Source of the DNA: Candidatus Altimarinota bacterium | GTDB taxonomy: Bacteria > Patescibacteriota > Gracilibacteria > JBDHUY01 | Direction of reading: 5' to 3' | Assembly: GCA_039809385.1 (NCBI GenBank) | Contig: JBDHUY010000005.1 | Location: forward strand, 62,254 to 126,253 | DNA length: 64,000 bases | Part shown: piece by piece, positions 1 to 64,000 of the stretch | Position numbering within the stretch: the first letter of the stretch is position 1 | Layout: every line of letters begins with the position of its first letter | Notes under the pieces: model-generated | Databases searched by the model: none | Seen by the model: the letters and a program-made list of their open reading frames with translations, nothing else | What the model was told of the DNA's origin: nothing | Made by a program: the position numbers and the translations under genes

Positions 1-225
1 TGCTGGTAGTTTTAAGCAAACAAACCAAAACGCAGACATGATATTGTTGGCTTTTGGCGTATTCGATATAGGTAAGAATAATGCGGAGAGTCCCTGCAAC
101 GTTCTACCTAACAACATTCATGGCAGGTATCTCTTCCTCAGAAATCTTCTCATAAGAAAATATGCGTATAGGATAAAAACATAATCGATTCTTCCTCCGC
201 ATTTTATTTTTTACTTATTTCCCGT

Positions 226-936
226 ATGTCCAAGCAATCATCCGGTATGTTGCTCGTTGGTCTGCTCCTGGGAGCTAGTTTGACCTTTTCTTTTCAGTAT
301 GCGGTCGGCATCGATAAAGATCCCGAACCTTCCGGTACTGCCACACTTTCCTTAACAGCTCCCAAATCGGTCAGTGTCTTAACAAATACAGGCGGATTTA
401 CCGTTCCAACGATACTTCAATATAAACAAAACAGTTGTACTTCCTGCAGCGGACAAGATGTGGTAAATGAGATCATGATCGATGTAAACGGCGATGGGTT
501 GACCGATATCGCGAATGTGGACAAGGATCCATACACTGGAAATAATACCTATCTGAATAACGGCGACGGAACATGGGTGGTGGGAAAAGGCGTACAGGAA
601 TATGACGGCTATAACTATGTGTACCACTATACGGATATTAACGGAGATGGAAAAGTTGAGCAGCTCCAGACTCAGTGGCAGCCGAGTGGTGACGGGTATT
701 ATTTTGTTACAATTAGCGGTACGGGGCTTGTTACTAATGCAAGTGTCAAAGTTCTCTCCACTCGACCATTTGAACGTGGCTTGCATTTTATGGATGTCAA
801 TGGCGACAGTTTACCCGATATGGTCATATCCGGGTATGATTTTCAAGGATCTTCCGGCTCGAATTACCTATACAAAGCCGTATTTCTGAATACCGGAACA
901 GGCTGGGAAAAAGTGTACGAGGCAGTTGGTTCATAA
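226..936 (+). CDS. Secreted FG-GAP/VCBS-repeat (beta-propeller blade) protein
   Basis: N-terminal hydrophobic signal/anchor. Three Ca-binding DxNGDG motifs (DVNGDGLTD, DINGDGKVE, DVNGDSLPD) with YLNNGDGTW and FLNTGTGW strands. Confidence 0.8.
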   Translation: MSKQSSGMLLVGLLLGASLTFSFQYAVGIDKDPEPSGTATLSLTAPKSVSVLTNTGGFTVPTILQYKQNSCTSCSGQDVVNEIMIDVNGDGLTDIANVDKDPYTGNNTYLNNGDGTWVVGKGVQEYDGYNYVYHYTDINGDGKVEQLQTQWQPSGDGYYFVTISGTGLVTNASVKVLSTRPFERGLHFMDVNGDSLPDMVISGYDFQGSSGSNYLYKAVFLNTGTGWEKVYEAVGS

Positions 937-972
937 GCTGTAGCTACGCTTTATTCCTCTTCTTTGATTCTT

Positions 973-3900
973 ATGAACTTCTCTATACAACTACAGCGAC
1001 GTCAGGTGCGTGCCGGTTCTGTACTCCTTGTCATCCTTATCGCGCAATTGCTTTTCTCATCAACAGCTTTGGCTCAGGAAACAGGAAATATCCCCGGGGA
1101 TATCGCCCCGCCGACCGCTTCAGGATCAGAAGTGGGGACAACTACCCTTATACCGGAAGCAACTGAAATCTCAGATGAAACGGGATCAGACAGTTTTGAC
1201 GTATCTACTCACAATGCCTCTGCGGAAAAACGTCTGGAAAAGATTGCGCCGGAAACTGCGTCGGCTTCTACCGAACCTGACACGCTACCTCCTTTTAATC
1301 CGGGAGGAATAGCACACCACGCAAATCAGGGCGATACGCTGCAAGAATTCAGCGGGACCTTCAATGCCGATCTTTTTAGCGGAAGCGCATCCTTTACCTA
1401 CCCGTTGCAACTTCCCCCGGGACGGAACAATCTGACTCCGGTACTCGGCTTGCACTATTCATCGGCAAATTCACGCCCGGACAGTCTGGCCGGTTTTGGG
1501 TGGGATAGTACGTCTTCATCGATTACCAGAACAAGCAAAAAACCGATTCAGGATATTTTTACGGATACTACATTCACTTCCTCTATTTTTGGTCAAAACG
1601 AAGAACTTGTCCTGGTAAATGCGGCCACCGGCGAATACCGTCCCAAGGTAGAAGGGTCCTTTCGTATATATACCCTGAACAACAATACCTGGCTTGTGAA
1701 AGATAAAAATGGAACCGTGTATACGTTTGGCAACTCATCCGCAAGCAGACAGGATGATCCTCTGGATGCCAGCCATATCTATCAATGGATGCTCGAAAAG
1801 ATCGAAGACCGGAATGGCAATACCATGCTGTTTTCCTATACCAAAAACCAGGGATACGTCTATCCCGACACCATACGATATACCGGCAATGGGAACGACC
1901 CGGGAATATATCAAGTCCAGTTCGGATATGCCCCGCATCCCCGCCCAGTAGAGCGATATGCTACTGGTTTTTTCGTTAAGTTATCCCAGCGGTTGACTAG
2001 TATCAATATTCAGGTCAAGCATGGCGCCTCCTATGAAACGGTCAATAGCTACCAACTCTCCTATGATGATAGCGATGTGCGGGGCCTTTTGTCTCAAATC
2101 CAGATTGTCACGGCCAGTGGAACGCTTCCGCCCACTAGGTTTGGTTATACCCATGATGCTCCGGTCGGGACGCCGTATATACCGAGCGGACTTCTCCAAT
2201 TGATCCAGACTCCGTACGGAGCAAGTACTCAATTGATGTATCGGTCATCGGCGCAGTATATCGATGCTATCGGTATGAGACTGAACCCGAAATTGCCGTT
2301 TACCATGACCACGGTTGCGCAAGTAAGTACCAAAAATACTTCGGCAGATGTGCCCAAAGTTATGACATACGAATATGCCCAGGGGCATTATTTCACTGAT
2401 TTTTATGACCACACCAAACGCGAATATGCCGGATTCGGTATAGTGACGGTGAAAGATGCGGCTGGAAATGTACAAAAGAACTATTTTCATCAGAGTGAGA
2501 AAGATTTCAGCAATACAGCTGCCGCCGCTTGGGGCGAATACCAGGATCATTTGAGTAAAAAAGGGCTGATATACCGATCGGAAAGCTATGACCATGCCGG
2601 ACATCTCTATGCTGTTTCGGTCAACAAATACGATCGTACCGACTTGGGGAATGCTCGTAACTTTCCTTTCCTGGTGCAATCGGTGAGTATGAGTTACGAC
2701 GGTACCGCTACGCATCGCGACACGGCCGTCTCCTATACCTATGATGCCTATGGCAATGTTCTGACACAAAAAAATTGGGGCGAAGTGGTCGCTGACAATG
2801 CTGGTTCGTTTACCGACTTGGGAAATGATACGGTTATACGGGAGACATCGTATGCTCTCAATGCTGCCGCGTATATTACTGCACTACCCCAGCAGGTGGT
2901 TATCAAGGACGGTTCGAATAGCATCTTGCAACAACAACGTTTCTACTACGATGGATTAGCGCTGGGGGAGGTTTCAAAGGGCAATGTAACCAAACAGGAG
3001 GACTGGCTCAAGGAATCTGACCGGTTTATCCCTGTAAAACAACAGGCGTTCAACGCATTAGGGCTTCCCACATCTGTCACCGATGCCCGCGGAAAAGTTA
3101 CGGCATATACCTATGATACGTTCAATCTTTATCCATTGGCTGTTACGAACCCGCTGGGACATGGGTTCTCTTTTGTGTACGATTATGATTCCGGGAAAGT
3201 CAAAGAGACACTCGATCCTAATGGAGCCAAAACCACGAACACGTATGACAGCTTGGGAAGATTGCTCGAGACCAGAGTTACCAACCCGACCAATCCCAGC
3301 TCCCAGCTGATAGCCAGCAGTATGCAGTATTTTGATGCCGAGATTCCGGTTAGAATCGTTACAACCCAGTTTAATGGTCAACCTGGAGATGTGGGCAAAC
3401 TGACGATCAAGTTTTTCGATGGGTTCGGCCATTTGTTGCAAACCAGAAATACCGCCGAAGCAGTGAACGAGTATGCCGTTACCTCGATCCTGTATGATGA
3501 ACAGAACCGTGTGAAAAAAGAGTTGCTGCCCATATTTGAGACCGGTGCCTCCTTTACAGTTCCAAATGCTAATGCTCCGGGAAGCAGTTTCAGCTATGAT
3601 TCGCTGGATCGTGTCCTTGCCGTCAGTAATAGTCTGGGTACAACTGCAACGAGCTATGACAAATGGACCAAACTCGTAACTGACGCCAACGGTCATCAAA
3701 AGAAGTTTTATTTTGATGCTTACCAAAATCTTGTTCAGGTTGATGAAAAGAACGGATCTGCTACATACACGACCCGCTATGACTATGACCGCTTGCAAAG
3801 ATTGGCAGCGATTACCGATGCCGAAGGTAACGTTCGTAATTTTACTTATGACTCGCTCTCGAGATTACTTTCCCAGGATATGCTGCACAAGCCGACAGCT

Positions 3901-6900
3901 AACAGCTCACAGCTGACGGCTTGGAACTATACATATGATGATACCGGTAATGTTGTACAGAAGACTGATCCGAATGGCCAGGTGGTCAGCTATACTTACG
4001 ACGATTTGAACCGTCCGTTGACGGAAGATTTTGCTGGAACAGCCGGAGTGGAAGTGAGTAATGAATATGATATCGGGATCTACGCCAAGGGCAAAGTAAA
4101 CAAAGTGAGTACCGCCGGATTGGTGCAGGAATTTGGATATGGCATTTTGGGAAATCAAGAAGTCCTAACACAGCGAATTGACGGAAAGGTCTATAATACC
4201 TATACTTCATATGATCTGCTGGGGAACGTGCTGAATGTGTCTTATAATAATTTTAAGACGATCAGTTATCAGTACAACAAAGCCTATTTGATCGATCGGG
4301 TGACGGAGGGGCTCAATGTCCTGGTAGCCAATGTGGACTACAATCCGCAGGGACTCATTAGCAAAATTGATTTTGGTAACGGCACGAGTACGGTCAACAC
4401 CTACGATCCACAGAAGCTGTATCGTTTGACAAACAAAAAAACGACCAAGGGCGCGAATATTGTCTACCAGAATATCGATTATACTTACGATCCGGTTGGA
4501 AATCTGATCAATATTACCGAGAACGCTGCTACCGCGGCCCAACGCAACGCTGTATATACATATGACGATCTTGATCGGCTTCTCTCTGCGACGACGATCC
4601 GCACTGATTCTCTTTCTGCCAATCAGAATACATTTATACAAAACTTTGACCAGCTTGTGGCTGCCCGTGTAGTCGAAGGTGATGTTGTAGCAAAAGACCT
4701 GACTTCCGCTGTGACAAGCTCTGCTGTAACTTTGACCAGTCTGACCCCAGGTAGTGGCCTGGCAGGTGCAAGTATAGTGGCTTTGGGGACAAATTTTGCG
4801 CCGACTAATAACGAGGTCAATTTTGTCGGATGTCAATCCGCGACAACAATTTATGGTATCTCTTCGGCAAACGGTACAACTTTGAATTTTGCTGTCCCTT
4901 TTTCATCAAACATCTCTGATAACTGTATTGTGATGATTCGAAGTAATAACGTATTGAGCAACGGACTTCCTTTTACTATAGTGGCCAGCAACTCCAATAC
5001 AAATTCCAGTAACCAGAATCAGAATACCAATTCTCTTACCCAAACATTTAGCTATAGTCCTACTGGTAATATCCTGTCCAATTCACTTCTGGGCAACTAC
5101 GTCTATAATGGAACGTCCAACGCCAATCCCCAGGCTGTGACGCACATAGGATCGGAACGCAGCTATATGTACGATAAAAATGGGAATGTTATCGCAACAG
5201 CAAATGCCGGTGTATCTCACAACCTGCGCTATGATTATCGTAACAACATGGTCGAGTCCAGCACAGGGACAAGTGTGACCAAGTATATGTATGACGCCAG
5301 ACATGGTCGCATGAAAAAATGGAATGTTCCATCCCCCGCAGCTGTTTGGCATAATACTATTGCCGATACCGACTGGTCGAACTTGCTCGTCCAGGTCGGA
5401 GAAACGGATACAGCCACTGAGACCCCGGTTATTCTGGCGGCTGCCGTAACCGGCCCTGTAACGCTCTCCGGATTGAATCCGACCAGCGGCCCCCCCGGAA
5501 CCGTAGTAACCTTGACCGGAACAAATTTTAGCAGTACGTCCAACCGGGTCCGCATGGAATGTACGGGGACGGGCGGAGGGCAAAAAAATATAAGCGAACT
5601 ATCTTCTGCCAACGGAACCTCTCTCTCTTTTACCGTTCCAAGCAGTCTCTCGGGTTTTCAGGGAGCGTGTACGGTCAGTGCCAGAAACAGTACCGTCGCG
5701 ACCTATAGCAATGGCTTGGTCTTTACGGTGAACGGAGTCGCTACGCTTGCCGGGCTCTCGCCTGCGAGCGGACCTCCCGTTACCAATGTTACCGTCACCG
5801 GAACCAACTTCACCAGTACGGGAAATACAGTTCAAATGAAGTGTGGTACGGCCGGAGTAAAAAGTATCGCGAACCTCGTTTCCGCGAATGGTACTAGCCT
5901 CACGTTCTCTGTTCCCGCCGCATTGTCAACCTATCAGGGAAACTGTATGGTCAGTGTACGAAACAGTAAAGTCAGTCTCTATAGTGCCGAATTGCCTTTC
6001 ACGGTCAAGGGAGGCGTTACACTGTCCGGTGTAAATCCGGCTGCCGGACCGGTGGGAACGGCTGTTACGCTGGCTGGTGAAAATTTCAGCAGTACCGGAA
6101 ATACCGTCAAAATGGTGTGTAGCGGTACGGGCGGAGGAACCAAAACCATAGCTTCAATCGATTCTCCCAGCGGAACATCGGTCGTCTTTACGGTTCCGGC
6201 TACTCTGTCTGCCTTTACTGGCAATTGCAACGTGAGCGCGCGCAGTTCCGCCATTGCGACGTACAGTAACTCGCTGGTGTATAGGGTGGGGACTGTTGCC
6301 ACGAATGGGAATGGAAACAGTTCCAACCAAAACACCAATGCTCAAAACGCGAATAGCAATGGGGCTAATTCCAATATAAACAGTGGCAGTAGTAATGCTA
6401 ATGTGAACGCTTCCAATCAGAATATCAATGCAGCCAACGTTAATATAAATCTGAATGTCAACAGCCCGGCCGGTAATACAAATGCCAATATGGCAAATCA
6501 AAACCTGAACGCTCCCCAGGGAGTTCCGGTTATCTCCACGGTCACCCCCGACTCCGGTGCGGCTGGTACGCTGGTAACGCTGCATGGTTCAGGGTTTACC
6601 GCTACGGGCAATACGGTGACGTTCAAGAAGTGTTCACCTTTGTATCAGTCGGCATCTGTCTCCAATCTATCCTCGACCAATGGCACTGACCTGGTCTTTG
6701 CCATTCCCGCGACTCTGACCGAGCCGGGCCTCTGTCAGTCCCTTCTGGTCGGGAATCCCAATGGATTTAGCAACAGTGTCTCTTTTACGATCACCACAGG
6801 CACTTCAAATGTAAATACCAATCTGAATGGCAATGGGAATACCAATGGCGAGAATGGTAATACGAACGGAAACGGGGGGAACGGTAATACAAATGCTCCG

Positions 6901-8040
6901 GCCAGTAATATGACGCTCTATCTGGGGGGCTATGAGGTAGAGGGAACCGCCGATCCGAACGGTGTTTTGACAACGCAGAATCTCAAGCGGCTGAATATCA
7001 ACCTGGGGTCTGACCAGGGGGTTTCGATTGAGACCGATCTGTCCAGTAATGTGACAAGGTATGTCTATCATCATACCGATTTTCTGACCGGCGGTTCGGT
7101 GGATACCGACCAGAATGGCTATATGCTCCAGGTGCAGGATTATATGCCTTTTGGGACGAATCGGGTTGATCAGCGGTTTTCATCGTATGCGAATAAGAAG
7201 AAATTTACGGGGAAAGAGCTGGATGGCGAAAGCGGGCTGTATTACTATGGGGCGAGGTATTATGACAGCGATATTGGCCGGTGGATGGGGTTGGATCCGC
7301 TGGTACTGGGGGAGGTAAAGGAGAAGAAGATCGCGGATCTCCTGATGAATCCCCAGGAGCTAAACGGATATACGTATGTTTTGAACAATCCGCTCAAATA
7401 TGTGGATATAACGGGATTACTTACCCAAGTCATTGTTCGGTCTGCCCGAGGATTGGCTGACATTAAGGACTTTGGGCATGTGGCAATCAGTATCAATGGA
7501 AGATGTTATGATTTTTACCCTATAAGTAACGATGCAGGTAAAAATCTTACAACGGGAAATCAGATGGTTCGAAATGTAGGAACTATATCGGACTTTATTA
7601 ATGATCCAACGAATAAACCTGGTGATGTATTTTCGATATTTACCTTAAGCAGCAATATTTCTCTAGAACAAGAGAAAATGATTGAGGAGTATCTTAAGTC
7701 ATATAATCTATCAGATAATGGGTATTCGGTTGGAGGTGCTTTCATAGAGAATGGTGGCGAAGTTTGTACAACGGTAGTGATTAACGCACTTAAAGCTGGG
7801 AATGTCTCCATCCCTCGTGTGGTAGATCCAGAGGGTCTAAGAGTCAACTTAATGCTATATTATGTTGCTTCACAATTGGGGCATGTTAATAGTATTGTAA
7901 GTTCAGTAGAAATTATAACACTTAAAGAGGCTATGAAAAAATTCCAAGGCGGTATATTTACAAACATTGTTAATCCTGCTCCCATCTATGGGCCGCCTGC
8001 TCCTTCAAAGAAAGGACAGAATTCCGGCGCCTATCCATAA
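973..8040 (+). CDS. Giant secreted Rhs/YD-repeat protein (SpvB + TcdB_midN + YD shell + IPT/TIG inserts + Rhs core + C-terminal tip)
   Basis: Signal peptide ending ALA-Q. SpvB-like SGSASFTYPLQLPPGRNNLTPVLGLHYSS; midN-like REYAGFG; many YxYD repeats; Rhs core FTGKELDGESGLYYYGARYYDSDIGRW..DP..YVLNNPLKYVDITGL. Alternative TTG start at 964. Confidence 0.93.
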   Translation: MNFSIQLQRRQVRAGSVLLVILIAQLLFSSTALAQETGNIPGDIAPPTASGSEVGTTTLIPEATEISDETGSDSFDVSTHNASAEKRLEKIAPETASASTEPDTLPPFNPGGIAHHANQGDTLQEFSGTFNADLFSGSASFTYPLQLPPGRNNLTPVLGLHYSSANSRPDSLAGFGWDSTSSSITRTSKKPIQDIFTDTTFTSSIFGQNEELVLVNAATGEYRPKVEGSFRIYTLNNNTWLVKDKNGTVYTFGNSSASRQDDPLDASHIYQWMLEKIEDRNGNTMLFSYTKNQGYVYPDTIRYTGNGNDPGIYQVQFGYAPHPRPVERYATGFFVKLSQRLTSINIQVKHGASYETVNSYQLSYDDSDVRGLLSQIQIVTASGTLPPTRFGYTHDAPVGTPYIPSGLLQLIQTPYGASTQLMYRSSAQYIDAIGMRLNPKLPFTMTTVAQVSTKNTSADVPKVMTYEYAQGHYFTDFYDHTKREYAGFGIVTVKDAAGNVQKNYFHQSEKDFSNTAAAAWGEYQDHLSKKGLIYRSESYDHAGHLYAVSVNKYDRTDLGNARNFPFLVQSVSMSYDGTATHRDTAVSYTYDAYGNVLTQKNWGEVVADNAGSFTDLGNDTVIRETSYALNAAAYITALPQQVVIKDGSNSILQQQRFYYDGLALGEVSKGNVTKQEDWLKESDRFIPVKQQAFNALGLPTSVTDARGKVTAYTYDTFNLYPLAVTNPLGHGFSFVYDYDSGKVKETLDPNGAKTTNTYDSLGRLLETRVTNPTNPSSQLIASSMQYFDAEIPVRIVTTQFNGQPGDVGKLTIKFFDGFGHLLQTRNTAEAVNEYAVTSILYDEQNRVKKELLPIFETGASFTVPNANAPGSSFSYDSLDRVLAVSNSLGTTATSYDKWTKLVTDANGHQKKFYFDAYQNLVQVDEKNGSATYTTRYDYDRLQRLAAITDAEGNVRNFTYDSLSRLLSQDMLHKPTANSSQLTAWNYTYDDTGNVVQKTDPNGQVVSYTYDDLNRPLTEDFAGTAGVEVSNEYDIGIYAKGKVNKVSTAGLVQEFGYGILGNQEVLTQRIDGKVYNTYTSYDLLGNVLNVSYNNFKTISYQYNKAYLIDRVTEGLNVLVANVDYNPQGLISKIDFGNGTSTVNTYDPQKLYRLTNKKTTKGANIVYQNIDYTYDPVGNLINITENAATAAQRNAVYTYDDLDRLLSATTIRTDSLSANQNTFIQNFDQLVAARVVEGDVVAKDLTSAVTSSAVTLTSLTPGSGLAGASIVALGTNFAPTNNEVNFVGCQSATTIYGISSANGTTLNFAVPFSSNISDNCIVMIRSNNVLSNGLPFTIVASNSNTNSSNQNQNTNSLTQTFSYSPTGNILSNSLLGNYVYNGTSNANPQAVTHIGSERSYMYDKNGNVIATANAGVSHNLRYDYRNNMVESSTGTSVTKYMYDARHGRMKKWNVPSPAAVWHNTIADTDWSNLLVQVGETDTATETPVILAAAVTGPVTLSGLNPTSGPPGTVVTLTGTNFSSTSNRVRMECTGTGGGQKNISELSSANGTSLSFTVPSSLSGFQGACTVSARNSTVATYSNGLVFTVNGVATLAGLSPASGPPVTNVTVTGTNFTSTGNTVQMKCGTAGVKSIANLVSANGTSLTFSVPAALSTYQGNCMVSVRNSKVSLYSAELPFTVKGGVTLSGVNPAAGPVGTAVTLAGENFSSTGNTVKMVCSGTGGGTKTIASIDSPSGTSVVFTVPATLSAFTGNCNVSARSSAIATYSNSLVYRVGTVATNGNGNSSNQNTNAQNANSNGANSNINSGSSNANVNASNQNINAANVNINLNVNSPAGNTNANMANQNLNAPQGVPVISTVTPDSGAAGTLVTLHGSGFTATGNTVTFKKCSPLYQSASVSNLSSTNGTDLVFAIPATLTEPGLCQSLLVGNPNGFSNSVSFTITTGTSNVNTNLNGNGNTNGENGNTNGNGGNGNTNAPASNMTLYLGGYEVEGTADPNGVLTTQNLKRLNINLGSDQGVSIETDLSSNVTRYVYHHTDFLTGGSVDTDQNGYMLQVQDYMPFGTNRVDQRFSSYANKKKFTGKELDGESGLYYYGARYYDSDIGRWMGLDPLVLGEVKEKKIADLLMNPQELNGYTYVLNNPLKYVDITGLLTQVIVRSARGLADIKDFGHVAISINGRCYDFYPISNDAGKNLTTGNQMVRNVGTISDFINDPTNKPGDVFSIFTLSSNISLEQEKMIEEYLKSYNLSDNGYSVGGAFIENGGEVCTTVVINALKAGNVSIPRVVDPEGLRVNLMLYYVASQLGHVNSIVSSVEIITLKEAMKKFQGGIFTNIVNPAPIYGPPAPSKKGQNSGAYP
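6300..6510 (+). repeat. Asn-rich low-complexity linker inside the Rhs gene (similar tracts at about 4985-5030 and 6805-6905)
   Basis: Translation such as NGNGNSSNQNTNAQNANSNGANSNINSGSSNANVNASNQNINAANVNINLNVNS. Confidence 0.85.
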
Positions 8041-8078
8041 TAAAAGGAAATCTGTGAAATAAAAAATAGCGTAAAAGA

Positions 8079-8116
8079 AAAAGCCCCGTGTATCCGGTAG
8101 GACACACGGGGCTTTT
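8079..8116. terminator. Bidirectional rho-independent terminator between the convergent Rhs and CDPS genes
   Basis: AAAAGCCCCGTGT-atccggtaggac-ACACGGGGCTTTT: 13-bp perfect stem with A/T tails on both sides. Confidence 0.88.
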
Positions 8117-8349
8117 CGGTCTTTTCTGATCCATCGTTGCGCTGCGTGATCAGGTTTTTATATATTCTACTGTTTCTAAATCAATCGCCTAGATAGCAGA
8201 ATATTTACAAATGCGGTCTTGGTCTGGCCAGGTTCGGTAGAAGCTCTCCAAATTTTTATTGCCCCAAATAAAGCTCGAAAATCTGTGCGATATTCCGGAC
8301 TCTGGACAAGCCAGCGTGAAGTGCCGGCTACTCGATTTTATGACAAATC

Positions 8350-9078
8350 TTATCTTTCCGGCCCTCTTCTAAAATCAATGTCAACAATGCCGACATTCAC
8401 TCGCAAATCAAGAGCTCTGGTTAGCGCCGGGTAGGCGCGTCCTTCCATAATCGTTTGTGTTAAAACATCCAACTTCCCCATACCCGGATACAGTATGGCG
8501 GTGTAGTAGACAGGATTTTCTAATGTTCTTATTCCGCCGACAAAATATGGCAATTCATGCAGAATGTATAGGGCGACAGCTTCAAGTCTTTTTATCTCCG
8601 GACTTCTTCCTCTGCCCTCGACAATATTTTTGGCAATTTCCAGCACACTGTGGTAAAAATCCGATTGCCTGGAGAACTCCCTGAAGAATATTTCCCGTCT
8701 TTTGATACACACAGGATCGCACGTTTCGTCATAATTTGCTACGGTAATCTTTGCTTGTTGCTTCACAGGAAGCCTTAACACGATCGCGGTAATAGTATCT
8801 TTCATCCTGTCTTCATCCGCAAAAGCCCGCCTCAGTGATTCAGCTCTGCCGAATTTTTCAAAGTAGTAATAGTTGGTGGCTTGTATTCTTCCCGGTACCC
8901 AGATAAGGATTTTCTCTTTTGTGTATTGTAGCGCAAAATCGAGCATGGCCCTGATATGTTCTGAATCGAATAGCCTATTTGAAAGGCTAATACCGATCCA
9001 TATATTATGTCTACGTGCATATATTTCTTCGAGATGGATGCCCATACTTGTCATCGCGTTGACTTGGAATTTTGACAT
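8350..9078 (-). CDS. tRNA-dependent cyclodipeptide synthase (CDPS)
   Basis: CDPS catalytic motifs in the expected order: IGISLSNRLF (catalytic Ser, Asn), YILHELP (YxxxExP), LYPG. Length of 242 aa is typical. Confidence 0.85.
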   Translation of the reverse strand: MSKFQVNAMTSMGIHLEEIYARRHNIWIGISLSNRLFDSEHIRAMLDFALQYTKEKILIWVPGRIQATNYYYFEKFGRAESLRRAFADEDRMKDTITAIVLRLPVKQQAKITVANYDETCDPVCIKRREIFFREFSRQSDFYHSVLEIAKNIVEGRGRSPEIKRLEAVALYILHELPYFVGGIRTLENPVYYTAILYPGMGKLDVLTQTIMEGRAYPALTRALDLRVNVGIVDIDFRRGPER

Positions 9079-9187
9079 AAGGAATTACTATCAAGACGAA
9101 ATAGACGACATTTATTTTACGCCATCGGGTCTATAAAATCTATGTTCAAAGCGTTACAATCTATCATTTGTACTTCTCCTTTGATAC

Positions 9188-9346
9188 TAATTCCAAATCT
9201 ACATGATAAAAAGCCAAGATCACAGCAGGATACCCAATATTAAAGTTCGAAAAAATTTGTGACAGGCAAGTATGATGCATGGCTTCTACATTTGATATTG
9301 GATATTTGAGTTTATTTTGGCATTTGGATTTTGAGCTTTGAGATTA
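9188..9346. repeat. Degenerate inverted repeat with about 7-nt periodic arms (MITE/IVS-like, no gene)
   Basis: Left arm TAATTCCAAATCT..AAAGCCAAGAT..CCAATATTAAA is approximately the reverse complement of the right arm TTTGATATTGG..TTTTGGCATTTGGATTTTGAGCTTTGAGATTA. Confidence 0.55.
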
Positions 9347-9672
9347 ACGAATACACGTATATCACGTTGAAGTGGAACTAGTTTGAGAGGATCGTTTCTG
9401 AAAAGTTTTCAAGACATGACTTCAAGAAGCAACGTAGATAGTTCTAAGAAAACATAGCCATAACGTCGCGCTGACTCTTCTCTAGATAGAAGTAGTATAA
9501 TTTCTGCACCTTGTATCAGAGTTCTGTCTACTTTTTATTTGTCTCCCCAAGCCGGAATTCGTATAGTAATACCACATATGCCAAAGCGGGAATCTTATAA
9601 TCTTTGTCATGTGTATCCAGTTAAAAATTAAAATAATTTCTTGTAATTTATCTTTCATAATTTGCCTTCTCT

Positions 9673-11598
9673 ATGCTTTCCGCTCTCGATATTCAGCAGC
9701 GATTCCTCCGCTTTTTCGGCGAGGCGCCCCGCGACCACAAACGTATTCCGAATGTTTCTTTGGTTCCGCATAACGATCCGTCTTTGCTTTTCGTCAATTC
9801 GGGCATGTTTCCCCTGGTTCCGTATTTATCCGGCGAACCGCACCCGCTGGGAAAACGGCTCTGCAATTTTCAGCGTAGTATCCGGACCATGGCCGAGGAT
9901 CTGGAGGAGATCGGCGATGCCCGCCATACCACCTGTTTTAACATGATGGGCAACTGGAGTCTGGGCGATTTCTGGAAAACCGAGCAGATTCCCTGGATCG
10001 CCGAATTATATATCAAAGAGTTCGGTCTGGATATCAACCGCTTCTTCGTTTCTGTCTTTAAAGGCGATACCGATGCTCCCCGCGATGACGACGCCATCGA
10101 GATGTGGAAAAAAGTCTTTGCCCAATATGGCATCGAAGCTCAGGTGAGCGACGACCCTTACGACGTCATGAAAAATTATGACAACAGCGGTAATCTTTTG
10201 CCAGATCAGTCGAAGTCCTATCGAATCTTTGCCTATGAAAAGAAGAAAAACTGGTGGCAGCGCGGCCATGCGGCCGGTGAGCTCGGAGGTCCTTCGAGTG
10301 AAATGTTTTACGATTGCGGGGCTCCGCTCGAGGGCGAGTATAAAAATGCCTATCATATCAATGACGACAGCGGCAAATTCATCGAGGTTGGTAACAACGT
10401 TTTCATGGAATATTACCTCGATGAGGGTTTGAAATGGCAGAAGCTCAAGCAGCGCAATATCGACTTTGGCGGCGGGTTTGAACGGGTAGTTTTTTGCACC
10501 CAGAACAAGATGGACATTTTCGACACCGAACTCTATTTACCGGCTATTCAGGTTATCGAACAGCTTTCAGGTTTGAAATACCACGATCTGTCTGAAACGG
10601 CCAAAAAGCCGTTCCGGGTAATTGTCGACCATATTCGCGCCGCGACGTTCATCATGGGCGACGAAGTCCTGCCGAGTAACAAGGAACAGGGGTATATCTT
10701 GCGCCGCTTTATTCGGCGTGCGATCAACTTTGGCAGAAAGTTGAATCTGGACAAAGGCTTTACCGGAGAGGTGGGGGCCCGGTTTGTAGACATACTGACA
10801 CAGTTTGACGACTATGTTTTTTTGAAGGAGAAAAAGGAAATGATTGTGGCCGAACTGCTTAAAGAAGAAGACAAGTTTCATAAAACCCTGTCGCAGGGGA
10901 TTCGCGAACTGGACAAATATCTGTCTACGAGTCCAACGTTGTCGGGGGAGCAGGCATTTTATATTTTTGAAACGTTCGGTTTTCCGTTTGATCTGATTGT
11001 GGACGAGCTAATTAGTCGTGCGATTCCTTTTGACTGGAACAACCTTGAAGCCGATTTTAAAAAGGCTATGCAGCAGCACCGCGCTCAAAGTAATGCCGGA
11101 GCCGAACATGTCTTTAAGGGCGGGCTGGCCGACACCAAGGTTGAGACAACCCGGCTGCATACGACGCACCATATTTTACTGGCGACGTTACGCAAAATCT
11201 TGGGGCCGCATGTCCATCAGCGAGGGAGCAATATTACGGCGGAGCGGCTGCGGATGGATTTTTCGCATACCGAAAAAATGACGCCCGAGCAGCTGCAAAT
11301 TACCGAGGATATGGTGAATGAGGTTATTTCGAAAGACTATACTATGGTCCGCCGCGAGATGAAGTTTGACGAGGCGGTCAACCAGGGCGCCGAGATGGAA
11401 TTTGGACAAAAATATGGCGATGTCGTGTCTGTCTACTTTCTCGAGGATGCCGAGGGTAATGCCTTCAGCAAGGAGTTTTGCGGCGGGCCGCATGTCCAAC
11501 ATACGTCCGAAATTCGCGAGGGCGGGAGGTTCAAGATTATGAAGGAAGAGGCGGTGGGGAGCGGGGTGAGGAGGATTAAGGGGGTGTTGGTTAAGTAA
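9673..11598 (+). CDS. alaS: Alanine--tRNA ligase (short form, no C-Ala domain)
   Basis: LVPHNDPSLLFVNSGMFPL, RHTTCFNMMGNWSLGDF, DHIRAATF; editing motifs HTTHH and CGGPH; ends after GVRRIKG. Confidence 0.97.
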   Translation: MLSALDIQQRFLRFFGEAPRDHKRIPNVSLVPHNDPSLLFVNSGMFPLVPYLSGEPHPLGKRLCNFQRSIRTMAEDLEEIGDARHTTCFNMMGNWSLGDFWKTEQIPWIAELYIKEFGLDINRFFVSVFKGDTDAPRDDDAIEMWKKVFAQYGIEAQVSDDPYDVMKNYDNSGNLLPDQSKSYRIFAYEKKKNWWQRGHAAGELGGPSSEMFYDCGAPLEGEYKNAYHINDDSGKFIEVGNNVFMEYYLDEGLKWQKLKQRNIDFGGGFERVVFCTQNKMDIFDTELYLPAIQVIEQLSGLKYHDLSETAKKPFRVIVDHIRAATFIMGDEVLPSNKEQGYILRRFIRRAINFGRKLNLDKGFTGEVGARFVDILTQFDDYVFLKEKKEMIVAELLKEEDKFHKTLSQGIRELDKYLSTSPTLSGEQAFYIFETFGFPFDLIVDELISRAIPFDWNNLEADFKKAMQQHRAQSNAGAEHVFKGGLADTKVETTRLHTTHHILLATLRKILGPHVHQRGSNITAERLRMDFSHTEKMTPEQLQITEDMVNEVISKDYTMVRREMKFDEAVNQGAEMEFGQKYGDVVSVYFLEDAEGNAFSKEFCGGPHVQHTSEIREGGRFKIMKEEAVGSGVRRIKGVLVK

Positions 11599-11673
11599 TG
11601 AGTGCTATATTTATTTATCGTGACTATTAAAGGCGACAATGATAAATTGTTGCTGTTATTTATAAACATGTAT

Positions 11674-12216
11674 ATGAAAAAATTGTTCATTGCTCTGTTG
11701 CTTGTCAGTGTATTGTTTACAACTGCATGTAATACACGAACTTCCTCTTCAAAAAATTTAGATTCAACCGCGTCGACCCTTCATGCAATCAATCAAGACT
11801 ATGTCGCAGATCATGAAAATGTGTATTATAGCTTAGGTGGTGCTGATCCAAAGACATTTCGGCTTTTGGATCAAGATTATGCCCGAGATAAAAATACAAT
11901 ATTTTACCATGGCAGGCGGCTCTCTCAGGTCGATCCTGATTCTTTTGTTGTTCAAAATGAAATTGCCCGGGATAAAAACTCGGTCTTTTTTGACGGTATG
12001 CCTATGGACGGTCCTGACCCCCTCAGTTTTGAGAGCCTGGGTGCAGCAACTTCTTTCTATAAAGACAAAAATGCTGTATATATGCTCATGGGGCAACAGC
12101 AAATTCTGCATAAGGTCATCGGGGCCAATCCTACAACATTTAGAGTCCCTCAGGATAATGGTCTTCCTCCTGATGAACTTCATTATTCCTATGAAGAAGT
12201 AAAAGTGAAAAATTAA
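11674..12216 (+). CDS. DKNYY-repeat lipoprotein
   Basis: Lipobox LFTTAC; repeated ADPKTF / ARDKNTIFY / ARDKNSVFF / YKDKNAVY units. Confidence 0.8.
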   Translation: MKKLFIALLLVSVLFTTACNTRTSSSKNLDSTASTLHAINQDYVADHENVYYSLGGADPKTFRLLDQDYARDKNTIFYHGRRLSQVDPDSFVVQNEIARDKNSVFFDGMPMDGPDPLSFESLGAATSFYKDKNAVYMLMGQQQILHKVIGANPTTFRVPQDNGLPPDELHYSYEEVKVKN

Positions 12217-12317
12217 CGCCGAAATTGTAATTCAAAATCTATGAACTTATTCGATAAAAAGTACGGCTTTGTCGAAGACGAAAAAGTGCGCGACTTTCAT
12301 AGGAGTCGCCCCTTTCC

Positions 12318-12340
12318 GGTTCCAGTTTGCAACTGGAATC
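12318..12340. repeat. REP-like palindrome, copy 1
   Basis: GGTTCCAGTTTGCAACTGGAATC preceded by CCTTTC; near-identical copy at 12552. Confidence 0.75.
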
Positions 12341-12551
12341 CCACAATGTTTTGTAAGATCGGCTTACCGCTGCGAGCGATCTTCCTGTTCTTTTCTCGAC
12401 AAAATCGGCAGACTTTTATGTAAAGCAGGATAATCCCGCCAATAGTAAGGGTATAAACAGAACCATAAAGACAGTTGTATGAAAGAAGAGTACATAGTAT
12501 ACTACCGCCCCAGGCTTTTTCTTGAAAAATTTCACAGCAATGACCCTTTCT

Positions 12552-12574
12552 GGTTCCAGTTTGCAACTGGAACC
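12552..12574. repeat. REP-like palindrome, copy 2
   Basis: GGTTCCAGTTTGCAACTGGAACC, 10-bp perfect arms. Confidence 0.75.
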
Positions 12575-12826
12575 CTAATGTCTTGGCACTTATAGTGCTG
12601 CGAGATTTATGAGGCTGTTACTCGCCGACTAGCTTTATAATTCTCTTCCACAAAGCCAAAATATATGAACTTCTTTGATAAAAAGCACGGCTTTGTCGAA
12701 GGCGGAAAGATGTACTACTTTCAGAGAAGTAGCAAGATATTTTTTTTCAAAGGGCAGCGTATACGGATTTAATCTTCGAGGATTAGAAATATTGTCTTCA
12801 TATTTTGATTCTCTTCTTCCATCCCT

Positions 12827-13177
12827 ATGAGTATCAAAAAAATTATCTGCTGGCTTCCACGAATTCTTGGTATTGGATTCGTGCTATTCCTCTCGTTATT
12901 CTCACTGGATGTATTCCCATCATACAGCGGTTGGGAACTATTGCCGGCTCTTTTTATGCATCTTATTCCTTCTCTGCTACTGCTATTCGTTCTGCTTATT
13001 GCTTGGAAGTATGAACTTGTGGGGACCGCAGTATTTTTGCTGTTTGCAATCTACTACGTCTGGTCGGTCGGTCTTGACCGTCATTGGAGCTGGTATGCTT
13101 CTATAGCTCTTCCCACTGGCCTCGTTGGAGTTCTCTTTTTGGTCAGCTGGTTCGGAAAAAAGCATGGGAAGAAATAA
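12827..13177 (+). CDS. Small membrane protein with 3-4 TM segments (conserved hypothetical)
   Basis: WLPRILGI..FLSLFSLDVF..LFMHLIPS..LLIAWKYE hydrophobic pattern. Confidence 0.75.
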   Translation: MSIKKIICWLPRILGIGFVLFLSLFSLDVFPSYSGWELLPALFMHLIPSLLLLFVLLIAWKYELVGTAVFLLFAIYYVWSVGLDRHWSWYASIALPTGLVGVLFLVSWFGKKHGKK

Positions 13178-13462
13178 AATTCAGGCTTCTTTCTGTCCAG
13201 TGTTCTGCTCCGCATTTGACCCATACGGCTTTAGCATATCTCAAGCTACATAATGTGGTATAGAGATTCTTCCAAATGGATCATCTTCTGCTCATCCGTG
13301 TCATCATCCCCTCTTTTTTGGGGCAACATTTTCAGTATCTTACCTTCCTTTGATTAGGGGAATTCTGTATGGATGAAAATTATATTGTCACCGTAAACTG
13401 TTGACACTCTTTTTTTCCTGTTAGTATCGATTCTCTTTTTATTTTCCTGTTACCATACCGCT

Positions 13463-13849
13463 ATGGCAGATACCACCATGACAGAAACCGGTCCGTATCC
13501 TGAAGATTTACAACCTATCAGTTTTGAGGATTTTATTCAGTATGAGTATAAAAATGGCCTTAATCTGCCAAGCAAGGCGCTGACCTTTCTCGTTATTTAT
13601 TTTTACGATCCGAAGAAAAAATATTCTCAATATAAACAAAAGCCCTGCTTTGTGCGTCTTTGTAGCGAGCATTTAGCATTGTGTCGCCAGGTAAGCGACG
13701 GGTTGGTCTCTTTTCTGACCGGACACTCGACGGAATCCCAACGCCATGATTTTTACCAAAACCTGTATGCTGCGTATTGCATAATGCGTAAGTACGGCAT
13801 ATCGGATCAGGAAATTTTCCGGTATAGCCCGGAATTGTCTCTTTCTTGA
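13463..13849 (+). CDS. Hypothetical protein
   Basis: 128-aa ATG ORF after an AT-rich intergenic region containing TTGACA; no motif recognised. Confidence 0.55.
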   Translation: MADTTMTETGPYPEDLQPISFEDFIQYEYKNGLNLPSKALTFLVIYFYDPKKKYSQYKQKPCFVRLCSEHLALCRQVSDGLVSFLTGHSTESQRHDFYQNLYAAYCIMRKYGISDQEIFRYSPELSLS

Positions 13850-13914
13850 TCCAGGCATCTGTGTTAATCTGAAATTGTTGTCACTTTCCGTTTTATTCCG
13901 TTTACTTCTTTCTG

Positions 13915-15027
13915 ATGGGAATCGAACAAGAATTGCCTACTCTGTCTCGATACATGACTCCGCAACAGCGGCAGGAGTACAATACTCCCGATCCGCTTTG
14001 GGGAAATCTTGTAAGTCGTAGAAAAGCTATTGCTGCCATAGTCAGTTTTCTGGTAGCAAGCGGTCTGGCTAGTTTCGCTGCCACTGCTGAAAGTGATTTG
14101 GCTATTCCGGAAAATCCGGAAGGATCGAGCATGACTACTACGCCCTATCCGGTGGCCAAAGTCTTGATGGAACTCGAAAAGTTGCGTCGTGCAGGGGTTG
14201 AACCAAATGTAGCCAACGCAGCTTTCCTGAAAAGAATGCCGGAACTGCGCAGCCATATTGTCTAGCTTACTCCCTGGCTGTCCACCAAGGTAGGATTTGG
14301 AAAGTCTGGTTATGCGGCTGTGAATCAATTTCTCCGTTCCAGAGGCTTTTCTATAAGCCTCGACGCGAATAATGCCGGCTACCGGGATGCCGCAGTCGCC
14401 GCGGTGATGGATATGAAAGTTGCATGGGATGTAACGGGCGAAGCTTCTACTATTCCGGTGCGATATTCAAAGAAGGCCGATCATCCGGTTGAGGAAGTTC
14501 CCAGTGTCGATATGGATGCCCAGAATTGCCGCTTTTACAAAGTCTCCGGGTTCACCAATGAAATTTTGGAAGTCCGAACCAAAGACAAAACTCGTGTCAA
14601 TATGATGAAAACCGACGCAGCCGGATTTCACGGTCCCGAAGACCTGAAAACCTTTATCAAAAATATAGCCCAGCACATGCAGCAGCAAGAGGCTTCGGGA
14701 TATGACAAAGCTTCTTTTCCCATGGTTGATTTTCGTGAAAAGGGGACAAACCCTTGGTTAGTCGGAACGACTGTGGGGAAGACTTATATCCGTCAGGCTG
14801 TCTATCAAAACAGTATTCAGATGAACGAAAATGGCGCGCGTTTCCGTGCCGCGGCAGCGGTAGAGGATGTTGTGATGGGTGTTCACGAAACAAAATGGTT
14901 TCTGATAGACGGTCCTTTCATGATGTGGTTTGTCCGTGATCTGAAAATTGACGGGAAGATCAAACCGGTAACGTTGTTTAACGCCTTTACCGACCGGTCT
15001 CATATGAAAAATCCGGGAGTTTTCTAG
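13915..15027 (+). pseudogene. Serpin-like protein interrupted by one in-frame TAG (14263-14265)
   Basis: ORFs 13915-14265 and 14320-15027 share a frame and read continuously through the stop (SHIV*LTPWLSTKVGFGKSGYAAVNQFL). C-terminus has serpin-like QAVYQNSIQMNENGARFRAAAAV...FLIDGPFMMWFVRD. Confidence 0.65.
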
Positions 15028-16184
15028 AACGGTATTCTCGAAATATCTGTCAGTAAAGACATCATATCAAGTTTTGCTGTATAGAGCTTTGTAATCTTCT
15101 TGCCAAATTCGTCAAAGCTGGTTACCTCCATCAGAACAAAAACATCTGGGGGAAACAGCGCCGTGAGATCTTTTCCACCTGGCGATTCTTGCAAAATCTC
15201 CTTGCCGCCTTCTTTATGGGAGCCTCCTCCAAGTAACTGTCTCAGGAATTGGCGTCGCGATGATATTTTAGGTGATTTTTCTTTTTCTTTCTCCGCTCGT
15301 ACCTCCTCGGCAATGGTATTGGCAGTTTTTCCATCAATTACCAAAGGTTCTTCGACGACTGCAGGGTGTTCGGATGATCCAGCCGGTATCTGAATCTTGT
15401 ATGTTTCATGATAATTTTTGTAGTATGTTTTTCCATCGGTCGATAATCCCCAACGTACACTGGTTTCTTTTGGCTCTGACGCTATATTTTTGAAAAAAAT
15501 CGGGTAATAAAAAATACCGGTTCCCGGCAGGACACCGATCTTACGGGGGAAAAGACAGGTTACTGCCTCACTCGTGGTGGTATTCGTATCGATAGAGTCT
15601 TCTCCCTCTTCTTTTTCAGGTAATTGATCATAATGGTTCTCTGCTGGGGCTTTCTGGTCACTTGCTCTATCTCCTTGTTCTGCGGTTTGATTATTCGAAT
15701 GCGATACCGGATATATTGTACCAAGACCGGTTTGGTTCCAATAGGTATCCCATAGATCCTTAAATTCTGCCTCTGACAGTTCTCTTCCCGATTCCCGACA
15801 GAGGAAGCGGTATAAATCTGTCCGGGATACGAGTCTGGGATATTGGTATCGATCAGGCGATCCCACCGATTCCGTTATGATCGAGCTGTATTCGGGGGTT
15901 CCCTGCATCCGCTCGTCCAGCTTTTCCAGAAATATTCCTACTCTGGATAATAGGTCGGGGTCTACTTCTCGATCGATGCTAATTCGTTCAGCGGGTGTCG
16001 TGTTTTTCCCCAGCAGCGAAAATGCTTTCACCCTTTCCGGTAAACTAAATACCAGACCCGTGACAACAGTGGCCAGGTTAGCTAAAAAGGACCTTCTCGT
16101 TCTGTCCACTACCTGTAAACTATCCGTTGGAACGGTCGTCAATGTCCTCTCTTCAGCGACCTCTTCTCTTGAACGTAGAATCAT
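15024..16184 (-). CDS. Hypothetical membrane-anchored protein
   Basis: 386-aa ORF; RRSFL followed by a hydrophobic helix near the N-terminus; no family recognised. Confidence 0.65.
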   Translation of the reverse strand: MILRSREEVAEERTLTTVPTDSLQVVDRTRRSFLANLATVVTGLVFSLPERVKAFSLLGKNTTPAERISIDREVDPDLLSRVGIFLEKLDERMQGTPEYSSIITESVGSPDRYQYPRLVSRTDLYRFLCRESGRELSEAEFKDLWDTYWNQTGLGTIYPVSHSNNQTAEQGDRASDQKAPAENHYDQLPEKEEGEDSIDTNTTTSEAVTCLFPRKIGVLPGTGIFYYPIFFKNIASEPKETSVRWGLSTDGKTYYKNYHETYKIQIPAGSSEHPAVVEEPLVIDGKTANTIAEEVRAEKEKEKSPKISSRRQFLRQLLGGGSHKEGGKEILQESPGGKDLTALFPPDVFVLMEVTSFDEFGKKITKLYTAKLDMMSLLTDISRIPF

Positions 16185-16354
16185 GATGATTTGTTATTGT
16201 TGACATTTGTATTATAGATCGTTTCATCCACGAGGCAATCGATTCTTCGAAAATAATCATGAAAAAAAACGATGTGTTGTATTGCTAGTTGTCTTTTTTT
16301 CTTGTACATTCACCATCATATGAGCTTTATACTCTCACTTGATATTCGCAAGGT

Positions 16355-16993
16355 ATGTCAACAATACGCCATAAACGGAATCCTTTACAATCGTTTCTGC
16401 GCTCTTTCCAGCGGGGAGTTCTCACCAAAACCCGTCTGGAAGCTTTTAGCGACGGGGTATTTGCCATCGTCGTAACGCTGCTGGTCCTGGAAATTCACGT
16501 TCCTCACGATGCCCATACCATGTCTGAATTGATTGACGGGCTGTTCCTGCTATTTCCTAAAATCCTTAGCTGGATTATTTCGTTCTTTATTATTATTGTC
16601 ATTTGGATAGACCACCATGCGATCATCCATCATGCCAAAAGTTCCGACTATGGATTACTGTGGATTAATGCCGTAGTCTTGTTGTCCGTATCGTTTATCC
16701 CTTTTCTTTCTGCGTTGCTGGGACAATACCCGGACTCTTCACTGGCTATTACCATTTTTTCTTTAAGTATGGCTATACTAGGAGGTTTAATGACTTTTAT
16801 GCGGATGTATGTAGAACGCTATCTCACGGATGAGGGGCATATGGTAAGCCCGAAGTTTTTCGTGCGTTTATTGGTTTTTGGCAGCGGTGCCTACGTTTTA
16901 GCGGCTCTACTGGCCTGGGTTCATAGTTATCTGTCCTATGCGCTCCTCCTATTTGTACCGTTCTATTTTCTTCTGCCCAAAGAAGAATACTAG
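16355..16993 (+). CDS. TMEM175-family potassium channel
   Basis: Signature RLEAFSDGVFAIVVTLLVLEI and WIDHH; six TM helices. Confidence 0.92.
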   Translation: MSTIRHKRNPLQSFLRSFQRGVLTKTRLEAFSDGVFAIVVTLLVLEIHVPHDAHTMSELIDGLFLLFPKILSWIISFFIIIVIWIDHHAIIHHAKSSDYGLLWINAVVLLSVSFIPFLSALLGQYPDSSLAITIFSLSMAILGGLMTFMRMYVERYLTDEGHMVSPKFFVRLLVFGSGAYVLAALLAWVHSYLSYALLLFVPFYFLLPKEEY

Positions 16994-17118
16994 AGATGTA
17001 CGTCTGGTAGTAAAATGGCCTTGATCTTATACTAGCGTCAAGGATTTTTTATCTATTTTCGCTTGATTTGATGCATACTCGCGTCTACAATCCTGCCAAT
17101 ATTTTTCTTCATTATCAC

Positions 17119-18246
17119 ATGATGGAGCCGGGTCTTTCCTTTGATAGGTTTGATCAATTGCCCATGGCCGATTGTCATTTACATCTGGATGGAGCAATCC
17201 CGCCTGATGTTCTGTATGAAGTTGCCCAAAAGCACCAAATCATCATTCCGGAATTACGAGATCAGTCTTTAGCTGCCTTGTCTGAAGTCTATCCCAATCC
17301 CGGCCCTTTTTCCGGGAAAAACGCCCAGGATTTCAGTCTCTTTTTAAAGCAATTCGAACGTTCTTTGTCCGTTATGCAGACTCCCCAGTCGATCTATGAT
17401 ACAACGCTTGGAGTTATTCATGATTTGAAAAAGCAAAATATTATCTATGCCGAGCTGCGCTTTGCGCCCTCTTATCATCTGCAAAACGGTCATTCGATGA
17501 AAGAGATGACCGAAGCGGTTTTACGGGCTATGAAACAGGGAGAACAAGAGACCGGTGTTATGACTCGGCTACTGGTGATTATTCCGCGCGAGATTGCCTA
17601 CCTTGCTAACGAACAATACCATGGCCCAAATGCTGACCAGATTGTGTCGGTGGCCTTAGAATTCCAAAATGAAGGCGTTGCAGGGATCGATCTGGCTTGT
17701 AATGAAGTATTATACGGCCCCGAAGCTTATGAAAGACAGTTCCAAAAAACTTTTGGCACTCGTTTAAAGCGTACAGTTCATGCAGGAGAATCCGGAGATA
17801 ACCGGCAAAGGAATATAGAATTTGCGCTTAAAAACTTACAGGCCGACGGTCTGGGGCATGCCCTCGATCTGACCTCAATGCCTGTAGAGTGGAAAAATTA
17901 CGTTTTAGCCAAGAAGATCCGGGTCGAGCGTAGCCCTGTATCAAACCAGATTTTAGGCGTAGGAGACGCTCGCTTAGACGACTTTTCGTCACTGTATCAT
18001 GCTTCTACGCTCGTAACCATAAATAGCGATGACCCCGGCGTATTTGGGGAGACGTGCAGGTTAGCCGCTAACTATAAGAAGGTTTTCGACTCTTATAACT
18101 GGGGCATCGAGCACTTTCTGCGATTGACCCGTAATGCCATAGACAGCGCTTTTGTTGACAAATATGGAAGAGAAGATCTCCTTAATCGTTTTTGTGAGGC
18201 GCTAAAACCTCACGAATTGAAACTCCCCGATCCTCTGTTGCAATAG
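17119..18246 (+). CDS. add: Adenosine/adenine deaminase family amidohydrolase
   Basis: HLHLDG, YAELRFAP, TVHAGES, LGHA, INSDDPG metal-binding motifs. Start could be upstream (17068). Confidence 0.88.
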   Translation: MMEPGLSFDRFDQLPMADCHLHLDGAIPPDVLYEVAQKHQIIIPELRDQSLAALSEVYPNPGPFSGKNAQDFSLFLKQFERSLSVMQTPQSIYDTTLGVIHDLKKQNIIYAELRFAPSYHLQNGHSMKEMTEAVLRAMKQGEQETGVMTRLLVIIPREIAYLANEQYHGPNADQIVSVALEFQNEGVAGIDLACNEVLYGPEAYERQFQKTFGTRLKRTVHAGESGDNRQRNIEFALKNLQADGLGHALDLTSMPVEWKNYVLAKKIRVERSPVSNQILGVGDARLDDFSSLYHASTLVTINSDDPGVFGETCRLAANYKKVFDSYNWGIEHFLRLTRNAIDSAFVDKYGREDLLNRFCEALKPHELKLPDPLLQ

Positions 18247-18296
18247 GAAAGTTTTTAGGGTAAAGAGGATGTAGTTGTCTTCTTACTCTTTTCTCT

Positions 18297-19472
18297 ATGA
18301 CCAAGAAATTCTGGTTTGTTTTTACGATCCTTGTCCTCCTGGTTAGCTCGTCGGGAGAATTGTCTTTGCCTGCTGTGAGCGGCCAGAGCGGCTGTACTGC
18401 TCCGGATACCATCTTTGAGCAAAATCTCGACGACGGTATTCGCTATACTACTTTGGAGAGATCCTGTAGACAGGACGGAACTGTCGGACCCTGGAGTATC
18501 CGCATGTTGGATGTCGATCCTCAAAAGGCCCGCCTGCGCCTTGTCTCAGGGCTCGACGAATCGTTGGGGACTGAAACAGTTCGTTCTATGTCTACGCGCT
18601 ATGCCGCGCTGGCTGCGCTTAATGCCGGGTATTTCCGTACCCAGGGACTCTATCGGGGGGAGGCTGACGGTGCGCTCAAAATTCAGGGAAAAATCTTAAG
18701 TGAACCGCGTACGGGCAGAAGCAGTATCGGTTTTGTACAAACTGAAAATGGCTATAGGGCATTATTCGGACGGTTACGATTCTATGGCTTTGTCGAAAAC
18801 AGGGATAAAGCTCAGCGCTTTCCGTTAAGTGGTATTAATCGTCCGCGCTATGACAACGAAATTATTCTGTATACTCCCGAATTTCACCGCACCACGCTTA
18901 CCAATCCAGGTGGGGTTGAAATAATTGTCAAACATAATAAAGTCGCGGCAATCTCTCCTACTATGGGCAGCAGCGTCATTCCCGACGACGGTTTTGTTCT
19001 ATCGGCCAGCGCCGAAATGGGCCCTGCTTTGCTCCATTATTTCACCGTTTCTTCGCCCCTGAGAGTCTTTACCAACTTGATTGCCGAAGATAGTTCCCAG
19101 CAGGCCGATTGGGACAAAACTGAATTTATCATGAGTGCCGGACCGCGCATTTTGACTGACGGAAGCGTTGATCTCGATGGACCACGCGAAGATATTCCCG
19201 CTGCGCTGATTAACGGTTCATTTGCCCGGACGGCCATGGGGATTACCGACGAAGGACATTTCTTGTTTATCACGGTCGATGATTCCGCTACCAGCAAGGG
19301 TATGAATTTGCGTGATCTTGCCGATTTTTTCTTGGAACGCGGCATCGATAATGCCGTCAATCTCGACGGAGGAACTTCAACGACCATGGTTGTATCTGGA
19401 CAAGTAGTCAATACGCCTGTTGATAATGTCGAACGAGGTGTCAGCGAGGCAATCTTACTCTTTCCCTCATAA
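18297..19472 (+). CDS. Secreted phosphodiester glycosidase (NAGPA) family protein
   Basis: Signal peptide; ALNAGYF, AGPRIL, ARTAMG, AVNLDGGTST, ERGVSEAI. Confidence 0.88.
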   Translation: MTKKFWFVFTILVLLVSSSGELSLPAVSGQSGCTAPDTIFEQNLDDGIRYTTLERSCRQDGTVGPWSIRMLDVDPQKARLRLVSGLDESLGTETVRSMSTRYAALAALNAGYFRTQGLYRGEADGALKIQGKILSEPRTGRSSIGFVQTENGYRALFGRLRFYGFVENRDKAQRFPLSGINRPRYDNEIILYTPEFHRTTLTNPGGVEIIVKHNKVAAISPTMGSSVIPDDGFVLSASAEMGPALLHYFTVSSPLRVFTNLIAEDSSQQADWDKTEFIMSAGPRILTDGSVDLDGPREDIPAALINGSFARTAMGITDEGHFLFITVDDSATSKGMNLRDLADFFLERGIDNAVNLDGGTSTTMVVSGQVVNTPVDNVERGVSEAILLFPS

Positions 19473-19535
19473 CCAAATACTCTTTTTTTCGAATCTATTT
19501 TGTTTATACTGTGGTTACCTTAGAAAATACTTCGT

Positions 19536-20432
19536 ATGAAATATCAAATCCTGCTCTATTATCGCTATGTCCATATTGATGATCCGGCTCGACTTGCAGA
19601 AGAGCAGCGTGCCGTATGTCAGAAATTAAAGCTTAAGGGGCGTATCATTGTTGCGCATGAAGGCATAAATGGAACACTCGAAGGAGATCTTGAAAATACA
19701 GAAAAATATATTGCCTGGATGCTAGCTGATACTCGTTTTGCCGATACTGATTTCAAAAAAAGCACTGGAACCGGAGCCGCTTTTCCCAAATTGTCCATAA
19801 AAGTCCGCGATGAAATTGTCAGCGGTCATTTGGGACCAGATGATCTGAATCCTCTTGAAACTACGGGGAAATATCTCACTGCCGAAGAACTGCATGCCTG
19901 GATTCATGGCAACAAAGAGTTTTATATTGTCGACATGCGTAACGACTACGAACATGCGGTCGGTTTTTTCAAAAATTCGATTTTGCCGCCGCTGAAGAAC
20001 TTCCGAGATCTATCCAATATCTTACCTTCTTTACAACATCTCAAAGACAAAACTGTCGTCACCGTTTGTACTGGCGGAGTGCGTTGCGAAAAGGCTTCGG
20101 GTTTTTTACTGAAGCACGGTTTTACCGATGTCTATCAGTTGCAGAATGGTATTGTGACCTATATGGAAAAGTATCCGAACGAGGATTTCCTGGGAAAGCT
20201 GTATGTCTTTGACGGACGGGTGGTTATGGGCTTTCACTTGGACGATCCCAAGCATACGATTGTCGGCAAATGTCTGCATTGTGGACACCCCTGTGACCGC
20301 TATGTCGACTGTGCGCTTTTGTCCTGTAAGCAGCCGACCAGACATTATGTTTGCTGCTATGCCTGCGAAATAAAAACTGCGCTTTTTTGCAGCCGGGAAT
20401 GCCGAGAAAGCCAAGCAATAGTTCCTGCTTAG
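19536..20432 (+). CDS. trhO: Rhodanese-related tRNA uridine(34) hydroxylase (UPF0176/TrhO)
   Basis: LKGRIIVAHEGINGT, DMRNDYE, CTGGVRCEKAS, GKLYVFDGR, C-terminal Cys cluster. Confidence 0.9.
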   Translation: MKYQILLYYRYVHIDDPARLAEEQRAVCQKLKLKGRIIVAHEGINGTLEGDLENTEKYIAWMLADTRFADTDFKKSTGTGAAFPKLSIKVRDEIVSGHLGPDDLNPLETTGKYLTAEELHAWIHGNKEFYIVDMRNDYEHAVGFFKNSILPPLKNFRDLSNILPSLQHLKDKTVVTVCTGGVRCEKASGFLLKHGFTDVYQLQNGIVTYMEKYPNEDFLGKLYVFDGRVVMGFHLDDPKHTIVGKCLHCGHPCDRYVDCALLSCKQPTRHYVCCYACEIKTALFCSRECRESQAIVPA

Positions 20433-20540
20433 ATTTTAGCATCGCGATTACCAACTTTCTACAAAGGAGTAAAGAACGGTAAGAATTAATAACATTTTTA
20501 CGGAAGTTCGAAAGCTCTGAACGGTAGACAACTTTTTGTA

Positions 20541-21107
20541 CTACGCCTCTAACGACCTGCGATGTTTGAGAATCTTTCTTCTCGCTGACAGAGACCACTT
20601 CATTAAACCTTTTTGACTAACCCCACGTAGTACTCTTGTCAGCATTTCGACTGCCATTTCTTCCGCATTAGCTTTTCTATACAAAATCATCCAGTGATGC
20701 ATAGGGTGCTCAATCAGGTCATACATGTAATCAACAACAAGTGGCCGGTCTGATATTGAGAAGCATGAAGCGTCCGTTAACTGCGCTGCTGTCAAACTAT
20801 GTACACGAGTTTGAATGTTTGCAAATGCTCGATCAAGATCAGATCGAATTCTGTCCCAAGTCAGTTTGTTCCGCAATTTCCATGCTTGACGATTCAACTC
20901 TAAATAATCGCGGGTATCGATCAGAGTCTTTGAGTGGATACGAGCGTCAATGTTATACGAGAAAGCTCCCAGCCAGTATGTTACATGTGCGAACACATCT
21001 TTGGCTGACCATGTATCGGCCTCCCCTTTGGCATCGTGCATCTTCGGTGGGATATGCGATTCCAGCACAACAAACTCGTGCTTGGCAACCTCTAAGATAT
21101 TGTCCAT
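20541..21107 (-). CDS. DinB/ClbS/DfsB-like four-helix bundle protein
   Basis: WSAKDVFAHVTYW and EHPMHH histidine motifs; start uncertain (21107, 21131 or 21194). Confidence 0.75.
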   Translation of the reverse strand: MDNILEVAKHEFVVLESHIPPKMHDAKGEADTWSAKDVFAHVTYWLGAFSYNIDARIHSKTLIDTRDYLELNRQAWKLRNKLTWDRIRSDLDRAFANIQTRVHSLTAAQLTDASCFSISDRPLVVDYMYDLIEHPMHHWMILYRKANAEEMAVEMLTRVLRGVSQKGLMKWSLSARRKILKHRRSLEA

Positions 21108-21211
21108 GTAGAAATAAATATCGGCTTTCATGTCGTAGAAATTTAGTGAAAAGAGTCTCGGAGTCCAGTATGCCGACAACCTTTGCCGGTACAAATTAGT
21201 TACAATGGTTG

Positions 21212-21237
21212 TGAAAACCCGTTAATAAGGGTTTTCA
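21212..21237. promoter_or_regulatory. Intergenic hairpin/palindrome
   Basis: TGAAAACCC-gttaataa-GGGTTTTCA, 9-bp stem; terminator or operator. Confidence 0.45.
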
Positions 21238-21571
21238 AAGCGGTGGCCATTGAAGTTTGAGGGGACGATCCTCTACCTTTTGAAGTACTTGAACTAAAGC
21301 AACCCTACCATATGAAAATATTGTCGTCAAAGGCCGGTCTTGTCTAACACTGTCAGTTCAGATCTTGTAAAACCGAATTCGAGGCAGGAAAGGTATGCGT
21401 GGTTACAATGATTGTTCCTTATATCGGAAACTCCATATTTTTGACAAAGTCTGCTTTGTAAAACAAGGAGACGCGGTCTGAGACCTAGCCTTACGTAAAG
21501 TACATTTGTTGTCACAAGTGGCCATGAAGTCGTTCTGTTTCTCTCGAAGGCTTGTTTTCGATATCTCTGAA

Positions 21572-22333
21572 TTATTCTTTTTCCTTCTCCGGGACAAACC
21601 GGAAATTGTTTCGACTCCAAAACCACAGCGGAGCATGCATGTCGATCGGTGATATCCCGCTGCCTTGCAGGATTTCGCGCCAACGTGCCGAGATATCTTC
21701 TCTTTTCATGGTTGCGGCTTCGATTTTGCTGATAACGCCTAATTGAACCGAACATTTGGTAATATGCGTATCCGGGGCAATATCGATACGATCTGAATTC
21801 TTTAGCTTGATCTGACCGTATTCTTGAATAATGAAGCTCCAATAATGAAAAATCTTCGGTCCCGAAAGATACGGAAATCCGCTTTTCCATTCCTTTTGCA
21901 CTGCCTCTTGCAATTTCAGAAAATCATAATTGACCCACGTTAATAGATTTGCCAACGTTCGCCAGTTTTCCCTAATCGTACGGGTAATTCTATGCCAGGT
22001 GGTGATATGTTTGTTTGGCTGCAAAGCCAGTTTATAACGGGTCAGATACTCACGCAGCAGAGCTTCTTCCAGACTGGCACAAGCCCGGATGTCAAATACA
22101 ATACGCGTCTCGGTATCGAGAAAGGTATTAAGTGCGGATTCCCAGAGTTTGTAGCTGTTCCTCTGGTAATTCAGACTCATCGGCAATGTGAAATATGCCA
22201 AACGTTCTTCTTGTTGTTGCGCTGAAAAATCGGGATGCGCGTCTTCCGGCATCGTTGTATCTCCCAACCGGCCCGCGCGGTATCCTTCCAGCAAAACTTT
22301 GCATCGCGCAATGATTTTTTGTCTGGATTCCAT
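21572..22333 (-). CDS. Conserved hypothetical protein, HhH-GPD/DNA-glycosylase-like fold
   Basis: FPYLSGPKIFHYW (HhH-like), IDIAPDTH (GPD-like Asp), PIDMHAPLW. Confidence 0.6.
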   Translation of the reverse strand: MESRQKIIARCKVLLEGYRAGRLGDTTMPEDAHPDFSAQQQEERLAYFTLPMSLNYQRNSYKLWESALNTFLDTETRIVFDIRACASLEEALLREYLTRYKLALQPNKHITTWHRITRTIRENWRTLANLLTWVNYDFLKLQEAVQKEWKSGFPYLSGPKIFHYWSFIIQEYGQIKLKNSDRIDIAPDTHITKCSVQLGVISKIEAATMKREDISARWREILQGSGISPIDMHAPLWFWSRNNFRFVPEKEKE

Positions 22334-22421
22334 GGATAGCCACACAAGGGATATTTTGAGTATACAGTCTGTTCTGGTAGCTCTCGATTCTACTTCAGCA
22401 AGTTCCGTACCAGAAGAATCC

Positions 22422-23495
22422 TTATAAGCCGCTTTCTGCCAGTTTCCGTGCTTGATCTTCCAGAATCATATCCGACACGATATCTTCAATATTCCCTTCC
22501 ATAATACTTGGCAAGTTGCTCCAGTTTTTATGAACGCGGTGATCGGTCAGGCGATCCTGAGGAAAATTATAGGTACGGATCTTTTCGCTCCGATCGCCTG
22601 TTCCTACCTGCGAGAGCCGTTTTTCGCCCAGTTCTTTCATTCTCTTCATCTCTTCCATTTCATATAACTTTGCTCGCATCAGGATAAGGGCCTTTTGCTT
22701 GTTCTGAAGCTGGGAACGTTCGTCCTGGCATTCCACGACGAGGCCGCTGGGTTTGTGGACCATTCGCACCGCCGAAGAGGTCTTATTTACCTTTTGACCT
22801 CCTGCTCCCGAAGAACGCGATGTAGTAATTTCCAGATCTTCATCTCTGATCTCGACGTCTACTTCGTCTACTTCGGGTAAAACCGCAACGGTCACCGTAG
22901 ATGTATGAACTCGTCCCTTGGCTTCGGTCACGGGGATACGCTGGACACGATGGACACCGCTTTCGAATTTAAGCTTTGAATAGACATTTTTGCCCGCAAC
23001 TGACAATACCAGCTCTTTTATTCCACCCGATTCCGTTTCGCTTTGACTCAGGATTTCGACTTTCCAGTGCTCGTTTTCGGCAAAACGCATATACATGCGG
23101 CTCAGCTCGCTAGCAAAAAGTGAGGCCTCGTCACCGCCGGCCGCCGGGCGTATTTCCAGAATGATATTTTTGGCATCGTTGGGGTCCTGGGGTAAAAGCG
23201 CGACCTTTATTTTTTCCTGCAGCACAGTTTCTCGCTCCTCCAGGCAGCTCAATTCCTCCTTGGCTAGCTGGATCATCCCCGCATCCTGTTCAGTATTTAG
23301 CATATTCTGGGCCTCTTGTTTATGCTTGGACACTTGTTTCAATTCACGGTATAGCATAACAGCCGGCTCAATCTCGTCTTTGCGGTTTACGATTGAGCGT
23401 AGGTCCCGCTGATTCTTGAGCACCTCTGGATCCTGCATTTTTGTCTCGATGGCTATCAGTTCTTGTTCGAGTTTGTCGAGAGTGGGATTATTCAT
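22422..23495 (-). CDS. prfA: Peptide chain release factor 1
   Basis: GAGGQ, PVT anticodon-mimic, ESGVHRVQRIP, IRTYNFPQ. Confidence 0.97.
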   Translation of the reverse strand: MNNPTLDKLEQELIAIETKMQDPEVLKNQRDLRSIVNRKDEIEPAVMLYRELKQVSKHKQEAQNMLNTEQDAGMIQLAKEELSCLEERETVLQEKIKVALLPQDPNDAKNIILEIRPAAGGDEASLFASELSRMYMRFAENEHWKVEILSQSETESGGIKELVLSVAGKNVYSKLKFESGVHRVQRIPVTEAKGRVHTSTVTVAVLPEVDEVDVEIRDEDLEITTSRSSGAGGQKVNKTSSAVRMVHKPSGLVVECQDERSQLQNKQKALILMRAKLYEMEEMKRMKELGEKRLSQVGTGDRSEKIRTYNFPQDRLTDHRVHKNWSNLPSIMEGNIEDIVSDMILEDQARKLAESGL

Positions 23496-23508
23496 AAGGG
23501 AAAAAGTA

Positions 23509-24165
23509 TCAATAGGAACCAGATTCCATGCTAGTTACCGTTCTTTCTGTTTGGAAATAAGCACGTCGTTCCAAATATAATCCGGATATATAATAGACGG
23601 TTACGGGAAGCAGTATACCGGCCATCACGTCCAGAATATAGTGTTGTCCGGTAAAGAGCGTGGAAAACAGTATAAGCCAAAATATCGTGAGCCACAATGG
23701 CTTTTGGCGCGGGTACCACCGTGTCCACATGAGCGTAATCATCGTGGTAATATACATATGGGCGCTCGGAAGAGCATTGTAGGGTTTATCATGCTCGTAA
23801 ATCCAAGTTAGCATGTCCGCAAACAGATCACTATTCTCCGGAAGAGTGCGAACGACATAGGTCGGAAAAAACCAGAAGGTTAGCATCGCAATGGTGATCG
23901 TGGCAAAGGCTGTGATAAAAAAATGCCGGAATTCTGCATCCGACCGATTATATACCAGCCACAAAAAACAGGCCGGCCACCAGAGTTGCCAGAGAATATA
24001 AGGTATGGTCCAAACCGGCCATACCGGAATAAGCTGGTCGAGAAAAATGTGGGTAGCAATGCCATTGCTACCCAGATGATTCAAGGGGAAATAAATAGCC
24101 TGTAATCCGATTAGGAGACAGACCAACCAGAATCTGTTCCAGATCATACAAGCAAGTCGTTTCAT
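23509..24165 (-). CDS. PAP2/inositol-phosphorylceramide-synthase-like membrane protein
   Basis: NALPSAH and STLFTGQHYILDV PAP2 motifs; multiple TM segments. Confidence 0.85.
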   Translation of the reverse strand: MKRLACMIWNRFWLVCLLIGLQAIYFPLNHLGSNGIATHIFLDQLIPVWPVWTIPYILWQLWWPACFLWLVYNRSDAEFRHFFITAFATITIAMLTFWFFPTYVVRTLPENSDLFADMLTWIYEHDKPYNALPSAHMYITTMITLMWTRWYPRQKPLWLTIFWLILFSTLFTGQHYILDVMAGILLPVTVYYISGLYLERRAYFQTERTVTSMESGSY

Positions 24166-24980
24166 GCCTTTGTCTTGTCAGCGAGCGGGATATGGTTTTC
24201 AGCTTTTTTTCGCAGAGTCATAATTCCCATTACGCCAATCAAAATCAAGGGAATGCTGAGTACTTGTCCCATCGTAAAACCAAATGGCAGGAAGCCGATT
24301 TGCAGGTCGGGTTCGCGAAAGAATTCAACGAAACTACGGAATATGCCGTAGAGAATGAGAAACGTGAAAAATAAGGTCCCGCGCTTGACTTCTTTACGCG
24401 AGAGTTGTTGCATAATAATAAAAAGTACTACCCCTTCCAGAAAAAACTCGTAAAGCTGGGAAGGGTGCCGGCATCCGGCGACATTCGGAAATTCCATACA
24501 CCACGGCACATCGGTGATACGGCCGTACAGTTCGGCATTAATGAAATTTCCCAGCCGGCCGAGACCCAGTCCTATGGGAACGCCTACCGCAAGCAGATCG
24601 GCCAGATCGATCAGTTTGATCTTTTTCAAGCGACAGAACAGCCAGCCGCACAACGCTACTCCAATAAGACCGCCGTGAAACGACATGCCTCCCTCCCAGA
24701 CCGCAAATATCTGGAGTGGATTACTCAGGTAATAGGGAAGATTATAAAACAGTACATATCCCAATCTTCCTCCGAGCACTACTCCCAGTAGAACGAAAAA
24801 AAGCATATCGTAGAGATCTTCCGAACCTATCCCCATCTTCATGAAACGTTTCCTTTTTAACAAATTGCGCAAAATCCAGTAGCCAATCAAAAACGAGGCC
24901 GCATACATCAGGCCGTACCAGCGCAGTTCTACCGGACCGATCGTCAGAAATGTGGGTGATATCTGGGGATAGGTAATCAT
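24162..24980 (-). CDS. lgt: Prolipoprotein diacylglyceryl transferase
   Basis: RWYGLMY, GGRLGY, GGMSFHGG, GRLGNFINAELYGR, HPSQLYE, VEFFREPD. Confidence 0.97.
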   Translation of the reverse strand: MITYPQISPTFLTIGPVELRWYGLMYAASFLIGYWILRNLLKRKRFMKMGIGSEDLYDMLFFVLLGVVLGGRLGYVLFYNLPYYLSNPLQIFAVWEGGMSFHGGLIGVALCGWLFCRLKKIKLIDLADLLAVGVPIGLGLGRLGNFINAELYGRITDVPWCMEFPNVAGCRHPSQLYEFFLEGVVLFIIMQQLSRKEVKRGTLFFTFLILYGIFRSFVEFFREPDLQIGFLPFGFTMGQVLSIPLILIGVMGIMTLRKKAENHIPLADKTKA

Positions 24981-25037
24981 GAAAAATAAAGAAAAAACAA
25001 AAAGTAAAAACCTGGCGTGATCACTTGATTGCTTTTT

Positions 25038-25361
25038 TTAGTAGACTCTCTCTACATAGTAGTTGTCACAATAGACGTTTTCGGGACGGTATTCATTTCT
25101 CTAGCTAAAGTTATCTCTCTAATCAGTTGAAAATAATAATGAAAACATCTCTTTTTGGCTGAGCGACGATTTTCTGAAATAGAGAGTGCGCTCGTTCTTG
25201 AAAGCCAGACGATGCTGGTAGCGGCATTGCGGGCAGAGGGTAGGTGGGGAGAGCGGATACTTTTTCCCGTTGAAAACAGGGGACACCTTGTCGTAAAAGG
25301 CCAGATCTTCGTCTTCTATGGAAAAACCGTTCCGGCATTGTCGACATTGTTTTCTTTCCAT
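25038..25361 (-). pseudogene. Internally deleted remnant of the CPR multi-zinc-ribbon protein family
   Basis: N-terminus CRQC..FSIEDEDLAFYDK..PPTLCPQCR..RLAFKNERTLYFR stops at 25119. Just downstream is the family's typical C-terminus RPENVYCDNYYVERVY* ending at 25038. Confidence 0.7.
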
Positions 25362-25374
25362 GTAGTAAGGACTG

Positions 25375-26667
25375 TTATGAACCGGCTTGTATTTGCTCGC
25401 TCAGGAGTTCTATCGCCTTGTCCAGCTGGGTGTCTTTTTCATTTTGTCCATCGTCTTCTTCGGGCATGATTTCGATATCGGGTGTCAGTCCGCCGTTTTC
25501 GACACTACGGTTTTTGGGAGTATACCATTTGGCGATCGTGATTCGGATACTCGAGCCGTCCGAGAGCGGCTGGAGTTCCTGCACCGAGCCTTTGCCGAAG
25601 GTTTTTTGTCCCAGCAGTTTGCCGCGACCGTAGTCCTGGATGGCTCCCGCCACGATTTCGGAGGCTGAGGCGCTTCCTTCGTTGACCAGGACAAGAAGAG
25701 GTAATTTTGCCAGGCGGGCGTGACCGTGGACCTTTTGTTCTTCGTGTGCCAGTTCGTCTTTATTTTCACGTTTACTGATACTGGTAACAATACCGCTTTC
25801 GACAAATTCGGAGACAATGTCGACCGCCCCATCCAGGTATCCGCCTCCGTTGAAACGCAGATCGAGGATAACCCCTTTCGCTTTTTTGAGCAGAATCTCG
25901 TTAATCGCTTTGCTGAATTCCTGCGTGGTATCGTCGCCGAACTGGTTAATACTAATATAGGCTATATCGTTGCCCTTCATTTCCCAAGAAACGCTCGGTA
26001 CTTTGATCTCCTGACGTTTGATGGTAAATTCCAGTGGCTCGTTCTGATTTCCCCGTAAAATGGAGAGAGACACGCTGCTGCCTTTTTCCCCCCGAATTTT
26101 TCCCACCGCTTCGGAAAGGGACATATTTGTCGTCAACTCTTCTCCGATTTTGTAAATAATATCGCCCGGTTTCAACCCGGCTGCTTCGGCCGGAGAATTT
26201 TTCAAAGGCGAAACGATGACCAGATGATCGTTTTTTACCGAGAGTTCGGCGCCGATCCCTTCCAGATCGCCGCTCAGGTTGTTCTTGAAATCTTCGGTTT
26301 CCTTGGGATCCATGTAGATCGTATAGGGATCTTTGAGCGATTCCACGACCCCCCGGATGGCTCCGTAGGTCATCTGTGTATAATCGATCTTTTTTTGATC
26401 AATATAAAGACGTTCCAGCATATCCCATACCTGCCAGAAGAGCGACAGATCGACATCTTTGGGGTTATGATAGGAATTGGACGGGTAATTAGGAAGTCCC
26501 GGCACAGTTGTGAAGTTGCCGTTTTGCTGCACGACGCCGTAACTGGTTTGACGCACCTGCTCGTACCCTACTGTATATCCGAGCAAAAAAGTAACGAACG
26601 GGATCAAAATGATACCGAAGTATTGGGTGTAATTGCGTCGTTTAGAAAATTTGAAAAATTGGTCCAT
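25375..26667 (-). CDS. S41 family C-terminal processing peptidase (CtpA-like)
   Basis: DPYT, GIGAEL PDZ domain, LDLRFNGGG, SASASEIVAG, TFGKGSVQ. Confidence 0.95.
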   Translation of the reverse strand: MDQFFKFSKRRNYTQYFGIILIPFVTFLLGYTVGYEQVRQTSYGVVQQNGNFTTVPGLPNYPSNSYHNPKDVDLSLFWQVWDMLERLYIDQKKIDYTQMTYGAIRGVVESLKDPYTIYMDPKETEDFKNNLSGDLEGIGAELSVKNDHLVIVSPLKNSPAEAAGLKPGDIIYKIGEELTTNMSLSEAVGKIRGEKGSSVSLSILRGNQNEPLEFTIKRQEIKVPSVSWEMKGNDIAYISINQFGDDTTQEFSKAINEILLKKAKGVILDLRFNGGGYLDGAVDIVSEFVESGIVTSISKRENKDELAHEEQKVHGHARLAKLPLLVLVNEGSASASEIVAGAIQDYGRGKLLGQKTFGKGSVQELQPLSDGSSIRITIAKWYTPKNRSVENGGLTPDIEIMPEEDDGQNEKDTQLDKAIELLSEQIQAGS

Positions 26668-26731
26668 AAATTATGACGATCGAGGCTATCTTAAAGAACA
26701 AAGCGGTATAAGTCAATCGCGGTCTGTCTCC

Positions 26732-27973
26732 TCACTCGTGGCGAAGCGATTCGATCGGGTTCAGCCGGGAAGCCTGCCGCGCCGGCGCATATCCGAAGAT
26801 AATGCCAAATGCGGCCGATACTCCAAACGAAAGTATGATCGCATTGAGCGGAACCGCAAAATTCACCTGAAATCCGGCAAAATTGGCAGCAAAACTCAGC
26901 AGTGTGGAAAGACCCGTCCCCAACGCAATACCGATCCCGCCGCCCAGCAGAGTAATCAGTACCGCTTCGATCAGGAATTGCATGAGAATCAGCCGCGGTG
27001 AAGCGCCGATCGCTTTTCTCAACCCGATTTCGCGGATCCTTTCAGTAACGGTTACATACATGACGTTCATGATCCCGATCCCTCCCACGATTAGCGAAAT
27101 TACCGAAATCGACAGTAACAAAAGCGATATTCCTCCTGTCACGGCTCCGACTATGTTGAGGGCTTCCTGCGAGGTTGTGATGGCAAAGTCGTCTTTGGCC
27201 GGATCTTTTATACCATGATTATCCCTTAAAACCCTTTCGATCCCGCGGATAGTACTGGCGGACAAATCTGTATTGACTACCTGTACTACAAATTCGGGAA
27301 TATAGTTGACCCCAAATATTCTTTGTTGTCCGGTTTGAAGAGGGATGAAAACAACTTCATCGAAATTAAAAAAGCCCTGCGAACCGATTTTTTCCATCAC
27401 CCCGATCACCCGGAAATTGACCTGTTTTATTTTGATATTTTTGCCGAGCGCTTCGTTGTCGCCAAAAAGAATTTTTTTCAGCTCTTGTCCCAATACGACT
27501 ACCTGTGCGCCGTTATTTTCTTCTTCTTCGGTAAATAAACGGCCGGAGATCGCTTCGTATCGAAAAATACTGAAATAAGCCGGCTGTAGTCCCAGAATAT
27601 AGGTTTTTTTCTGGTTATTTTCAAAAACCACTTTTTCCTGTCCCAGACGATACCCTGAAGCTGCCAATACATTGGGGAGCTGTGCCACATCTTTGACGTC
27701 TTCGACTTTCATGGTCGTGATCTGAACTCCACTGGCCACGGCCCCGGCGGTTTGATTTGTTTTTGCCTTTGAAGGCACACGGCTCTCGACCGAAATAAGG
27801 TCGGGGGTAAAACTACTTAATTGTGAGAGAATAAAACCTTTGGCCCCTTCTCCGATCGAGATGACCATGATCACGGTCGACGTTCCCACGATGATCCCCA
27901 GCATGGTCAGAAACGTGCGTGCTTTGTTCAGCAGCAGCGCCCGCAATGATAGGCGAAACAGAGTGAAGAACAT
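26732..27973 (-). CDS. MacB/FtsX-type ABC transporter permease
   Basis: RTFLTMLGIIVG, GGIGIMNVMYVTVTERIREIGLRKAIGA, PARQASRLNPIESLRHE. Confidence 0.95.
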   Translation of the reverse strand: MFFTLFRLSLRALLLNKARTFLTMLGIIVGTSTVIMVISIGEGAKGFILSQLSSFTPDLISVESRVPSKAKTNQTAGAVASGVQITTMKVEDVKDVAQLPNVLAASGYRLGQEKVVFENNQKKTYILGLQPAYFSIFRYEAISGRLFTEEEENNGAQVVVLGQELKKILFGDNEALGKNIKIKQVNFRVIGVMEKIGSQGFFNFDEVVFIPLQTGQQRIFGVNYIPEFVVQVVNTDLSASTIRGIERVLRDNHGIKDPAKDDFAITTSQEALNIVGAVTGGISLLLLSISVISLIVGGIGIMNVMYVTVTERIREIGLRKAIGASPRLILMQFLIEAVLITLLGGGIGIALGTGLSTLLSFAANFAGFQVNFAVPLNAIILSFGVSAAFGIIFGYAPARQASRLNPIESLRHE

Positions 27974-27977
27974 GGAG

Positions 27978-28131
27978 AAGTCGAAAGTCTATAAAGTCAT
28001 AAAGTTCGTAAAGCCAAGCAGGGAGACCGTAGCGGCAGACCCATGTGTCTGCCAGGGTAAAGTATAACCCTCGCAAGTTCATGATTTTTTGATTCTTTTT
28101 TGCTAGCCGCTGGTCGCTGACCGCTGAATGC
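27978..28131. repeat. Short-period tandem repeats between the permease genes
   Basis: AAAGT-core repeats at 27978-28015; heptamers TAGCCGC TGGTCGC TGACCGC TGAATGC at 28104-28131. Confidence 0.55.
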
Positions 28132-28140
28132 CTCTTGCCC

Positions 28141-29379
28141 CTACTCGTACCGCAAGGCCTCGATCGGATTTAGCCGGGAAGCTTTGCGGGCGGGATAAAA
28201 TCCGAACAGAATTCCTACGATCAGCGAAACGCTCAAAGATACAACGATCGAGTCAGCGGAGATCAGAAAATCCCAGTTATATTCGAGATTTTTAGCCACA
28301 ATTGCCACCAAGTACGCCACCAAACTGCCGATACTCATGCCAATCAGTCCGCCGATACCGGTCAGTACCATACTTTCAATAACGAACTGGTTCTGGATCT
28401 GGCGCGGGGTAGCTCCAATCGCTTTTCTCAAACCAATTTCGCGCGTTCGTTCTTTGACGGTCATCAGCATGATATTCATCACGCCGATCCCTCCGACCAA
28501 CAGCGAAATTGCGGCAATACAGGCCAGAAAAAGTTTCAGCGCGTCGGTTACCACGGTAAAGATCGCCAGGGCTTGCTCAAGGCTGGTAACAGTAAAATCG
28601 TCGTCCTCGGGTCGTTTAATGTCGTGCCTGAACCGGAGCGTACTACGGATTTGTTCCATAGCCGGAGCAATATTCTCGGCTCGGTCAATCTTGATTCGCA
28701 TCAAGCCCAAATGTCGGATTCCCAACAAGAGCTTTTGGGCTGCCGTGATCGGAATCAACACCTGCTGATCGGGGTTGCTGAACCCAGCCTGTCCTTTCTT
28801 GGCCAGCACCCCAATAACGGTAAAGGCTTCGTTCTTGATCTTGATCTTTTCTCCCAACGGATTGGATGTATTGGGAAAAAGCTCGCGGAAGAGTTCGTCT
28901 CCCAGAACTGCAACTCTGGCGGCACTTTGTTCTTCCTGAACGTCAAAAAACCGTCCCAATGCGACCTCGTGATTTTCTACCGACGGATAAGACGCGGTGA
29001 TCCCGCTAAAAGTTCCTTCGGTCTGCACGTTGCCGGCGGTCATTTCACCAAATCCGCGCGAATAAGCCGATACGCCCTCGACGCCCGGCAGCTTTTCGAT
29101 CGCTTTGGCGTCGTCGAGCGTCAGGGTCGTTATGACGATTCCTAGTACGGCCGCCGGTGGGCCGCTGTCGCCGCCCTTACCGGGTAGTACCCCTACCAGA
29201 TTGGTGCCGATGCTGCGGATCGAATTGGTGATCAGGCTCTGCGCGCCCGCGCCGACCGATATGATAATGATGACCGAGGCAATCCCGATAATGATCCCCA
29301 GCATGGTCAAAAGCGTGCGGCCTTTGTTTACCAGCAAGCCCCGAATCGCGAGTTTTATGGTAAGAAAAATACTGGGCAT
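28141..29379 (-). CDS. MacB/FtsX-type ABC transporter permease (paralog)
   Basis: RTLLTMLGIIIG, GGIGVMNIMLMTVKERTREIGLRKAIGA, PARKASRLNPIEALRYE. Confidence 0.95.
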   Translation of the reverse strand: MPSIFLTIKLAIRGLLVNKGRTLLTMLGIIIGIASVIIIISVGAGAQSLITNSIRSIGTNLVGVLPGKGGDSGPPAAVLGIVITTLTLDDAKAIEKLPGVEGVSAYSRGFGEMTAGNVQTEGTFSGITASYPSVENHEVALGRFFDVQEEQSAARVAVLGDELFRELFPNTSNPLGEKIKIKNEAFTVIGVLAKKGQAGFSNPDQQVLIPITAAQKLLLGIRHLGLMRIKIDRAENIAPAMEQIRSTLRFRHDIKRPEDDDFTVTSLEQALAIFTVVTDALKLFLACIAAISLLVGGIGVMNIMLMTVKERTREIGLRKAIGATPRQIQNQFVIESMVLTGIGGLIGMSIGSLVAYLVAIVAKNLEYNWDFLISADSIVVSLSVSLIVGILFGFYPARKASRLNPIEALRYE

Positions 29380-29689
29380 GGGGGAAAAAGATCAAAGGTC
29401 ATGCAAAAGTCAAAACCGAATTATATCGCTGTTTATGCATTCGATACATAATCTCTCGATACTCATCTATCAACGACGCTGCCTGTTTTTCCTAGAACTT
29501 CTGGAGCTTCAGTCTTCAATCTATTCGGGAGTAAAATTACTATGGTTTGGTATTTCTATTCGTTTGTCAATTATCAATATTGCAAGAGCGTTTCGATGAA
29601 TTCCTATTAATTTCCATAAATTTCTTTTCATCTGTGGGTGGTAGCTATTTTTTCCAACTTTAGTCTTTTTATTTTTCGTCCTTCCTCTG

Positions 29690-30385
29690 TCAGGACAAGC
29701 TTTTCACTGCCTTATCCTCGACGATCACCCCATCCTTGAGGCGGATGATCCGTTTAGCATTGGCGGCTACGTCTTCTTCGTGGGTGACCATGATAATCGT
29801 TTTGCCTTCCCTGTTGAGTGTTTTAAATATTTCCATAATTTCCACACTGGACTTACTATCGAGATTGCCGGTCGGCTCGTCGGCAAACAGGATGCGGGGT
29901 TGATTGACAAGAGCTCGGGCGATTGCCACGCGTTGTTGTTGTCCTCCCGACAGTTCGCTCGGTGTATGCTCCATTCTTTCGCCTAATCCGACCGCTTCCA
30001 GCGCAGCTTTTGCTCTTTTTTGCTGCTCGGAAGCTTTAATATGGGCGTAAATCATGGGCAATTTTACATTTTCCAGGGCGCTCGTCCGGGCCAACAGATG
30101 AAATTGCTGAAACACGAAGCCTACTTTCTTGTTACGAATCTCGGCCAAATCTTCTTCATCAAGTTTTTCTACCGGTTTATTATCGAAGAAATAGTGCCCA
30201 GAAGTCGGAATATCCAGAAACCCGATAATATTCATCAAAGTCGATTTACCCGAACCCGAAGGGCCCATGATGGCCACGAACTCGCCTTCTTCGATTTTCA
30301 GTGATACACCTTTCAAAACGTGCGTCACTAAGTTCTTGCCCATTACATAATCTTTCGTAATGTTCTGAATATCAATAAGCGACAT
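29690..30385 (-). CDS. ABC transporter ATP-binding protein (MacB/LolD type)
   Basis: GPSGSGKST, LSGGQQQRVAIARAL, ADEPTGNLD. Confidence 0.96.
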   Translation of the reverse strand: MSLIDIQNITKDYVMGKNLVTHVLKGVSLKIEEGEFVAIMGPSGSGKSTLMNIIGFLDIPTSGHYFFDNKPVEKLDEEDLAEIRNKKVGFVFQQFHLLARTSALENVKLPMIYAHIKASEQQKRAKAALEAVGLGERMEHTPSELSGGQQQRVAIARALVNQPRILFADEPTGNLDSKSSVEIMEIFKTLNREGKTIIMVTHEEDVAANAKRIIRLKDGVIVEDKAVKSLS

Positions 30386-30393
30386 AGGGCGGG

Positions 30394-30534
30394 TAATTTC
30401 TAAAAACTAAATGCTAAATCCGAAATAAATAACGTCAATCTGTGGAGGAGAAATGACAAATCAAGTTCAAATGATAAAGCGCAAAGTTCAATCCGCCGTG
30501 GCGGATAAATATCAAATAACCAACTTTGAAATTA
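30394..30534. repeat. Heptamer-periodic intergenic element with TAATTTC/GAAATTA ends and an internal GC palindrome
   Basis: Terminal inverted repeat overlaps the upstream gene's TAA; CAAA/TAAA periodic arrays; ATCCGCC-GT-GGCGGAT at 30491-30506. Confidence 0.6.
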
Positions 30535-32517
30535 AACCTTTTTTTCTCCCAAGATGACCATATCGCCTTCGTTTAGGCCTTCCAGAATCTCCACGGTCTT
30601 GGTGCCCGAAAGTCCGAGTTTCACGGTTACTTCGCTCGGTTGTCCGTCTTTGAGCAGCTTCACAAACGGCTTGTTGTCGCGATACTGGATCGCCTGAGGA
30701 GAAATGGTGAGCGTGCTGTTCCTTTTTTCGGTGGTTAAATCGAGATTGGCGGTCATTCCCGGTTTGATACGATTGTCGGTCTGGTCGAATACCACTTTGA
30801 TCTGATAGTAGATAACTCCCTGCACAATCGTTTCGGCAGGATCGATCGAGGCTACTTTCCCGGTAAAAACATCATCCAGGCTGAGCGCGTCAAAGGTCAT
30901 ACGAACCGGGTCGTTGACCTTGACTTTGGCAATATCGGTTTCGGAAATATTGGCCCGGATCTTCAGTTCGGGCGAAATAAGCACGAACATGATATCGGCC
31001 GAGGAAACGCTCTCGCCCACTTTTTTGTTTACCTGGGTGATGGTCCCATCGGCAGGAGAGACCAGCTCCATCTCTCTGATATTCTGCAAAGCCAATTGGT
31101 ACGCAGCCTGGGCCGCATTAACCTGAGCTGCTAAAGAGGCGGTATCGACCGGACGAGGTGCCGCAGCTTTGGCATCGTAGGAACTTTTGGCCGTATTGAT
31201 CGCCACTTGCTTGAGTGAGACTTCTGACTGGGCCGAAGCTAGCAATTTCTGATTTTCAATTAAGGTTTGCTCGAGTGAGGATCGGGCGGTTAACAGACTA
31301 TTTTCAGCTGTATCGATGCCGGAAATTGCTTTATCCAGCAAATCCTTAGCAGTATCGACGGCGGCTTTGGCATTGTCTATACTGGTACCCGTCGAGACAT
31401 CTTTCCCGGAAATATCCAAACGGGCGTTTTTAATCGACTGGGTAGTATTCTGAAGCGAATTGATACTGTCGGTGATAGCTTTTTCCTGGGTAGCCATTGA
31501 AGTTTTCAGATTTTCCAACTCGCTTAAGGTAAAACTGCCCGAAGAAATCGTATTGTTCAGCAATGTAAAAACGTTGCTGAGCAGGCTTTTGTTTTTAATC
31601 AGCGCATCCTGCGTTATCGAAATCAATCGATCCACTTCGTTTTCCTGCCAGGTTCCGTAGATCCGATTATATTCGCTTTCGGCACTGGCCGCAGCCGTCT
31701 TGGCGGGAATATAGCCATCATATGCCCGATTGATGCTTTCCGAGTTCAGAACTCCCAAATAGTCTTCAAACTCGTCGTTCAGATTTTGTTGCTCAATGCC
31801 TAGTACGCTGTCGGTTGCCGGGATAGCCGATTTCATCTGAATCAAAGCGATATTGATCACAGACCGGGCATTATCGTAGGCGTTTTTTAAAGCCTGCACT
31901 GCCACTTCTTTTGTATTCGTTTGTGAGAGTAACGCGTTCTGGTATTGTTTCTCGGCGTTTTTGACCGCGATTTCAGCATTTGTTTTCTGGATGCGTGCGT
32001 TTTCCAGAGTTTTTTGGGCGCTGTCGATGCCTACCTGCGACTTTCTCTCGTTTTCCTGAGCTGTAGAACGCGCCAATTCCAAATTTATCAACGCCGTGTC
32101 ATAGCCTACCTGCGCGCTGTCTATCTGTTTTTGCAAGACATCGAGTTCCTGGCTTGGCGCTCCGGCTTGCCGGGCAGCCAGGCTGCCTTGGGCTGAGGCA
32201 ACGTTGGCCCGGGCCTGTTCGGCCTGTATTTCCAGTGTAGCGGTGTCGAGTTTTGCCAGCAAAGTATTTGTGGATACTATTTGTCCTACTTCGGCATTTA
32301 TATCGCGAATTGTGCCCGGTTTTTCAAATCTCAATTCGATGCGGTCATCCGATTCGGCCGTGCCGGTGGCGGATACAATCTGCTCAACGTCAGACCGTAC
32401 CACTGTTTCGGTCAGATATTCGATTTTGACTGGTTTCGGCCAGAAGGCATAAGCAATCAAAACGAGGATAATGAGAACGACTCCGTATTTTATCAGTCGG
32501 CGGATTTTCTTTTTCAT
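30532..32517 (-). CDS. Efflux membrane-fusion (MacA/HlyD-type) adaptor with long coiled coil
   Basis: N-terminal TM, VSATGT, SPADGTIT, ISETDIAKVK, IKPGMTANL, VEILEGLNEGD. Confidence 0.92.
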   Translation of the reverse strand: MKKKIRRLIKYGVVLIILVLIAYAFWPKPVKIEYLTETVVRSDVEQIVSATGTAESDDRIELRFEKPGTIRDINAEVGQIVSTNTLLAKLDTATLEIQAEQARANVASAQGSLAARQAGAPSQELDVLQKQIDSAQVGYDTALINLELARSTAQENERKSQVGIDSAQKTLENARIQKTNAEIAVKNAEKQYQNALLSQTNTKEVAVQALKNAYDNARSVINIALIQMKSAIPATDSVLGIEQQNLNDEFEDYLGVLNSESINRAYDGYIPAKTAAASAESEYNRIYGTWQENEVDRLISITQDALIKNKSLLSNVFTLLNNTISSGSFTLSELENLKTSMATQEKAITDSINSLQNTTQSIKNARLDISGKDVSTGTSIDNAKAAVDTAKDLLDKAISGIDTAENSLLTARSSLEQTLIENQKLLASAQSEVSLKQVAINTAKSSYDAKAAAPRPVDTASLAAQVNAAQAAYQLALQNIREMELVSPADGTITQVNKKVGESVSSADIMFVLISPELKIRANISETDIAKVKVNDPVRMTFDALSLDDVFTGKVASIDPAETIVQGVIYYQIKVVFDQTDNRIKPGMTANLDLTTEKRNSTLTISPQAIQYRDNKPFVKLLKDGQPSEVTVKLGLSGTKTVEILEGLNEGDMVILGEKKV

Positions 32518-32742
32518 ACAACGCGGGCAAGAAATAAACTGAAGGTATTAATATATTACTTTTTTGGTAAACGCTTCAAGGTCTTTTGGGTGTCAGGCAG
32601 CATAGTCTCGATCTCCTGTCGCAGGGAGTTATACATCTCCTGCAGATCAGAGGCCTTGATTAGTCCGATGGCCTGATCGTCTTTAAGCAATACCAGCAAC
32701 TGGTCGCCTTCTTGTAATTTCAAAATATCCCGGACTTCCTTA

Positions 32743-33584
32743 GGTTGTGTTAACATAAGTAAGGTGATAGAATACTAGGAGTATATAACCCAATGCCTAT
32801 GTACCAAATGCTTACAGAAGATCAGTTCAAGCTGATTGCCCCGTTGTTTCCAAAACCAAGAAAGCCCGAAACAATATCACTACGAAGATGCTTTGACGCG
32901 ATCTGCTATGTACTCAAGAGTGGATGTGGCTGGAGACAACTACCGTACGACTACCGCGAAAAAGAGGGGGACTGGCATACAATATACACACGATACAAAC
33001 GTTGGAGTGAGTCGGGATTGATGGGAAGAATCCTGAGAGCGTTGGAGGTTGCGGACGTCCTGCAAGTGCGGATCGCCTTTCTGGACAGTACGACGGTTCG
33101 AGCACATCATGCGGCATCCGGTGCGCTTAAAAAAAGGGCCCTCAATCACTTGGGAGATCCAAAGGAGGGTTTACTACCAAAATCCATATGATCGCAGGAG
33201 ATCCAGATCATGGAATGCATTTCTCTCTTTCACCGGCAAATACCAGCGACTTCAGTGCCGGAATGAAACTGATTCATGAGTACCAGTTCCCAGATTCGGT
33301 TACTCATCTGGTCATGGATAAAGGATATTCATCCTATGAAACACTCAGGGTGTGCAATGAAAAACAGATTGAAGCGGTCGTTCCACCCAAATCAAATTTT
33401 AAATACCCCTGGTTGTACAACAAAAACATGTATCTCTATCGCAACGAGATTGAACGTCATTTCAACCGACTCAAAAACTTCAGAAGAATCGCTACCAGAT
33501 ATGATAAACTTGATCTCACCTATTCGGCTTTCATTCTCATCGGTATCATTGCTCTCATTCTTAAAGTTATATGTTAACAGCTCC
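32743..33584 (+). mobile_element. IS5-family insertion sequence (IS427-like), 842 bp
   Basis: Imperfect IRs GGTTGTGTTAACATA / GGAGCTGTTAACATA; TA target duplication at 32741-42 and 33585-86. Confidence 0.9.
32793..33577 (+). CDS. IS5-family transposase, two ORFs joined by a -1 frameshift
   Basis: OrfA SGCGWRQLP..LDSTTVRAH; A7G3 run at 33129-33138; -1 frame gives LGRSKGGFTTKIH, DKGY, RNEIERHFNRLKNFRRIATRYDK. Confidence 0.9.
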
Positions 33585-33739
33585 TAGGGATTACGATCTG
33601 GCCTTTGCTTCCGAGGGTAGCCGTTCCGTATATTTTGCACCAGTGGGCTAGATTTTTGGCAATTGGTGGTGATGACTTTTTCATAAAACGCATGGATAAG
33701 AAATCTCACTGGACAGTATAACTAGTTGGAAAAGTATGA

Positions 33740-34333
33740 TCAAGCGATCTTCTTGTCTTTTTGGGGATGGGAGAAGGTAATCTCATGGTACGCTTGTAGC
33801 CAGCGGCCGATTTCCAATTCATGCTCGAGAGTATTTCCGTTGTCAAGTTTTGTAAAATAACATGCTCCATCGGGAATATGGAAGCTAAAACACATCGTTT
33901 CATGTTCCACAATTACTAATTTGAGAAGGGCATTTCCGTTACTGTCATAATCCAGTATCGGTGGCAGAATCGTGAAACCCTCTCTAATTTCAGGGCATTC
34001 AATAATCATCATGGCGATTTTGACTGAAATGATATTTTTAACCTGGTAAATAGGATTGAGGGAAAAAGAGTGTTGTTTATTTAGTTCCCCAACAGCATCT
34101 CTGCATAATTGCATCAGCCTCTCAGCCTTTAGTAAACTGGAGAAAAACGCTATATTGTTTTTTCTTTCTAAAATCTCATGCAATAAAGTATTCGTTCTCG
34201 AAATGTAGAGGGATATATTTCCGGTTAGGTCTTTTGATTCCAGTCTACCAAGGTATTTTGTCACCTTTTGTTGTAGCTTCCGTATGCAATGGTTATCTTC
34301 GCTGATAACGGGAAATTGCGTGCGTATCTCCAT
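33740..34333 (-). CDS. Hypothetical protein
   Basis: AT-rich orphan ORF. The 34426 start overlaps tatD, so 34333 is preferred. Confidence 0.5.
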   Translation of the reverse strand: MEIRTQFPVISEDNHCIRKLQQKVTKYLGRLESKDLTGNISLYISRTNTLLHEILERKNNIAFFSSLLKAERLMQLCRDAVGELNKQHSFSLNPIYQVKNIISVKIAMMIIECPEIREGFTILPPILDYDSNGNALLKLVIVEHETMCFSFHIPDGACYFTKLDNGNTLEHELEIGRWLQAYHEITFSHPQKDKKIA

Positions 34334-34413
34334 AATATCTTTCTTAATATGGTATTTGATTTTTAGACCGTGGTAGGGTACTATACTCCAGTTTTTTTCA
34401 AAATCAACTCGAT

Positions 34414-35190
34414 ATGATCGACGCACATGTGCACCTGGATGCCGAACAATTTGCCACCGATTACCCGGACGTCATTGCCCGCGCGCTGCGGCAAGGAGTG
34501 AGCCAGATGGTAAATGTCGGGGTTACCCGCGAATCCTCGCAGCGTTCAGTGGCTCTGGCACAGGAATATGAATCTATCTATGCAGTCGTCGGGCTCCATC
34601 CTCATGACAATACCGAACTGCTCACTGACGAAGTACGGCAAAGCCTGGAACATTTGATTCAGCAACCAAAAGTCGTCGGTGTCGGTGAGATTGGTCTGGA
34701 TTACCACTGGATCGATGTGGAAGATGAGAAAGCCAGAAGCTTTCAGCACGAGGTATTTGTCTATCAGATGGAATTAGCTCGTCGTTTCCGGCTGCCGGTA
34801 GTGATCCATTCCCGCGATGCAGCCGAAGATACCCTTGAAGTTATTCGTTCTTTTGCTCTGCCCAAAGTAGTATTGCACTGCTATGGCTATGACCTGGCTT
34901 TTGCCGAAAAATTTCTCGCATTGTCAAAGCAGTACATGATCTCTTTTACGGGCATCCTTACGTTTAAAAATGCGACTACTTTGCAGGAAGTTGCCCGTAC
35001 CATTCCACTAAACCGCATCATGCTCGAAACCGACTGTCCGTTCCTAGCGCCCCAGAAATACCGGGGTATTCGCAACGAGCCCGCCTTTGTCATCGAAACC
35101 GGAAGGTTCCTGGCCGAACTACGCGGTGTCTCTTTTTCCGAAATTGATGAGCAAACCACCCGTAATACACGGGAATTTTTTGGATTTTAG
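34414..35190 (+). CDS. tatD: TatD family hydrolase
   Basis: IDAHVHL, GLHPH, VGEIGLDY, IHSRDA, LETDCPFLAP, RNEP. Confidence 0.95.
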   Translation: MIDAHVHLDAEQFATDYPDVIARALRQGVSQMVNVGVTRESSQRSVALAQEYESIYAVVGLHPHDNTELLTDEVRQSLEHLIQQPKVVGVGEIGLDYHWIDVEDEKARSFQHEVFVYQMELARRFRLPVVIHSRDAAEDTLEVIRSFALPKVVLHCYGYDLAFAEKFLALSKQYMISFTGILTFKNATTLQEVARTIPLNRIMLETDCPFLAPQKYRGIRNEPAFVIETGRFLAELRGVSFSEIDEQTTRNTREFFGF

Positions 35191-35225
35191 AGGTCGTCTG
35201 AAAAGTATATCGTTCCTTCTTTGCC

Positions 35226-35396
35226 GTCATGCTGGCCCCGTCCAGCATCCGTATACGCACTGAGCTTGTTTAATGCGCTCGATGGCAATGCAATACAAGA
35301 AACGGTCGCATTTCTCACTAGCAAGCGATACAGAGAACATCACTCTTCGTTCCCCATGTACCAACCGTATCCGGATTCCGGGCAATCCGGAATGAC
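35226..35396. repeat. Inverted pair of GTCAT-type REP-like hairpins
   Basis: GTCATGCTGG-ccccgt-CCAGCATCC (35226-35250) and GGATTCCGG-gcaat-CCGGAATGAC (35373-35396), between convergent genes. Confidence 0.6.
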
Positions 35397-35464
35397 AAAT
35401 GCCATGTTTTCAAGACTTTTCAGACACCCTCTTAAAAAACTATCTATACCGCAAATACTCCATC

Positions 35465-36370
35465 CTATTTCTGTGCCTTGGTCAAATACTCGTACAACGC
35501 CGCGGATTCGTGCTTGTCGATCCGTAATGTTTGAACAGGGAAAGATATATCGATACCGTTTCTTTGTAACTCGACAAAAACATCGCGTAAAATACTTGAT
35601 TGCAGTGTCCACCATCTGAGATTGCTCTTGATCCACCAGCGAATCTGCATATTGACCGTGCTGCTTTGAACTTTGTCTATCAGAATGTCTGGCGGCGGTT
35701 CTTTTTCAACTTCGGGATATCGGGTGAGTATTTCCATGATCTTCTCGTACGCTTTGGGAAATTCGGTATCGTAACCGACCCCAATTTCGATCCAGATACG
35801 CCGGTAGGGGTTGGCTGTATAGACTTTTACCTGTTTGTTAAAAAAATCCAAATTGGGAATCAAAAAATCGTGGCCGTGAAAGTCGTGTAAAATCACGCAA
35901 CGAGAGCCTATACTGGTGACGATGCCGCGCGTTCCGTCAATCTCGACCATATCCCCGATGCGTACTTTTCGCTGGATCAACAAACTGATGCCAGCCACGA
36001 AGTTCCCGATGATGGTCTGAAAGGCAAAGCCGATCCCCAGACCGACTGCTCCGAACAACCAGGCGATTTCGGCAAAAGTATTCGTAACGCCCAGGCCGAT
36101 TGCCAGACTGACGGTCCCGGCGATAATGTAAATTAAACGGCTGGCTAATACGCTGATTTCTCTGTGTTCTTCCTGCGAATCGTTTTTGCGTATGGCAGTT
36201 GTTACTCGCGAAATAATGATTCGGGCGATCAAAAGCGCTACTACGAATAAGATGACTACCAGGGAGATCCGGTAGACGACGTCGACAAATCCAGGGAGAA
36301 ATTCGGCGGCTTTGACTGCGGTATTATTGGCGGTATTTGCTTGGGCCAGTACTTGATCGATCCCGAACAT
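35465..36370 (-). CDS. mscS: Small-conductance mechanosensitive channel
   Basis: GLGIGFAFQTIIGNFVAG, VRIGDMVEI, IPN, GIDISFPVQ. Confidence 0.92.
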   Translation of the reverse strand: MFGIDQVLAQANTANNTAVKAAEFLPGFVDVVYRISLVVILFVVALLIARIIISRVTTAIRKNDSQEEHREISVLASRLIYIIAGTVSLAIGLGVTNTFAEIAWLFGAVGLGIGFAFQTIIGNFVAGISLLIQRKVRIGDMVEIDGTRGIVTSIGSRCVILHDFHGHDFLIPNLDFFNKQVKVYTANPYRRIWIEIGVGYDTEFPKAYEKIMEILTRYPEVEKEPPPDILIDKVQSSTVNMQIRWWIKSNLRWWTLQSSILRDVFVELQRNGIDISFPVQTLRIDKHESAALYEYLTKAQK

Positions 36371-36410
36371 ACAAGGAGGGCCAAAAAGAATAATATCCTT
36401 TTATCATACA

Positions 36411-36452
36411 AAAAAAAGAGTCAAAAGACAACGGGGTCTGACTTTTGACTCT
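36411..36452 (-). terminator. Rho-independent terminator (minus strand)
   Basis: AGAGTCAAAAG...CTTTTGACTCT 11-bp stem followed by a U tract on the minus strand. Confidence 0.7.
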
Positions 36453-36739
36453 CTTCTCGGGCAGGTTTTGGCCGTGGATCGCTAGATGATAAACAGGATT
36501 ATCAGGGCGAAACTGGCCACAGCTACGACGAGGCGGGGGTTCATCCCTTTTCGTGCAACCTTTTTATACATGATCGAGGGTTTATGTTGTACTCTCGGGC
36601 TCCATAATAGGTGTTGAACAAAAAATGTCAACAATAATTTTGAAAAAAATAAACTTTTCATCAACTTCTCTTTCTCGTAAGCTCCTGAAACAAGCCCCTC
36701 ATGAAAGCAATCTTCTTGTATACGAACGACACGTCTTTT

Positions 36740-38458
36740 TTACTCTTGTACTATGCTCGATCCCTTACCGCGATGATCATCCAATGCCTTTCTAAAGCGC
36801 CTACCCAGACTTTCTCCATACAGTTTTTCCAGACGCTCCAAGTGGGAAACAGAGGAGTAAGTCTTCTTGTCCATGAGAACCAGATCCTGCATAAAACGTT
36901 CTACAATATGTGTCTCTATTTCTTTTTTCTTCCGGCGTTTATATTCATCCACATTTTTATCTTCTTCTTCAGTTCTTTTGTACTCCTGTTCCAAATACGA
37001 GTCGAGGTTGGGATTACTGAGTGCTGCCTCGATTGACTCTCGTATCAGGAGGGTTAGGTCGTGCCTGGTAATAAAGCCGAAGGTACGAATAATCGTTTCA
37101 ACTTTCTGTACGTTTTCGAATACAGCGTGATCGGAAACTCCAATCTCATTTTGATGTCCTACCGGAATGAATTGAATTTCCACCTTATGTCTTTTCTGAT
37201 TTGTCGCAGTCCAGTTGCAATTTACACGGAAATCTTCGAAATGTCCGTTTTGTTCGATTTCGAGCGGGCAAAAATAAAAAGTTAACCATTTATTTTCAAC
37301 CGGAAAATAGCTTTGTAACTCTCCATCTTTGTGAGCCATCATATATTCCATGATCGGATGAGGAGAAGTAGTATCTCCGGTCGATTTTTTCTCTCTTAAT
37401 CGGAGTCTGAAGTTGTTGTGCGAGATGGACTTTAATTGTTCAAAGATTGCCGGAAATACGAGCTTAAAATCATTTTCCTGTAACTCGATCCGTAAACCGA
37501 TCTGGTCCTTTACAGCGTGAGGTAAGGAATAGTGAGATTCTTCCTGGGCTTTGCGGATAATCCGGTATTCGGACTTCGCCCGCGAGGCTGTGTTGAATCG
37601 TACCAGTGTATCGTTGATCCGCAGCACCGTTTTTTTCCAGCCATCCTCGTCCGCTTCTTCATCGCGGTAGGAACATTCAGCCTTTATTCCGTTTTCGTAG
37701 CTTTCTTTTTTGAACCCGAAAAGGCTCTTTTCAAATTCTTCGGTGGCTTCGACCAAAGCCGATTCCTCGGGCAGATACTGATGATAATCCAGGTAGGTCA
37801 GTACGTTTTTCAGGTATGCGCAGTAAAATATGCCGTAATGGCTTTTTCCGTTCAACCCGCGTGCTTTTGATACAAAGTCTAATGCAATTTGTTTGACCTC
37901 ATTGAGATATTGCACAGCGATGCGCCAAGGTATCTTTTTTTCAATCTTTTTGCAAAATTTATCCACTGCTTTTATCAAAGGGATGACCTTCTCTTCGACT
38001 TCTTTGATCCCATGATCGATCAGAGCTGATCTTTTCTCAGGGAATAGAAACTCATTCCAGTATTTAAGACTTTTTTCCAAGGATTTCTGTAAAATAGTAT
38101 ATTTTTCTCGTAACACAGCTTGATCGTATTGTTCAAAAGTTTCCGGAAAAAAATTCATAGAACTTACCCTGTTTATGAACGTTAGAACGGCACTCGTATC
38201 GTTCATTTTTGAAGAAGTAGCCTCTTCTTCAAGGGTGTTTTTAGGCTCTTGCGAATCGCTGATGATGCTTTGAATATCTTTCCTGGTAGTACTGGCTGTT
38301 CCAAGAAAAGGAGGAAGGTTTAACAAATCGATTACGCTATATACCTGATCCCCATCGATATCAGGAAAATAACCTCCCGGATCGCATTTTTCAAAACGAT
38401 CGACCGACGGAAAAGGGTTCAGACCAACCATCTGTAATTTTACTTCCGAGGTTCTCAT
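36740..38458 (-). CDS. Large orphan with a RelA/SpoT-synthetase-like nucleotidyltransferase domain
   Basis: RAKS..IIRK..VKDQIGLRI, FEDFRV, VEIQF, NEIG..DHAVFE follow the Syn1-Syn5 order. Confidence 0.6.
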   Translation of the reverse strand: MRTSEVKLQMVGLNPFPSVDRFEKCDPGGYFPDIDGDQVYSVIDLLNLPPFLGTASTTRKDIQSIISDSQEPKNTLEEEATSSKMNDTSAVLTFINRVSSMNFFPETFEQYDQAVLREKYTILQKSLEKSLKYWNEFLFPEKRSALIDHGIKEVEEKVIPLIKAVDKFCKKIEKKIPWRIAVQYLNEVKQIALDFVSKARGLNGKSHYGIFYCAYLKNVLTYLDYHQYLPEESALVEATEEFEKSLFGFKKESYENGIKAECSYRDEEADEDGWKKTVLRINDTLVRFNTASRAKSEYRIIRKAQEESHYSLPHAVKDQIGLRIELQENDFKLVFPAIFEQLKSISHNNFRLRLREKKSTGDTTSPHPIMEYMMAHKDGELQSYFPVENKWLTFYFCPLEIEQNGHFEDFRVNCNWTATNQKRHKVEIQFIPVGHQNEIGVSDHAVFENVQKVETIIRTFGFITRHDLTLLIRESIEAALSNPNLDSYLEQEYKRTEEEDKNVDEYKRRKKKEIETHIVERFMQDLVLMDKKTYSSVSHLERLEKLYGESLGRRFRKALDDHRGKGSSIVQE

Positions 38459-38467
38459 AACAGACTG

Positions 38468-38629
38468 AAAAAAACTCCCGACTCGTATCGGGGGTATTTA
38501 TTTGTTATAGAAACAATAGATTTCTCACGACCCCGATACTTCTCTGCGGTATGGCACGACAATAGTAAGAATCTGAAGATCCTTACCCCACGTGTAGATG
38601 CGACCGGTACAAGAAGAGATCGTAGTCAT
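38468..38629 (-). promoter_or_regulatory. Putative transcription attenuator with a 34-aa leader peptide
   Basis: Leader ORF 38629-38525; antiterminator GTATCGGGG; terminator ACCCCCGA-TACGAG-TCGGGAGT-TTTTTT ending about 10 nt before the downstream ATG. Confidence 0.6.
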
Positions 38630-38675
38630 GTTCAAAAAATGTAACGCTTGCATTCTAACCGCAAATACCGAAAAG

Positions 38676-39620
38676 TCAATTTTTCTGATCATTTTTTATA
38701 AACCGGTCTATCTGCTTCAGCCACTCCCGTTGATAGTACTCGCGACGATCCTCGTTGTGAAATTTGAGCATATTCTCGGAAATAACTGTCCCGCTTTTGT
38801 CCGGCAAACGATCGTACTTGGCTAAAAGTCGCTTCATTTGCAAGCGGTCAATTAGTCGTTCCAAGGGTTTTCCTACAGGACTTAGAAAAAAATACTCCAG
38901 CATTTTTCGTATCTTTGAAGGATTTGATTCTATCTTTTTCCTTTGCAGCCTTTGCATATCTGGAAAGTACGCACCTAACCACGACCGATTTTGGGTATCT
39001 ATGTGCTCTCGTATCCCTTTATCATAGAGCGGGATTAACGTTCTTGCCCAGTAGGCCAGGTAGATATCTTGCGGCGAGAGCGCAATCTTTTCAAATTCCA
39101 GAGACGTTTCGGTACAATAAAAACTGAGGCAAAACCGATCCCGTATTTTTCTGCCGTGGCGACGTATTCCCAATACTTGGAAAAGCATTGTGGTAAGTAG
39201 TCGCCCGAGCAACAGATGTGTTTCTTCGGTAACGATAAAAAGATCGATATCCCCCTCCGGCGTGGCAACATCAAACGCCAAATTATTGCAAATAAATACG
39301 CCCTTGACGAACGGCAGGTGTCTCAGCCACGGGATAATATGTTTGCACTGTGCTAATCGTTTGAGCCGATCTGTTTCGCGTTTTTGGCGAAGAACAACCA
39401 GTTGCTCTCTTCCAGTTAGAAAATAGTAACTTTCTTTTTGCCCGATTTCCGAGTTTTCCCGCAGGACTTGGTCGATGCTGTCCGCGGACAGCCTTTTTCC
39501 TAACAGATATTGTTCAATCTGTGCTTTTGTGAGAGGCTGATCGAAGAGATCGAAGAAACAGAGTGTGGCTACAATTGCGTTATAGTCGGTGTTGGGGAAA
39601 AATGAATCCATGAATATCAT
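38676..39620 (-). CDS. Pol-beta-type nucleotidyltransferase domain protein (CPR family)
   Basis: FFDLFDQPLT, LPFVKGVFIC..EGDIDLFIV, RFCLSFY, DIYLAYW, MLKFHNEDRR. Confidence 0.8.
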   Translation of the reverse strand: MIFMDSFFPNTDYNAIVATLCFFDLFDQPLTKAQIEQYLLGKRLSADSIDQVLRENSEIGQKESYYFLTGREQLVVLRQKRETDRLKRLAQCKHIIPWLRHLPFVKGVFICNNLAFDVATPEGDIDLFIVTEETHLLLGRLLTTMLFQVLGIRRHGRKIRDRFCLSFYCTETSLEFEKIALSPQDIYLAYWARTLIPLYDKGIREHIDTQNRSWLGAYFPDMQRLQRKKIESNPSKIRKMLEYFFLSPVGKPLERLIDRLQMKRLLAKYDRLPDKSGTVISENMLKFHNEDRREYYQREWLKQIDRFIKNDQKN

Positions 39621-39960
39621 TGAAGCAAAAACCGTTAAACGCTTTCCAGCATACGGTACCAGTATATTTTTCTCAAGAGACAAGCTGGTATCGTACTTGG
39701 ATTTCAAGAATACAATTTCTAGGTTTATACATAAGACCATACGCATGATGCCAAAGTTCAAAATTCAAATACCAAAAACTAAAGCAGAAACAACAAATTT
39801 CTATCAATTTCTATTAATCGTATCTAAGAATGTGTATTTTGATCTTTGAATACTTCGGGTTTAATATGGCATATAGTCTTGATTTGTCGTATCGCTAGGC
39901 AGATCGGTTGAAATAAGCTACAATTGGGCCAGCTATTTTCTACTACTTTCTTTTGTACTT

Positions 39961-40383
39961 ATGAACAAGCATAAATTCGCCAAAAGCAGGGCACTCAAAG
40001 CGTACCGCGAAGATATCCAGGATTTTTCCGACCTTACCGATGACCAAACCCGTGAGCTTTTTCGTGAACTCAAAAAAGCCAGTGCGGATAAAGAACAGCA
40101 GCAACTGAAAGAACAGATTGCCGAAGGCTACTACGGCTTTGTCTTCATGACCGCCAGTACCTATACCGAGATCGAACACGTGCTGGTTGATTATGTGCAG
40201 GAAGGTATTTTGGGCCTTTTGGAAGCTGTAGAATCCTATGATGTCGAAGAATCCCAATCTTTCCTCGATTTTGCCACTCCCCTCATCCAAGCCAAAATCC
40301 GCGAATTCATCGAAGAGAACCCTCTTGCTCCCGAATTTCGCACCGATATTTTGCCATTCAATGAGATTCCGAAAGGAAAATGA
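39961..40383 (+). CDS. Sigma-70 region 1.2/2-only protein
   Basis: LKAYREDI..L, DYVQEGILGLLEAVESYD..SFLDFATPLI; no region 3 or 4. Confidence 0.75.
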   Translation: MNKHKFAKSRALKAYREDIQDFSDLTDDQTRELFRELKKASADKEQQQLKEQIAEGYYGFVFMTASTYTEIEHVLVDYVQEGILGLLEAVESYDVEESQSFLDFATPLIQAKIREFIEENPLAPEFRTDILPFNEIPKGK

Positions 40384-40493
40384 GGATGAGCTGACAGTTT
40401 ACAGCTAACAGCTGGAACAAGGCTTTCTCTTGAAAAAAACGAACATAACGGTAGCTCAAAATTCCCTTGTTCCATCCTATATCATCACCTATT

Positions 40494-41183
40494 CTACCAT
40501 CCACCAGGGGGTGGGGGCAGGTTTTTTAGCTCCGAAGCGGGTATTTGTTTAGGGGGATTGCCATTCCACAGTATATTCGAGAACGCATTCGCATACTGCT
40601 CTTCGGCTTCTTTAACTCTCTGTTCCCTAGTATATAATAATGCTTGACATCGGCGTTCGTGTCCCTGAGGATCTTTTTTCCCGCTTGCGATAAAAGACGT
40701 ACGTGCTTGGGAAAAATTAGTATGATATTCTTGATATGCACTGTTTACCTCTTGTTGCATCCTATTTCTTGCCAGTACTAATTTCGCCACTCCCTCTTCT
40801 TTACGGTGTGTCAGGATAGTACATTCACGAGCTACAAATCTGTAGGAATCCTCAATCTTAGTAAACTCCTGATAAATAGCTAATTCCATTGTGTGTAATC
40901 TGTCTAACTGCTCCTGAGTCTCTGCGCTTTGACGTAATTTCTCTGCGTCTTTTTTCTTCTGCCCTAGAAGTTTTTCTGCCTTATCTAGTTCTTGTTGGCC
41001 TTTAAAGTCTATTTGTTTGCCCCTGCTTTTTTCACAGAAATCTATGATATTCTGTACAGCTTTCCTTGTCTCTGCGCTTTGTAAATCTGCAGCCTCGCTC
41101 TGCTGCTGTTTGTCACTTTGACAAGCGTTTAGCATTAGAGCTGCGGTAAGCCCTACTATTCGTAAAGTGTCACCTAGTTTCAT
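40494..41183 (-). CDS. Hypothetical lipoprotein
   Basis: Lipobox LMLNAC; helical coiled-coil body. Confidence 0.65.
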   Translation of the reverse strand: MKLGDTLRIVGLTAALMLNACQSDKQQQSEAADLQSAETRKAVQNIIDFCEKSRGKQIDFKGQQELDKAEKLLGQKKKDAEKLRQSAETQEQLDRLHTMELAIYQEFTKIEDSYRFVARECTILTHRKEEGVAKLVLARNRMQQEVNSAYQEYHTNFSQARTSFIASGKKDPQGHERRCQALLYTREQRVKEAEEQYANAFSNILWNGNPPKQIPASELKNLPPPPGGW

Positions 41184-41391
41184 TTCGAAATAAAGCTAAA
41201 AATATAAGATTAGGATAGTAAAGATAAAAAAGTATTTGTCAAATCTTTCGTTCCGAATTTTCCCTCAATTTCAAAAAAGCCTTGTAACTCATCCCCATCG
41301 GTATGATTATGAGAGATACGCTGACTTTGTCTGACGGTTCATTCTGATTTGGGTATGTTCTTAACTATTATTCTTACTCCACCTGCCTTTT

Positions 41392-42441
41392 CTACACCAG
41401 CAGTCGCCCCTGAACTCCCGGCTCCTTGATGCCCAAATGCTGGTACGCTTTTTCGGTGGCTTTGCGTCCGCGGGGCGTACGTTCCAGAAAACCGATCTGG
41501 ATGAGGTAGGGTTCGTACACGTCTTCGATGGTGTTCTCGTCTTCGGAAGTAGCGGCGGCCAGCGTATTTACTCCGATCGGACCACCACCGAACTTCTCAA
41601 TCAACGTGCTCAAAATCAGACGGTCATTTTGGTCGAGTCCCAGATGGTCGACCTGCAGGTTTTCCAGAGACTCGCGCGAGACGGATTCGGTGATACTTCC
41701 CTGATGTAATACGTCGGCAAAGTCCCGGATGCGTTTGAGCAACCGGTTAGCAACCCGCGGAGTTCCGCGGGCTCTTCCCGCAATCATGCTTACGGCTGTT
41801 TTTTCCATGTCGCATTGTAATATCTGGGCCGAGCGCGTCAGGATCGATTCGATCTCCCCGGGAGTATAAAAGTCCAGTTTGATGATCGAGCCGAAGCGGT
41901 CGCGTAAAGGAGAAGATAACATGCTCATTTTGGTCGTTGCGGCAACCAGCGTAAACTTGGGCAGATTGAGCCGCATAGAACGGGCGGCCGGACCTTTTCC
42001 GACCATAATATCAATGGCGTAGTCTTCCATGGCGCTGTAGAGGATCTCCTCGACATTGCTGCGCAGCCGGTGAATCTCGTCGATAAAGAGCACATCGCCT
42101 TCTTTCAGGTTCGTAATGATTGAAGCAAGATCGCCTTGTTTCTCCAGGACGGGCCCCGAGGTCAGTTTGATGTTTACGCCCATTTCATGCGCAATGATAT
42201 GAGCAAGTGTCGTTTTTCCCAAGCCCGGCGGACCGTAAAACAACAGATGTTCCAGCGGTTCCTGCCGTTTCTTGGCGGCGGCGATATAGACTTTCAGCTG
42301 TTCCTTGGCTTTTTGCTGACCGACATACTCTGAGAGCGATTTAGGACGCAGCGAAATATCCAGACCGCCGGTCTCGTCGCCTTTGGGATTGCTTTGGATG
42401 ATACGCTCAGGTTTTGGTGATTTGTTGGAGCTTTGGATCAT
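41392..42441 (-). CDS. ruvB: Holliday junction branch migration helicase RuvB
   Basis: [48 protein letters not shown]. Confidence 0.98.
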
Positions 42442-42465
42442 GGGGAAGTAACGAGAGATAAGTGG

Positions 42466-42837
42466 CTAGTGATCAGTGGAAAGTGTCAATTTTTTATAGA
42501 AAGAACGAAGCATCTTTGATAGTTCTTCGATTTGAAGATTAAGTTGAGCATACTTTTCCTTGCTTATATATTTTTGTTTTTCCGATACAATGATCTGTGT
42601 TTCTAGTTCTGCGAGGGACCCCATTGCTATCGAGATGAAGAGGGCAAAATCTTTGTTTGTAGTTCTCTGACTACCTTCCGCAATGTTTGAAGGAATTGAA
42701 ATTGCAGAACGTCTCATTTGTGCGGTAATACCGAATACTTCTTCTTTAGGAAAGGTTCTGGTAATTTCATATATTTCTTGGACAAGGTCTATTCCTTTTT
42801 GCCATTTTTTTAATTTTTTGTAGGGCAAGTTTAGCAT
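42466..42837 (-). CDS. Four-helix bundle protein (23S rRNA IVP/TIGR02436-like)
   Basis: FPKEEVFGITAQMRRSAISIPSNIAEG..F..IAMGSLAELETQ. Confidence 0.93.
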   Translation of the reverse strand: MLNLPYKKLKKWQKGIDLVQEIYEITRTFPKEEVFGITAQMRRSAISIPSNIAEGSQRTTNKDFALFISIAMGSLAELETQIIVSEKQKYISKEKYAQLNLQIEELSKMLRSFYKKLTLSTDH

Positions 42838-42905
42838 AGATGTCTGTATTTAGGAAAAATTAAAAATGTCTTGAATACGGGAGAAAGCATCTTACCACGA
42901 ACCAC

Positions 42906-43556
42906 TTATTTACAATTCCTTTTCTTCCACTCCTCGATCTCTTTGTGATTGCCCGAAAAGAGGACATCCGGAACTTTGAGTCCTTTGAAGTCGCGCGGCT
43001 GGGTGTAGAGGGGATATTCTTTTTTGCCTTCCAGTTTTTCCGAGAATGATTCTTCGATCACCGAGTCGTATTTACCCAAAACCCCGGGCACGAAGCGACA
43101 TGTCGCTTCAATAAATGCCATGGCGGCAATTTCGCCCCCCGACAAGACGTAATCTCCCATCGAAACTTCATAGTCGACAAATGTGTCTATGACCCGCTGG
43201 TCGATCCCTTCATAGCGTCCGCAGATCAAGATCAGGCTTTGGTATTGGGAAAAACGTTCTACTTTTTTCTGAGTCAATTTATGACCGCGGGGCGTAAAGT
43301 AGACAACCGGTGTCTTCTTCTGGGCTTGCTTTTTGATATATTCCAAAGCTTTAAAAAGCGGTTCGGGCTTTAAAATCATCCCAGGTCCGCCGCCAAAAGG
43401 CCGGTCGTCGACAATCTTGTGTTTCCCTTCGGCAAAGTCCCGCAACTGGTAGAATCTGGTTTGAACCAGACCGTCTTTGATGGCTTTGCCCAGTAAAGAA
43501 ACCTTGAACGGCGAGTCGAAAAATTCGGGAAAAAGGGTCAGGATGTGAAATTGCAT
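42906..43556 (-). CDS. trmD: tRNA (guanine37-N1)-methyltransferase
   Basis: VDDRPFGGGPGM, CGRYEGIDQR, GDYVLSGGE, EYPLYTQP. Confidence 0.98.
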   Translation of the reverse strand: MQFHILTLFPEFFDSPFKVSLLGKAIKDGLVQTRFYQLRDFAEGKHKIVDDRPFGGGPGMILKPEPLFKALEYIKKQAQKKTPVVYFTPRGHKLTQKKVERFSQYQSLILICGRYEGIDQRVIDTFVDYEVSMGDYVLSGGEIAAMAFIEATCRFVPGVLGKYDSVIEESFSEKLEGKKEYPLYTQPRDFKGLKVPDVLFSGNHKEIEEWKKRNCK

Positions 43557-43630
43557 AGAAAAACGTATATAGAACTGTTATGCAGAAAAACCAAGGTCTT
43601 TTCAAGAGAACCCGAAAAACATATTCTTGT

Positions 43631-44362
43631 TCATCGCTGAAATGCTCTATACGAACTGCTTATTTTTTCGTGAAGCATGGCCCGGTGAAAGTTAAATATT
43701 GACGAAAACCGCCCGGCTGCTTGTACCGCTTTTGTGTCATAGAAAATCTCATGGAGTGTTTGTGCTTCCAAAATCATCAAACGGTCAGCTAACAACAAAG
43801 CTTCTTCGGTATCGTGCGTTACGAAAATGATCGATTTTCGACTCGCTTTTTGAACATCCAAAAGCCATTGCTGCATCTGTTCGCGGTTCTGCGTGTCCAA
43901 TGCTCCAAAAGGCTCATCCATCAGAACGATATCCGGATCGGTAGCAAATGTCCTGGCAAAAGAGACTCTTTGGGATTCCCCTCCCGACAGCTCAGCAGGG
44001 TAAGACTGTTGCTTGTGCATCAATCCGATTGCTTTCAATTGTATTTCGATGATTTCTGCTTGTTCGCGTTTGCTTTTTTCCGCGATACCGAAAGCGATAT
44101 TTTGTCCTGCGGTAAGCCAGGGGAATAGTCGTGATTCCTGGAAAATCATACCGATTTTTGCTCGCACTGTCAGATTGCCCTGGTGCGGGATAATTCCAGC
44201 AAGGCTTTTCAATAAACTAGTTTTCCCGCTGCCGGAAACTCCCAGTATTACCAACATCATTCCTCTATGGAGTACCAGGTTTACACTTTTCAGTACTGTT
44301 TGTGTTCCAACGCGGACGCCGAAATTTTGTGCTTCCAGTATCCGACTGGTCTTGGTGATCAT
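43631..44362 (-). CDS. ABC transporter ATP-binding protein (SsuB/TauB type)
   Basis: GVSGSGKTS, LFPWLT, LSGGESQR, MDEPFGALD. Confidence 0.92.
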   Translation of the reverse strand: MITKTSRILEAQNFGVRVGTQTVLKSVNLVLHRGMMLVILGVSGSGKTSLLKSLAGIIPHQGNLTVRAKIGMIFQESRLFPWLTAGQNIAFGIAEKSKREQAEIIEIQLKAIGLMHKQQSYPAELSGGESQRVSFARTFATDPDIVLMDEPFGALDTQNREQMQQWLLDVQKASRKSIIFVTHDTEEALLLADRLMILEAQTLHEIFYDTKAVQAAGRFSSIFNFHRAMLHEKISSSYRAFQR

Positions 44363-44363
44363 C

Positions 44364-45152
44364 TTATAAATATTTAATCCAAGGAAATAAGAATCTGCTT
44401 ATACACTGCAGACCTTTATCCAGTAAAGCCCCGCCAATGCCAAGTATTACTAATATTGCGACCATTTCGTCGGTACGATAGGACAGCTGAGCAAGTGAAA
44501 TGCGGTAACCGATTCCATTTGACGATCCGGTCAGCTCGGAGACGAATACCATCACACACGCCAGAGCTGTACCCGAACGCATTCCTGTTAGAATGAACGG
44601 GGCTGCCGCAGGAATATTGATTCTAAACACACGCTCCAGTTTCGAGTGACATAAAAGCCGACCGCATTCTTCCCACTGCGTATCGTTCCGGCTGCATCCG
44701 ATATGTGTATTAATCCAAACCGGAAAAACTACGGCACAGGCAATCATGATAATCTTGGCCGAAGTATCTATGCCAAACCATAGAATAAATAACGGGATCA
44801 GTGCTACGGGAGGGAGTGGTCTCAGGCTTTGCATAAGCGGACTCAATACTTTGTCGCTCCAGGCAAAGTTCCCGGTTATGATTCCAATCACGCACCCTGC
44901 GAGTGAGCCAAGAGTGTAACCGCATAGGACCCTCCAGGAACTTTGTACGATATCTAGGAGGATGCTCCCCGATATGAATAGTTCTATGAGCACTTGCAAG
45001 ATTCGACTAGGCGCGGGAAATAGTAGAGGAGGAAAAACATTATTGCGGGAGCAATATTCCCAGAAAACCAGCACGAAACTGATACTGATCCAGGTCCAGC
45101 TATTTCTGGCTAGTAACATCAGGATTTTGAAGGACGGTTGAGTTGCATTCAT
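44364..45152 (-). CDS. ABC transporter permease (SsuC/TauC type)
   Basis: LFPAPS, RPLPPVALIPLFILWFG, GIGYRI. Confidence 0.92.
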   Translation of the reverse strand: MNATQPSFKILMLLARNSWTWISISFVLVFWEYCSRNNVFPPLLFPAPSRILQVLIELFISGSILLDIVQSSWRVLCGYTLGSLAGCVIGIITGNFAWSDKVLSPLMQSLRPLPPVALIPLFILWFGIDTSAKIIMIACAVVFPVWINTHIGCSRNDTQWEECGRLLCHSKLERVFRINIPAAAPFILTGMRSGTALACVMVFVSELTGSSNGIGYRISLAQLSYRTDEMVAILVILGIGGALLDKGLQCISRFLFPWIKYL

Positions 45153-45159
45153 AATCTAA

Positions 45160-45410
45160 AATCAAGGCAGAAATAACTTTTTCTGACTCCTCCGCGGGCA
45201 ATACAATTCCTGCTTGCTCTTATCTGGATCAGGATGTTGAAAAATGTTTTTTCGACATCGTAGCCAGGAGGAATCTCAAAATATTCGATAGTTCACGTTG
45301 TCATAGTATGCTGAGCACGATTATTGCAGAGCAATGTTCTATCGTGCGAAAACAGTGACTTCTTTTTTGTACTTCTGGCCGACAGGAATACGAAACTTTG
45401 CACATAGAGT
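45160..45410 (-). pseudogene. Possible degraded cupin gene remnant inside the ABC operon
   Basis: Broken frames give YFEIPPGYDVEKH..HPD..EQAGIVL, resembling cupin motif 1, with stops and frameshifts. Confidence 0.35.
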
Positions 45411-45415
45411 ATGTT

Positions 45416-46420
45416 TTAACCGTTTGCGATTTCGACACGCGCAGGATCAATTGATCGCAATAATTCGGTCTCAATCGCCTCACGTGGGTTGTGAAGCGAA
45501 CCAGTCGGACTGACTTTTTGTGTTTCTTGTGCCCAGACGCTCTGTCTTTGCCAATACTCTTCCAGCTGTGGGGTCAGGGCGACCCGAAAATCAAAGTTCT
45601 GCCAGATGCCTTGAATAGTTTCCGGGTCGAGTTTTGTATATTTCCCGACAATGCTTTGAGCCTCCCGAGGATATTTTTGCGCATAATCTTCCGCATCAAT
45701 CAGGGCTCGCAGAATTTTTTTTACAGTGTCTCTGTTTCGCGACAATGTCGGAGAAACTTCCAATACGTATAACTCGGAATACAAAGATGTATCCGTAAAT
45801 GTCAGGCTCTCACCCTCCATCTGACGTTCTGCGATGAACGCAAACGGATCGAATATGGCGATGGCATCGACATTTCCCGTTTTTAATGCCACAGGCATGT
45901 CACTTGGCTGCAGACTTATGATTTCCACATCTTGCCGGCCCAGTTTGTTTTTTTGCATGAAATCATATGTAAAAAACTCCGGTCCTCCCCCGAGCGATGT
46001 AGCCAGTTTGCGTTTCCCGCTTTTGAAAAATGCTTCAGGGGTAGCTAGTCCCGATTCTTTTTTGGCGACAATTCGTACTTCGTTGGTCGTTTTTGCAACG
46101 ACCTGAGCAGGGACGCTAAATGTATGACCCTGCATGAGTGCCAAGCCTGCCGGGACGTCTCCCGAGATGCTCATGTCGAGCGATCCGGACAACAGCGCTT
46201 CAAGTGCGAATTTACCGGCGGTAAATTCGCGTAAATCCACTGTAACTCCGTTTTTTTCAAAAAAACCTTTTTCCGCCGCGACCATAACCAGCGCCATCGC
46301 CGGAGAGTTCTGAAAACCGATTCTCACGTTTGATTGGGAAGGAGTTCTGGTCATTGCGCATCCTGCCAATCCGATTATCGACAGACAGACAATGACAGAT
46401 AGCGGAATTATTCTTTTCAT
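45416..46420 (-). CDS. ABC substrate-binding lipoprotein (NMT1/SsuA type)
   Basis: Lipobox LAGC; VAAEKGFF, FTAGKFALEALLSG, VDAIAIFDPF. Confidence 0.9.
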   Translation of the reverse strand: MKRIIPLSVIVCLSIIGLAGCAMTRTPSQSNVRIGFQNSPAMALVMVAAEKGFFEKNGVTVDLREFTAGKFALEALLSGSLDMSISGDVPAGLALMQGHTFSVPAQVVAKTTNEVRIVAKKESGLATPEAFFKSGKRKLATSLGGGPEFFTYDFMQKNKLGRQDVEIISLQPSDMPVALKTGNVDAIAIFDPFAFIAERQMEGESLTFTDTSLYSELYVLEVSPTLSRNRDTVKKILRALIDAEDYAQKYPREAQSIVGKYTKLDPETIQGIWQNFDFRVALTPQLEEYWQRQSVWAQETQKVSPTGSLHNPREAIETELLRSIDPARVEIANG

Positions 46421-46577
46421 AGATTTGATCAAACTAAAGTGATAAATAATTGTCGCTCTACTACGACGATCTGTTTTGTTTCCATTGTAAGAATTTTCTT
46501 TTTACAAAAAATACTGTTGTCGTATTCGGACGACAATCGTGATATACTTTCTTCCGGAGTATATCTTTATCCGGCTT

Positions 46578-47414
46578 ATGATGAGTCTCTCGGATATTCT
46601 GGCAGATTTGGGTATCAGTCCCGACGAAACGGCAGTGTACGAAACAATTCTGGAAACGGGACCTGTGACAGTACAGCAATTGAGTCGTCGCATGCAGCGT
46701 CCGCGCACATCTCTCTATGGTTTTTTGAACAGATTGGAAGCAAAAGGACTCACCGCCCGCTCACAATCTGGCGGAGTAACTACTTTTGTCGCGCTTTCTC
46801 CTCATCGTGTCAGTATGCTGTTTGAGCAAAAGGCCGAGCATCTTATCGACCGTCATAAGCAGTTCAGGATGCTATTGCCTTTTTTGGAATCTGCTGTCCG
46901 TGAGGCAGCCCGGCGTCCGCGGTTTCAGCTGTATGAAGGGGCTGCCGGTTTGAAACATATTCTCAAAGACATGCTGCTGTATCCCGATACTGTTACCTCC
47001 GCATTCTGGCCTATCCGGTCGATGCTGGATGTCCTTACCGCTGATTTTTTTCGCTACTTGAATCGTGAGCGTATTCTCAATAAAATCACTACCCGCGCGC
47101 TCTGGCCTCGCGATCAGATAGTCGATCCCAAAGACTACCCTTTTTTGGGTGCCGGTCTGGATTTTTATCGTGAAATACGCATAGCTCCTCACGATCTCAC
47201 GACCACAATGGGATACTGGCTGTATGGTCAAAAAGCCGCTTTCGTCTCTTCGCGGGCTGAGACGTTCGGTTTTATCATCGAGAGTCCCGAATTGGTTGCA
47301 ATGTTACAGAATCAGTTTGATTTTTTATGGAACTTGTCCACACCCCTGTATATCGATCCGAAATATACCGATGTTTTTTTGCATGAGTTGGGTTTGGGAA
47401 AAATCGAAGAATAA
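46578..47414 (+). CDS. TrmB-family transcriptional regulator
   Basis: LGISPDETAVY..PRTSLYGFLNRLEAKGL wHTH; C-terminal YGQKAAFVS..IIESPELV..FDFLW. Confidence 0.9.
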   Translation: MMSLSDILADLGISPDETAVYETILETGPVTVQQLSRRMQRPRTSLYGFLNRLEAKGLTARSQSGGVTTFVALSPHRVSMLFEQKAEHLIDRHKQFRMLLPFLESAVREAARRPRFQLYEGAAGLKHILKDMLLYPDTVTSAFWPIRSMLDVLTADFFRYLNRERILNKITTRALWPRDQIVDPKDYPFLGAGLDFYREIRIAPHDLTTTMGYWLYGQKAAFVSSRAETFGFIIESPELVAMLQNQFDFLWNLSTPLYIDPKYTDVFLHELGLGKIEE

Positions 47415-47429
47415 CAACTGCGAAGTGTG

Positions 47430-48059
47430 TTATGGATTTCGGTCTTTTTTCCCGGGGGCATGTTTTTTTGAGCGAAACAGCAGGTAGACAATTCCCAGAC
47501 CGATGAGGAATGTGAGTACGCTGAGTGGCAGCAGATAGGCTTTCCAATGCTCCCATGATTCTCCCAAAAAATACCCGATAAAGATAAACGTTGTTACCCA
47601 CAGGGCGGTGCCGATGGCGTCGTAAAGGGCAAACTTATGTACTTCGTATTTGGCAGTGCCGATTGTAATGGGTAGTAATGTTCGAAATACGGAGAGATAC
47701 CGACCCACAATGACAGCGAATGGGCCGTATTTTTCAAAAAAATTATGTACTTTCTCAAAATGAACATCTTTATACCCAAACTTTTTGCCGATATTCTTGA
47801 CGACTATTTCTCCAAAACGGTGTCCGATCCAGAAACCGACCAGGTCTCCGGCATATCCGCCCAAAAATGCGATAATGAGTATGGTTGTGAGATCTATATT
47901 GCCGTGCGAGGCCAGAATCCCTCCCAAAACAACAGTGGCTTCTCCCGGGATAATAAACCCCAGGAAAGCCGAGCATTCTAAAAAAACGGCAATTCCTACG
48001 ATGAGAGCGCCATACTGTTGGATCCATAGTTGCACCTGAGCCATGATCGTTTGTTCCAT
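47430..48059 (-). CDS. DedA family membrane protein
   Basis: FLE..LGFIIPGE, GDLVGFWIG, VGRYLSVFR. Confidence 0.93.
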   Translation of the reverse strand: MEQTIMAQVQLWIQQYGALIVGIAVFLECSAFLGFIIPGEATVVLGGILASHGNIDLTTILIIAFLGGYAGDLVGFWIGHRFGEIVVKNIGKKFGYKDVHFEKVHNFFEKYGPFAVIVGRYLSVFRTLLPITIGTAKYEVHKFALYDAIGTALWVTTFIFIGYFLGESWEHWKAYLLPLSVLTFLIGLGIVYLLFRSKKHAPGKKDRNP

Positions 48060-48185
48060 AGTTTCTTGTTAACAAAAGCCATTCTACCGGTTTTGTTGAA
48101 TAAAACCAGTAAAAAAATATGCCCAAGATGTTTGCGTAAGTATAAAAATAGTATAAAATATAATTGCCTTTTAAAATAAAAATAT

Positions 48186-48392
48186 ATGGGAATCTTATCT
48201 ACAATCAAAGGTGGAGATGAAGATGAAACTCTATCTCCGGAAGATGATACCAGAAAGAAGCAGCAGCAATTAGATGATGAAATTCGCCACATAGAAGAAT
48301 CATTGGGACTGGACGAATTCGGTGAGAAAGTTAGTGTTCCTCTTTACAGGCAGCAATATCAGACTCGTCAAGTGATACGACGTACTCTCTAG
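48186..48392 (+). CDS. Small hypothetical protein
   Basis: 68-aa acidic ATG ORF in an otherwise empty gap upstream of gyrA. Confidence 0.45.
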   Translation: MGILSTIKGGDEDETLSPEDDTRKKQQQLDDEIRHIEESLGLDEFGEKVSVPLYRQQYQTRQVIRRTL

Positions 48393-48486
48393 GCTTTAAA
48401 CTTGGCATTTCCCCTTTCCTTTTTTTCGGAATCGGGTATAGTTATTCCGCTTTGGAAATAGCTTTTTTTCTTATTGCACATTTTTT

Positions 48487-51012
48487 ATGAAAGGGAAAAA
48501 CCAGGATCAGGAAATCATTGACTTTCAAACGACTCCTTTGCCGCGCGAGATTAGCGAAGAGATGCAGAAAAGTTATATCGATTACGCCATGAGCGTGATC
48601 GTAGCCCGCGCTTTGCCGGATGTTCGTGACGGACTTAAGCCGGTTCACCGCCGCATTCTGCACGCCATGAACGAAATGGGACTTGGTTCCGGTGCCAAAT
48701 ATAAAAAGTCCGCCAACGTGGTCGGAGAGGTGCTGGGTAAATATCACCCCCATTCCGACACGGCTGTCTACGACTCGATGGTCCGGATGGCCCAGGACTT
48801 TTCCATGCGCTACATGTTGATCGACGGACAGGGAAACTACGGATCGGTCGACGGGGACAACGCCGCGGCATACCGCTACACCGAGTGCCGTATGACCAAA
48901 ATGTCTGAAATGATGCTCGCCGATATCGAGAAAGAGACCGTGGAAATGCGCGACAACTATGACGGCAACCACAAAGAACCCGCCGTGTTACCGACGCTTA
49001 TTCCGAATCTTTTGCTGAATGGCACTGTGGGGATCGCGGTCGGTATGGCCACCAATATCCCTCCGCACAATCTGGGGGAACTGGCCGATGCGCTGCTCCA
49101 CATGATCGATCACCCCGAGGTCACACTGGACGAGCTGATGGAATTTGTCAAAGGACCCGATTTTCCGACCCGCGGTATTATCTACGATATCGAGGCCATC
49201 AAAACCGCCTATGCTACCGGCCGCGGCAGCGTGATCATGCGTGCCCGCGCTAACATCGACGAACTGAAGAGCGGCAAACAGGCTATTATCGTGACTGAAC
49301 TGCCTTTTCAAGTCAATAAAGCTACTCTGATTGAAAAAATCGCCGAACTGGTCCAGGAGAAAAAGATCGTAGGGATTACCGATGTGCGCGACGAATCCAA
49401 TCGTGAAGGGATCCGCGTGGTTATCGAACTGAAAAAAGACGCGTTTCCCAACAAGATCCTGAATCAGCTGTTTCAGCTGACTGCCATGCAAAGCAGCTTC
49501 GGTTTCAATATGGTCGCACTGGTCGACGGTATTCAACCTCAGGTACTTGATCTCAAATCGATCCTGGAACACTTCATCAAGCACCGCGAAGTTGTCGTGA
49601 CCAACCGGACCCAGTTCGAATTGTCCCAGGCCGAGCGCCGGGCCCATATTTTGGAAGGTTTGAAAAAGGCTCTGGATCATATTGACCAGATTATTGCCAC
49701 GATTCGGGCTTCCGAGAGTAAAGAAGAGGCGCGCGAAAATCTGATGAAACAGTTCGGTTTTAGCGAAATGCAGGCTGAAGCGATTCTGGATATGCGGCTG
49801 CGCGCCCTGGCCGGTCTGGAGCGTCAAAAAGTCGAAGACGAACTGGCCGAAGTCATGACGTTGATCGGGGAACTCAAGGCTATTCTTTCCGATCGTAAAA
49901 AGCTCTACGGCGTTATTACCGCCGAATTGAAAGACGTCCGGAAGCAGTTTGCCGACGAACGTAAAACCGAGGTAGTTCCGCATGCGTTGGGCAAGTTCAG
50001 CGTGACCGACACAATTCCCAATGAAGAGATGATTGTCACTATTACCCGCGAAAACTATATCAAACGCGTGGCGCCTTCATCCTATAAAGTTCAACACCGC
50101 GGCGGCAAAGGGATTGTTTCGATGACCACGAAGGAAGAAGACGAGATCGCTCAGATTCTGACCACCAAAAATCATAACCAGTTGCTGTTCTTTACCAGTC
50201 TGGGACGAGTATTTAAGCTGCATGTGTATGAAATTCCGTTTGCCTCGCGGCAGGCCAAAGGCCAGGCGGTAGTCAATCTGCTGAATCTGCAAGAGAATGA
50301 GAAAGTCATTACTACCGTCGACGCGACCCAGTTCCAGGGGAACTATATGGTCATCACTACCCGTAAAGGTCTTGTCAAGAAGACCTCTCTGGAAGAATTC
50401 AAAAATATCCGCAGCAACGGACTTATTGCGATTAAACTTCGTGACGGCGACGAGCTTTTGCGAGCGAAACAATCGGCTGGCGAGGACGAGATTATCATGG
50501 TGACTAAAAAGGGCATGAGCATTCGCTTTTCAGAAAAAGACGTTCGTCCGATGGGCCGGACTGCCAGCGGTGTACGCGGAATTCGATTGAAGGCCGGTGA
50601 CGAAGTAGTCAAGATGGACATTGTCCATTCTCAAGATGCCTATGTCTACTTACTGACTGAAAAGGGACTGGGTAAAAAGACCAAAATTGCCGAGTATCGT
50701 CTCCAGAATCGCGGCGGTTCGGGAATCAAGGTGGCCATGCTTACGAACAAGACCGGTAATATTGTGGGAGTCAGTATCGTGGACAAACACCACGAAGGTG
50801 ATTTGATGGTGGTGTCCAAGATGGGGCAGATGATTCGCATCAATATCAAGAGTGTTCCCGAACGAGGTCGTGTGACGCAGGGGGTCTTTATTATGCGGCT
50901 CAATGACAAGGATACGGTGGCGAATATGTCGGTGGTGAAAAAGACTGAGGAATCGGTTGCGGAGAAGAGCGAAGAAGAAAACGAGTCTCAAACAGCTCTG
51001 GAGGTAGAATAA
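48487..51012 (+). CDS. gyrA: DNA gyrase subunit A
   Basis: [31 protein letters not shown] catalytic Tyr, GyrA box QHRGGKG, C-terminal pinwheel repeats. Confidence 0.98.
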
Positions 51013-51104
51013 GTCGATCTTCTTGTCAAAAGTATCCGCGCTCTTCTATACTAATCTATAGATCGATAGTGGTCCGTTAGCGATTATTCTGTTTTGATAA
51101 TTGT

Positions 51105-51635
51105 ATGACACTGCTTATTTCAGTTTCCTCTGAAAACTTGTCCCATGAAAATTCTTTGAAAGAGGATATTGAAAAAGCCGATACAAAACAAAGATTCCTA
51201 GATATCACTGCTAATTTATCGGCTAAATTGATTCAAATACAAGCCGAGAGAAATATCTTGCTTACCAGTATTGCAGAGCGTTTTTGTGCTTCCGTTGGCT
51301 CAATGCATAATATTCCCGATTTGGAACGTTCCTACGATATCGTAAAAAATAGACTCCTGGAAGCTCCTTTTGGACAACTCTCTATCGCTATTCAATCATT
51401 TATTTCGACTGTTTCTTACCGATTAAAAAAACTCGATCCGGAAATCATTACTTCTTGGAAGGAGAGACTTCTCAAAGTTCTCAAGGCCCTAAAAAGTATT
51501 GAGGCCGATATCGTTCTGCTGAAACAGCTTGCCGATGAAGTTCTGGTTCATTTAGGCAACTACGGTGTTCGAGCTATGCATCTTGCAATTAATTACATGG
51601 ATGGGGAAGAAGATAAAGGAAATATTGTAATGTAA
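51105..51635 (+). CDS. Hypothetical protein
   Basis: 176-aa helical orphan ORF. Confidence 0.55.
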   Translation: MTLLISVSSENLSHENSLKEDIEKADTKQRFLDITANLSAKLIQIQAERNILLTSIAERFCASVGSMHNIPDLERSYDIVKNRLLEAPFGQLSIAIQSFISTVSYRLKKLDPEIITSWKERLLKVLKALKSIEADIVLLKQLADEVLVHLGNYGVRAMHLAINYMDGEEDKGNIVM

Positions 51636-51735
51636 TCTTCTTACGAGCATTGTAGCTTTATTAGGAGGAAATTGTATTTAATACCTTCTTATGGTATTAT
51701 TTTTTGAAATTAAAAAATAATTTAAAAAAACTCAT

Positions 51736-52755
51736 ATGCCCATTAACGAACCAATAAAAGATGCTTTTGAACAAGCCCCAGCAGGAATTGATATCTTGGC
51801 ATACCCTGAAACGAATCGAGACAATGTTCGAGTCTATGCAGATCAGATTCGTAATCGTCTAAGCGGAGACGCTCAAGCTGAGGCTTTTTATATGCTCCAA
51901 GAAGTGGCCTCGGATTCTTCGAGTCATACTAATGGAGGATGGCTGCGTTTAGGCGCTTTTATCGCTCAACATCTCGCTACTATTTCTCCCTATCAGCAGC
52001 CTATAGAATCAAACCCTTTACTCATAAAACCTGAGAGAATATCAGATTACTTTGAAAGTAGATACTTGAGTCCGGATCAGTCTATAACGCATATATCGTC
52101 TGTAAATAGCCAGGCATTAAGAATAACCCAGTTAGCCGAAGATAAGGCTGTGCAGTGGAAACTGGAGAGAGAAGGAACACTGATACGAGTCTCCCAACAG
52201 GACGAACAAGGCAAGGATATCTTTCTCTTCACGATCTCGAAAGACAAGATTGCGCTCAGTGAGAAGGATTCGGATATAGTTATTAGTTTTTTGACCGAAC
52301 AGGGTATATTTGACCCTGCGGCAGCTCTCAAAAGTCAACTAAAAAACCTTATTGTCGAAGTCGTGGGACCTGAAAACCTCGGAGACCATCAGCAGGCTTT
52401 TGATTATATGAGCGATCCTCAAAATCCTCTCAAGAATCTTCAACCTAAAGATCTAGATGCTACTAAATTTCAAGAATGGACTGTATATTTGAAAGGTCGT
52501 CCCGAACCTGTTCTCTGGGAGATTGTTTTTGATTCCAAAGAGATCCAGTTTTTTGAAAGAGGAAACGGAAAAATTCTGTTCAAAATTTCCCGTTCGACTA
52601 TTCAAGATCCCGATCTCCAGCAAAACAATCCTGCTATTGCCAGTGCTCTCTACCGAACGCTCACCGGATACAATGTCGATTCGTTTATTTCTCAGGATAC
52701 GGCGGGTGAGATTCGCCAAAAAGTGAGGTCTGCCTATACGGCAGCCAAAAGCTGA
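51736..52755 (+). CDS. Hypothetical protein
   Basis: 339-aa ORF with a possible internal duplication (QGKDIFLFTISK / GNGKILFKISR). Confidence 0.65.
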   Translation: MPINEPIKDAFEQAPAGIDILAYPETNRDNVRVYADQIRNRLSGDAQAEAFYMLQEVASDSSSHTNGGWLRLGAFIAQHLATISPYQQPIESNPLLIKPERISDYFESRYLSPDQSITHISSVNSQALRITQLAEDKAVQWKLEREGTLIRVSQQDEQGKDIFLFTISKDKIALSEKDSDIVISFLTEQGIFDPAAALKSQLKNLIVEVVGPENLGDHQQAFDYMSDPQNPLKNLQPKDLDATKFQEWTVYLKGRPEPVLWEIVFDSKEIQFFERGNGKILFKISRSTIQDPDLQQNNPAIASALYRTLTGYNVDSFISQDTAGEIRQKVRSAYTAAKS

Positions 52756-52825
52756 TTCTTTTTGTATTGAGCCCTTGCTTGCTTTATGATGCCAATAGCA
52801 TAAAGCTCTTTTTCTTTTGTATTAT

Positions 52826-53866
52826 ATGGAAATTTTTTATCAAGTAGGGATGCTTGTATTGATTGGGCTCATACTTTTCCTGATGCTCAGAAAAAATCCC
52901 GATCATGTAGCTTCCCAAATCCTGATTCAACGTCTCGATACCCTAACCCGCGATCTGACCATTAACCTGCAGGATGTCCGCAAAGAAGTCCAGCAAAGTC
53001 TGCTATCTTCCAATCGGAGTTTGAACGAACGTCTGGATAACGCCGCGCGGCTCGTTGCTGGTGTCGAGAATAAACTCGGTAAACTTGAAGAATCCAACAA
53101 GCGCATCTTTGAGGTCGGCAAAGATATCGCCTCCCTCCAGGAGATTCTCCGCGCTCCCAAGCTCAGGGGAAATATCGGAGAACTCTTCCTCGGCGATCTT
53201 TTGACCCAGATGCTCCCCAAAGACCGTTATTCCCTCCAATACGCTTTTAAAACCGGCGAGAAGGTCGACGCCGCCATATTTCTGCACGACGACAAAATCG
53301 TCCCGGTCGACGCCAAATTCCCGCTCGAAAATTTTCGGCGCATGGTCGAAAGCGCCTCCGAAGACGATAGAAAGGCGGCTAAAAAAGAGTTTAGCCGAGA
53401 CCTCAAAAAACATGTCGACGCCATCGCCGCCAAATATATCGTTCCCGACGAAGGCACCTTTCCGTTTGCCCTCATGTATATCCCAGCCGAAAACGTTTAC
53501 TATGAGGTCATTATCAAAGATACTGATACCATAGAACTGGCTGCCTATTGCATGGAAAAACGCGTTATTCCCGTTTCTCCCAATAACTTCTATATTTATC
53601 TTCAGACTATTCTCATGGGGCTCAAGGGCATGCAAGTCGAGAAAAATGTCCGCCAGGTTCTCTCCAGTATTGCCCAGCTTCAAACCGACTTCGGACTTTT
53701 TCGGGAAGAATTTCTGACCTTAGGAAAACATTTAGGCAATGCGCGCAACAAATTCGACGATGCCGAAAAGAGACTCAACGGTCTCGAAAACAAGCTTACT
53801 CGAGCTCTTGCCATAGAGCAAGACGACAAGCTTCTGGACAATAATCAAAAGCAGGCCTCTCAGTAG
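52826..53866 (+). CDS. rmuC: DNA recombination protein RmuC
   Basis: PKLRGNIGE..L, VPVDAKFPLE, FALMYIPAE, VIPVSP. Confidence 0.93.
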   Translation: MEIFYQVGMLVLIGLILFLMLRKNPDHVASQILIQRLDTLTRDLTINLQDVRKEVQQSLLSSNRSLNERLDNAARLVAGVENKLGKLEESNKRIFEVGKDIASLQEILRAPKLRGNIGELFLGDLLTQMLPKDRYSLQYAFKTGEKVDAAIFLHDDKIVPVDAKFPLENFRRMVESASEDDRKAAKKEFSRDLKKHVDAIAAKYIVPDEGTFPFALMYIPAENVYYEVIIKDTDTIELAAYCMEKRVIPVSPNNFYIYLQTILMGLKGMQVEKNVRQVLSSIAQLQTDFGLFREEFLTLGKHLGNARNKFDDAEKRLNGLENKLTRALAIEQDDKLLDNNQKQASQ

Positions 53867-53902
53867 AGAGAGACCTGCTTTATTCTTTTAGAGAACCCAA
53901 TA

Positions 53903-54364
53903 CTAGAACGGCACGTCCTCGATACTAACATCGTCGTCTTGATTCCCGCTTGAAGCGGGCGTGGGCGAAAAATCCTCGGACTGGCTGCTTTTCTCTTCAT
54001 TATTGCTATAAGACGAACCTCCTCCGCCTTCGTTTTTGCTGTCCAGCATGATGAGATTTTCGGCGATGATTTCAGTCTTCCAGTGTTTCTGCCCGTTATT
54101 GTCTTCCCAGGAACGGGTTTGGATACGGCCTTCCACATAGACACGGCGCCCTTTTTTAAGGTAATTGCTGGCAATTTCGGCCAGTTTGCCCCAGGCCACC
54201 AGATTATGAAATTCGGCCTGTTCCTTGGTTTCGCCCGACTGGTCTTTCCAACTGCGATTCGTGGCGACGCTAAAAGAGCATACGCTTTGTCCGCCTCCTG
54301 TCTGTCTCAGCTCCGGATCCTGGGTCAGTCGACCAATGATCTGAGCTCGATTCAAGTACATCAT
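53903..54364 (-). CDS. ssb: Single-stranded DNA-binding protein
   Basis: NRAQIIGRLTQDPELR, KGRRVYVEGRIQTRSW, acidic tail EDVPF. Confidence 0.97.
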   Translation of the reverse strand: MMYLNRAQIIGRLTQDPELRQTGGGQSVCSFSVATNRSWKDQSGETKEQAEFHNLVAWGKLAEIASNYLKKGRRVYVEGRIQTRSWEDNNGQKHWKTEIIAENLIMLDSKNEGGGGSSYSNNEEKSSQSEDFSPTPASSGNQDDDVSIEDVPF

Positions 54365-54749
54365 AGTATCCGAAAATAAAATAATAAAAGCAAAATTCTT
54401 ATACCAAAGGCTACGTTACCATTGCAATAAAAACAATATGATTTTTCTCACTTTTTATTTTAATTTTAGATTTGTCTATTTTTTTAGCACATTCCTTTAT
54501 AGACAAAATTCCTGTCTATTATAATGTCTTCTATTTACAGACCTTATTCCCGTCATTCAAGCAGTTCATATCCAAGAGTTGATAAATATTTGTCCACTTG
54601 TCGAAGATGGTATTTTCTATTTCTAAAATCCATCCAGCTTTATTAGCGATGTTATTTGAAAAAAAGATTTCTGCTTATTTTCTTCCTATCCTGTCGTATT
54701 TTATTTGTCCAGTTGCTTGTCATTTATTTACTACTTTTTTCTTTGATTG

Positions 54750-54778
54750 TTGACAGTAATGGCTCAAATGACTAGATT
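54750..54778 (+). promoter_or_regulatory. Sigma-70-type promoter for the HTH gene
   Basis: TTGACA-17 nt-TAGATT, 43 nt upstream of ATG 54822. Confidence 0.55.
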
Positions 54779-54821
54779 ATATTGTAGTCATTCTGTTTCT
54801 ATTTGTCTATTATCTTCACAT

Positions 54822-55373
54822 ATGGCCGATCCGATAAAATACATTACCCGCTTTCAGGCATCCGAAATGCTGGGACTTTCGACCCGCACGATTGATCGTT
54901 ATATTCGTAAAAAAGGTATAAAAATACGCAAAGAGGGGAAAAATATCCTGCTGCTCGAGTCCGATATTTTGCCGCTGAGTCGTGACATTCCGGTGGAACA
55001 CGAAGTGGTCGGACAAGAAGATTATGCCAATGCTGAACATACAGCTACAACCGAACAGAAACTGGTTTTCTCACCTTCGCAGGAGGTTTTGATCAAGCAA
55101 TTTCTCCAGCAAACCCGCGAGGAACTCAGCCGCAAAGACGAGAAAATAGAGAGCCTGCAGTATAAAATCGGCCAGCTGGAAGCACGGGTCGAGCAGTCGG
55201 TTCCTTTGTTGGAAGCGCAGAACGAACGACATGAAGCAGCTCAAAAGACCGAACAGATCGAAAAACTCTCGCTTCAGATCAAGCGGACCAATCTGGTAAA
55301 AAATCTCTACCTGCTGCTCTTTCTCTTATTGGCATTGACTATTCCGGTTGTTTTCCTCATGCTCCAGCATTAG
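54822..55373 (+). CDS. HTH (excisionase/MerR-like) + coiled coil + C-terminal TM protein
   Basis: YITRFQASEMLGLSTRTIDRYIRK; ELSRKDEKIESLQYKIGQLEARV; LYLLLFLLLALTIPVVFLML. Confidence 0.8.
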   Translation: MADPIKYITRFQASEMLGLSTRTIDRYIRKKGIKIRKEGKNILLLESDILPLSRDIPVEHEVVGQEDYANAEHTATTEQKLVFSPSQEVLIKQFLQQTREELSRKDEKIESLQYKIGQLEARVEQSVPLLEAQNERHEAAQKTEQIEKLSLQIKRTNLVKNLYLLLFLLLALTIPVVFLMLQH

Positions 55374-56553
55374 AGAAGTTCTTCAGACGGAGAATCGTAC
55401 CGTCCGACACCAGGATAACAATATCCTCTCCTTCCATTTCTGCTTTCATAATGTTTTTTTGCGGATTTCCTTGATCGAAAGAATCTTCTATCTTCACAGT
55501 TTGGCTTTTTCCGATCGCTCCGGTTTCGGTCAGAGTCTCAATGCGTAGTTCTTTATCATCGGTCAACCTTGCAGAAAACAAGTTATCATTCAAACCGAAA
55601 AACACTTGTTCGTAAACAGGGAAGCTTTGAAGCTCGATTACTTTGTTATCTTTAGGGGTGAATAATCCGATCACAGGTATTCCGCGCCGCATAGCTTTTA
55701 AGAGAATCCGACCCGAATATCCGAATTTGATCTCTTCAACCCGGTAGTCTGCTAGTATCTCGGTTTTGCTATAATTTTGCAGATTATACAAGAAGTTGTT
55801 TTTCCTATCCGCGATCACAAGATTTTCTTTGTCTGCAAAGATGCGCGGATTGTCCAGCCCATAGAACGAGCCCAGTCTTATTTTTTGTCCGCTGGGTTCA
55901 AATCTATAGATATCCCATTGGTTTGGATCTTTTTTCAGAAAATAATAAGCATTGTTCGCTTCGTCGAAGCTGGGTGCCATCAGAAGTTCCTCATCCTGAG
56001 CGAGATCGCCAAAGCGCTCTTCTTGATAGTTGAGTGCCCAGGTATTCGCACTCTTTACAAAAGCAGCCGAGCCGTCTTTACTAAAGACCAACTCGCTGAT
56101 ATTGGGTGTGTTGATCTTTTCCAATACTGGCAGATCTTTTAGAAGAATCGATATGTGTGTATCTTGTCGATTGTCTTTATAGCCGGTCTCGGTGCGGTTG
56201 AGCGGAATAAACTGGGTCTTGGCTTTTCCCAAAACTTCGACGTTTCTTTCCTTCACGAAATGCAAATCTAAGCTGGTTTCCTGCAATAGATTGATAGTAA
56301 CCCGCTGCTCGATCGGGAGGAATCCCGCTTTTTCAAACACCGCATCGTAATCGCGACTAACGAGCGTTATTTTGCAGGGTGTTTCCTGGCATGCAAAGGC
56401 TTCCTGTGGTATGCCGCTTACCCGGTCGGGCAGATCTCCTTCGATCACGAGCCAGCCGCGTTCGCCCAAAAACATCCACAATATTGTAGCCGAAACGACG
56501 CCCAGGGTTAGAAGAAAGAAAAAAATGGCTTTAATACGGGGAGATATAGTCAT
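55357..56553 (-). CDS. Membrane-anchored protein with a PEGA-like domain and probable beta-propeller
   Basis: N-terminal TM; ETPCKITL..YDAVFEKAGFLP; beta-rich C-terminus. Confidence 0.6.
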   Translation of the reverse strand: MTISPRIKAIFFFLLTLGVVSATILWMFLGERGWLVIEGDLPDRVSGIPQEAFACQETPCKITLVSRDYDAVFEKAGFLPIEQRVTINLLQETSLDLHFVKERNVEVLGKAKTQFIPLNRTETGYKDNRQDTHISILLKDLPVLEKINTPNISELVFSKDGSAAFVKSANTWALNYQEERFGDLAQDEELLMAPSFDEANNAYYFLKKDPNQWDIYRFEPSGQKIRLGSFYGLDNPRIFADKENLVIADRKNNFLYNLQNYSKTEILADYRVEEIKFGYSGRILLKAMRRGIPVIGLFTPKDNKVIELQSFPVYEQVFFGLNDNLFSARLTDDKELRIETLTETGAIGKSQTVKIEDSFDQGNPQKNIMKAEMEGEDIVILVSDGTILRLKNFSNAGA

Positions 56554-56828
56554 GGCAAGGGGCGGTCAAGGTGGCTATCAATATAAGTGGAAAATCCTAG
56601 TTTCAAGCTATGGTTCCAAGAATGAAGAAATTAGAAGTAAGCATCAAGGAAAGGCGGGCATAAAATTCAAATTTCAAGTTTGCAATGTCAAGGCCCTGTC
56701 ATCAAGGATCTTTTTGAGGTTCGATCTTGGCATTATATAGCTTAATACCTGGGCGTTTTGGCTAGATTATTCCATAATTCCGAATTCTTGATTCTGTTTT
56801 CATGCTTCAATTTTTCCTGCCATCCGTC

Positions 56829-57188
56829 CTAAGGGAATATATTCTTAAATTGCTCGATCCTGACGATGCCGGCTTTGTCCATTTCTACGGTAAAAAGATC
56901 AAAACGGTAGGGGTCGTATTCCTGTCGGGTCTGTAATAAATAGCTTTGGGCCGTCGTTGTCATCTTTTTCCATTTCGCCGGTGTCATGCTCTCCTGTGGA
57001 GAACCATACTCGTCAGTTCGGCGGCTTTTTACTTCGACAAAGACAATCTCTTCGCCATCCCGGGCGACTATGTCGATTTCGCCGAAGCGTGAATGATAGT
57101 TTGTGGCTAAAATCTGGCAATTTTGCTTTTTCAGTTTTTCGCATACCAGCGCTTCGCCGCGTTGTCCAAACGTGCCTGACGGTTTCAT
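56829..57188 (-). CDS. yraN: YraN family (UPF0102) protein
   Basis: GQRGE, NYHSRFGEIDIVA, FVEVKSR, YRFDL. Confidence 0.93.
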   Translation of the reverse strand: MKPSGTFGQRGEALVCEKLKKQNCQILATNYHSRFGEIDIVARDGEEIVFVEVKSRRTDEYGSPQESMTPAKWKKMTTTAQSYLLQTRQEYDPYRFDLFTVEMDKAGIVRIEQFKNIFP

Positions 57189-57265
57189 GCTTCTCTTGAG
57201 GTAAGAAGGATTATCAAATGTCTCTCCTTATGCTACTATAGAATGGTATTTTTTTCAAAAAAGCT

Positions 57266-58054
57266 ATGAATGTTCTCATGATCGGCGATATTTTCGGTCG
57301 TCCCGGACGTACAAAAGTAAAGGAAGTTTTCCCAAAGCTCAAAAGAGAGCGAAATATCTCTCTTGTTATTGCTAACTGTGAAAATCTTTCTCACGGCAAG
57401 GGAGCGACCAAAGAGACCATTCAGGAGATGAGCGCCGCGGGTGTGGATGTTTTTACCAGCGGGAATCATATCTGGCATAACAGTAAAGAGCTGATTAACA
57501 AACTCAACGATAAAAAATTTCCGGTTCTGCGGCCGGCCAACTACCCTGCGGGGAATCCGGGACGTGGGGCAATGGTCGTTGAGATCGGTTTAATGAAGAA
57601 AATTTTGGTGATTAATTTGCAAGGGCGGGTATTTATGCCAGAGGGGGTGGATAGTCCGTTTACCTGTGTCGATGCGATTCTCAAAGAGTACCAGCACGAA
57701 CAGCTGGCCGGAATTTTCGTTGATTTTCATGCTGAAACGACCAGTGAGAAAAACGCCATGCGCCATTATCTGGACGGCCGGGTGACTGCGCTGGTCGGTA
57801 CGCATACCCATGTACAAACCAACGACGCCTTCGTTACTCCGAAGGGGACGGGGTATATCACCGATATCGGTTTGACGGGTGTCTATGAAAACTCGGTGAT
57901 TGGCGTTGATAAGGAATGCGGTCTGGATCTTTTTCTGCTCGGGAACATTTCGCGCTGGGAGCCGGCGGAAGGGGAGGCGATCTTTCAGGGGGTGCTGATC
58001 GAGTTTGACGACCGGACGAGACAGGCAAGCAGAATGGAGACGATCCGGTATTAG
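57266..58054 (+). CDS. ymdB: YmdB-like metallophosphoesterase (TIGR00282)
   Basis: GDIFGRPG, NCEN, TSGNHIW, RPANYP, DFHAETTSEK, GTHTHVQT. Confidence 0.93.
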   Translation: MNVLMIGDIFGRPGRTKVKEVFPKLKRERNISLVIANCENLSHGKGATKETIQEMSAAGVDVFTSGNHIWHNSKELINKLNDKKFPVLRPANYPAGNPGRGAMVVEIGLMKKILVINLQGRVFMPEGVDSPFTCVDAILKEYQHEQLAGIFVDFHAETTSEKNAMRHYLDGRVTALVGTHTHVQTNDAFVTPKGTGYITDIGLTGVYENSVIGVDKECGLDLFLLGNISRWEPAEGEAIFQGVLIEFDDRTRQASRMETIRY

Positions 58055-58092
58055 GTATGAAGTAGTACGTATTATGTATCGGAACATCGCTG

Positions 58093-59754
58093 CTACAGTT
58101 CCTTGATCATATACTCTTTTCCTAAGTAATACCCCAGTTTTTTGTAATACTCCCGTACTCCCACGCCGGCGATAACAGCCATTTTTTTGATTCCATATTG
58201 TGCCACAACAATCTCTTCAGCCTTTGACATCAATTTGCGGCCAAACCCGAAGTGTTGAACCGCCGCTTGTTCCTGTTCGTCGATCGCCACCTGGGTTCCG
58301 TAGACGTGCAGCTCGCGAATAAGACTACAACCTTCAATTTCCGCGATGAAATGGCGTTGTTTTTCAAAAAACTGAGACGGGATCCGGAGACGACAAAATC
58401 CGAATAAAACATCCTGCTCTTTGTCTTCAAAACTGATAAAGAACTCTTTCCCTCCCGACGCTTCGTATTCTCTCACTGCCAATTCCGGTTTTAGATTTTT
58501 CAGCGCTTTATTGCCTACCTCGCGACAGCGGATACAGCGGCATTGTTCATTATTGCGTTTCATGCGATCCTCCACGATCTGGCGCAGGTTGGTTTTGGTA
58601 TTGCCGGCCAGAATCGAGGTGCCCGGAATATCCCGGATCAGTCTGGAAACGCGTACATACGGTGGAATATTGCGGGAAGCCTGATACAGGACATCGATCA
58701 GTTCTTCTTCGTCATACGGCCGGTATTCGCCTTTTTTATGCACTCGTTCCAGCATCGAATAAGGAACGACGCTGCAGGGATAGATCTTGAGCTGATCGGG
58801 CTGATAGTCGGGATTTGCAAAAAGTTCCGGAAACATAGCTTTGTCGAGCTCGGGGGTAGAGCCCAGCAGGTTTGGCATCATATGATAGTCTACTTTGAAG
58901 CCGGCGTCTTTGAGCAGTTTACTAGCTTCGCGGACTTCTTTGATCCCGTGTCCCCGCTTGTTCAGATCCAGAACCTCATCGTTCAAGCTTTGCACTCCCA
59001 GTTGAACGCGGGTGCAACCCAAGCGTCTTAGCCGCTTTACTTCTTCTTCTGTAATAAAGTCGGGCCGGGTCTCGATCGAGAGGCCGATGACGCGATGTAG
59101 AGCCGTTTCATTCGTCTTTTTGGCTGTTGCCAGGTCTGCCGAACGTTTACCTGTCTTTCCGCTTTTTGTAAATTTTCGAAAGCGACTAGGCTCGTCTTTT
59201 TTATATTCCAGATTCTTTTCTACTTGGCCGAACGTATTGAATCCGTCGTAGCACGAGCGGATAAAGGCTGTCTGATAGCGTTTGGGATAGAACGACCAGG
59301 TGCCGCCCGAGATGATTAGTTCGTTTTTGGCGTTGACATGGCCGGTAATGTAGAGCGATTTGAGCCGGTTATGGACTTGCTCCAGGCCGTCCCAGCGGTG
59401 CATAACGGCACGCATCACCGCCGGTTCGTTGCTGAGGTAGCTTTTGGGCATGTTTGGTTCGGTAGGGCAAAAAATACACTTGCCCGGACAGGCAAACGGT
59501 TTGGTCAAAACGGTGACCACGGATACTCCCGATAGGGTGCGTACGTTGCGGCGTTTAAGAATCTCGAAAAAAGCCCGATTCTCCTTAATTCGCTCTTCTT
59601 TAACAAGGTTCCGATAGGCATGAATGAGGTCGATGTCGAGAATACTCCTGATCCGGTACTCCTGGCAGTAGCGGTTTTTCAGTTTCTGCAACTTCAACTG
59701 CGTATTGATCTGCTGCTGTAGGCCGTCAAGGACGAGTTGTTCGTAGAGGGACAT
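58093..59754 (-). CDS. Elp3-type radical SAM/GNAT tRNA uridine(34) acetyltransferase
   Basis: RTLSGV..VLTKPFACPGKCIFCP, IETRPD, QLKIYP, CRCIRCRE, IRELHVYG, QHFGFG, GVGVREYY. Confidence 0.93.
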   Translation of the reverse strand: MSLYEQLVLDGLQQQINTQLKLQKLKNRYCQEYRIRSILDIDLIHAYRNLVKEERIKENRAFFEILKRRNVRTLSGVSVVTVLTKPFACPGKCIFCPTEPNMPKSYLSNEPAVMRAVMHRWDGLEQVHNRLKSLYITGHVNAKNELIISGGTWSFYPKRYQTAFIRSCYDGFNTFGQVEKNLEYKKDEPSRFRKFTKSGKTGKRSADLATAKKTNETALHRVIGLSIETRPDFITEEEVKRLRRLGCTRVQLGVQSLNDEVLDLNKRGHGIKEVREASKLLKDAGFKVDYHMMPNLLGSTPELDKAMFPELFANPDYQPDQLKIYPCSVVPYSMLERVHKKGEYRPYDEEELIDVLYQASRNIPPYVRVSRLIRDIPGTSILAGNTKTNLRQIVEDRMKRNNEQCRCIRCREVGNKALKNLKPELAVREYEASGGKEFFISFEDKEQDVLFGFCRLRIPSQFFEKQRHFIAEIEGCSLIRELHVYGTQVAIDEQEQAAVQHFGFGRKLMSKAEEIVVAQYGIKKMAVIAGVGVREYYKKLGYYLGKEYMIKEL

Positions 59755-59828
59755 AAGGATAACTACAAAAAATCTCTGGTAGTATAACCTACCAAATGTA
59801 TCCATGCAAAAGGGTAATTGATAGCTAT

Positions 59829-61424
59829 TTAGACAATAATACCCGCACCTTGCAGGTTTCCGACTTCATTCCATATATTCGTGATAATCTCGCTATTTTT
59901 GGCTAGGAAATCGTTATCTTCAAAAATGAACTGTAAAAAATGTATAAGATCGCTAATTTTTTGAGGAATATCTTTCAACAAGCTGCCAGTAATATTCGCT
60001 GCGACTAATTCTTGCTTGGGTCCAGAAAATTGGTCTATGAGACTTTGAATCTCGTCAGTGATTCTATCCTTAAAATATTCTTGAGCACTTTTATGTTGCC
60101 TTGTCATATCTCTTGGTTGTTCAGGTTCTATACGTTGAATCTCCATACGGTTTTTGCGTACAATATTGGTAGCTAAAGCGTTTGCTAAGCTGAGAAGACT
60201 TCGCATCAGATGCCGTATCTTATTGTGTGTCTCCGGAGAAATGGTTTTTATCCAATTAGTAAATTCCCGTCGTCCGTGAAAACCAGCATCAAAGACTGTT
60301 TCAGCCAGAAAGTCTTCTGTCATTATGCTACTCTTTTTTGAAGACTGATCAAGATAGAAGGCGAAAATCACGAGAGGATATTTGAGAGCCATTGCGTCTT
60401 TGATTCTTACATCCATTGAAATTTTATGGTTCAAAGCTTCTCCCAGTAAATGACTTTTTGCCGTAATTGCCGATATGTCAGATTTTCCTTCTGATGCCAG
60501 ATTCCAAAAAGCTAGTGCTGTCCGGATCACTTCTGTGATAGCAGCAGTATTGTCAGGATTGTTGGCTCCTGTTAAAAGCTTCTCAGCTGTATCAATCATC
60601 GTAGAAACCTTTGCATTACATGCTTCATAAAAAGCGATACTTGCATTCCTGTACTCTTGCTTGCGTACTTGAATCATGTTCGATATTTGAGGTCCGAGAT
60701 CGGTAATATGTTTTTTCTGTTCGTTGCTCAATGCTCCGATGGTTTCAACAAAATATTTCATTCGATCACGTATCCCCGGTCTAAACCATACTTTTTGTGT
60801 ATTATTGCTGCTTTTTGCTTCTTGTTCTAACTGTGATGTTTTATGAGATACCTGGTTTTTCCTATATTGCTCCGTGTGAAACTCAAGTTTTGTAGTATAG
60901 ATATCCAAAATACTGAGTAATGTTTCCATTTCCGGTGTTGTTGCTATAATTTCCCCTCGATAAGAAAGCATATATTGATCAAGAAATACGATCACTTTCT
61001 CAATTTCATTATAAAATTCGATGGCCTTTGCTCTTTTTGCTTTTGCTTCGGCAATCTGACGAGGGTCATGCATTTTTAAGGTTTCTCTTTCCTCCTCTAT
61101 TTCGATTAGATTACTTGCTATAAGCGAATTACTAATAATATTTTCTTCACTTGGCAGAGTCTCTAGAAACGTCGTGTAACGAGATATGGCATCTTGCAGA
61201 TAATGTAATACAGTAACTGCGCTTAAACGATTCCCACTATTCTCCATTGTCTGCAATGGATCATCTTTTTCCCCTTGCAAAAGATTATGAACATTCAAAG
61301 CCGTATTAGTTTGATATCCCAATACTTCAAAATCTTGAGTTTGTGTAGGTAATCCATCGTTATCCTTAATATCTTGAGGACCGAAGGCGGAAATATCTTC
61401 TTTCGGTAATCTTTGGGCACTCAT
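59829..61424 (-). CDS. Hypothetical helical protein
   Basis: 531-aa AT-rich orphan ORF. Confidence 0.65.
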   Translation of the reverse strand: MSAQRLPKEDISAFGPQDIKDNDGLPTQTQDFEVLGYQTNTALNVHNLLQGEKDDPLQTMENSGNRLSAVTVLHYLQDAISRYTTFLETLPSEENIISNSLIASNLIEIEEERETLKMHDPRQIAEAKAKRAKAIEFYNEIEKVIVFLDQYMLSYRGEIIATTPEMETLLSILDIYTTKLEFHTEQYRKNQVSHKTSQLEQEAKSSNNTQKVWFRPGIRDRMKYFVETIGALSNEQKKHITDLGPQISNMIQVRKQEYRNASIAFYEACNAKVSTMIDTAEKLLTGANNPDNTAAITEVIRTALAFWNLASEGKSDISAITAKSHLLGEALNHKISMDVRIKDAMALKYPLVIFAFYLDQSSKKSSIMTEDFLAETVFDAGFHGRREFTNWIKTISPETHNKIRHLMRSLLSLANALATNIVRKNRMEIQRIEPEQPRDMTRQHKSAQEYFKDRITDEIQSLIDQFSGPKQELVAANITGSLLKDIPQKISDLIHFLQFIFEDNDFLAKNSEIITNIWNEVGNLQGAGIIV

Positions 61425-61533
61425 TTTTTTAGATTGAATTATAGATTTTTAACACGTAAATCCGATACTATGAATTTCCAGGAGTAAATCAACCTTTTTT
61501 TCCGTAATAAATGTCACAATTCTCTCTCCTTCC

Positions 61534-63207
61534 TTATACTGCCGCTACGCGATAGACTTCTTCCAGCGACGTTTTGCCTTCCAACGCCTGGATCAGCCCA
61601 TATTCGTGCATATTCATAAATCCTCCCGCAATGGCCGCACGTTCCATTTTTTGCACCGATGCCCCGTCAAAGATGAGCTGGCGCAGCTCGGCATCGACGA
61701 CCAGTACTTCCACCAGGGCTATCCGGCCTTTGTAGCCGGTATGGCTGCAGCGATCGCAGCCGCTCGGGTTTGGGCTGGTAACCTCCTCCGGAAGGTGAAT
61801 CGACAGGGTCGGGAATTTCGTTTGTAACGCTGCTATTTCGGCTTTTTCCGTTTCGGTCAATGGGCGGTTTGTCTTACACACCTTACAAACCCGCCGCACT
61901 AAGCGTTGAGCAACCACGGCATTGAGCGCGGGCGCGATCATAAACGGTTTGATCCCCATGTTGATCAAACGCGGAATGCTGTCCAGGGCACTGTTCGTAT
62001 GCAGCGTCGACAGAACGATGTGGCCCGTCAAAGCAGCTTGCAAGGCAATCTGAGCAGTATCGGTGTCGCGTATCTCGCCTACCATGATAATATCCGGATC
62101 TTGTCGTAACGAAGCTCGCAGGGCACCCGCGAAATCATAGCCGTTTTTTTCGTTGATCTGACTCTGGCTAATCTGGGGAATATGGTATTCGATCGGGTCT
62201 TCCAGTGTAATAATCTTGTTCTCGGGCCGGTTGAGCTTTTGCAAAATCGCATACAGACTGGTCGTCTTCCCCGACCCTGTCGGTCCCGTGACCAGGATCA
62301 TGCCATGCGATTTGCCGATGGCGTTTTCCAGATTATTAAGAGCCGTCCCGCTATACCCCAGCTCCTCAAAATCCTGAATCGTGTTGCGCGTATCCAACAA
62401 CCGCAACAATATCGTTTCCCCGAATTCGGTAGGGAGTGTGGAGATACGTACATCTACCTGATTCTTGTTCACCTTAAACGATGTGCGTCCGTCTTGAGGC
62501 ACCGACGAAACGTTCAGGCGCATTTTTCCGTCATATTTGATCTGGGTGACCAGTTTCTCGTACGTTTTGCGCTCCATCGTAAAAATATTTTGAATCACGC
62601 CGTCGATCCGGAAACGCAGACGCACGCGGTCTTCTTCGGGGTCGATATGGATATCCGAGGCGCCGGTTTTGTATCCACCGACCAAGATCAGATTCAGACC
62701 TTCTTCAGCACTGATATCTTTGAGCTTGTTCCCTAATTCATTCAGGTTCTGTATCTCTTTTTCGTAGACCTCCAGCATAGCTTCGTCGACCGTATTCTCG
62801 ACGACTTTTTCTTCTTTGATATTATGTACGGCGTAGAGATCGAGGCCGTGTTGCAGACTCTCGGGCGACATTAATGCTAAAAATACCGTATAGCCTTGCT
62901 GCTGCAAATTTCCTATGGTGTGCCTGGTAGGTTCGTTGTCCGGATCCATGACTGCCAGTTTCAGTTTTTTGCCCAGGCGAAAATAACTGATCGATCGGCT
63001 CTTTATAGCTTCTTCCAGTGACAAGATGCGCAAATAATCGGGATTGATGGGGGTGGTGGTCAGATTGACATAGCTTATCCCGAGCTGCTGGGCTTGTCCG
63101 GCAATGGTTTCTTCTTTAAATTCCTGATTGATATCGGATAGGGCGCTTTTCACATCCCGCTTGTCGGTACGGTTTTCATTCTGGGGGAGGGTGTATGCGG
63201 GATCCAT
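61534..63207 (-). CDS. Type IV pilus assembly / type II secretion ATPase (PilB/GspE)
   Basis: ASDIHIDP, PQDGR, GPTGSGKTT, LRQDPDIIMVGEIRD, GHIVLSTLHTN, CxxC..CxxC, GYKGR. Confidence 0.95.
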   Translation of the reverse strand: MDPAYTLPQNENRTDKRDVKSALSDINQEFKEETIAGQAQQLGISYVNLTTTPINPDYLRILSLEEAIKSRSISYFRLGKKLKLAVMDPDNEPTRHTIGNLQQQGYTVFLALMSPESLQHGLDLYAVHNIKEEKVVENTVDEAMLEVYEKEIQNLNELGNKLKDISAEEGLNLILVGGYKTGASDIHIDPEEDRVRLRFRIDGVIQNIFTMERKTYEKLVTQIKYDGKMRLNVSSVPQDGRTSFKVNKNQVDVRISTLPTEFGETILLRLLDTRNTIQDFEELGYSGTALNNLENAIGKSHGMILVTGPTGSGKTTSLYAILQKLNRPENKIITLEDPIEYHIPQISQSQINEKNGYDFAGALRASLRQDPDIIMVGEIRDTDTAQIALQAALTGHIVLSTLHTNSALDSIPRLINMGIKPFMIAPALNAVVAQRLVRRVCKVCKTNRPLTETEKAEIAALQTKFPTLSIHLPEEVTSPNPSGCDRCSHTGYKGRIALVEVLVVDAELRQLIFDGASVQKMERAAIAGGFMNMHEYGLIQALEGKTSLEEVYRVAAV

Positions 63208-63258
63208 ATTTTGCAAAAAATGTGAGGTAAAGAAAATCTGAAAGTCGATACCGCTTCA

Positions 63259-63717
63259 TTATATGCGGCTGTAACGTCTGATTCGGTCGGAATGCAGGCG
63301 CTTGGGTGGAGGAAGGCGGAATACGACCGATTGCAACGTGCTATACTGTTGAAAAAGTCTGCTTGATCTAACGTCTGGCAATGCGTTTTTTTCTTCTCCC
63401 GGTAGCATTTCGAAAAAATTTTTGCAGGCCCTGAGATACCGCTCGATTTCCGGTCGAGTGATCATCATAAATCTCCCTGTCTGGTAGCGTTGATGCAAGT
63501 TTTGTCCGGTCTCCCGTAAATCCAGGTAGATACGGATTCGTTCTTCCCACTGGCTCAATCGGGGTTCCAAATTTTTCGATTCAGGGTCGTCTTTAAGCGT
63601 ATCTTCTACCAATGTATCGCGTAACATCCGTAACACATCTTGTAGAAAAGCGTCGTCGCGAACGATGACTTCCAGACGGATCAACAGCGTATCGGCATCG
63701 CGCAGATTAAGCGGCAT
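63259..63717 (-). CDS. Hypothetical protein
   Basis: 152-aa ATG ORF, co-oriented upstream of the PilB-like gene. Confidence 0.55.
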   Translation of the reverse strand: MPLNLRDADTLLIRLEVIVRDDAFLQDVLRMLRDTLVEDTLKDDPESKNLEPRLSQWEERIRIYLDLRETGQNLHQRYQTGRFMMITRPEIERYLRACKNFFEMLPGEEKNALPDVRSSRLFQQYSTLQSVVFRLPPPKRLHSDRIRRYSRI

Positions 63718-64000
63718 ATTTTTGTTTTATATCTGCTCAGTATAGCATATTTTTACGTTTTTTTAAAAAGACTTTCGGTCGCAAAGCCTTGCAGCCCTCA
63801 CTTCGACAAGAAACACCCGTCCGTTTTATAGCAACACAAACGGTTAGATCGGGCTCTTTGCCGGAAAGACAAGCCTATAATAACCTGAGTTACGAAATAG
63901 AGGAAATGAGGAAAGAGTGATAGAGTAGGGCAGAAAAGTATTACCACATAAATTTCTGCCCTATGGAGATTGTAGCACAATCGGATGATCTGGTACGAAC

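Follow-up and report, generated by a model that had tools for sequence, protein, structure and literature searches.

The Rhs gene at the start of the 64,000-nucleotide stretch analysed here (the window) lacks the beta-propeller found in most of its relatives, and directly upstream of it lies ORF226, a small gene for an apparently exported protein made of FG-GAP propeller blades. A genetic two-component system is well supported by the recurrence of this arrangement at other loci; the cap mechanism is what we infer from it. The near-constant pairing of a secreted blade gene with a propeller-less Rhs suggests a two-piece toxin container, and we give about even chances to the reading that the two genes, ORF226 and the Rhs, encode a secreted toxin system in which the partner supplies the role of the propeller in trans.

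The Rhs gene encodes a SpvB-type protein with the following parts.

964..8040, plus strand: propeller-less SpvB-type Rhs polymorphic toxin, 2358 aa (Pfam, TIGR and PDB searches)
964..1074, plus strand: signal-peptide-like N-terminus (to ..STALA/QE, aa 37), read from the sequence
1378..1851, plus strand: SpvB domain (aa 139-296; Pfam SpvB, E 4.7e-18)
2017..2481, plus strand: TcdB_toxin_midN region (aa 352-506; Pfam, E 1.2e-11)
2125..2241, plus strand: junction, LPPTRFGY (aa 388-395), a 13-residue linker and GLLQLIQTPYGASTQLMY (aa 409-426); the propeller site in relatives
4831..6843, plus strand: IPT/TIG repeat insert inside the RHS shell region (about aa 1290-1960; Pfam TIG, E 1.4e-13, 4 stretches)
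7141..7419, plus strand: Rhs-associated core (aa 2060-2152; TIGR03696, E 4.9e-19), ending NPLKYVDITG
7420..8037, plus strand: C-terminal variable (toxin) region after the Rhs core, 206 aa, of no known family

RHS repeats were also matched in the chain by profile search, and the PDB matches included the SpvB N-terminal domain 6p0x (E 1e-10), YenB (1.6e-5) and TcdB1 (9.8e-5). When the C-terminal region was compared with Pfam, no match was better than E 0.24. At 2355 aa, the database copy of the protein (P0059) agrees with a start at the ATG of position 973.

An earlier reading of this DNA from the sequence alone (the sequence-only reading) had claimed that the Rhs jumps from SpvB to midN over about 12 residues without a DxNGDG motif. 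The linker has 13 residues and a search for DxNGD over the whole Rhs found none, so the claim holds. Relatives were collected with Rhs aa 120-720, and the best 120 of the 386 found at E<=0.001 were inspected. An insert of 324-612 aa (median 360.5) is present at the exact SpvB/midN junction in 98 of these best 120, with 1-7 DxNGD motifs per insert (usually 4-6), which agrees with the further claim that SpvB-type Rhs proteins usually carry a propeller here. The motif is absent in 22 of the best 120, the window's own copy counted. In the junction alignment, the 22 propeller-less sequences have 5-11 residues versus 322-350 in 8 propeller-bearing ones, and the linker replacing the propeller in the clade is about 10 residues long. 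When the tree was drawn, the 39 propeller-less rows made up one side of a single branch (SH-like support 100) and one change was required; the nearest sister group, of 6 rows, is propeller-bearing. As the propeller-less sequences all belong to one clade, their linkage to blade genes counts as one evolutionary event and not as 17 independent ones.

ORF226 and its spacer were delimited as follows.

226..936, plus strand: ORF226, three-blade FG-GAP protein of exported type, 236 aa including the stop (ORF list, Pfam)
226..309, plus strand: signal-peptide-like N-terminus (about aa 1-28), K3 and then the 16-residue hydrophobic run MLLVGLLLGASLTFSF
469..588, plus strand: blade 1 (aa 82-121; DVNGDG at aa 86), from the motif, the alignment and four strands in a low-confidence AF2 model
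616..756, plus strand: blade 2 (aa 131-177; DINGDG at aa 137), from the motif, the family alignment and the AF2 model
772..930, plus strand: blade 3 (aa 183-235; DVNGDS at aa 190, LNTGTGW), the blade common to single-blade partners
937..972, plus strand: ORF226-Rhs spacer, 27 nt to the TTG at 964 or 36 nt to the ATG at 973

The protein matched Pfam FG-GAP_3 (PF13517) with 36.7 bits (cut-off 26.9; E 6.6e-9), and its match to PF01839 stayed under the cut-off (15.8 vs 22.1). Three DxNGD[GS] motifs were found (aa 86, 137 and 190), GLHFMDVNGDSLPD..FLNTGTGW among them, and the calcium loops (DxNxDxxxD), about 50-60 residues apart, are kept in the family alignment. The claim of a signal peptide of its own appears correct, judged by eye from the basic residue and the hydrophobic stretch after it. 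Homologues of the same length are P0003 (97 % identity), P0004 (38 %) and P0005 (36 %). The AF2 model from a 4-sequence alignment was poor (pLDDT 40.7), the PDB sequence search with ORF226 returned nothing at E<=1, and two Atlas searches gave generic FG-GAP leads only (scores 0.88 and 0.92). In the protein library, the ORF226 profile matched 13048 proteins at E<=0.001; two of the 150 listed were family-sized and the rest were mainly long multi-repeat FG-GAP proteins. A terminator-like site was looked for in the ORF226-Rhs spacer and none was found. We also considered an origin of the N-terminal region of ORF226 from the start of the SpvB domain and rejected it, the Rhs N-terminal profile giving at most 2.7 bits on all small proteins.

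The arrangement was then compared across loci. Of 18 propeller-less loci from reference genomes, 17 are preceded directly, on the same strand, by one to three small genes for signal-peptide-bearing proteins with FG-GAP-type blades. Propeller-less Rhs genes that commonly stand without such a neighbour had been named beforehand as evidence against the pairing; only locus L013 is of this kind, with an AbiEii gene in that place. At the propeller-bearing SpvB control loci, which are distant (27-30 % identity), a separate blade gene was found in 0 of 4. One of the 17 loci, L018, holds partner remnants only. The cassette hosts are several Patescibacteria lineages, Tenacibaculum and one gammaproteobacterial MAG. 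Partner copies number 1, 2 or 3 per locus and follow no simple blade arithmetic. An apparent in-frame fusion of partner and Rhs in L003 was discarded, the join being a run of N in the scaffold.

A profile of the ORF226 family only gave weak matches (E 6e-10 to 7e-3) to upstream same-strand ORFs at 11 loci with table 11 and at a 12th with table 25, and its other matches outside the window lay only downstream of the L012 Rhs. The count was raised to 17 of 18 by inspecting motifs and alignments. The partner profile, applied to 1786 ORFs in 240 kb, found only the upstream partner ORFs and one extra pair beside the L012 Rhs; for the members from which it was built such a match is circular, whereas for ORF226 (E 5e-14) and L009 (E 2e-18) it is not.

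The commonest partners belong to an unnamed single-blade family with four cysteines that ends in YGDCA (alignment A5) and has the conserved blade form D.NGDGL.D ... LNNG.GW; the three-blade form is rarer (ORF226 and one other locus). In the A5 comparison, each of the three ORF226 blades matches the A5 blade region. When the ORF226 family (A1) was aligned to A5 using hhalign, the probability was 96.9 % (E 1.6e-10), with the best alignment on blade 1. Five positions are invariant in 25 partner proteins (D190, N192, D194, D198 and G224, ORF226 numbering), and the sequence varies between the conserved strands. ORF226 also shares the A5-family position, being on the same strand directly upstream of a propeller-less SpvB-Rhs with a signal-peptide-like N-terminus. 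ORF226 has neither the four cysteines nor the Y[YFH]GDCA strand at the C-terminus; its chain ends ..GWEKVYEAVGS before that element. Among 24 scanned YGDCA-family members, 19 had no Pfam match at E<=0.01. The model of a single-blade partner reached pLDDT 77.3, and its Foldseek search against PDB gave nothing at E<=0.001 (best E-value 0.29).

Kinship to the embedded propellers was also analyzed. The ORF226-family profile matched 98 of 98 embedded propellers, so ORF226 is not unrelated to the Rhs-embedded blades, as the sequence-only reading had allowed it might prove. Using the partner profile, the median best-blade score was 23.7 bits for the 98 embedded propellers versus 9.2 for 200 generic FG-GAP proteins. 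In sequence, the partner blades resemble Rhs-embedded blades more closely than generic FG-GAP blades. Several top-scoring 'generic' FG-GAP proteins are themselves TcB-like. No register was preferred when the blades were tested for a clean gene split, so the data do not show that the embedded propeller was split cleanly. Thus, of the earlier claim that the upstream gene encodes exactly the missing blades, the kind of blade stands; ORF226 has three, and they match no particular embedded blades.

We propose that Sec exports both proteins and that they meet outside the cytoplasm, where the conserved calcium-loop blade of the partner would dock on the N-terminal, constant portion of the Rhs shell, with the pole that formerly held the propeller as the likeliest site. 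The partner would there supply in trans what the propeller does in cis, as a gate, a cap or a docking adaptor. Specificity might be set by its variable parts, which are the N-terminal region, the inter-strand loops, the copy number and, at one locus, a LamG lectin domain. Six or seven blades are needed to close a propeller and the ORF226 chain has three motif blades and an N-terminal hairpin. With one to three blades per chain, oligomers may be needed; two ORF226 copies would give six blades. Ralstonia lectin RSL is a trimer of two-blade chains that closes a six-blade propeller. It is a precedent for a propeller from few-blade subunits, as ORF226 or the single-blade partners would need, although its repeat family is unrelated and an ORF226 oligomer is hypothetical.

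The closest known design is the TcB-TcC cocoon (TcdB2-TccC3, YenB-YenC), which likewise combines SpvB, midN and an RHS-repeat shell with the Rhs core and a C-terminal toxin that varies. According to the accessible text of PMC8765631, the cocoon of Tc toxins is sealed and gated by a propeller whose repeats are of the type seen here, and it also holds a plug domain whose homologue alone seals a type VI Rhs. Unlike TcB-TcC, the window Rhs has no propeller in the shell protein, the blade modules are encoded separately, and shell and toxin form one polypeptide with its own signal peptide. A scan of 47 window ORFs found no TcA, VRP1 or neuraminidase-like family; the window begins 225 nt upstream of ORF226. 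The helpers of type VI Rhs effectors are cytoplasmic chaperones and not secreted FG-GAP proteins. These effectors have PAAR- or VgrG-binding N-termini and, unlike the window Rhs, no SpvB domain or signal peptide; RhsA of Pseudomonas protegens is nevertheless similar as a propeller-less Rhs cocoon closed by an N-terminal plug (PMC8765631, accessible text). Zhang et al. 2012 (PMC3482391), as far as the available part of that paper describes it, place RHS toxins with SpvB and an integrin-like propeller in a trafficking class named 'TcdB/TcaC'. The 98 propeller-bearing relatives fit this class; the window clade shares the order of signal peptide, SpvB and RHS repeats, and the polymorphic C-terminus, but lacks the cis propeller, whereas the class as outlined there has SpvB and propeller in one chain by definition. 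Teneurins also have a YD/Rhs shell, with a pole plug stabilised by a separate propeller domain (NHL) (accessible text of PMC8765631); they are eukaryotic, and the propeller, which comes from another family, is part of the same chain. A literature search for Rhs or Tc systems whose propeller is split or supplied in trans found none in the text portions available.

Several points count against the proposed model. The small gene lies upstream of the entire Rhs and not at the deletion site, no partner equals a whole propeller, and an association within one clade could be inherited synteny. The contrast with propeller-bearing genes is drawn from just four loci at 27-30 % identity. By analogy with type VI Rhs, the shell may also seal itself with its own plug domain. 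The sequence-only reading had the partner plug the shell, which is not supported as written: in the accessible text of PMC8765631, Tc cocoons have their own plug domain, and as this is homologous to the type VI Rhs seal, a cap may not be needed. Its broader idea of a two-component Rhs with an exported partner is sustained by the upstream linkage and is weakened in that the partner is not a full blade set (three blades in ORF226, one in most).

The strongest alternative is that the partners are dedicated accessories of this Rhs clade and no substitutes for the propeller, acting elsewhere (for example as envelope tether, export or folding aid, or independent binder of target-cell receptors) while the shell is closed by its own plug. 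The linkage counts fit such accessories equally well. One to three blades per partner, the LamG lectin domain fused in the L015 partner and the variable regions between conserved strands are in line with them, as is the plug homologous to the Tc constriction, which in the accessible text of PMC8765631 seals a type VI Rhs without a propeller. They leave unexplained why blade partners occur where the cis propeller is missing versus none at the four propeller-bearing controls, and why the blades are nearer to Rhs-embedded than to generic ones. We regard an accessory role as rather unlikely, though a serious competitor.

Inherited synteny without joint function, with ORF226 an independent secreted FG-GAP protein by chance beside the Rhs, is improbable. 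The linked loci do all fall in one clade and FG-GAP proteins are extremely common, as the library matches show. However, the pairing survives at 29-40 % Rhs identity across several phyla and through shifts in partner copy number and partner type, the same-strand spacing is tight, and apart from the extra pair beside the L012 Rhs the partner family was matched nowhere else in the 240 kb.

Among 24 other clade members, no C-terminus was similar to the Rhs tip at E<=1e-5, and among the 25 with a recognisable core only 6 pairs of C-termini were similar, one of them being the same protein. Because the toxin tips vary while one partner family stays conserved, an immunity function of the partners is unlikely. 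The periplasmic inhibitors of the PliI/XAC2610 type are likewise small, secreted and beta-rich and have a calcium loop like that of FG-GAP, and partners of this kind would shield the producer as extracytoplasmic inhibitors or immunity-like factors. ORF226 did match PliI weakly (17.6 bits, cut-off 27), as it did XAC2610_fam (18.5 bits, cut-off 35), and in the fold search for the single-blade partner PliI structures ranked 4th and 11th (probabilities 0.44 and 0.35). We consider such a role the least credible reading and very improbable, since all these matches are below the family cut-offs and span the calcium-loop motif only, the fold search gave E-values of 0.4-0.7 and TM-scores near 0.2, and the gene arrangement is not what immunity would call for: the partner genes adjoin the constant (upstream) end of the Rhs and not the toxin end, and they are present beside Rhs-like genes without a toxin tip (L004 and L011).

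Returning to the supply of the propeller role in trans, a bolder form of it is that the gate was taken out of the shell protein and is reassembled extracellularly from subunits that are secreted separately and have one to three blades each (two ORF226 or several YGDCA proteins). Such a cap would be modular and exchangeable, and its subunit composition would determine when and on what the container opens. We hold this unlikely; if true, the Rhs/Tc-type toxin class would have its first known split, oligomeric propeller.

Rhs/Tc cocoons are a widespread form of toxin packaging, and the propeller is the release gate in the Tc systems studied. The clade described here is a natural lineage in which the propeller has been removed from the shell and blade modules are kept as separate secreted genes. 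It makes the role of the propeller in the absence of a TcA injector genetically accessible, and most SpvB-Rhs from uncultivated bacteria are in this situation. The YGDCA family of small proteins, with a single blade and four cysteines, now has an obvious partner for functional tests. If the docking is real, protein-encapsulation shells would have in the partners a cap that is modular by nature.

The features of the two adjoining genes are as follows.

226-936, same strand as the Rhs gene: ORF226, a 236-aa ORF carrying FG-GAP blades
964-8040, same strand, adjoining ORF226: Rhs, a SpvB-type toxin, 2358-aa ORF
Rhs aa 139-296: SpvB domain (family search)
Rhs aa 352-506: TcdB_toxin_midN (family search)
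Rhs aa 2060-2152: Rhs-associated core (family search), with RHS repeats between midN and the core
After the core: C-terminus of 206 residues, without known family

ORF226 matched Pfam FG-GAP_3 above the cut-off (36.7 bits, cut-off 26.9; E-value 6.6 × 10−9) and contains three DxNGD[GS] calcium loops at aa 86, 137 and 190. By eye, its N-terminus (a basic residue, then a 16-residue hydrophobic run) is a putative signal peptide, and the Rhs start is also putatively signal-peptide-like, ending in ..STALA/QE. The two ORFs lie 27 nt apart if Rhs starts at the TTG at 964 and 36 nt apart if it starts at the ATG at 973, and no terminator-like site was found in the spacer; the database copy of Rhs (2355 aa) agrees with the ATG start. 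Matches of Rhs in PDB were type VI Rhs shells, the SpvB N-terminal domain, YenB and TcdB1. Inside the RHS shell region, an IPT/TIG-like repeat block (4831-6843, aa ~1290-1960; Pfam TIG E-value 1.4 × 10−13, 4 stretches) is flanked by N/G/Q-rich linkers, and in some relatives LamG or DUF2341 domains occur about equally far along the chain.

The sequence-only reading held that this Rhs lacks the propeller, the FG-GAP blade domain inserted between SpvB and midN in relatives, and this was correct. When the best 120 of 386 relatives found with Rhs aa 120-720 were examined, 22 (the window's own copy included) lacked any DxNGD motif within the first 1200 residues and aligned over ~99 % of the query. 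In the remaining 98, the motif count is 1-7 (mostly 4-6) and the local alignment breaks at ~52 % coverage. An alignment locates this break precisely at the junction of LPPT.F.Y with LL..I..P.G, which in the window's Rhs corresponds to LPPTRFGY (aa 388-395) and GLLQLIQ.. (from aa 409). The scored window at the break holds 5-11 residues in the 22 motif-less proteins versus 322-350 in eight propeller-bearing ones, and the insert measures 324-612 aa (median 360.5) in all 98 propeller-bearing relatives. The missing propeller is a property of the whole protein group, beyond the window's Rhs. A FastTree phylogeny was drawn for 137 N-terminal regions over 552 columns, leaving out those of the propeller. 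In it, all 39 propeller-less rows fell on one side of a single branch with SH-like support of 100, so that one change suffices. On this tree, rooted at the midpoint only, the change is read as a loss because propeller-bearing forms are the majority and six of them adjoin the propeller-less clade.

A genome scan with the alignment of Rhs aa 135-520 returned 18 loci (L001-L018). All matches were uninterrupted, and therefore all 18 loci are propeller-less. They belong mostly to Patescibacteria lineages (Peregrinibacteria, Gracilibacteria, Altimarinota, Wildermuthbacteria and Komeilibacteria), the non-Patescibacteria being Tenacibaculum xiamenense and a gammaproteobacterial MAG. When a first profile built solely from ORF226 and three close homologues was applied, weak matches (E-values 6 × 10−10 to 7 × 10−3) were observed in same-strand ORFs just upstream of Rhs, in 11 loci with table 11 and in a 12th with table 25; other matches outside the window lay only downstream of the L012 Rhs.

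Partners per locus were counted by listing and aligning all upstream ORFs, together with a family profile search. One small blade-bearing gene lies upstream of Rhs in L001, L009, L010, L014, L015, L016 and L017, two in L002, L004, L005, L007, L011 and L012, three in L003 and L008, and at least one in L006, which reaches a contig end. L018, where Rhs is degraded, retains remnants only, and with these counted 17 of the 18 propeller-less loci have an upstream blade-bearing gene. No partner was found in L013, in which merely 648 nt lie upstream and are taken up by an AbiEii gene. In a total of 240 kb, made up of the 18 loci and the entire window, the family profile was compared with 1786 ORFs of at least 50 aa and matched only the upstream partner ORFs, one pair downstream in L012, ORF226 (E-value 5 × 10−14) and the L009 partner (2 × 10−18). 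This result is circular where the profile meets its own members, which does not apply to ORF226 and the L009 partner. The L012 genes downstream (11823-12727) are single-blade partners too and make up that locus's second pair. An in-frame fusion of the third L003 partner to Rhs was rejected, as the Ns filling scaffold positions ~4540-4640 mark an assembly gap. The Rhs genes of L009 (1443-6176) and L015 (5782-11085) have an in-frame TGA with table 11 (266 and 414 aa) and are open with table 25 (1578 and 1768 aa), a pattern that may reflect recoding, pseudogenes or sequencing errors.

Four propeller-bearing SpvB proteins (27-30 % identity) on large plasmid-type replicons of Janthinobacterium, Salinirubellus, Rhizobium and Embleya served as controls. 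None of these four loci, a small and distant group, had a separate upstream blade ORF, and blade matches lay solely inside the big protein. The Salinirubellus locus has an upstream neuraminidase-like gene annotated like a TcA; no TcA-like gene was found in the window. Because the propeller-less proteins are one clade, the 17 linked loci share one origin, and their count shows retention, not repeated co-evolution. Retention of the partner beside Rhs is notable despite this single origin; it spans 29-40 % Rhs identity, several phyla, and shifts in partner number and type. Bacteroidota and Gammaproteobacteria have probably acquired the complete cassette by transfer. Further partner genes may lie upstream of ORF226 in the genome, as the window starts 225 nt upstream of it.

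Most partners are 130-240 aa long, with a putative signal peptide (typically ending in ..SFA or ..AQ(A/E)), an acidic linker and a ~100-residue conserved domain with four conserved cysteines (C.D..x.WP.S...W ... QF.D.NGDGL.DY.Y ... CV.LNNG.GWD.VYRC ... YYGDCA), the single-blade YGDCA family. When 24 partners were scanned against Pfam, 19 had no family at E ≤ 0.01 and three had FG-GAP matches below threshold only. The L015 partner (4159-5778, 540 aa) has LamG (Laminin_G_3) fused ahead of a sub-threshold single blade and the YGDCA end, and the L009 protein was the sole one above the FG-GAP cut-off. The L009 protein and ORF226 make up a second form with three canonical blades and without the cysteine-rich C-terminal strand, found at two separate places of the Rhs tree, one comprising the window and P0060, the other L009. 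Proteins of the ORF226 form are rare: among 7 near-length matches in a 5.8-billion-protein set, only P0003 (97 %), P0004 (38 %) and P0005 (36 %) share its architecture, and only 2 family-sized clusters occurred among the best 150 matches of an exhaustive ORF226-profile search. Homology between the two forms extends over one blade (hhalign probability 96.9 %, E-value 1.6 × 10−10), and D190, N192, D194, D198 and G224 (ORF226 numbering) are invariant in an alignment of 25 partners.

The AF2 model of one L008 partner (5087-5566; 22-sequence alignment; pLDDT 77.3, residues 55-160 mostly >85) predicts a five-strand beta meander with a calcium loop. A PDB fold search with this model gave no significant neighbour (best E-value 0.29), PliI appearing at non-significant probabilities of 0.44 and 0.35. 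The sequence matches of ORF226 to PliI and XAC2610 were weak, below the cut-offs and confined to the calcium loop. The ORF226 model was poor (pLDDT 40.7), and its strand pattern would fit an N-terminal hairpin followed by three four-stranded blades. P0006, encoded on a 3.4-kb contig, has 392 aa, a hydrophobic N-terminus and six DxNGD motifs, and is a complete propeller standing alone, with blades of the TcB-like type (midN model match E-value 1.3 × 10−10).

A relationship of ORF226 to Rhs-embedded blades, also proposed earlier, held: the ORF226 profile matched 98 of 98 embedded propellers. Its medians were equal for embedded (23.9 bits) and generic FG-GAP proteins (24.2 bits), 148 of the 200 generic proteins having been chosen as its own best matches out of 1.8 billion. 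With the single-blade profile, the best-blade median was 23.7 bits in the 98 embedded propellers versus 9.2 in the 200 generic proteins, and several top-scoring "generic" proteins themselves have SpvB or midN domains. None of the blade positions of the embedded propellers was favoured, and the small proteins had no similarity to the SpvB/midN parts (≤2.7 bits). These sequence comparisons support kinship of the partners with Rhs-type blades, but not a clean excision of particular propeller blades into a separate gene.

In Tc toxins, as described in PMC8765631, the TcB propeller seals the cocoon as a gate opened by TcA, and the plug domain forms a constriction. A signal peptide with a SpvB-plus-propeller N-terminus is treated in PMC3482391 as the mark of a separate export/trafficking class of polymorphic toxins. 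We consider the chances about even that ORF226 is a dedicated, co-exported Rhs partner docking on the N-terminal shell as a cap or adaptor, for which we infer export, docking, site and oligomer. This model builds on the observed deletion, clade, linkage and blade kinship. ORF226 would be exported along with Rhs and would attach by its conserved blade to the constant N-terminal shell, most likely at the former propeller position, where it would act as cap or adaptor; variable regions, copy number and occasional fused domains may provide exchangeable specificity.

The main alternative, of lower probability, is that the functional link is kept and the partner acts elsewhere (tethering, export help or receptor binding), the shell being closed by its own plug; in a type VI Rhs, the homologous plug is described as sealing the cocoon alone (PMC8765631). 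That the partners assemble a trans propeller on the Rhs shell is rather doubtful. They are probably not immunity proteins: the C-terminal toxin regions (145-229 aa) of the 25 clade members whose core motif is recognisable are of almost as many types, with only 6 similar pairs at E ≤ 1e-5 (one pair being the same protein), the partners are one family at the constant end of Rhs, and they are also found beside the L004 and L011 genes, in which core and toxin are both absent, all of which argues against that role.

One of L004 (5722-9642; 9648-12431) and L011 (5740-9669; 9669-12281) is from Tenacibaculum and the other from an Altimarinota genome. Their Rhs-like propeller-less protein ends at ~1306-1309 aa without core motif or toxin, as short as P0071 and P0073, and is directly followed by a ~900-aa protein with a subtilase (Peptidase_S8) domain. 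The window Rhs C-terminus (7420-8037, 206 aa) has no Pfam family (best E-value 0.24) and is unlike those of the 24 other clade members. No immunity gene is evident near Rhs, because the sole small same-strand ORF downstream (8219-8434, 71 aa) is without family. A 242-aa ORF on the minus strand (8350-9078) with a cyclodipeptide synthase match (CDPS, E-value 3.4 × 10−9) sits between Rhs and the alanyl-tRNA synthetase gene (9673-11598). Positions 9673-63717 are ordinary chromosome (alaS, a prfA-like release factor, lgt, ruvB, trmD, gyrA and ssb), also containing a MacB/FtsX-HlyD-ABC export set and a type II/IV secretion ATPase; a tRNA search of the window was negative.

In the portions of the literature covered by our searches, neither a Rhs or Tc system with a separately encoded propeller nor the YGDCA family was described. 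We regard the finding as a toxin container of a known type whose split architecture is new and whose partner family is undescribed.

Follow-up and report, generated by a model that had tools for sequence, protein, structure and literature searches.

In the TcB-TcC cocoons (TcdB2-TccC3, YenB-YenC2), SpvB, TcdB_midN, a YD shell and an Rhs core are followed by a C-terminal toxin that is encapsulated in the cocoon; these cocoons include an FG-GAP propeller, and in YenB/YenC2 the YD domain is interrupted by a propeller (PMC5851990). In the mosquito saliva protein SGS1 (PDB 8FJP), a eukaryotic protein of bacterial descent, a CBM, a lectin-CRD, a wedge and propeller-2 are inserted in the Rhs/YD sequence and lie on the exterior of the shell (PMC9935623). 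The CBM and the lectin-CRD are Ig-like beta-sandwich domains, and the cargo of SGS1 consists of TM helices and Tox-SGS. Bacterial teneurin-like and other Rhs proteins combine a YD shell with Ig-like arrays placed N-terminally (PMC6425310; bioRxiv 2025.11.11.687626), the teneurin-like ones also carrying TTR, FN-plug and NHL modules upstream of the shell. [quoted passage not shown] 2012, PMC3482391), an integrin-like propeller belongs to the class definition.

Here, we analysed a window of 64,000 nucleotides from a Candidatus Altimarinota bacterium (contig JBDHUY010000005.1), and positions below refer to this whole stretch. By its domain matches, the product of 964..8040 (hereafter P0001) is a SpvB / TcdB_midN / YD-repeat / Rhs-core toxin, and it matches the PDB sequences of the solved TcdB2-TccC3, YenC2, RhsA, Tse5, Tse15 and SGS1. 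The features of the locus are as follows:

226..936, + strand: secreted-looking FG-GAP-repeat protein, 236 aa (FG-GAP_3, 36.7 bits)
964..8040, + strand: Rhs/YD cocoon toxin gene (P0001), single open frame of 2358 aa, start TTG at 964
973..1074, + strand: signal-peptide-like N-terminus (MNFSIQLQRRQVRAG, a hydrophobic stretch, ALA|QE), identified by eye
1378..1851, + strand: SpvB domain, aa 139-296 (65.8 bits)
2017..2481, + strand: TcdB_toxin_midN, aa 352-506 (44.7 bits)
2641..4593, + strand: YD-repeat shell, first part, about aa 560-1210, with C-terminal end YTYDDLDRLLSAT
4594..5037, + strand: insert 1, aa 1211-1358, 148 aa (42-aa leader, T1, 13-aa Asn-rich return linker)
4720..4998, + strand: T1, TIG-like, aa 1253-1345, Cys 1290 and 1321 (found with an HMM of T2-T5)
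5038..5319, + strand: shell segment between the inserts, aa 1359-1452, 68% identical to the paralog P0003
5320..6909, + strand: insert 2, aa 1453-1982, 530 aa, with T2-T5
5452..6294, + strand: T2 (5452-5733), T3 (5734-6009) and T4 (6010-6294), tandem TIG domains with one Cys pair each
6520..6801, + strand: T5, TIG, aa 1853-1946, Cys 1890 and 1924 (Pfam, 25.6 bits)
6910..7419, + strand: last shell strands and Rhs-associated core, aa 1983-2152, ending YVDITGL, 67% identical to P0003
7420..8040, + strand: C-terminal variable toxin module, aa 2153-2358, 206 aa, of no recognisable family

The database record of this protein (P0002) starts at ATG 973 and counts 2355 aa. Its YD repeats are recognised by RHS_repeat (PF05593, 112.6 bits over 5 stretches) and TIGR01643 (77.7 bits), and its core by Rhs_assc_core TIGR03696 (aa 2060-2152, 68.6 bits for a cut-off of 32.5). 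The autoproteolysis motifs of Rhs proteins are the aspartates of RYYD...DP and a DPxGL cleavage site; ARYYDSDIGRWMGLDP is present in P0001, and the cleavage site reads VDITGL against an alignment consensus of DPxG. The C-terminal module differs from the core in GC3 (0.30 vs 0.61), matches no family in Pfam (E<=1), NCBIfam or an extended protein search, and gives chance-level rows only against PDB sequences. No immunity gene is evident 3' of the gene on the same strand.

Compared with the TcB-TcC cocoons, P0001 is a single polypeptide with a signal peptide (by eye) and holds no propeller: Pfam finds no FG-GAP match anywhere in it, including between SpvB and TcdB_midN, the place where the homologs P0004, P0009 and P0018 have one. 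The 236-aa FG-GAP protein encoded upstream may be the propeller in detached form, and it is assigned to the system tentatively; a smaller counterpart lies upstream of P0003. [quoted passage not shown] The TcA families PF18276 and PF03538 have no match in this genome, which is 95% complete, nor in the control genomes, so this negative is unvalidated.

The last portion of the shell is interrupted twice. A first-pass annotation made from the letters alone had proposed that the YD pattern gives way to IPT/TIG domains at two points, one domain at the first and four at the second, and most of its boundaries are borne out. The first break comes directly after YTYDDLDRLLSAT (aa 1198-1210, nt 4555-4593), the pattern resumes at TQTFSYSPTGN (aa 1359-1369, nt 5038-5070) and breaks off again after YMYDARHGRMKK (aa 1441-1452, nt 5284-5319). 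The shell does return before the Rhs core, at MTLYLGGYEVEG (aa 1983, nt 6910), but not "just before" it as had been claimed, as about 77 aa of shell (1983-2059) precede the TIGR03696 match. The count of five domains in two shell loops, each domain with a Cys pair and accompanied by Asn-rich linkers, is upheld by Pfam TIG, by the T2-T5 HMM and by alignment. Pfam TIG (PF01833) scores 60.8 bits on insert 2 (cut-off 20.9, 4 stretches), and T2 (28.7 bits), T3 (32.3) and T5 (25.6) each pass the cut-off as single domains; T4 scanned by itself has no Pfam match at E<=1, nor does insert 1 as a whole. T4 is nevertheless counted as a TIG domain because T2, T3 and T4 are 53-62% identical among themselves, and an HMM built from T2-T5 alone recovers T1 (aa 1254-1339, E=1.3e-15). 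Insert 2 opens with a 44-aa leader and continues with T2-T3-T4; T5 follows, set off by Asn-rich linkers of 75 aa before it and 36 aa after it. The three linkers of the protein contain 37-42% Asn, and the leaders (42-44 aa, one per insert) are neither TIG nor Asn-rich. Each of the two points thus carries an excursion that starts with a leader of about 43 aa, goes on with one or four TIG domains, each holding a Cys pair, and runs back through Asn-rich linkers. Against PDB sequences, insert 2 has no match at E<=0.01.

The cysteines follow the same partition. Ten of the 12 in P0001 are the five TIG pairs, aligned in every domain, and none lies in the shell and core, which together span about 1500 aa, a distribution that reads as an extracytoplasmic signature. 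A VKOR-type disulfide enzyme was not found in the 95% complete genome.

Are these breaks true insertions? A paralog in the same genome (P0003, contig C1), 53-67% identical to P0001, lacks both inserts. It is collinear with P0001 over aa 51-1210, 1358-1459 and 1983-2157, with 10 residues at site 1 (the Asn-rich loop ITNTNNNTNV) and about 7 at site 2. Because P0003 aligns collinearly with only these few residues there, the breaks are, on the alignment, true insertions between strands, at two points of a shell that is otherwise intact and well conserved; the flanking shell segments (63-69% identical) are in fact the best-conserved part of P0001 relative to P0003. The copies of the TIG domain form no tandem DNA repeat and have diverged, and the insert flanks show no direct repeats beyond Asn-codon low complexity. 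Since the assembly is a low-depth metagenome (2-6x in the four runs compared), the arrangement might be a chimera, or the gene might be decaying, and the contigs of other runs bear on this directly. They bridge three of the four junctions with 0 differences: 4594 (runs X2, X3, X6), 5037 (X2, X3, X5, X6) and 6909 (X2, X3, X5), X5 and X6 belonging to a study other than the possible source. No contig of the four runs covers about nt 5196-5496, which leaves junction 5320 unbridged; the gap comes from contigs of low depth and does not count against the junction. A chimeric or decaying gene is very improbable for further reasons: the open frame runs for 7 kb, collinearity with the paralog is regained after each insert, the nearest other TIG genes of the genome are just 32-50% identical at the protein level, and the same loops hold inserts in relatives.

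Insertion points in these relatives were mapped by chaining eight short block HMMs and checked by eye. From 225 proteins (the record of P0001 itself and P0003 aside), 164 were evaluated, and 61 that had not all three flanks were left out; P0170, P0082, P0071, P0084 and the loci L040 and L053 were also set aside from the insert survey as extra YD repeats or ambiguous cases. Two other ways of placing the points were given up. Pairwise alignment with a low cost for gap extension left them scattered, and hmmalign forced 48 of them, including those of P0001, into one variable region, which contradicts the 67%-identical paralog alignment. Non-YD inserts of at least 40 aa within the last ~250 shell residues occur in 50 of the 164 relatives, and their cargo, which is highly heterogeneous and in some proteins of low complexity, includes DUF11, LamG, Ig, MopE repeats and subtilase. 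The two points used by P0001 hold different domains in other homologs, as the survey of variable cargo suggested with the first-pass annotation brings out. Site 1 carries DUF11 in P0004 (Pfam match), LamG in P0191 and, by eye, a DUF11-like insert of ~200 aa in the homolog of the same-family genome G001; site 2 carries inserts of 160-552 aa in P0122, P0209, P0120, P0131 and P0161, and a Peptidase_S8 (subtilase, 139 bits) in the Ca. Peribacteria locus L047. An Ig_3 domain of P0018 was rejected as a site 2 case, as it sits one loop upstream (B4-B5). Going by this survey, the shell loops tolerate cargo, and inserts within the shell are not unusual. The earlier expectation that accessory domains normally precede the shell therefore stands for TIG domains, which are N-terminal in 19 of the 19 TIG-plus-YD proteins other than P0001, but fails as a general rule in view of these inserts and of SGS1 and YenB/YenC2.

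The TIG-decorated form itself occurs in one genome: P0002 is a cluster of one, the insert region has no match in the genomes of 40 relatives, and the TIG HMM matches no other insert among the relatives surveyed. There is therefore no evidence of its conservation. A probable source for the domains is suggested by contig C6 of the same genome, which encodes three proteins that look membrane- or wall-anchored and have TIG domains flanked by Asn/Gly linkers, 40-50% identical to those of P0001. One of them shares the Cys pair and terminates in LPKTG followed by a hydrophobic stretch and KKKK, and the genome contains a sortase gene. Because the cassettes are of the same kind as in the organism's own surface proteins, the genome itself is the probable source of the TIG-plus-Asn-linker cassettes, the similarity being observed and the direction deduced from it.

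This kinship also lends itself to a different reading, in which the TIG arrays would recognise no target. They would instead fasten the cocoon to the surface of the producer, or act as spacers there, through contacts such as Ig-Ig pairing with the related C6 proteins or binding to the wall, and the toxin would be presented by contact rather than released. Cassettes of the type found in anchored surface proteins, a signal peptide (by eye) in a protein without an anchor of its own, and long Asn-rich linkers that resemble spacers are all consistent with such a role. We regard it as unlikely, however: the same zone of relatives holds LamG domains, which are of lectin type, and one subtilase, so that action on a foreign surface fits better.

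Could the inserts be tolerated decoration without specific binding, adding bulk, solubility or protease shielding after recombination in low-complexity Asn-rich loops? The loop of P0003 at site 1 is Asn-rich, the inserts of P0001 end in Asn-rich runs, the cargo of relatives is heterogeneous and partly of low complexity, and the TIG form is confined to one genome. We nonetheless find this quite improbable, since the TIG pattern and both cysteines are intact in all five domains despite a divergence that leaves 33-62% pairwise identity, which argues for selection on the fold, and since the flanking shell is the part best conserved with the paralog.

The remaining question is on which side of the shell the domains lie. 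Taking a residue as about 110 Da and protein volume as 1.21 Å3 per Da, the 678 inserted residues and the 206-aa toxin would together occupy ~117 nm3 as solid protein. The teneurin shell, which is larger than that of P0001, encloses about 130 nm3 (PMC6425310). This estimate, the Cys pairs, which are typical of exposed extracytoplasmic domains, and the external position of the SGS1 and TcB precedents make it scarcely credible that the cocoon encloses the TIG domains as additional cargo.

We thus propose, as the reading we consider fairly likely, that P0001, exported through Sec, is a polymorphic Rhs toxin of the TcdB/TcaC (BC-fusion) type whose TIG excursions are displayed outside as binding modules. 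As its family membership predicts, SpvB, TcdB_midN and the YD repeats would form a closed beta-sheet cocoon, which the Rhs core would plug while cutting off the 206-aa toxin kept inside. The excursions would project to the shell exterior, as the SGS1 precedent and the volume estimate suggest, and may serve to bind the cocoon to a target or host surface, or to keep it attached to the envelope of the producer; the CBM and lectin-CRD inserted in the SGS1 shell would be their analogues. The adhesin-toxin hybrid proposed in the first-pass annotation is thus partly borne out: its domain layout is confirmed, and an adhesin role and an epibiotic life are possible. By AlaRS similarity the lineage falls near Patescibacteria.

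SGS1, whose Rhs core matches aa 2051-2113 of P0001, is the nearest parallel, for in both proteins accessory domains arise from segments inserted within the YD-repeat sequence. With a structure of SGS1 already available, the principle of the architecture is not novel, and P0001 is a rarer bacterial version of the SGS1 layout. The two differ in their cargo and in detail: SGS1 has single CBM and lectin inserts mid-shell, P0001 bears its TIG arrays close to the C-terminal end, on Asn-rich stalks, and the likeness does not imply equivalent loops. [quoted passage not shown] Teneurin-like proteins share with P0001 a YD shell plus beta-sandwich adhesion domains, TIG included, but there and in other Rhs proteins these domains precede the shell. 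For Patescibacteria Rhs toxins, we found no description of domains inserted in the shell in the part of the literature covered.

We know of no account of how Rhs cocoons without a T6SS, a T7SS or a TcA partner find and enter their targets. To judge from P0001 and its relatives, particular loops of the shell may be where targeting modules are installed and exchanged. P0001 and P0003, one with the inserts and one lacking them, form a natural pair within a single genome, making the targeting question testable. The main value of the finding lies in the bacterial distribution of such inserts and in the pattern of swappable cargo. It is tempting, though speculative, to suggest that the last-layer shell turns of TcB/TcC-type Rhs toxins in Patescibacteria and other uncultured lineages are a general plug-in display platform for swappable binding or enzymatic modules, giving a free-standing cocoon its own targeting in place of TcA receptor binding, and loaded here from the organism's own adhesin repertoire. 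To our knowledge, the host attachment factors of Patescibacteria are poorly known, and in this bacterium one family of TIG-plus-Asn-linker modules is common to surface proteins and a toxin. If the platform idea is true, this organism would rely on one set of recognition modules both to attach and to deliver its toxin.

The shell of P0001, the Rhs/YD toxin protein of the window, is interrupted twice. The gene is one uninterrupted open frame encoding, besides RHS/YD repeats (Pfam/NCBIfam):

964-8040, +: Rhs/YD toxin gene (P0001, 2358 aa)
aa 139-296: SpvB (Pfam/NCBIfam)
aa 352-506: TcdB_toxin_midN (Pfam/NCBIfam)
aa 1211-1358 (4594-5037, +): insert 1
aa 1453-1982 (5320-6909, +): insert 2
aa 2060-2152: Rhs-associated core TIGR03696 (68.6 bits)

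PDB sequence searches matched P0001 to TcdB2-TccC3, YenC2, RhsA, Tse5, Tse15 and mosquito SGS1, and its N-terminus resembles a Sec signal peptide (judged by eye only); from this and its architecture, P0001 is a relative of the TcB-TcC cocoon that consists of one chain and is predicted to be secreted. It is a member of the 'TcdB/TcaC' class of polymorphic toxins (PMC3482391), but differs in the absence of an FG-GAP propeller, none being found in a Pfam scan of the protein.

The first-pass annotation had read five TIG domains in two shell loops, and its landmarks for the breaks in the YD pattern were found where it placed them. Its architecture is right: (i) insert 2 scores 60.8 bits against Pfam TIG over four stretches (T2-T5), and T2, T3 and T5 each pass when scanned singly, T4 alone and insert 1 falling below the passing level; (ii) an HMM made from T2-T5 only recovers the domain of insert 1 (T1, E=1.3e-15); and (iii) alignment with P0003, an insert-less 1680-aa paralog on contig C1 of the same genome (1.87 Mb, 26 contigs, 95% complete), places the domains within the shell sequence. 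P0003 aligns to P0001 residues 51-1210, 1358-1459 and 1983-2157 (53, 66 and 67% identity), with 10 residues (ITNTNNNTNV) at the point of insert 1 (site 1) and about 7 at that of insert 2 (site 2). The 678-aa difference in length equals both inserts combined, and their flanks are the parts best conserved with P0003 (63-69% identity). Identity is 53-62% among T2-T4, and 33-43% for T1 and T5 against the others. Ten of the 12 cysteines of P0001 form one aligned pair per TIG domain and two lie in the toxin, leaving none in the ~1500 aa that make up shell and core; three insert linkers are 37-42% Asn.

A chimeric assembly, the alternative raised by the first-pass annotation, is contradicted by independent contigs, which agree with the window without any difference at three of the four junctions: 4594 (runs X2, X3, X6), 5037 (X2, X3, X5, X6) and 6909 (X2, X3, X5). 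X5 and X6 belong to another study than the possible source sample. No tandem DNA repeats were found between the TIG copies. The inserts are genuine insertions in real DNA.

We surveyed 225 other proteins, collected by a word-based search (P0001 aa 1100-2160) and a full HMMER scan of P0003 aa 1001-1479 against 1.84 billion representatives, and evaluated the 164 with flanks recognisable on all three sides. Length differences were placed by a chain of eight block HMMs and checked by eye, extra YD repeats being filtered out. At least one non-YD insert of at least 40 aa was present in the last ~250 shell residues of 50 of the 164 relatives.

Relatives with an insert, by shell loop (B1-B8, block-HMM segments), and cargo recognised by Pfam
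Site 1 (B1-B2): 2; DUF11 (P0004), LamG (P0191)
B2-B3: 1
B3-B4: 5; DUF2341+LamG (P0132, P0157), LamG alone (P0215)
B4-B5: 5; Ig_3/I-set (P0018)
Site 2 (B5-B6): 5
B6-B7 or B6-B8 (YLGDYEIEG strand to YHHTDHL motif): 29; LamG (P0207) and six MopE-type Cys-rich motifs (P0165) in the B6-B8 zone
Intervals without a resolved loop: 5

Exactly at site 2 of an SpvB-type Rhs shell from Ca. Peribacteria (L047), a 528-aa insert (4126-5709) contains a subtilase (Peptidase_S8, 139 bits), which would put an enzyme rather than a binding domain on display. Both positions thus carry variable cargo in homologs, DUF11 and LamG at site 1 and subtilase at site 2. The homolog in the sole same-family genome available has a DUF11-like insert of ~200 aa at site 1; its site 2 is empty. 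The TIG HMM matched no insert of the relatives, nor did the insert region of P0001 match any of 40 related genomes, so that among these the TIG form is known from one genome. The set contains 19 other proteins in which TIG and a complete YD shell occur together, and in every one the TIG domains precede the first YD motif on the N-terminal side; in-shell TIG is thus unique in the sample, in-shell cargo common. The expectation that accessory domains lie N-terminal therefore holds for TIG, but overstated the rarity of shell inserts in general.

How might such cargo be carried? The YD shell is one up-and-down spiralling sheet in established structures (PMC5851990); every connection is an edge turn, where a domain can be added with the sheet left unbroken. 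In SGS1, segments inserted in the YD sequence form four domains outside the shell, two of them Ig-like, which are putative receptor domains (PMC9935623). By estimate, the toxin and the 678 inserted residues together would fill roughly 117 nm3 as solid protein, and even in teneurin the space within the shell is only about 130 nm3 (PMC6425310). Together with the conserved flanks, these points argue that the TIG excursions would project outward from shell turns. Both ends of the array must meet at one turn, and the ~43-aa leader and Asn-rich linkers may serve as outward and return paths for a linear Ig array. By analogy, the excursions are putative binding modules, whose ligand could lie on the target or host or on the producer's own envelope.

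The cassettes have likely kin in the same genome: tblastn of T1-T5 found TIG domains 32-50% identical on contig C6, and weaker, partial ones on C15 and C9. Three adjoining C6 proteins of 860-1117 aa (93246-104453) form a cluster of large TIG-rich surface proteins, with N-terminal hydrophobic segments and, as in the inserts, TIG domains set apart by Asn/Gly-rich linkers. In one of them the Cys pair recurs and the C-terminus consists of LPKTG, a hydrophobic stretch and KKKK; the genome has a sortase gene. Cys-rich EGF-like stretches and dockerin-like repeats are visible by eye in one member. Low-complexity Asn-codon repeats are the only repeats at the insert sites and, since P0003, too, is rich in Asn at its site 1 loop, recombination via such codons is a plausible route.

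The last 206 aa of P0001 (7420-8037, +) had no family match in Pfam, NCBIfam, PDB sequence and protein searches. The GC3 of this toxin module is 0.30 vs 0.61 in the adjoining core, as would be expected of a polymorphic tip that has been swapped; downstream, the same strand shows no obvious immunity ORF. P0003 (C1:149438-154480) ends in a Ribonuclease tip (PF00545, precomputed annotation), so the paralogs differ in toxin as well as shell. C21:1463-3541 and C4:654-923 carry three more Rhs-core pieces, in open frames measuring 357, 337 and 114 aa. They share 54-73% identity with the core in the window and resemble orphan core-plus-toxin cassettes that would allow tips to be exchanged. The ORF just before the Rhs gene (226-936, +) encodes a 236-aa secreted-looking FG-GAP-repeat protein (FG-GAP_3, 36.7 bits; sub-threshold TcdB_midN match); P0003 is likewise preceded by a shorter protein of this type, which has a single FG-GAP-like repeat (C1, about 148679-149149). 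As both paralogs lack the in-protein propeller of relatives, the propeller may now be encoded by a gene of its own. A 242-aa ORF (8350-9078, -), convergent with the Rhs gene, matches cyclodipeptide synthase (PF16715, 37.2 bits) and adjoins alanyl-tRNA synthetase (9673-11598), directly followed by a 204-aa DKNYY-family ORF (11602-12216, +; 76.3 bits).

Searches of the genome for TcA families, which had no positive control, gave no hits. The best matches of the synthetase carry the labels Patescibacteria group (60%), Doudnabacteria and Dojkabacteria; in named genomes, Peribacteria, Patescibacteria, Komeilibacteria and Parcubacteria MAGs have the nearest Rhs cores, and related genomes span 0.7-2.0 Mb. 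Lineages of this sort plausibly live as epibionts, and that lifestyle is a candidate one for this organism. P0001 is a variant of the same kind as SGS1: decorated Rhs/YD shells are already known from that protein, and the TIG-bearing bacterial form is new. Its interest comes mainly from the natural pair of paralogs with and without inserts, and from the diversity of cargo at defined loops.
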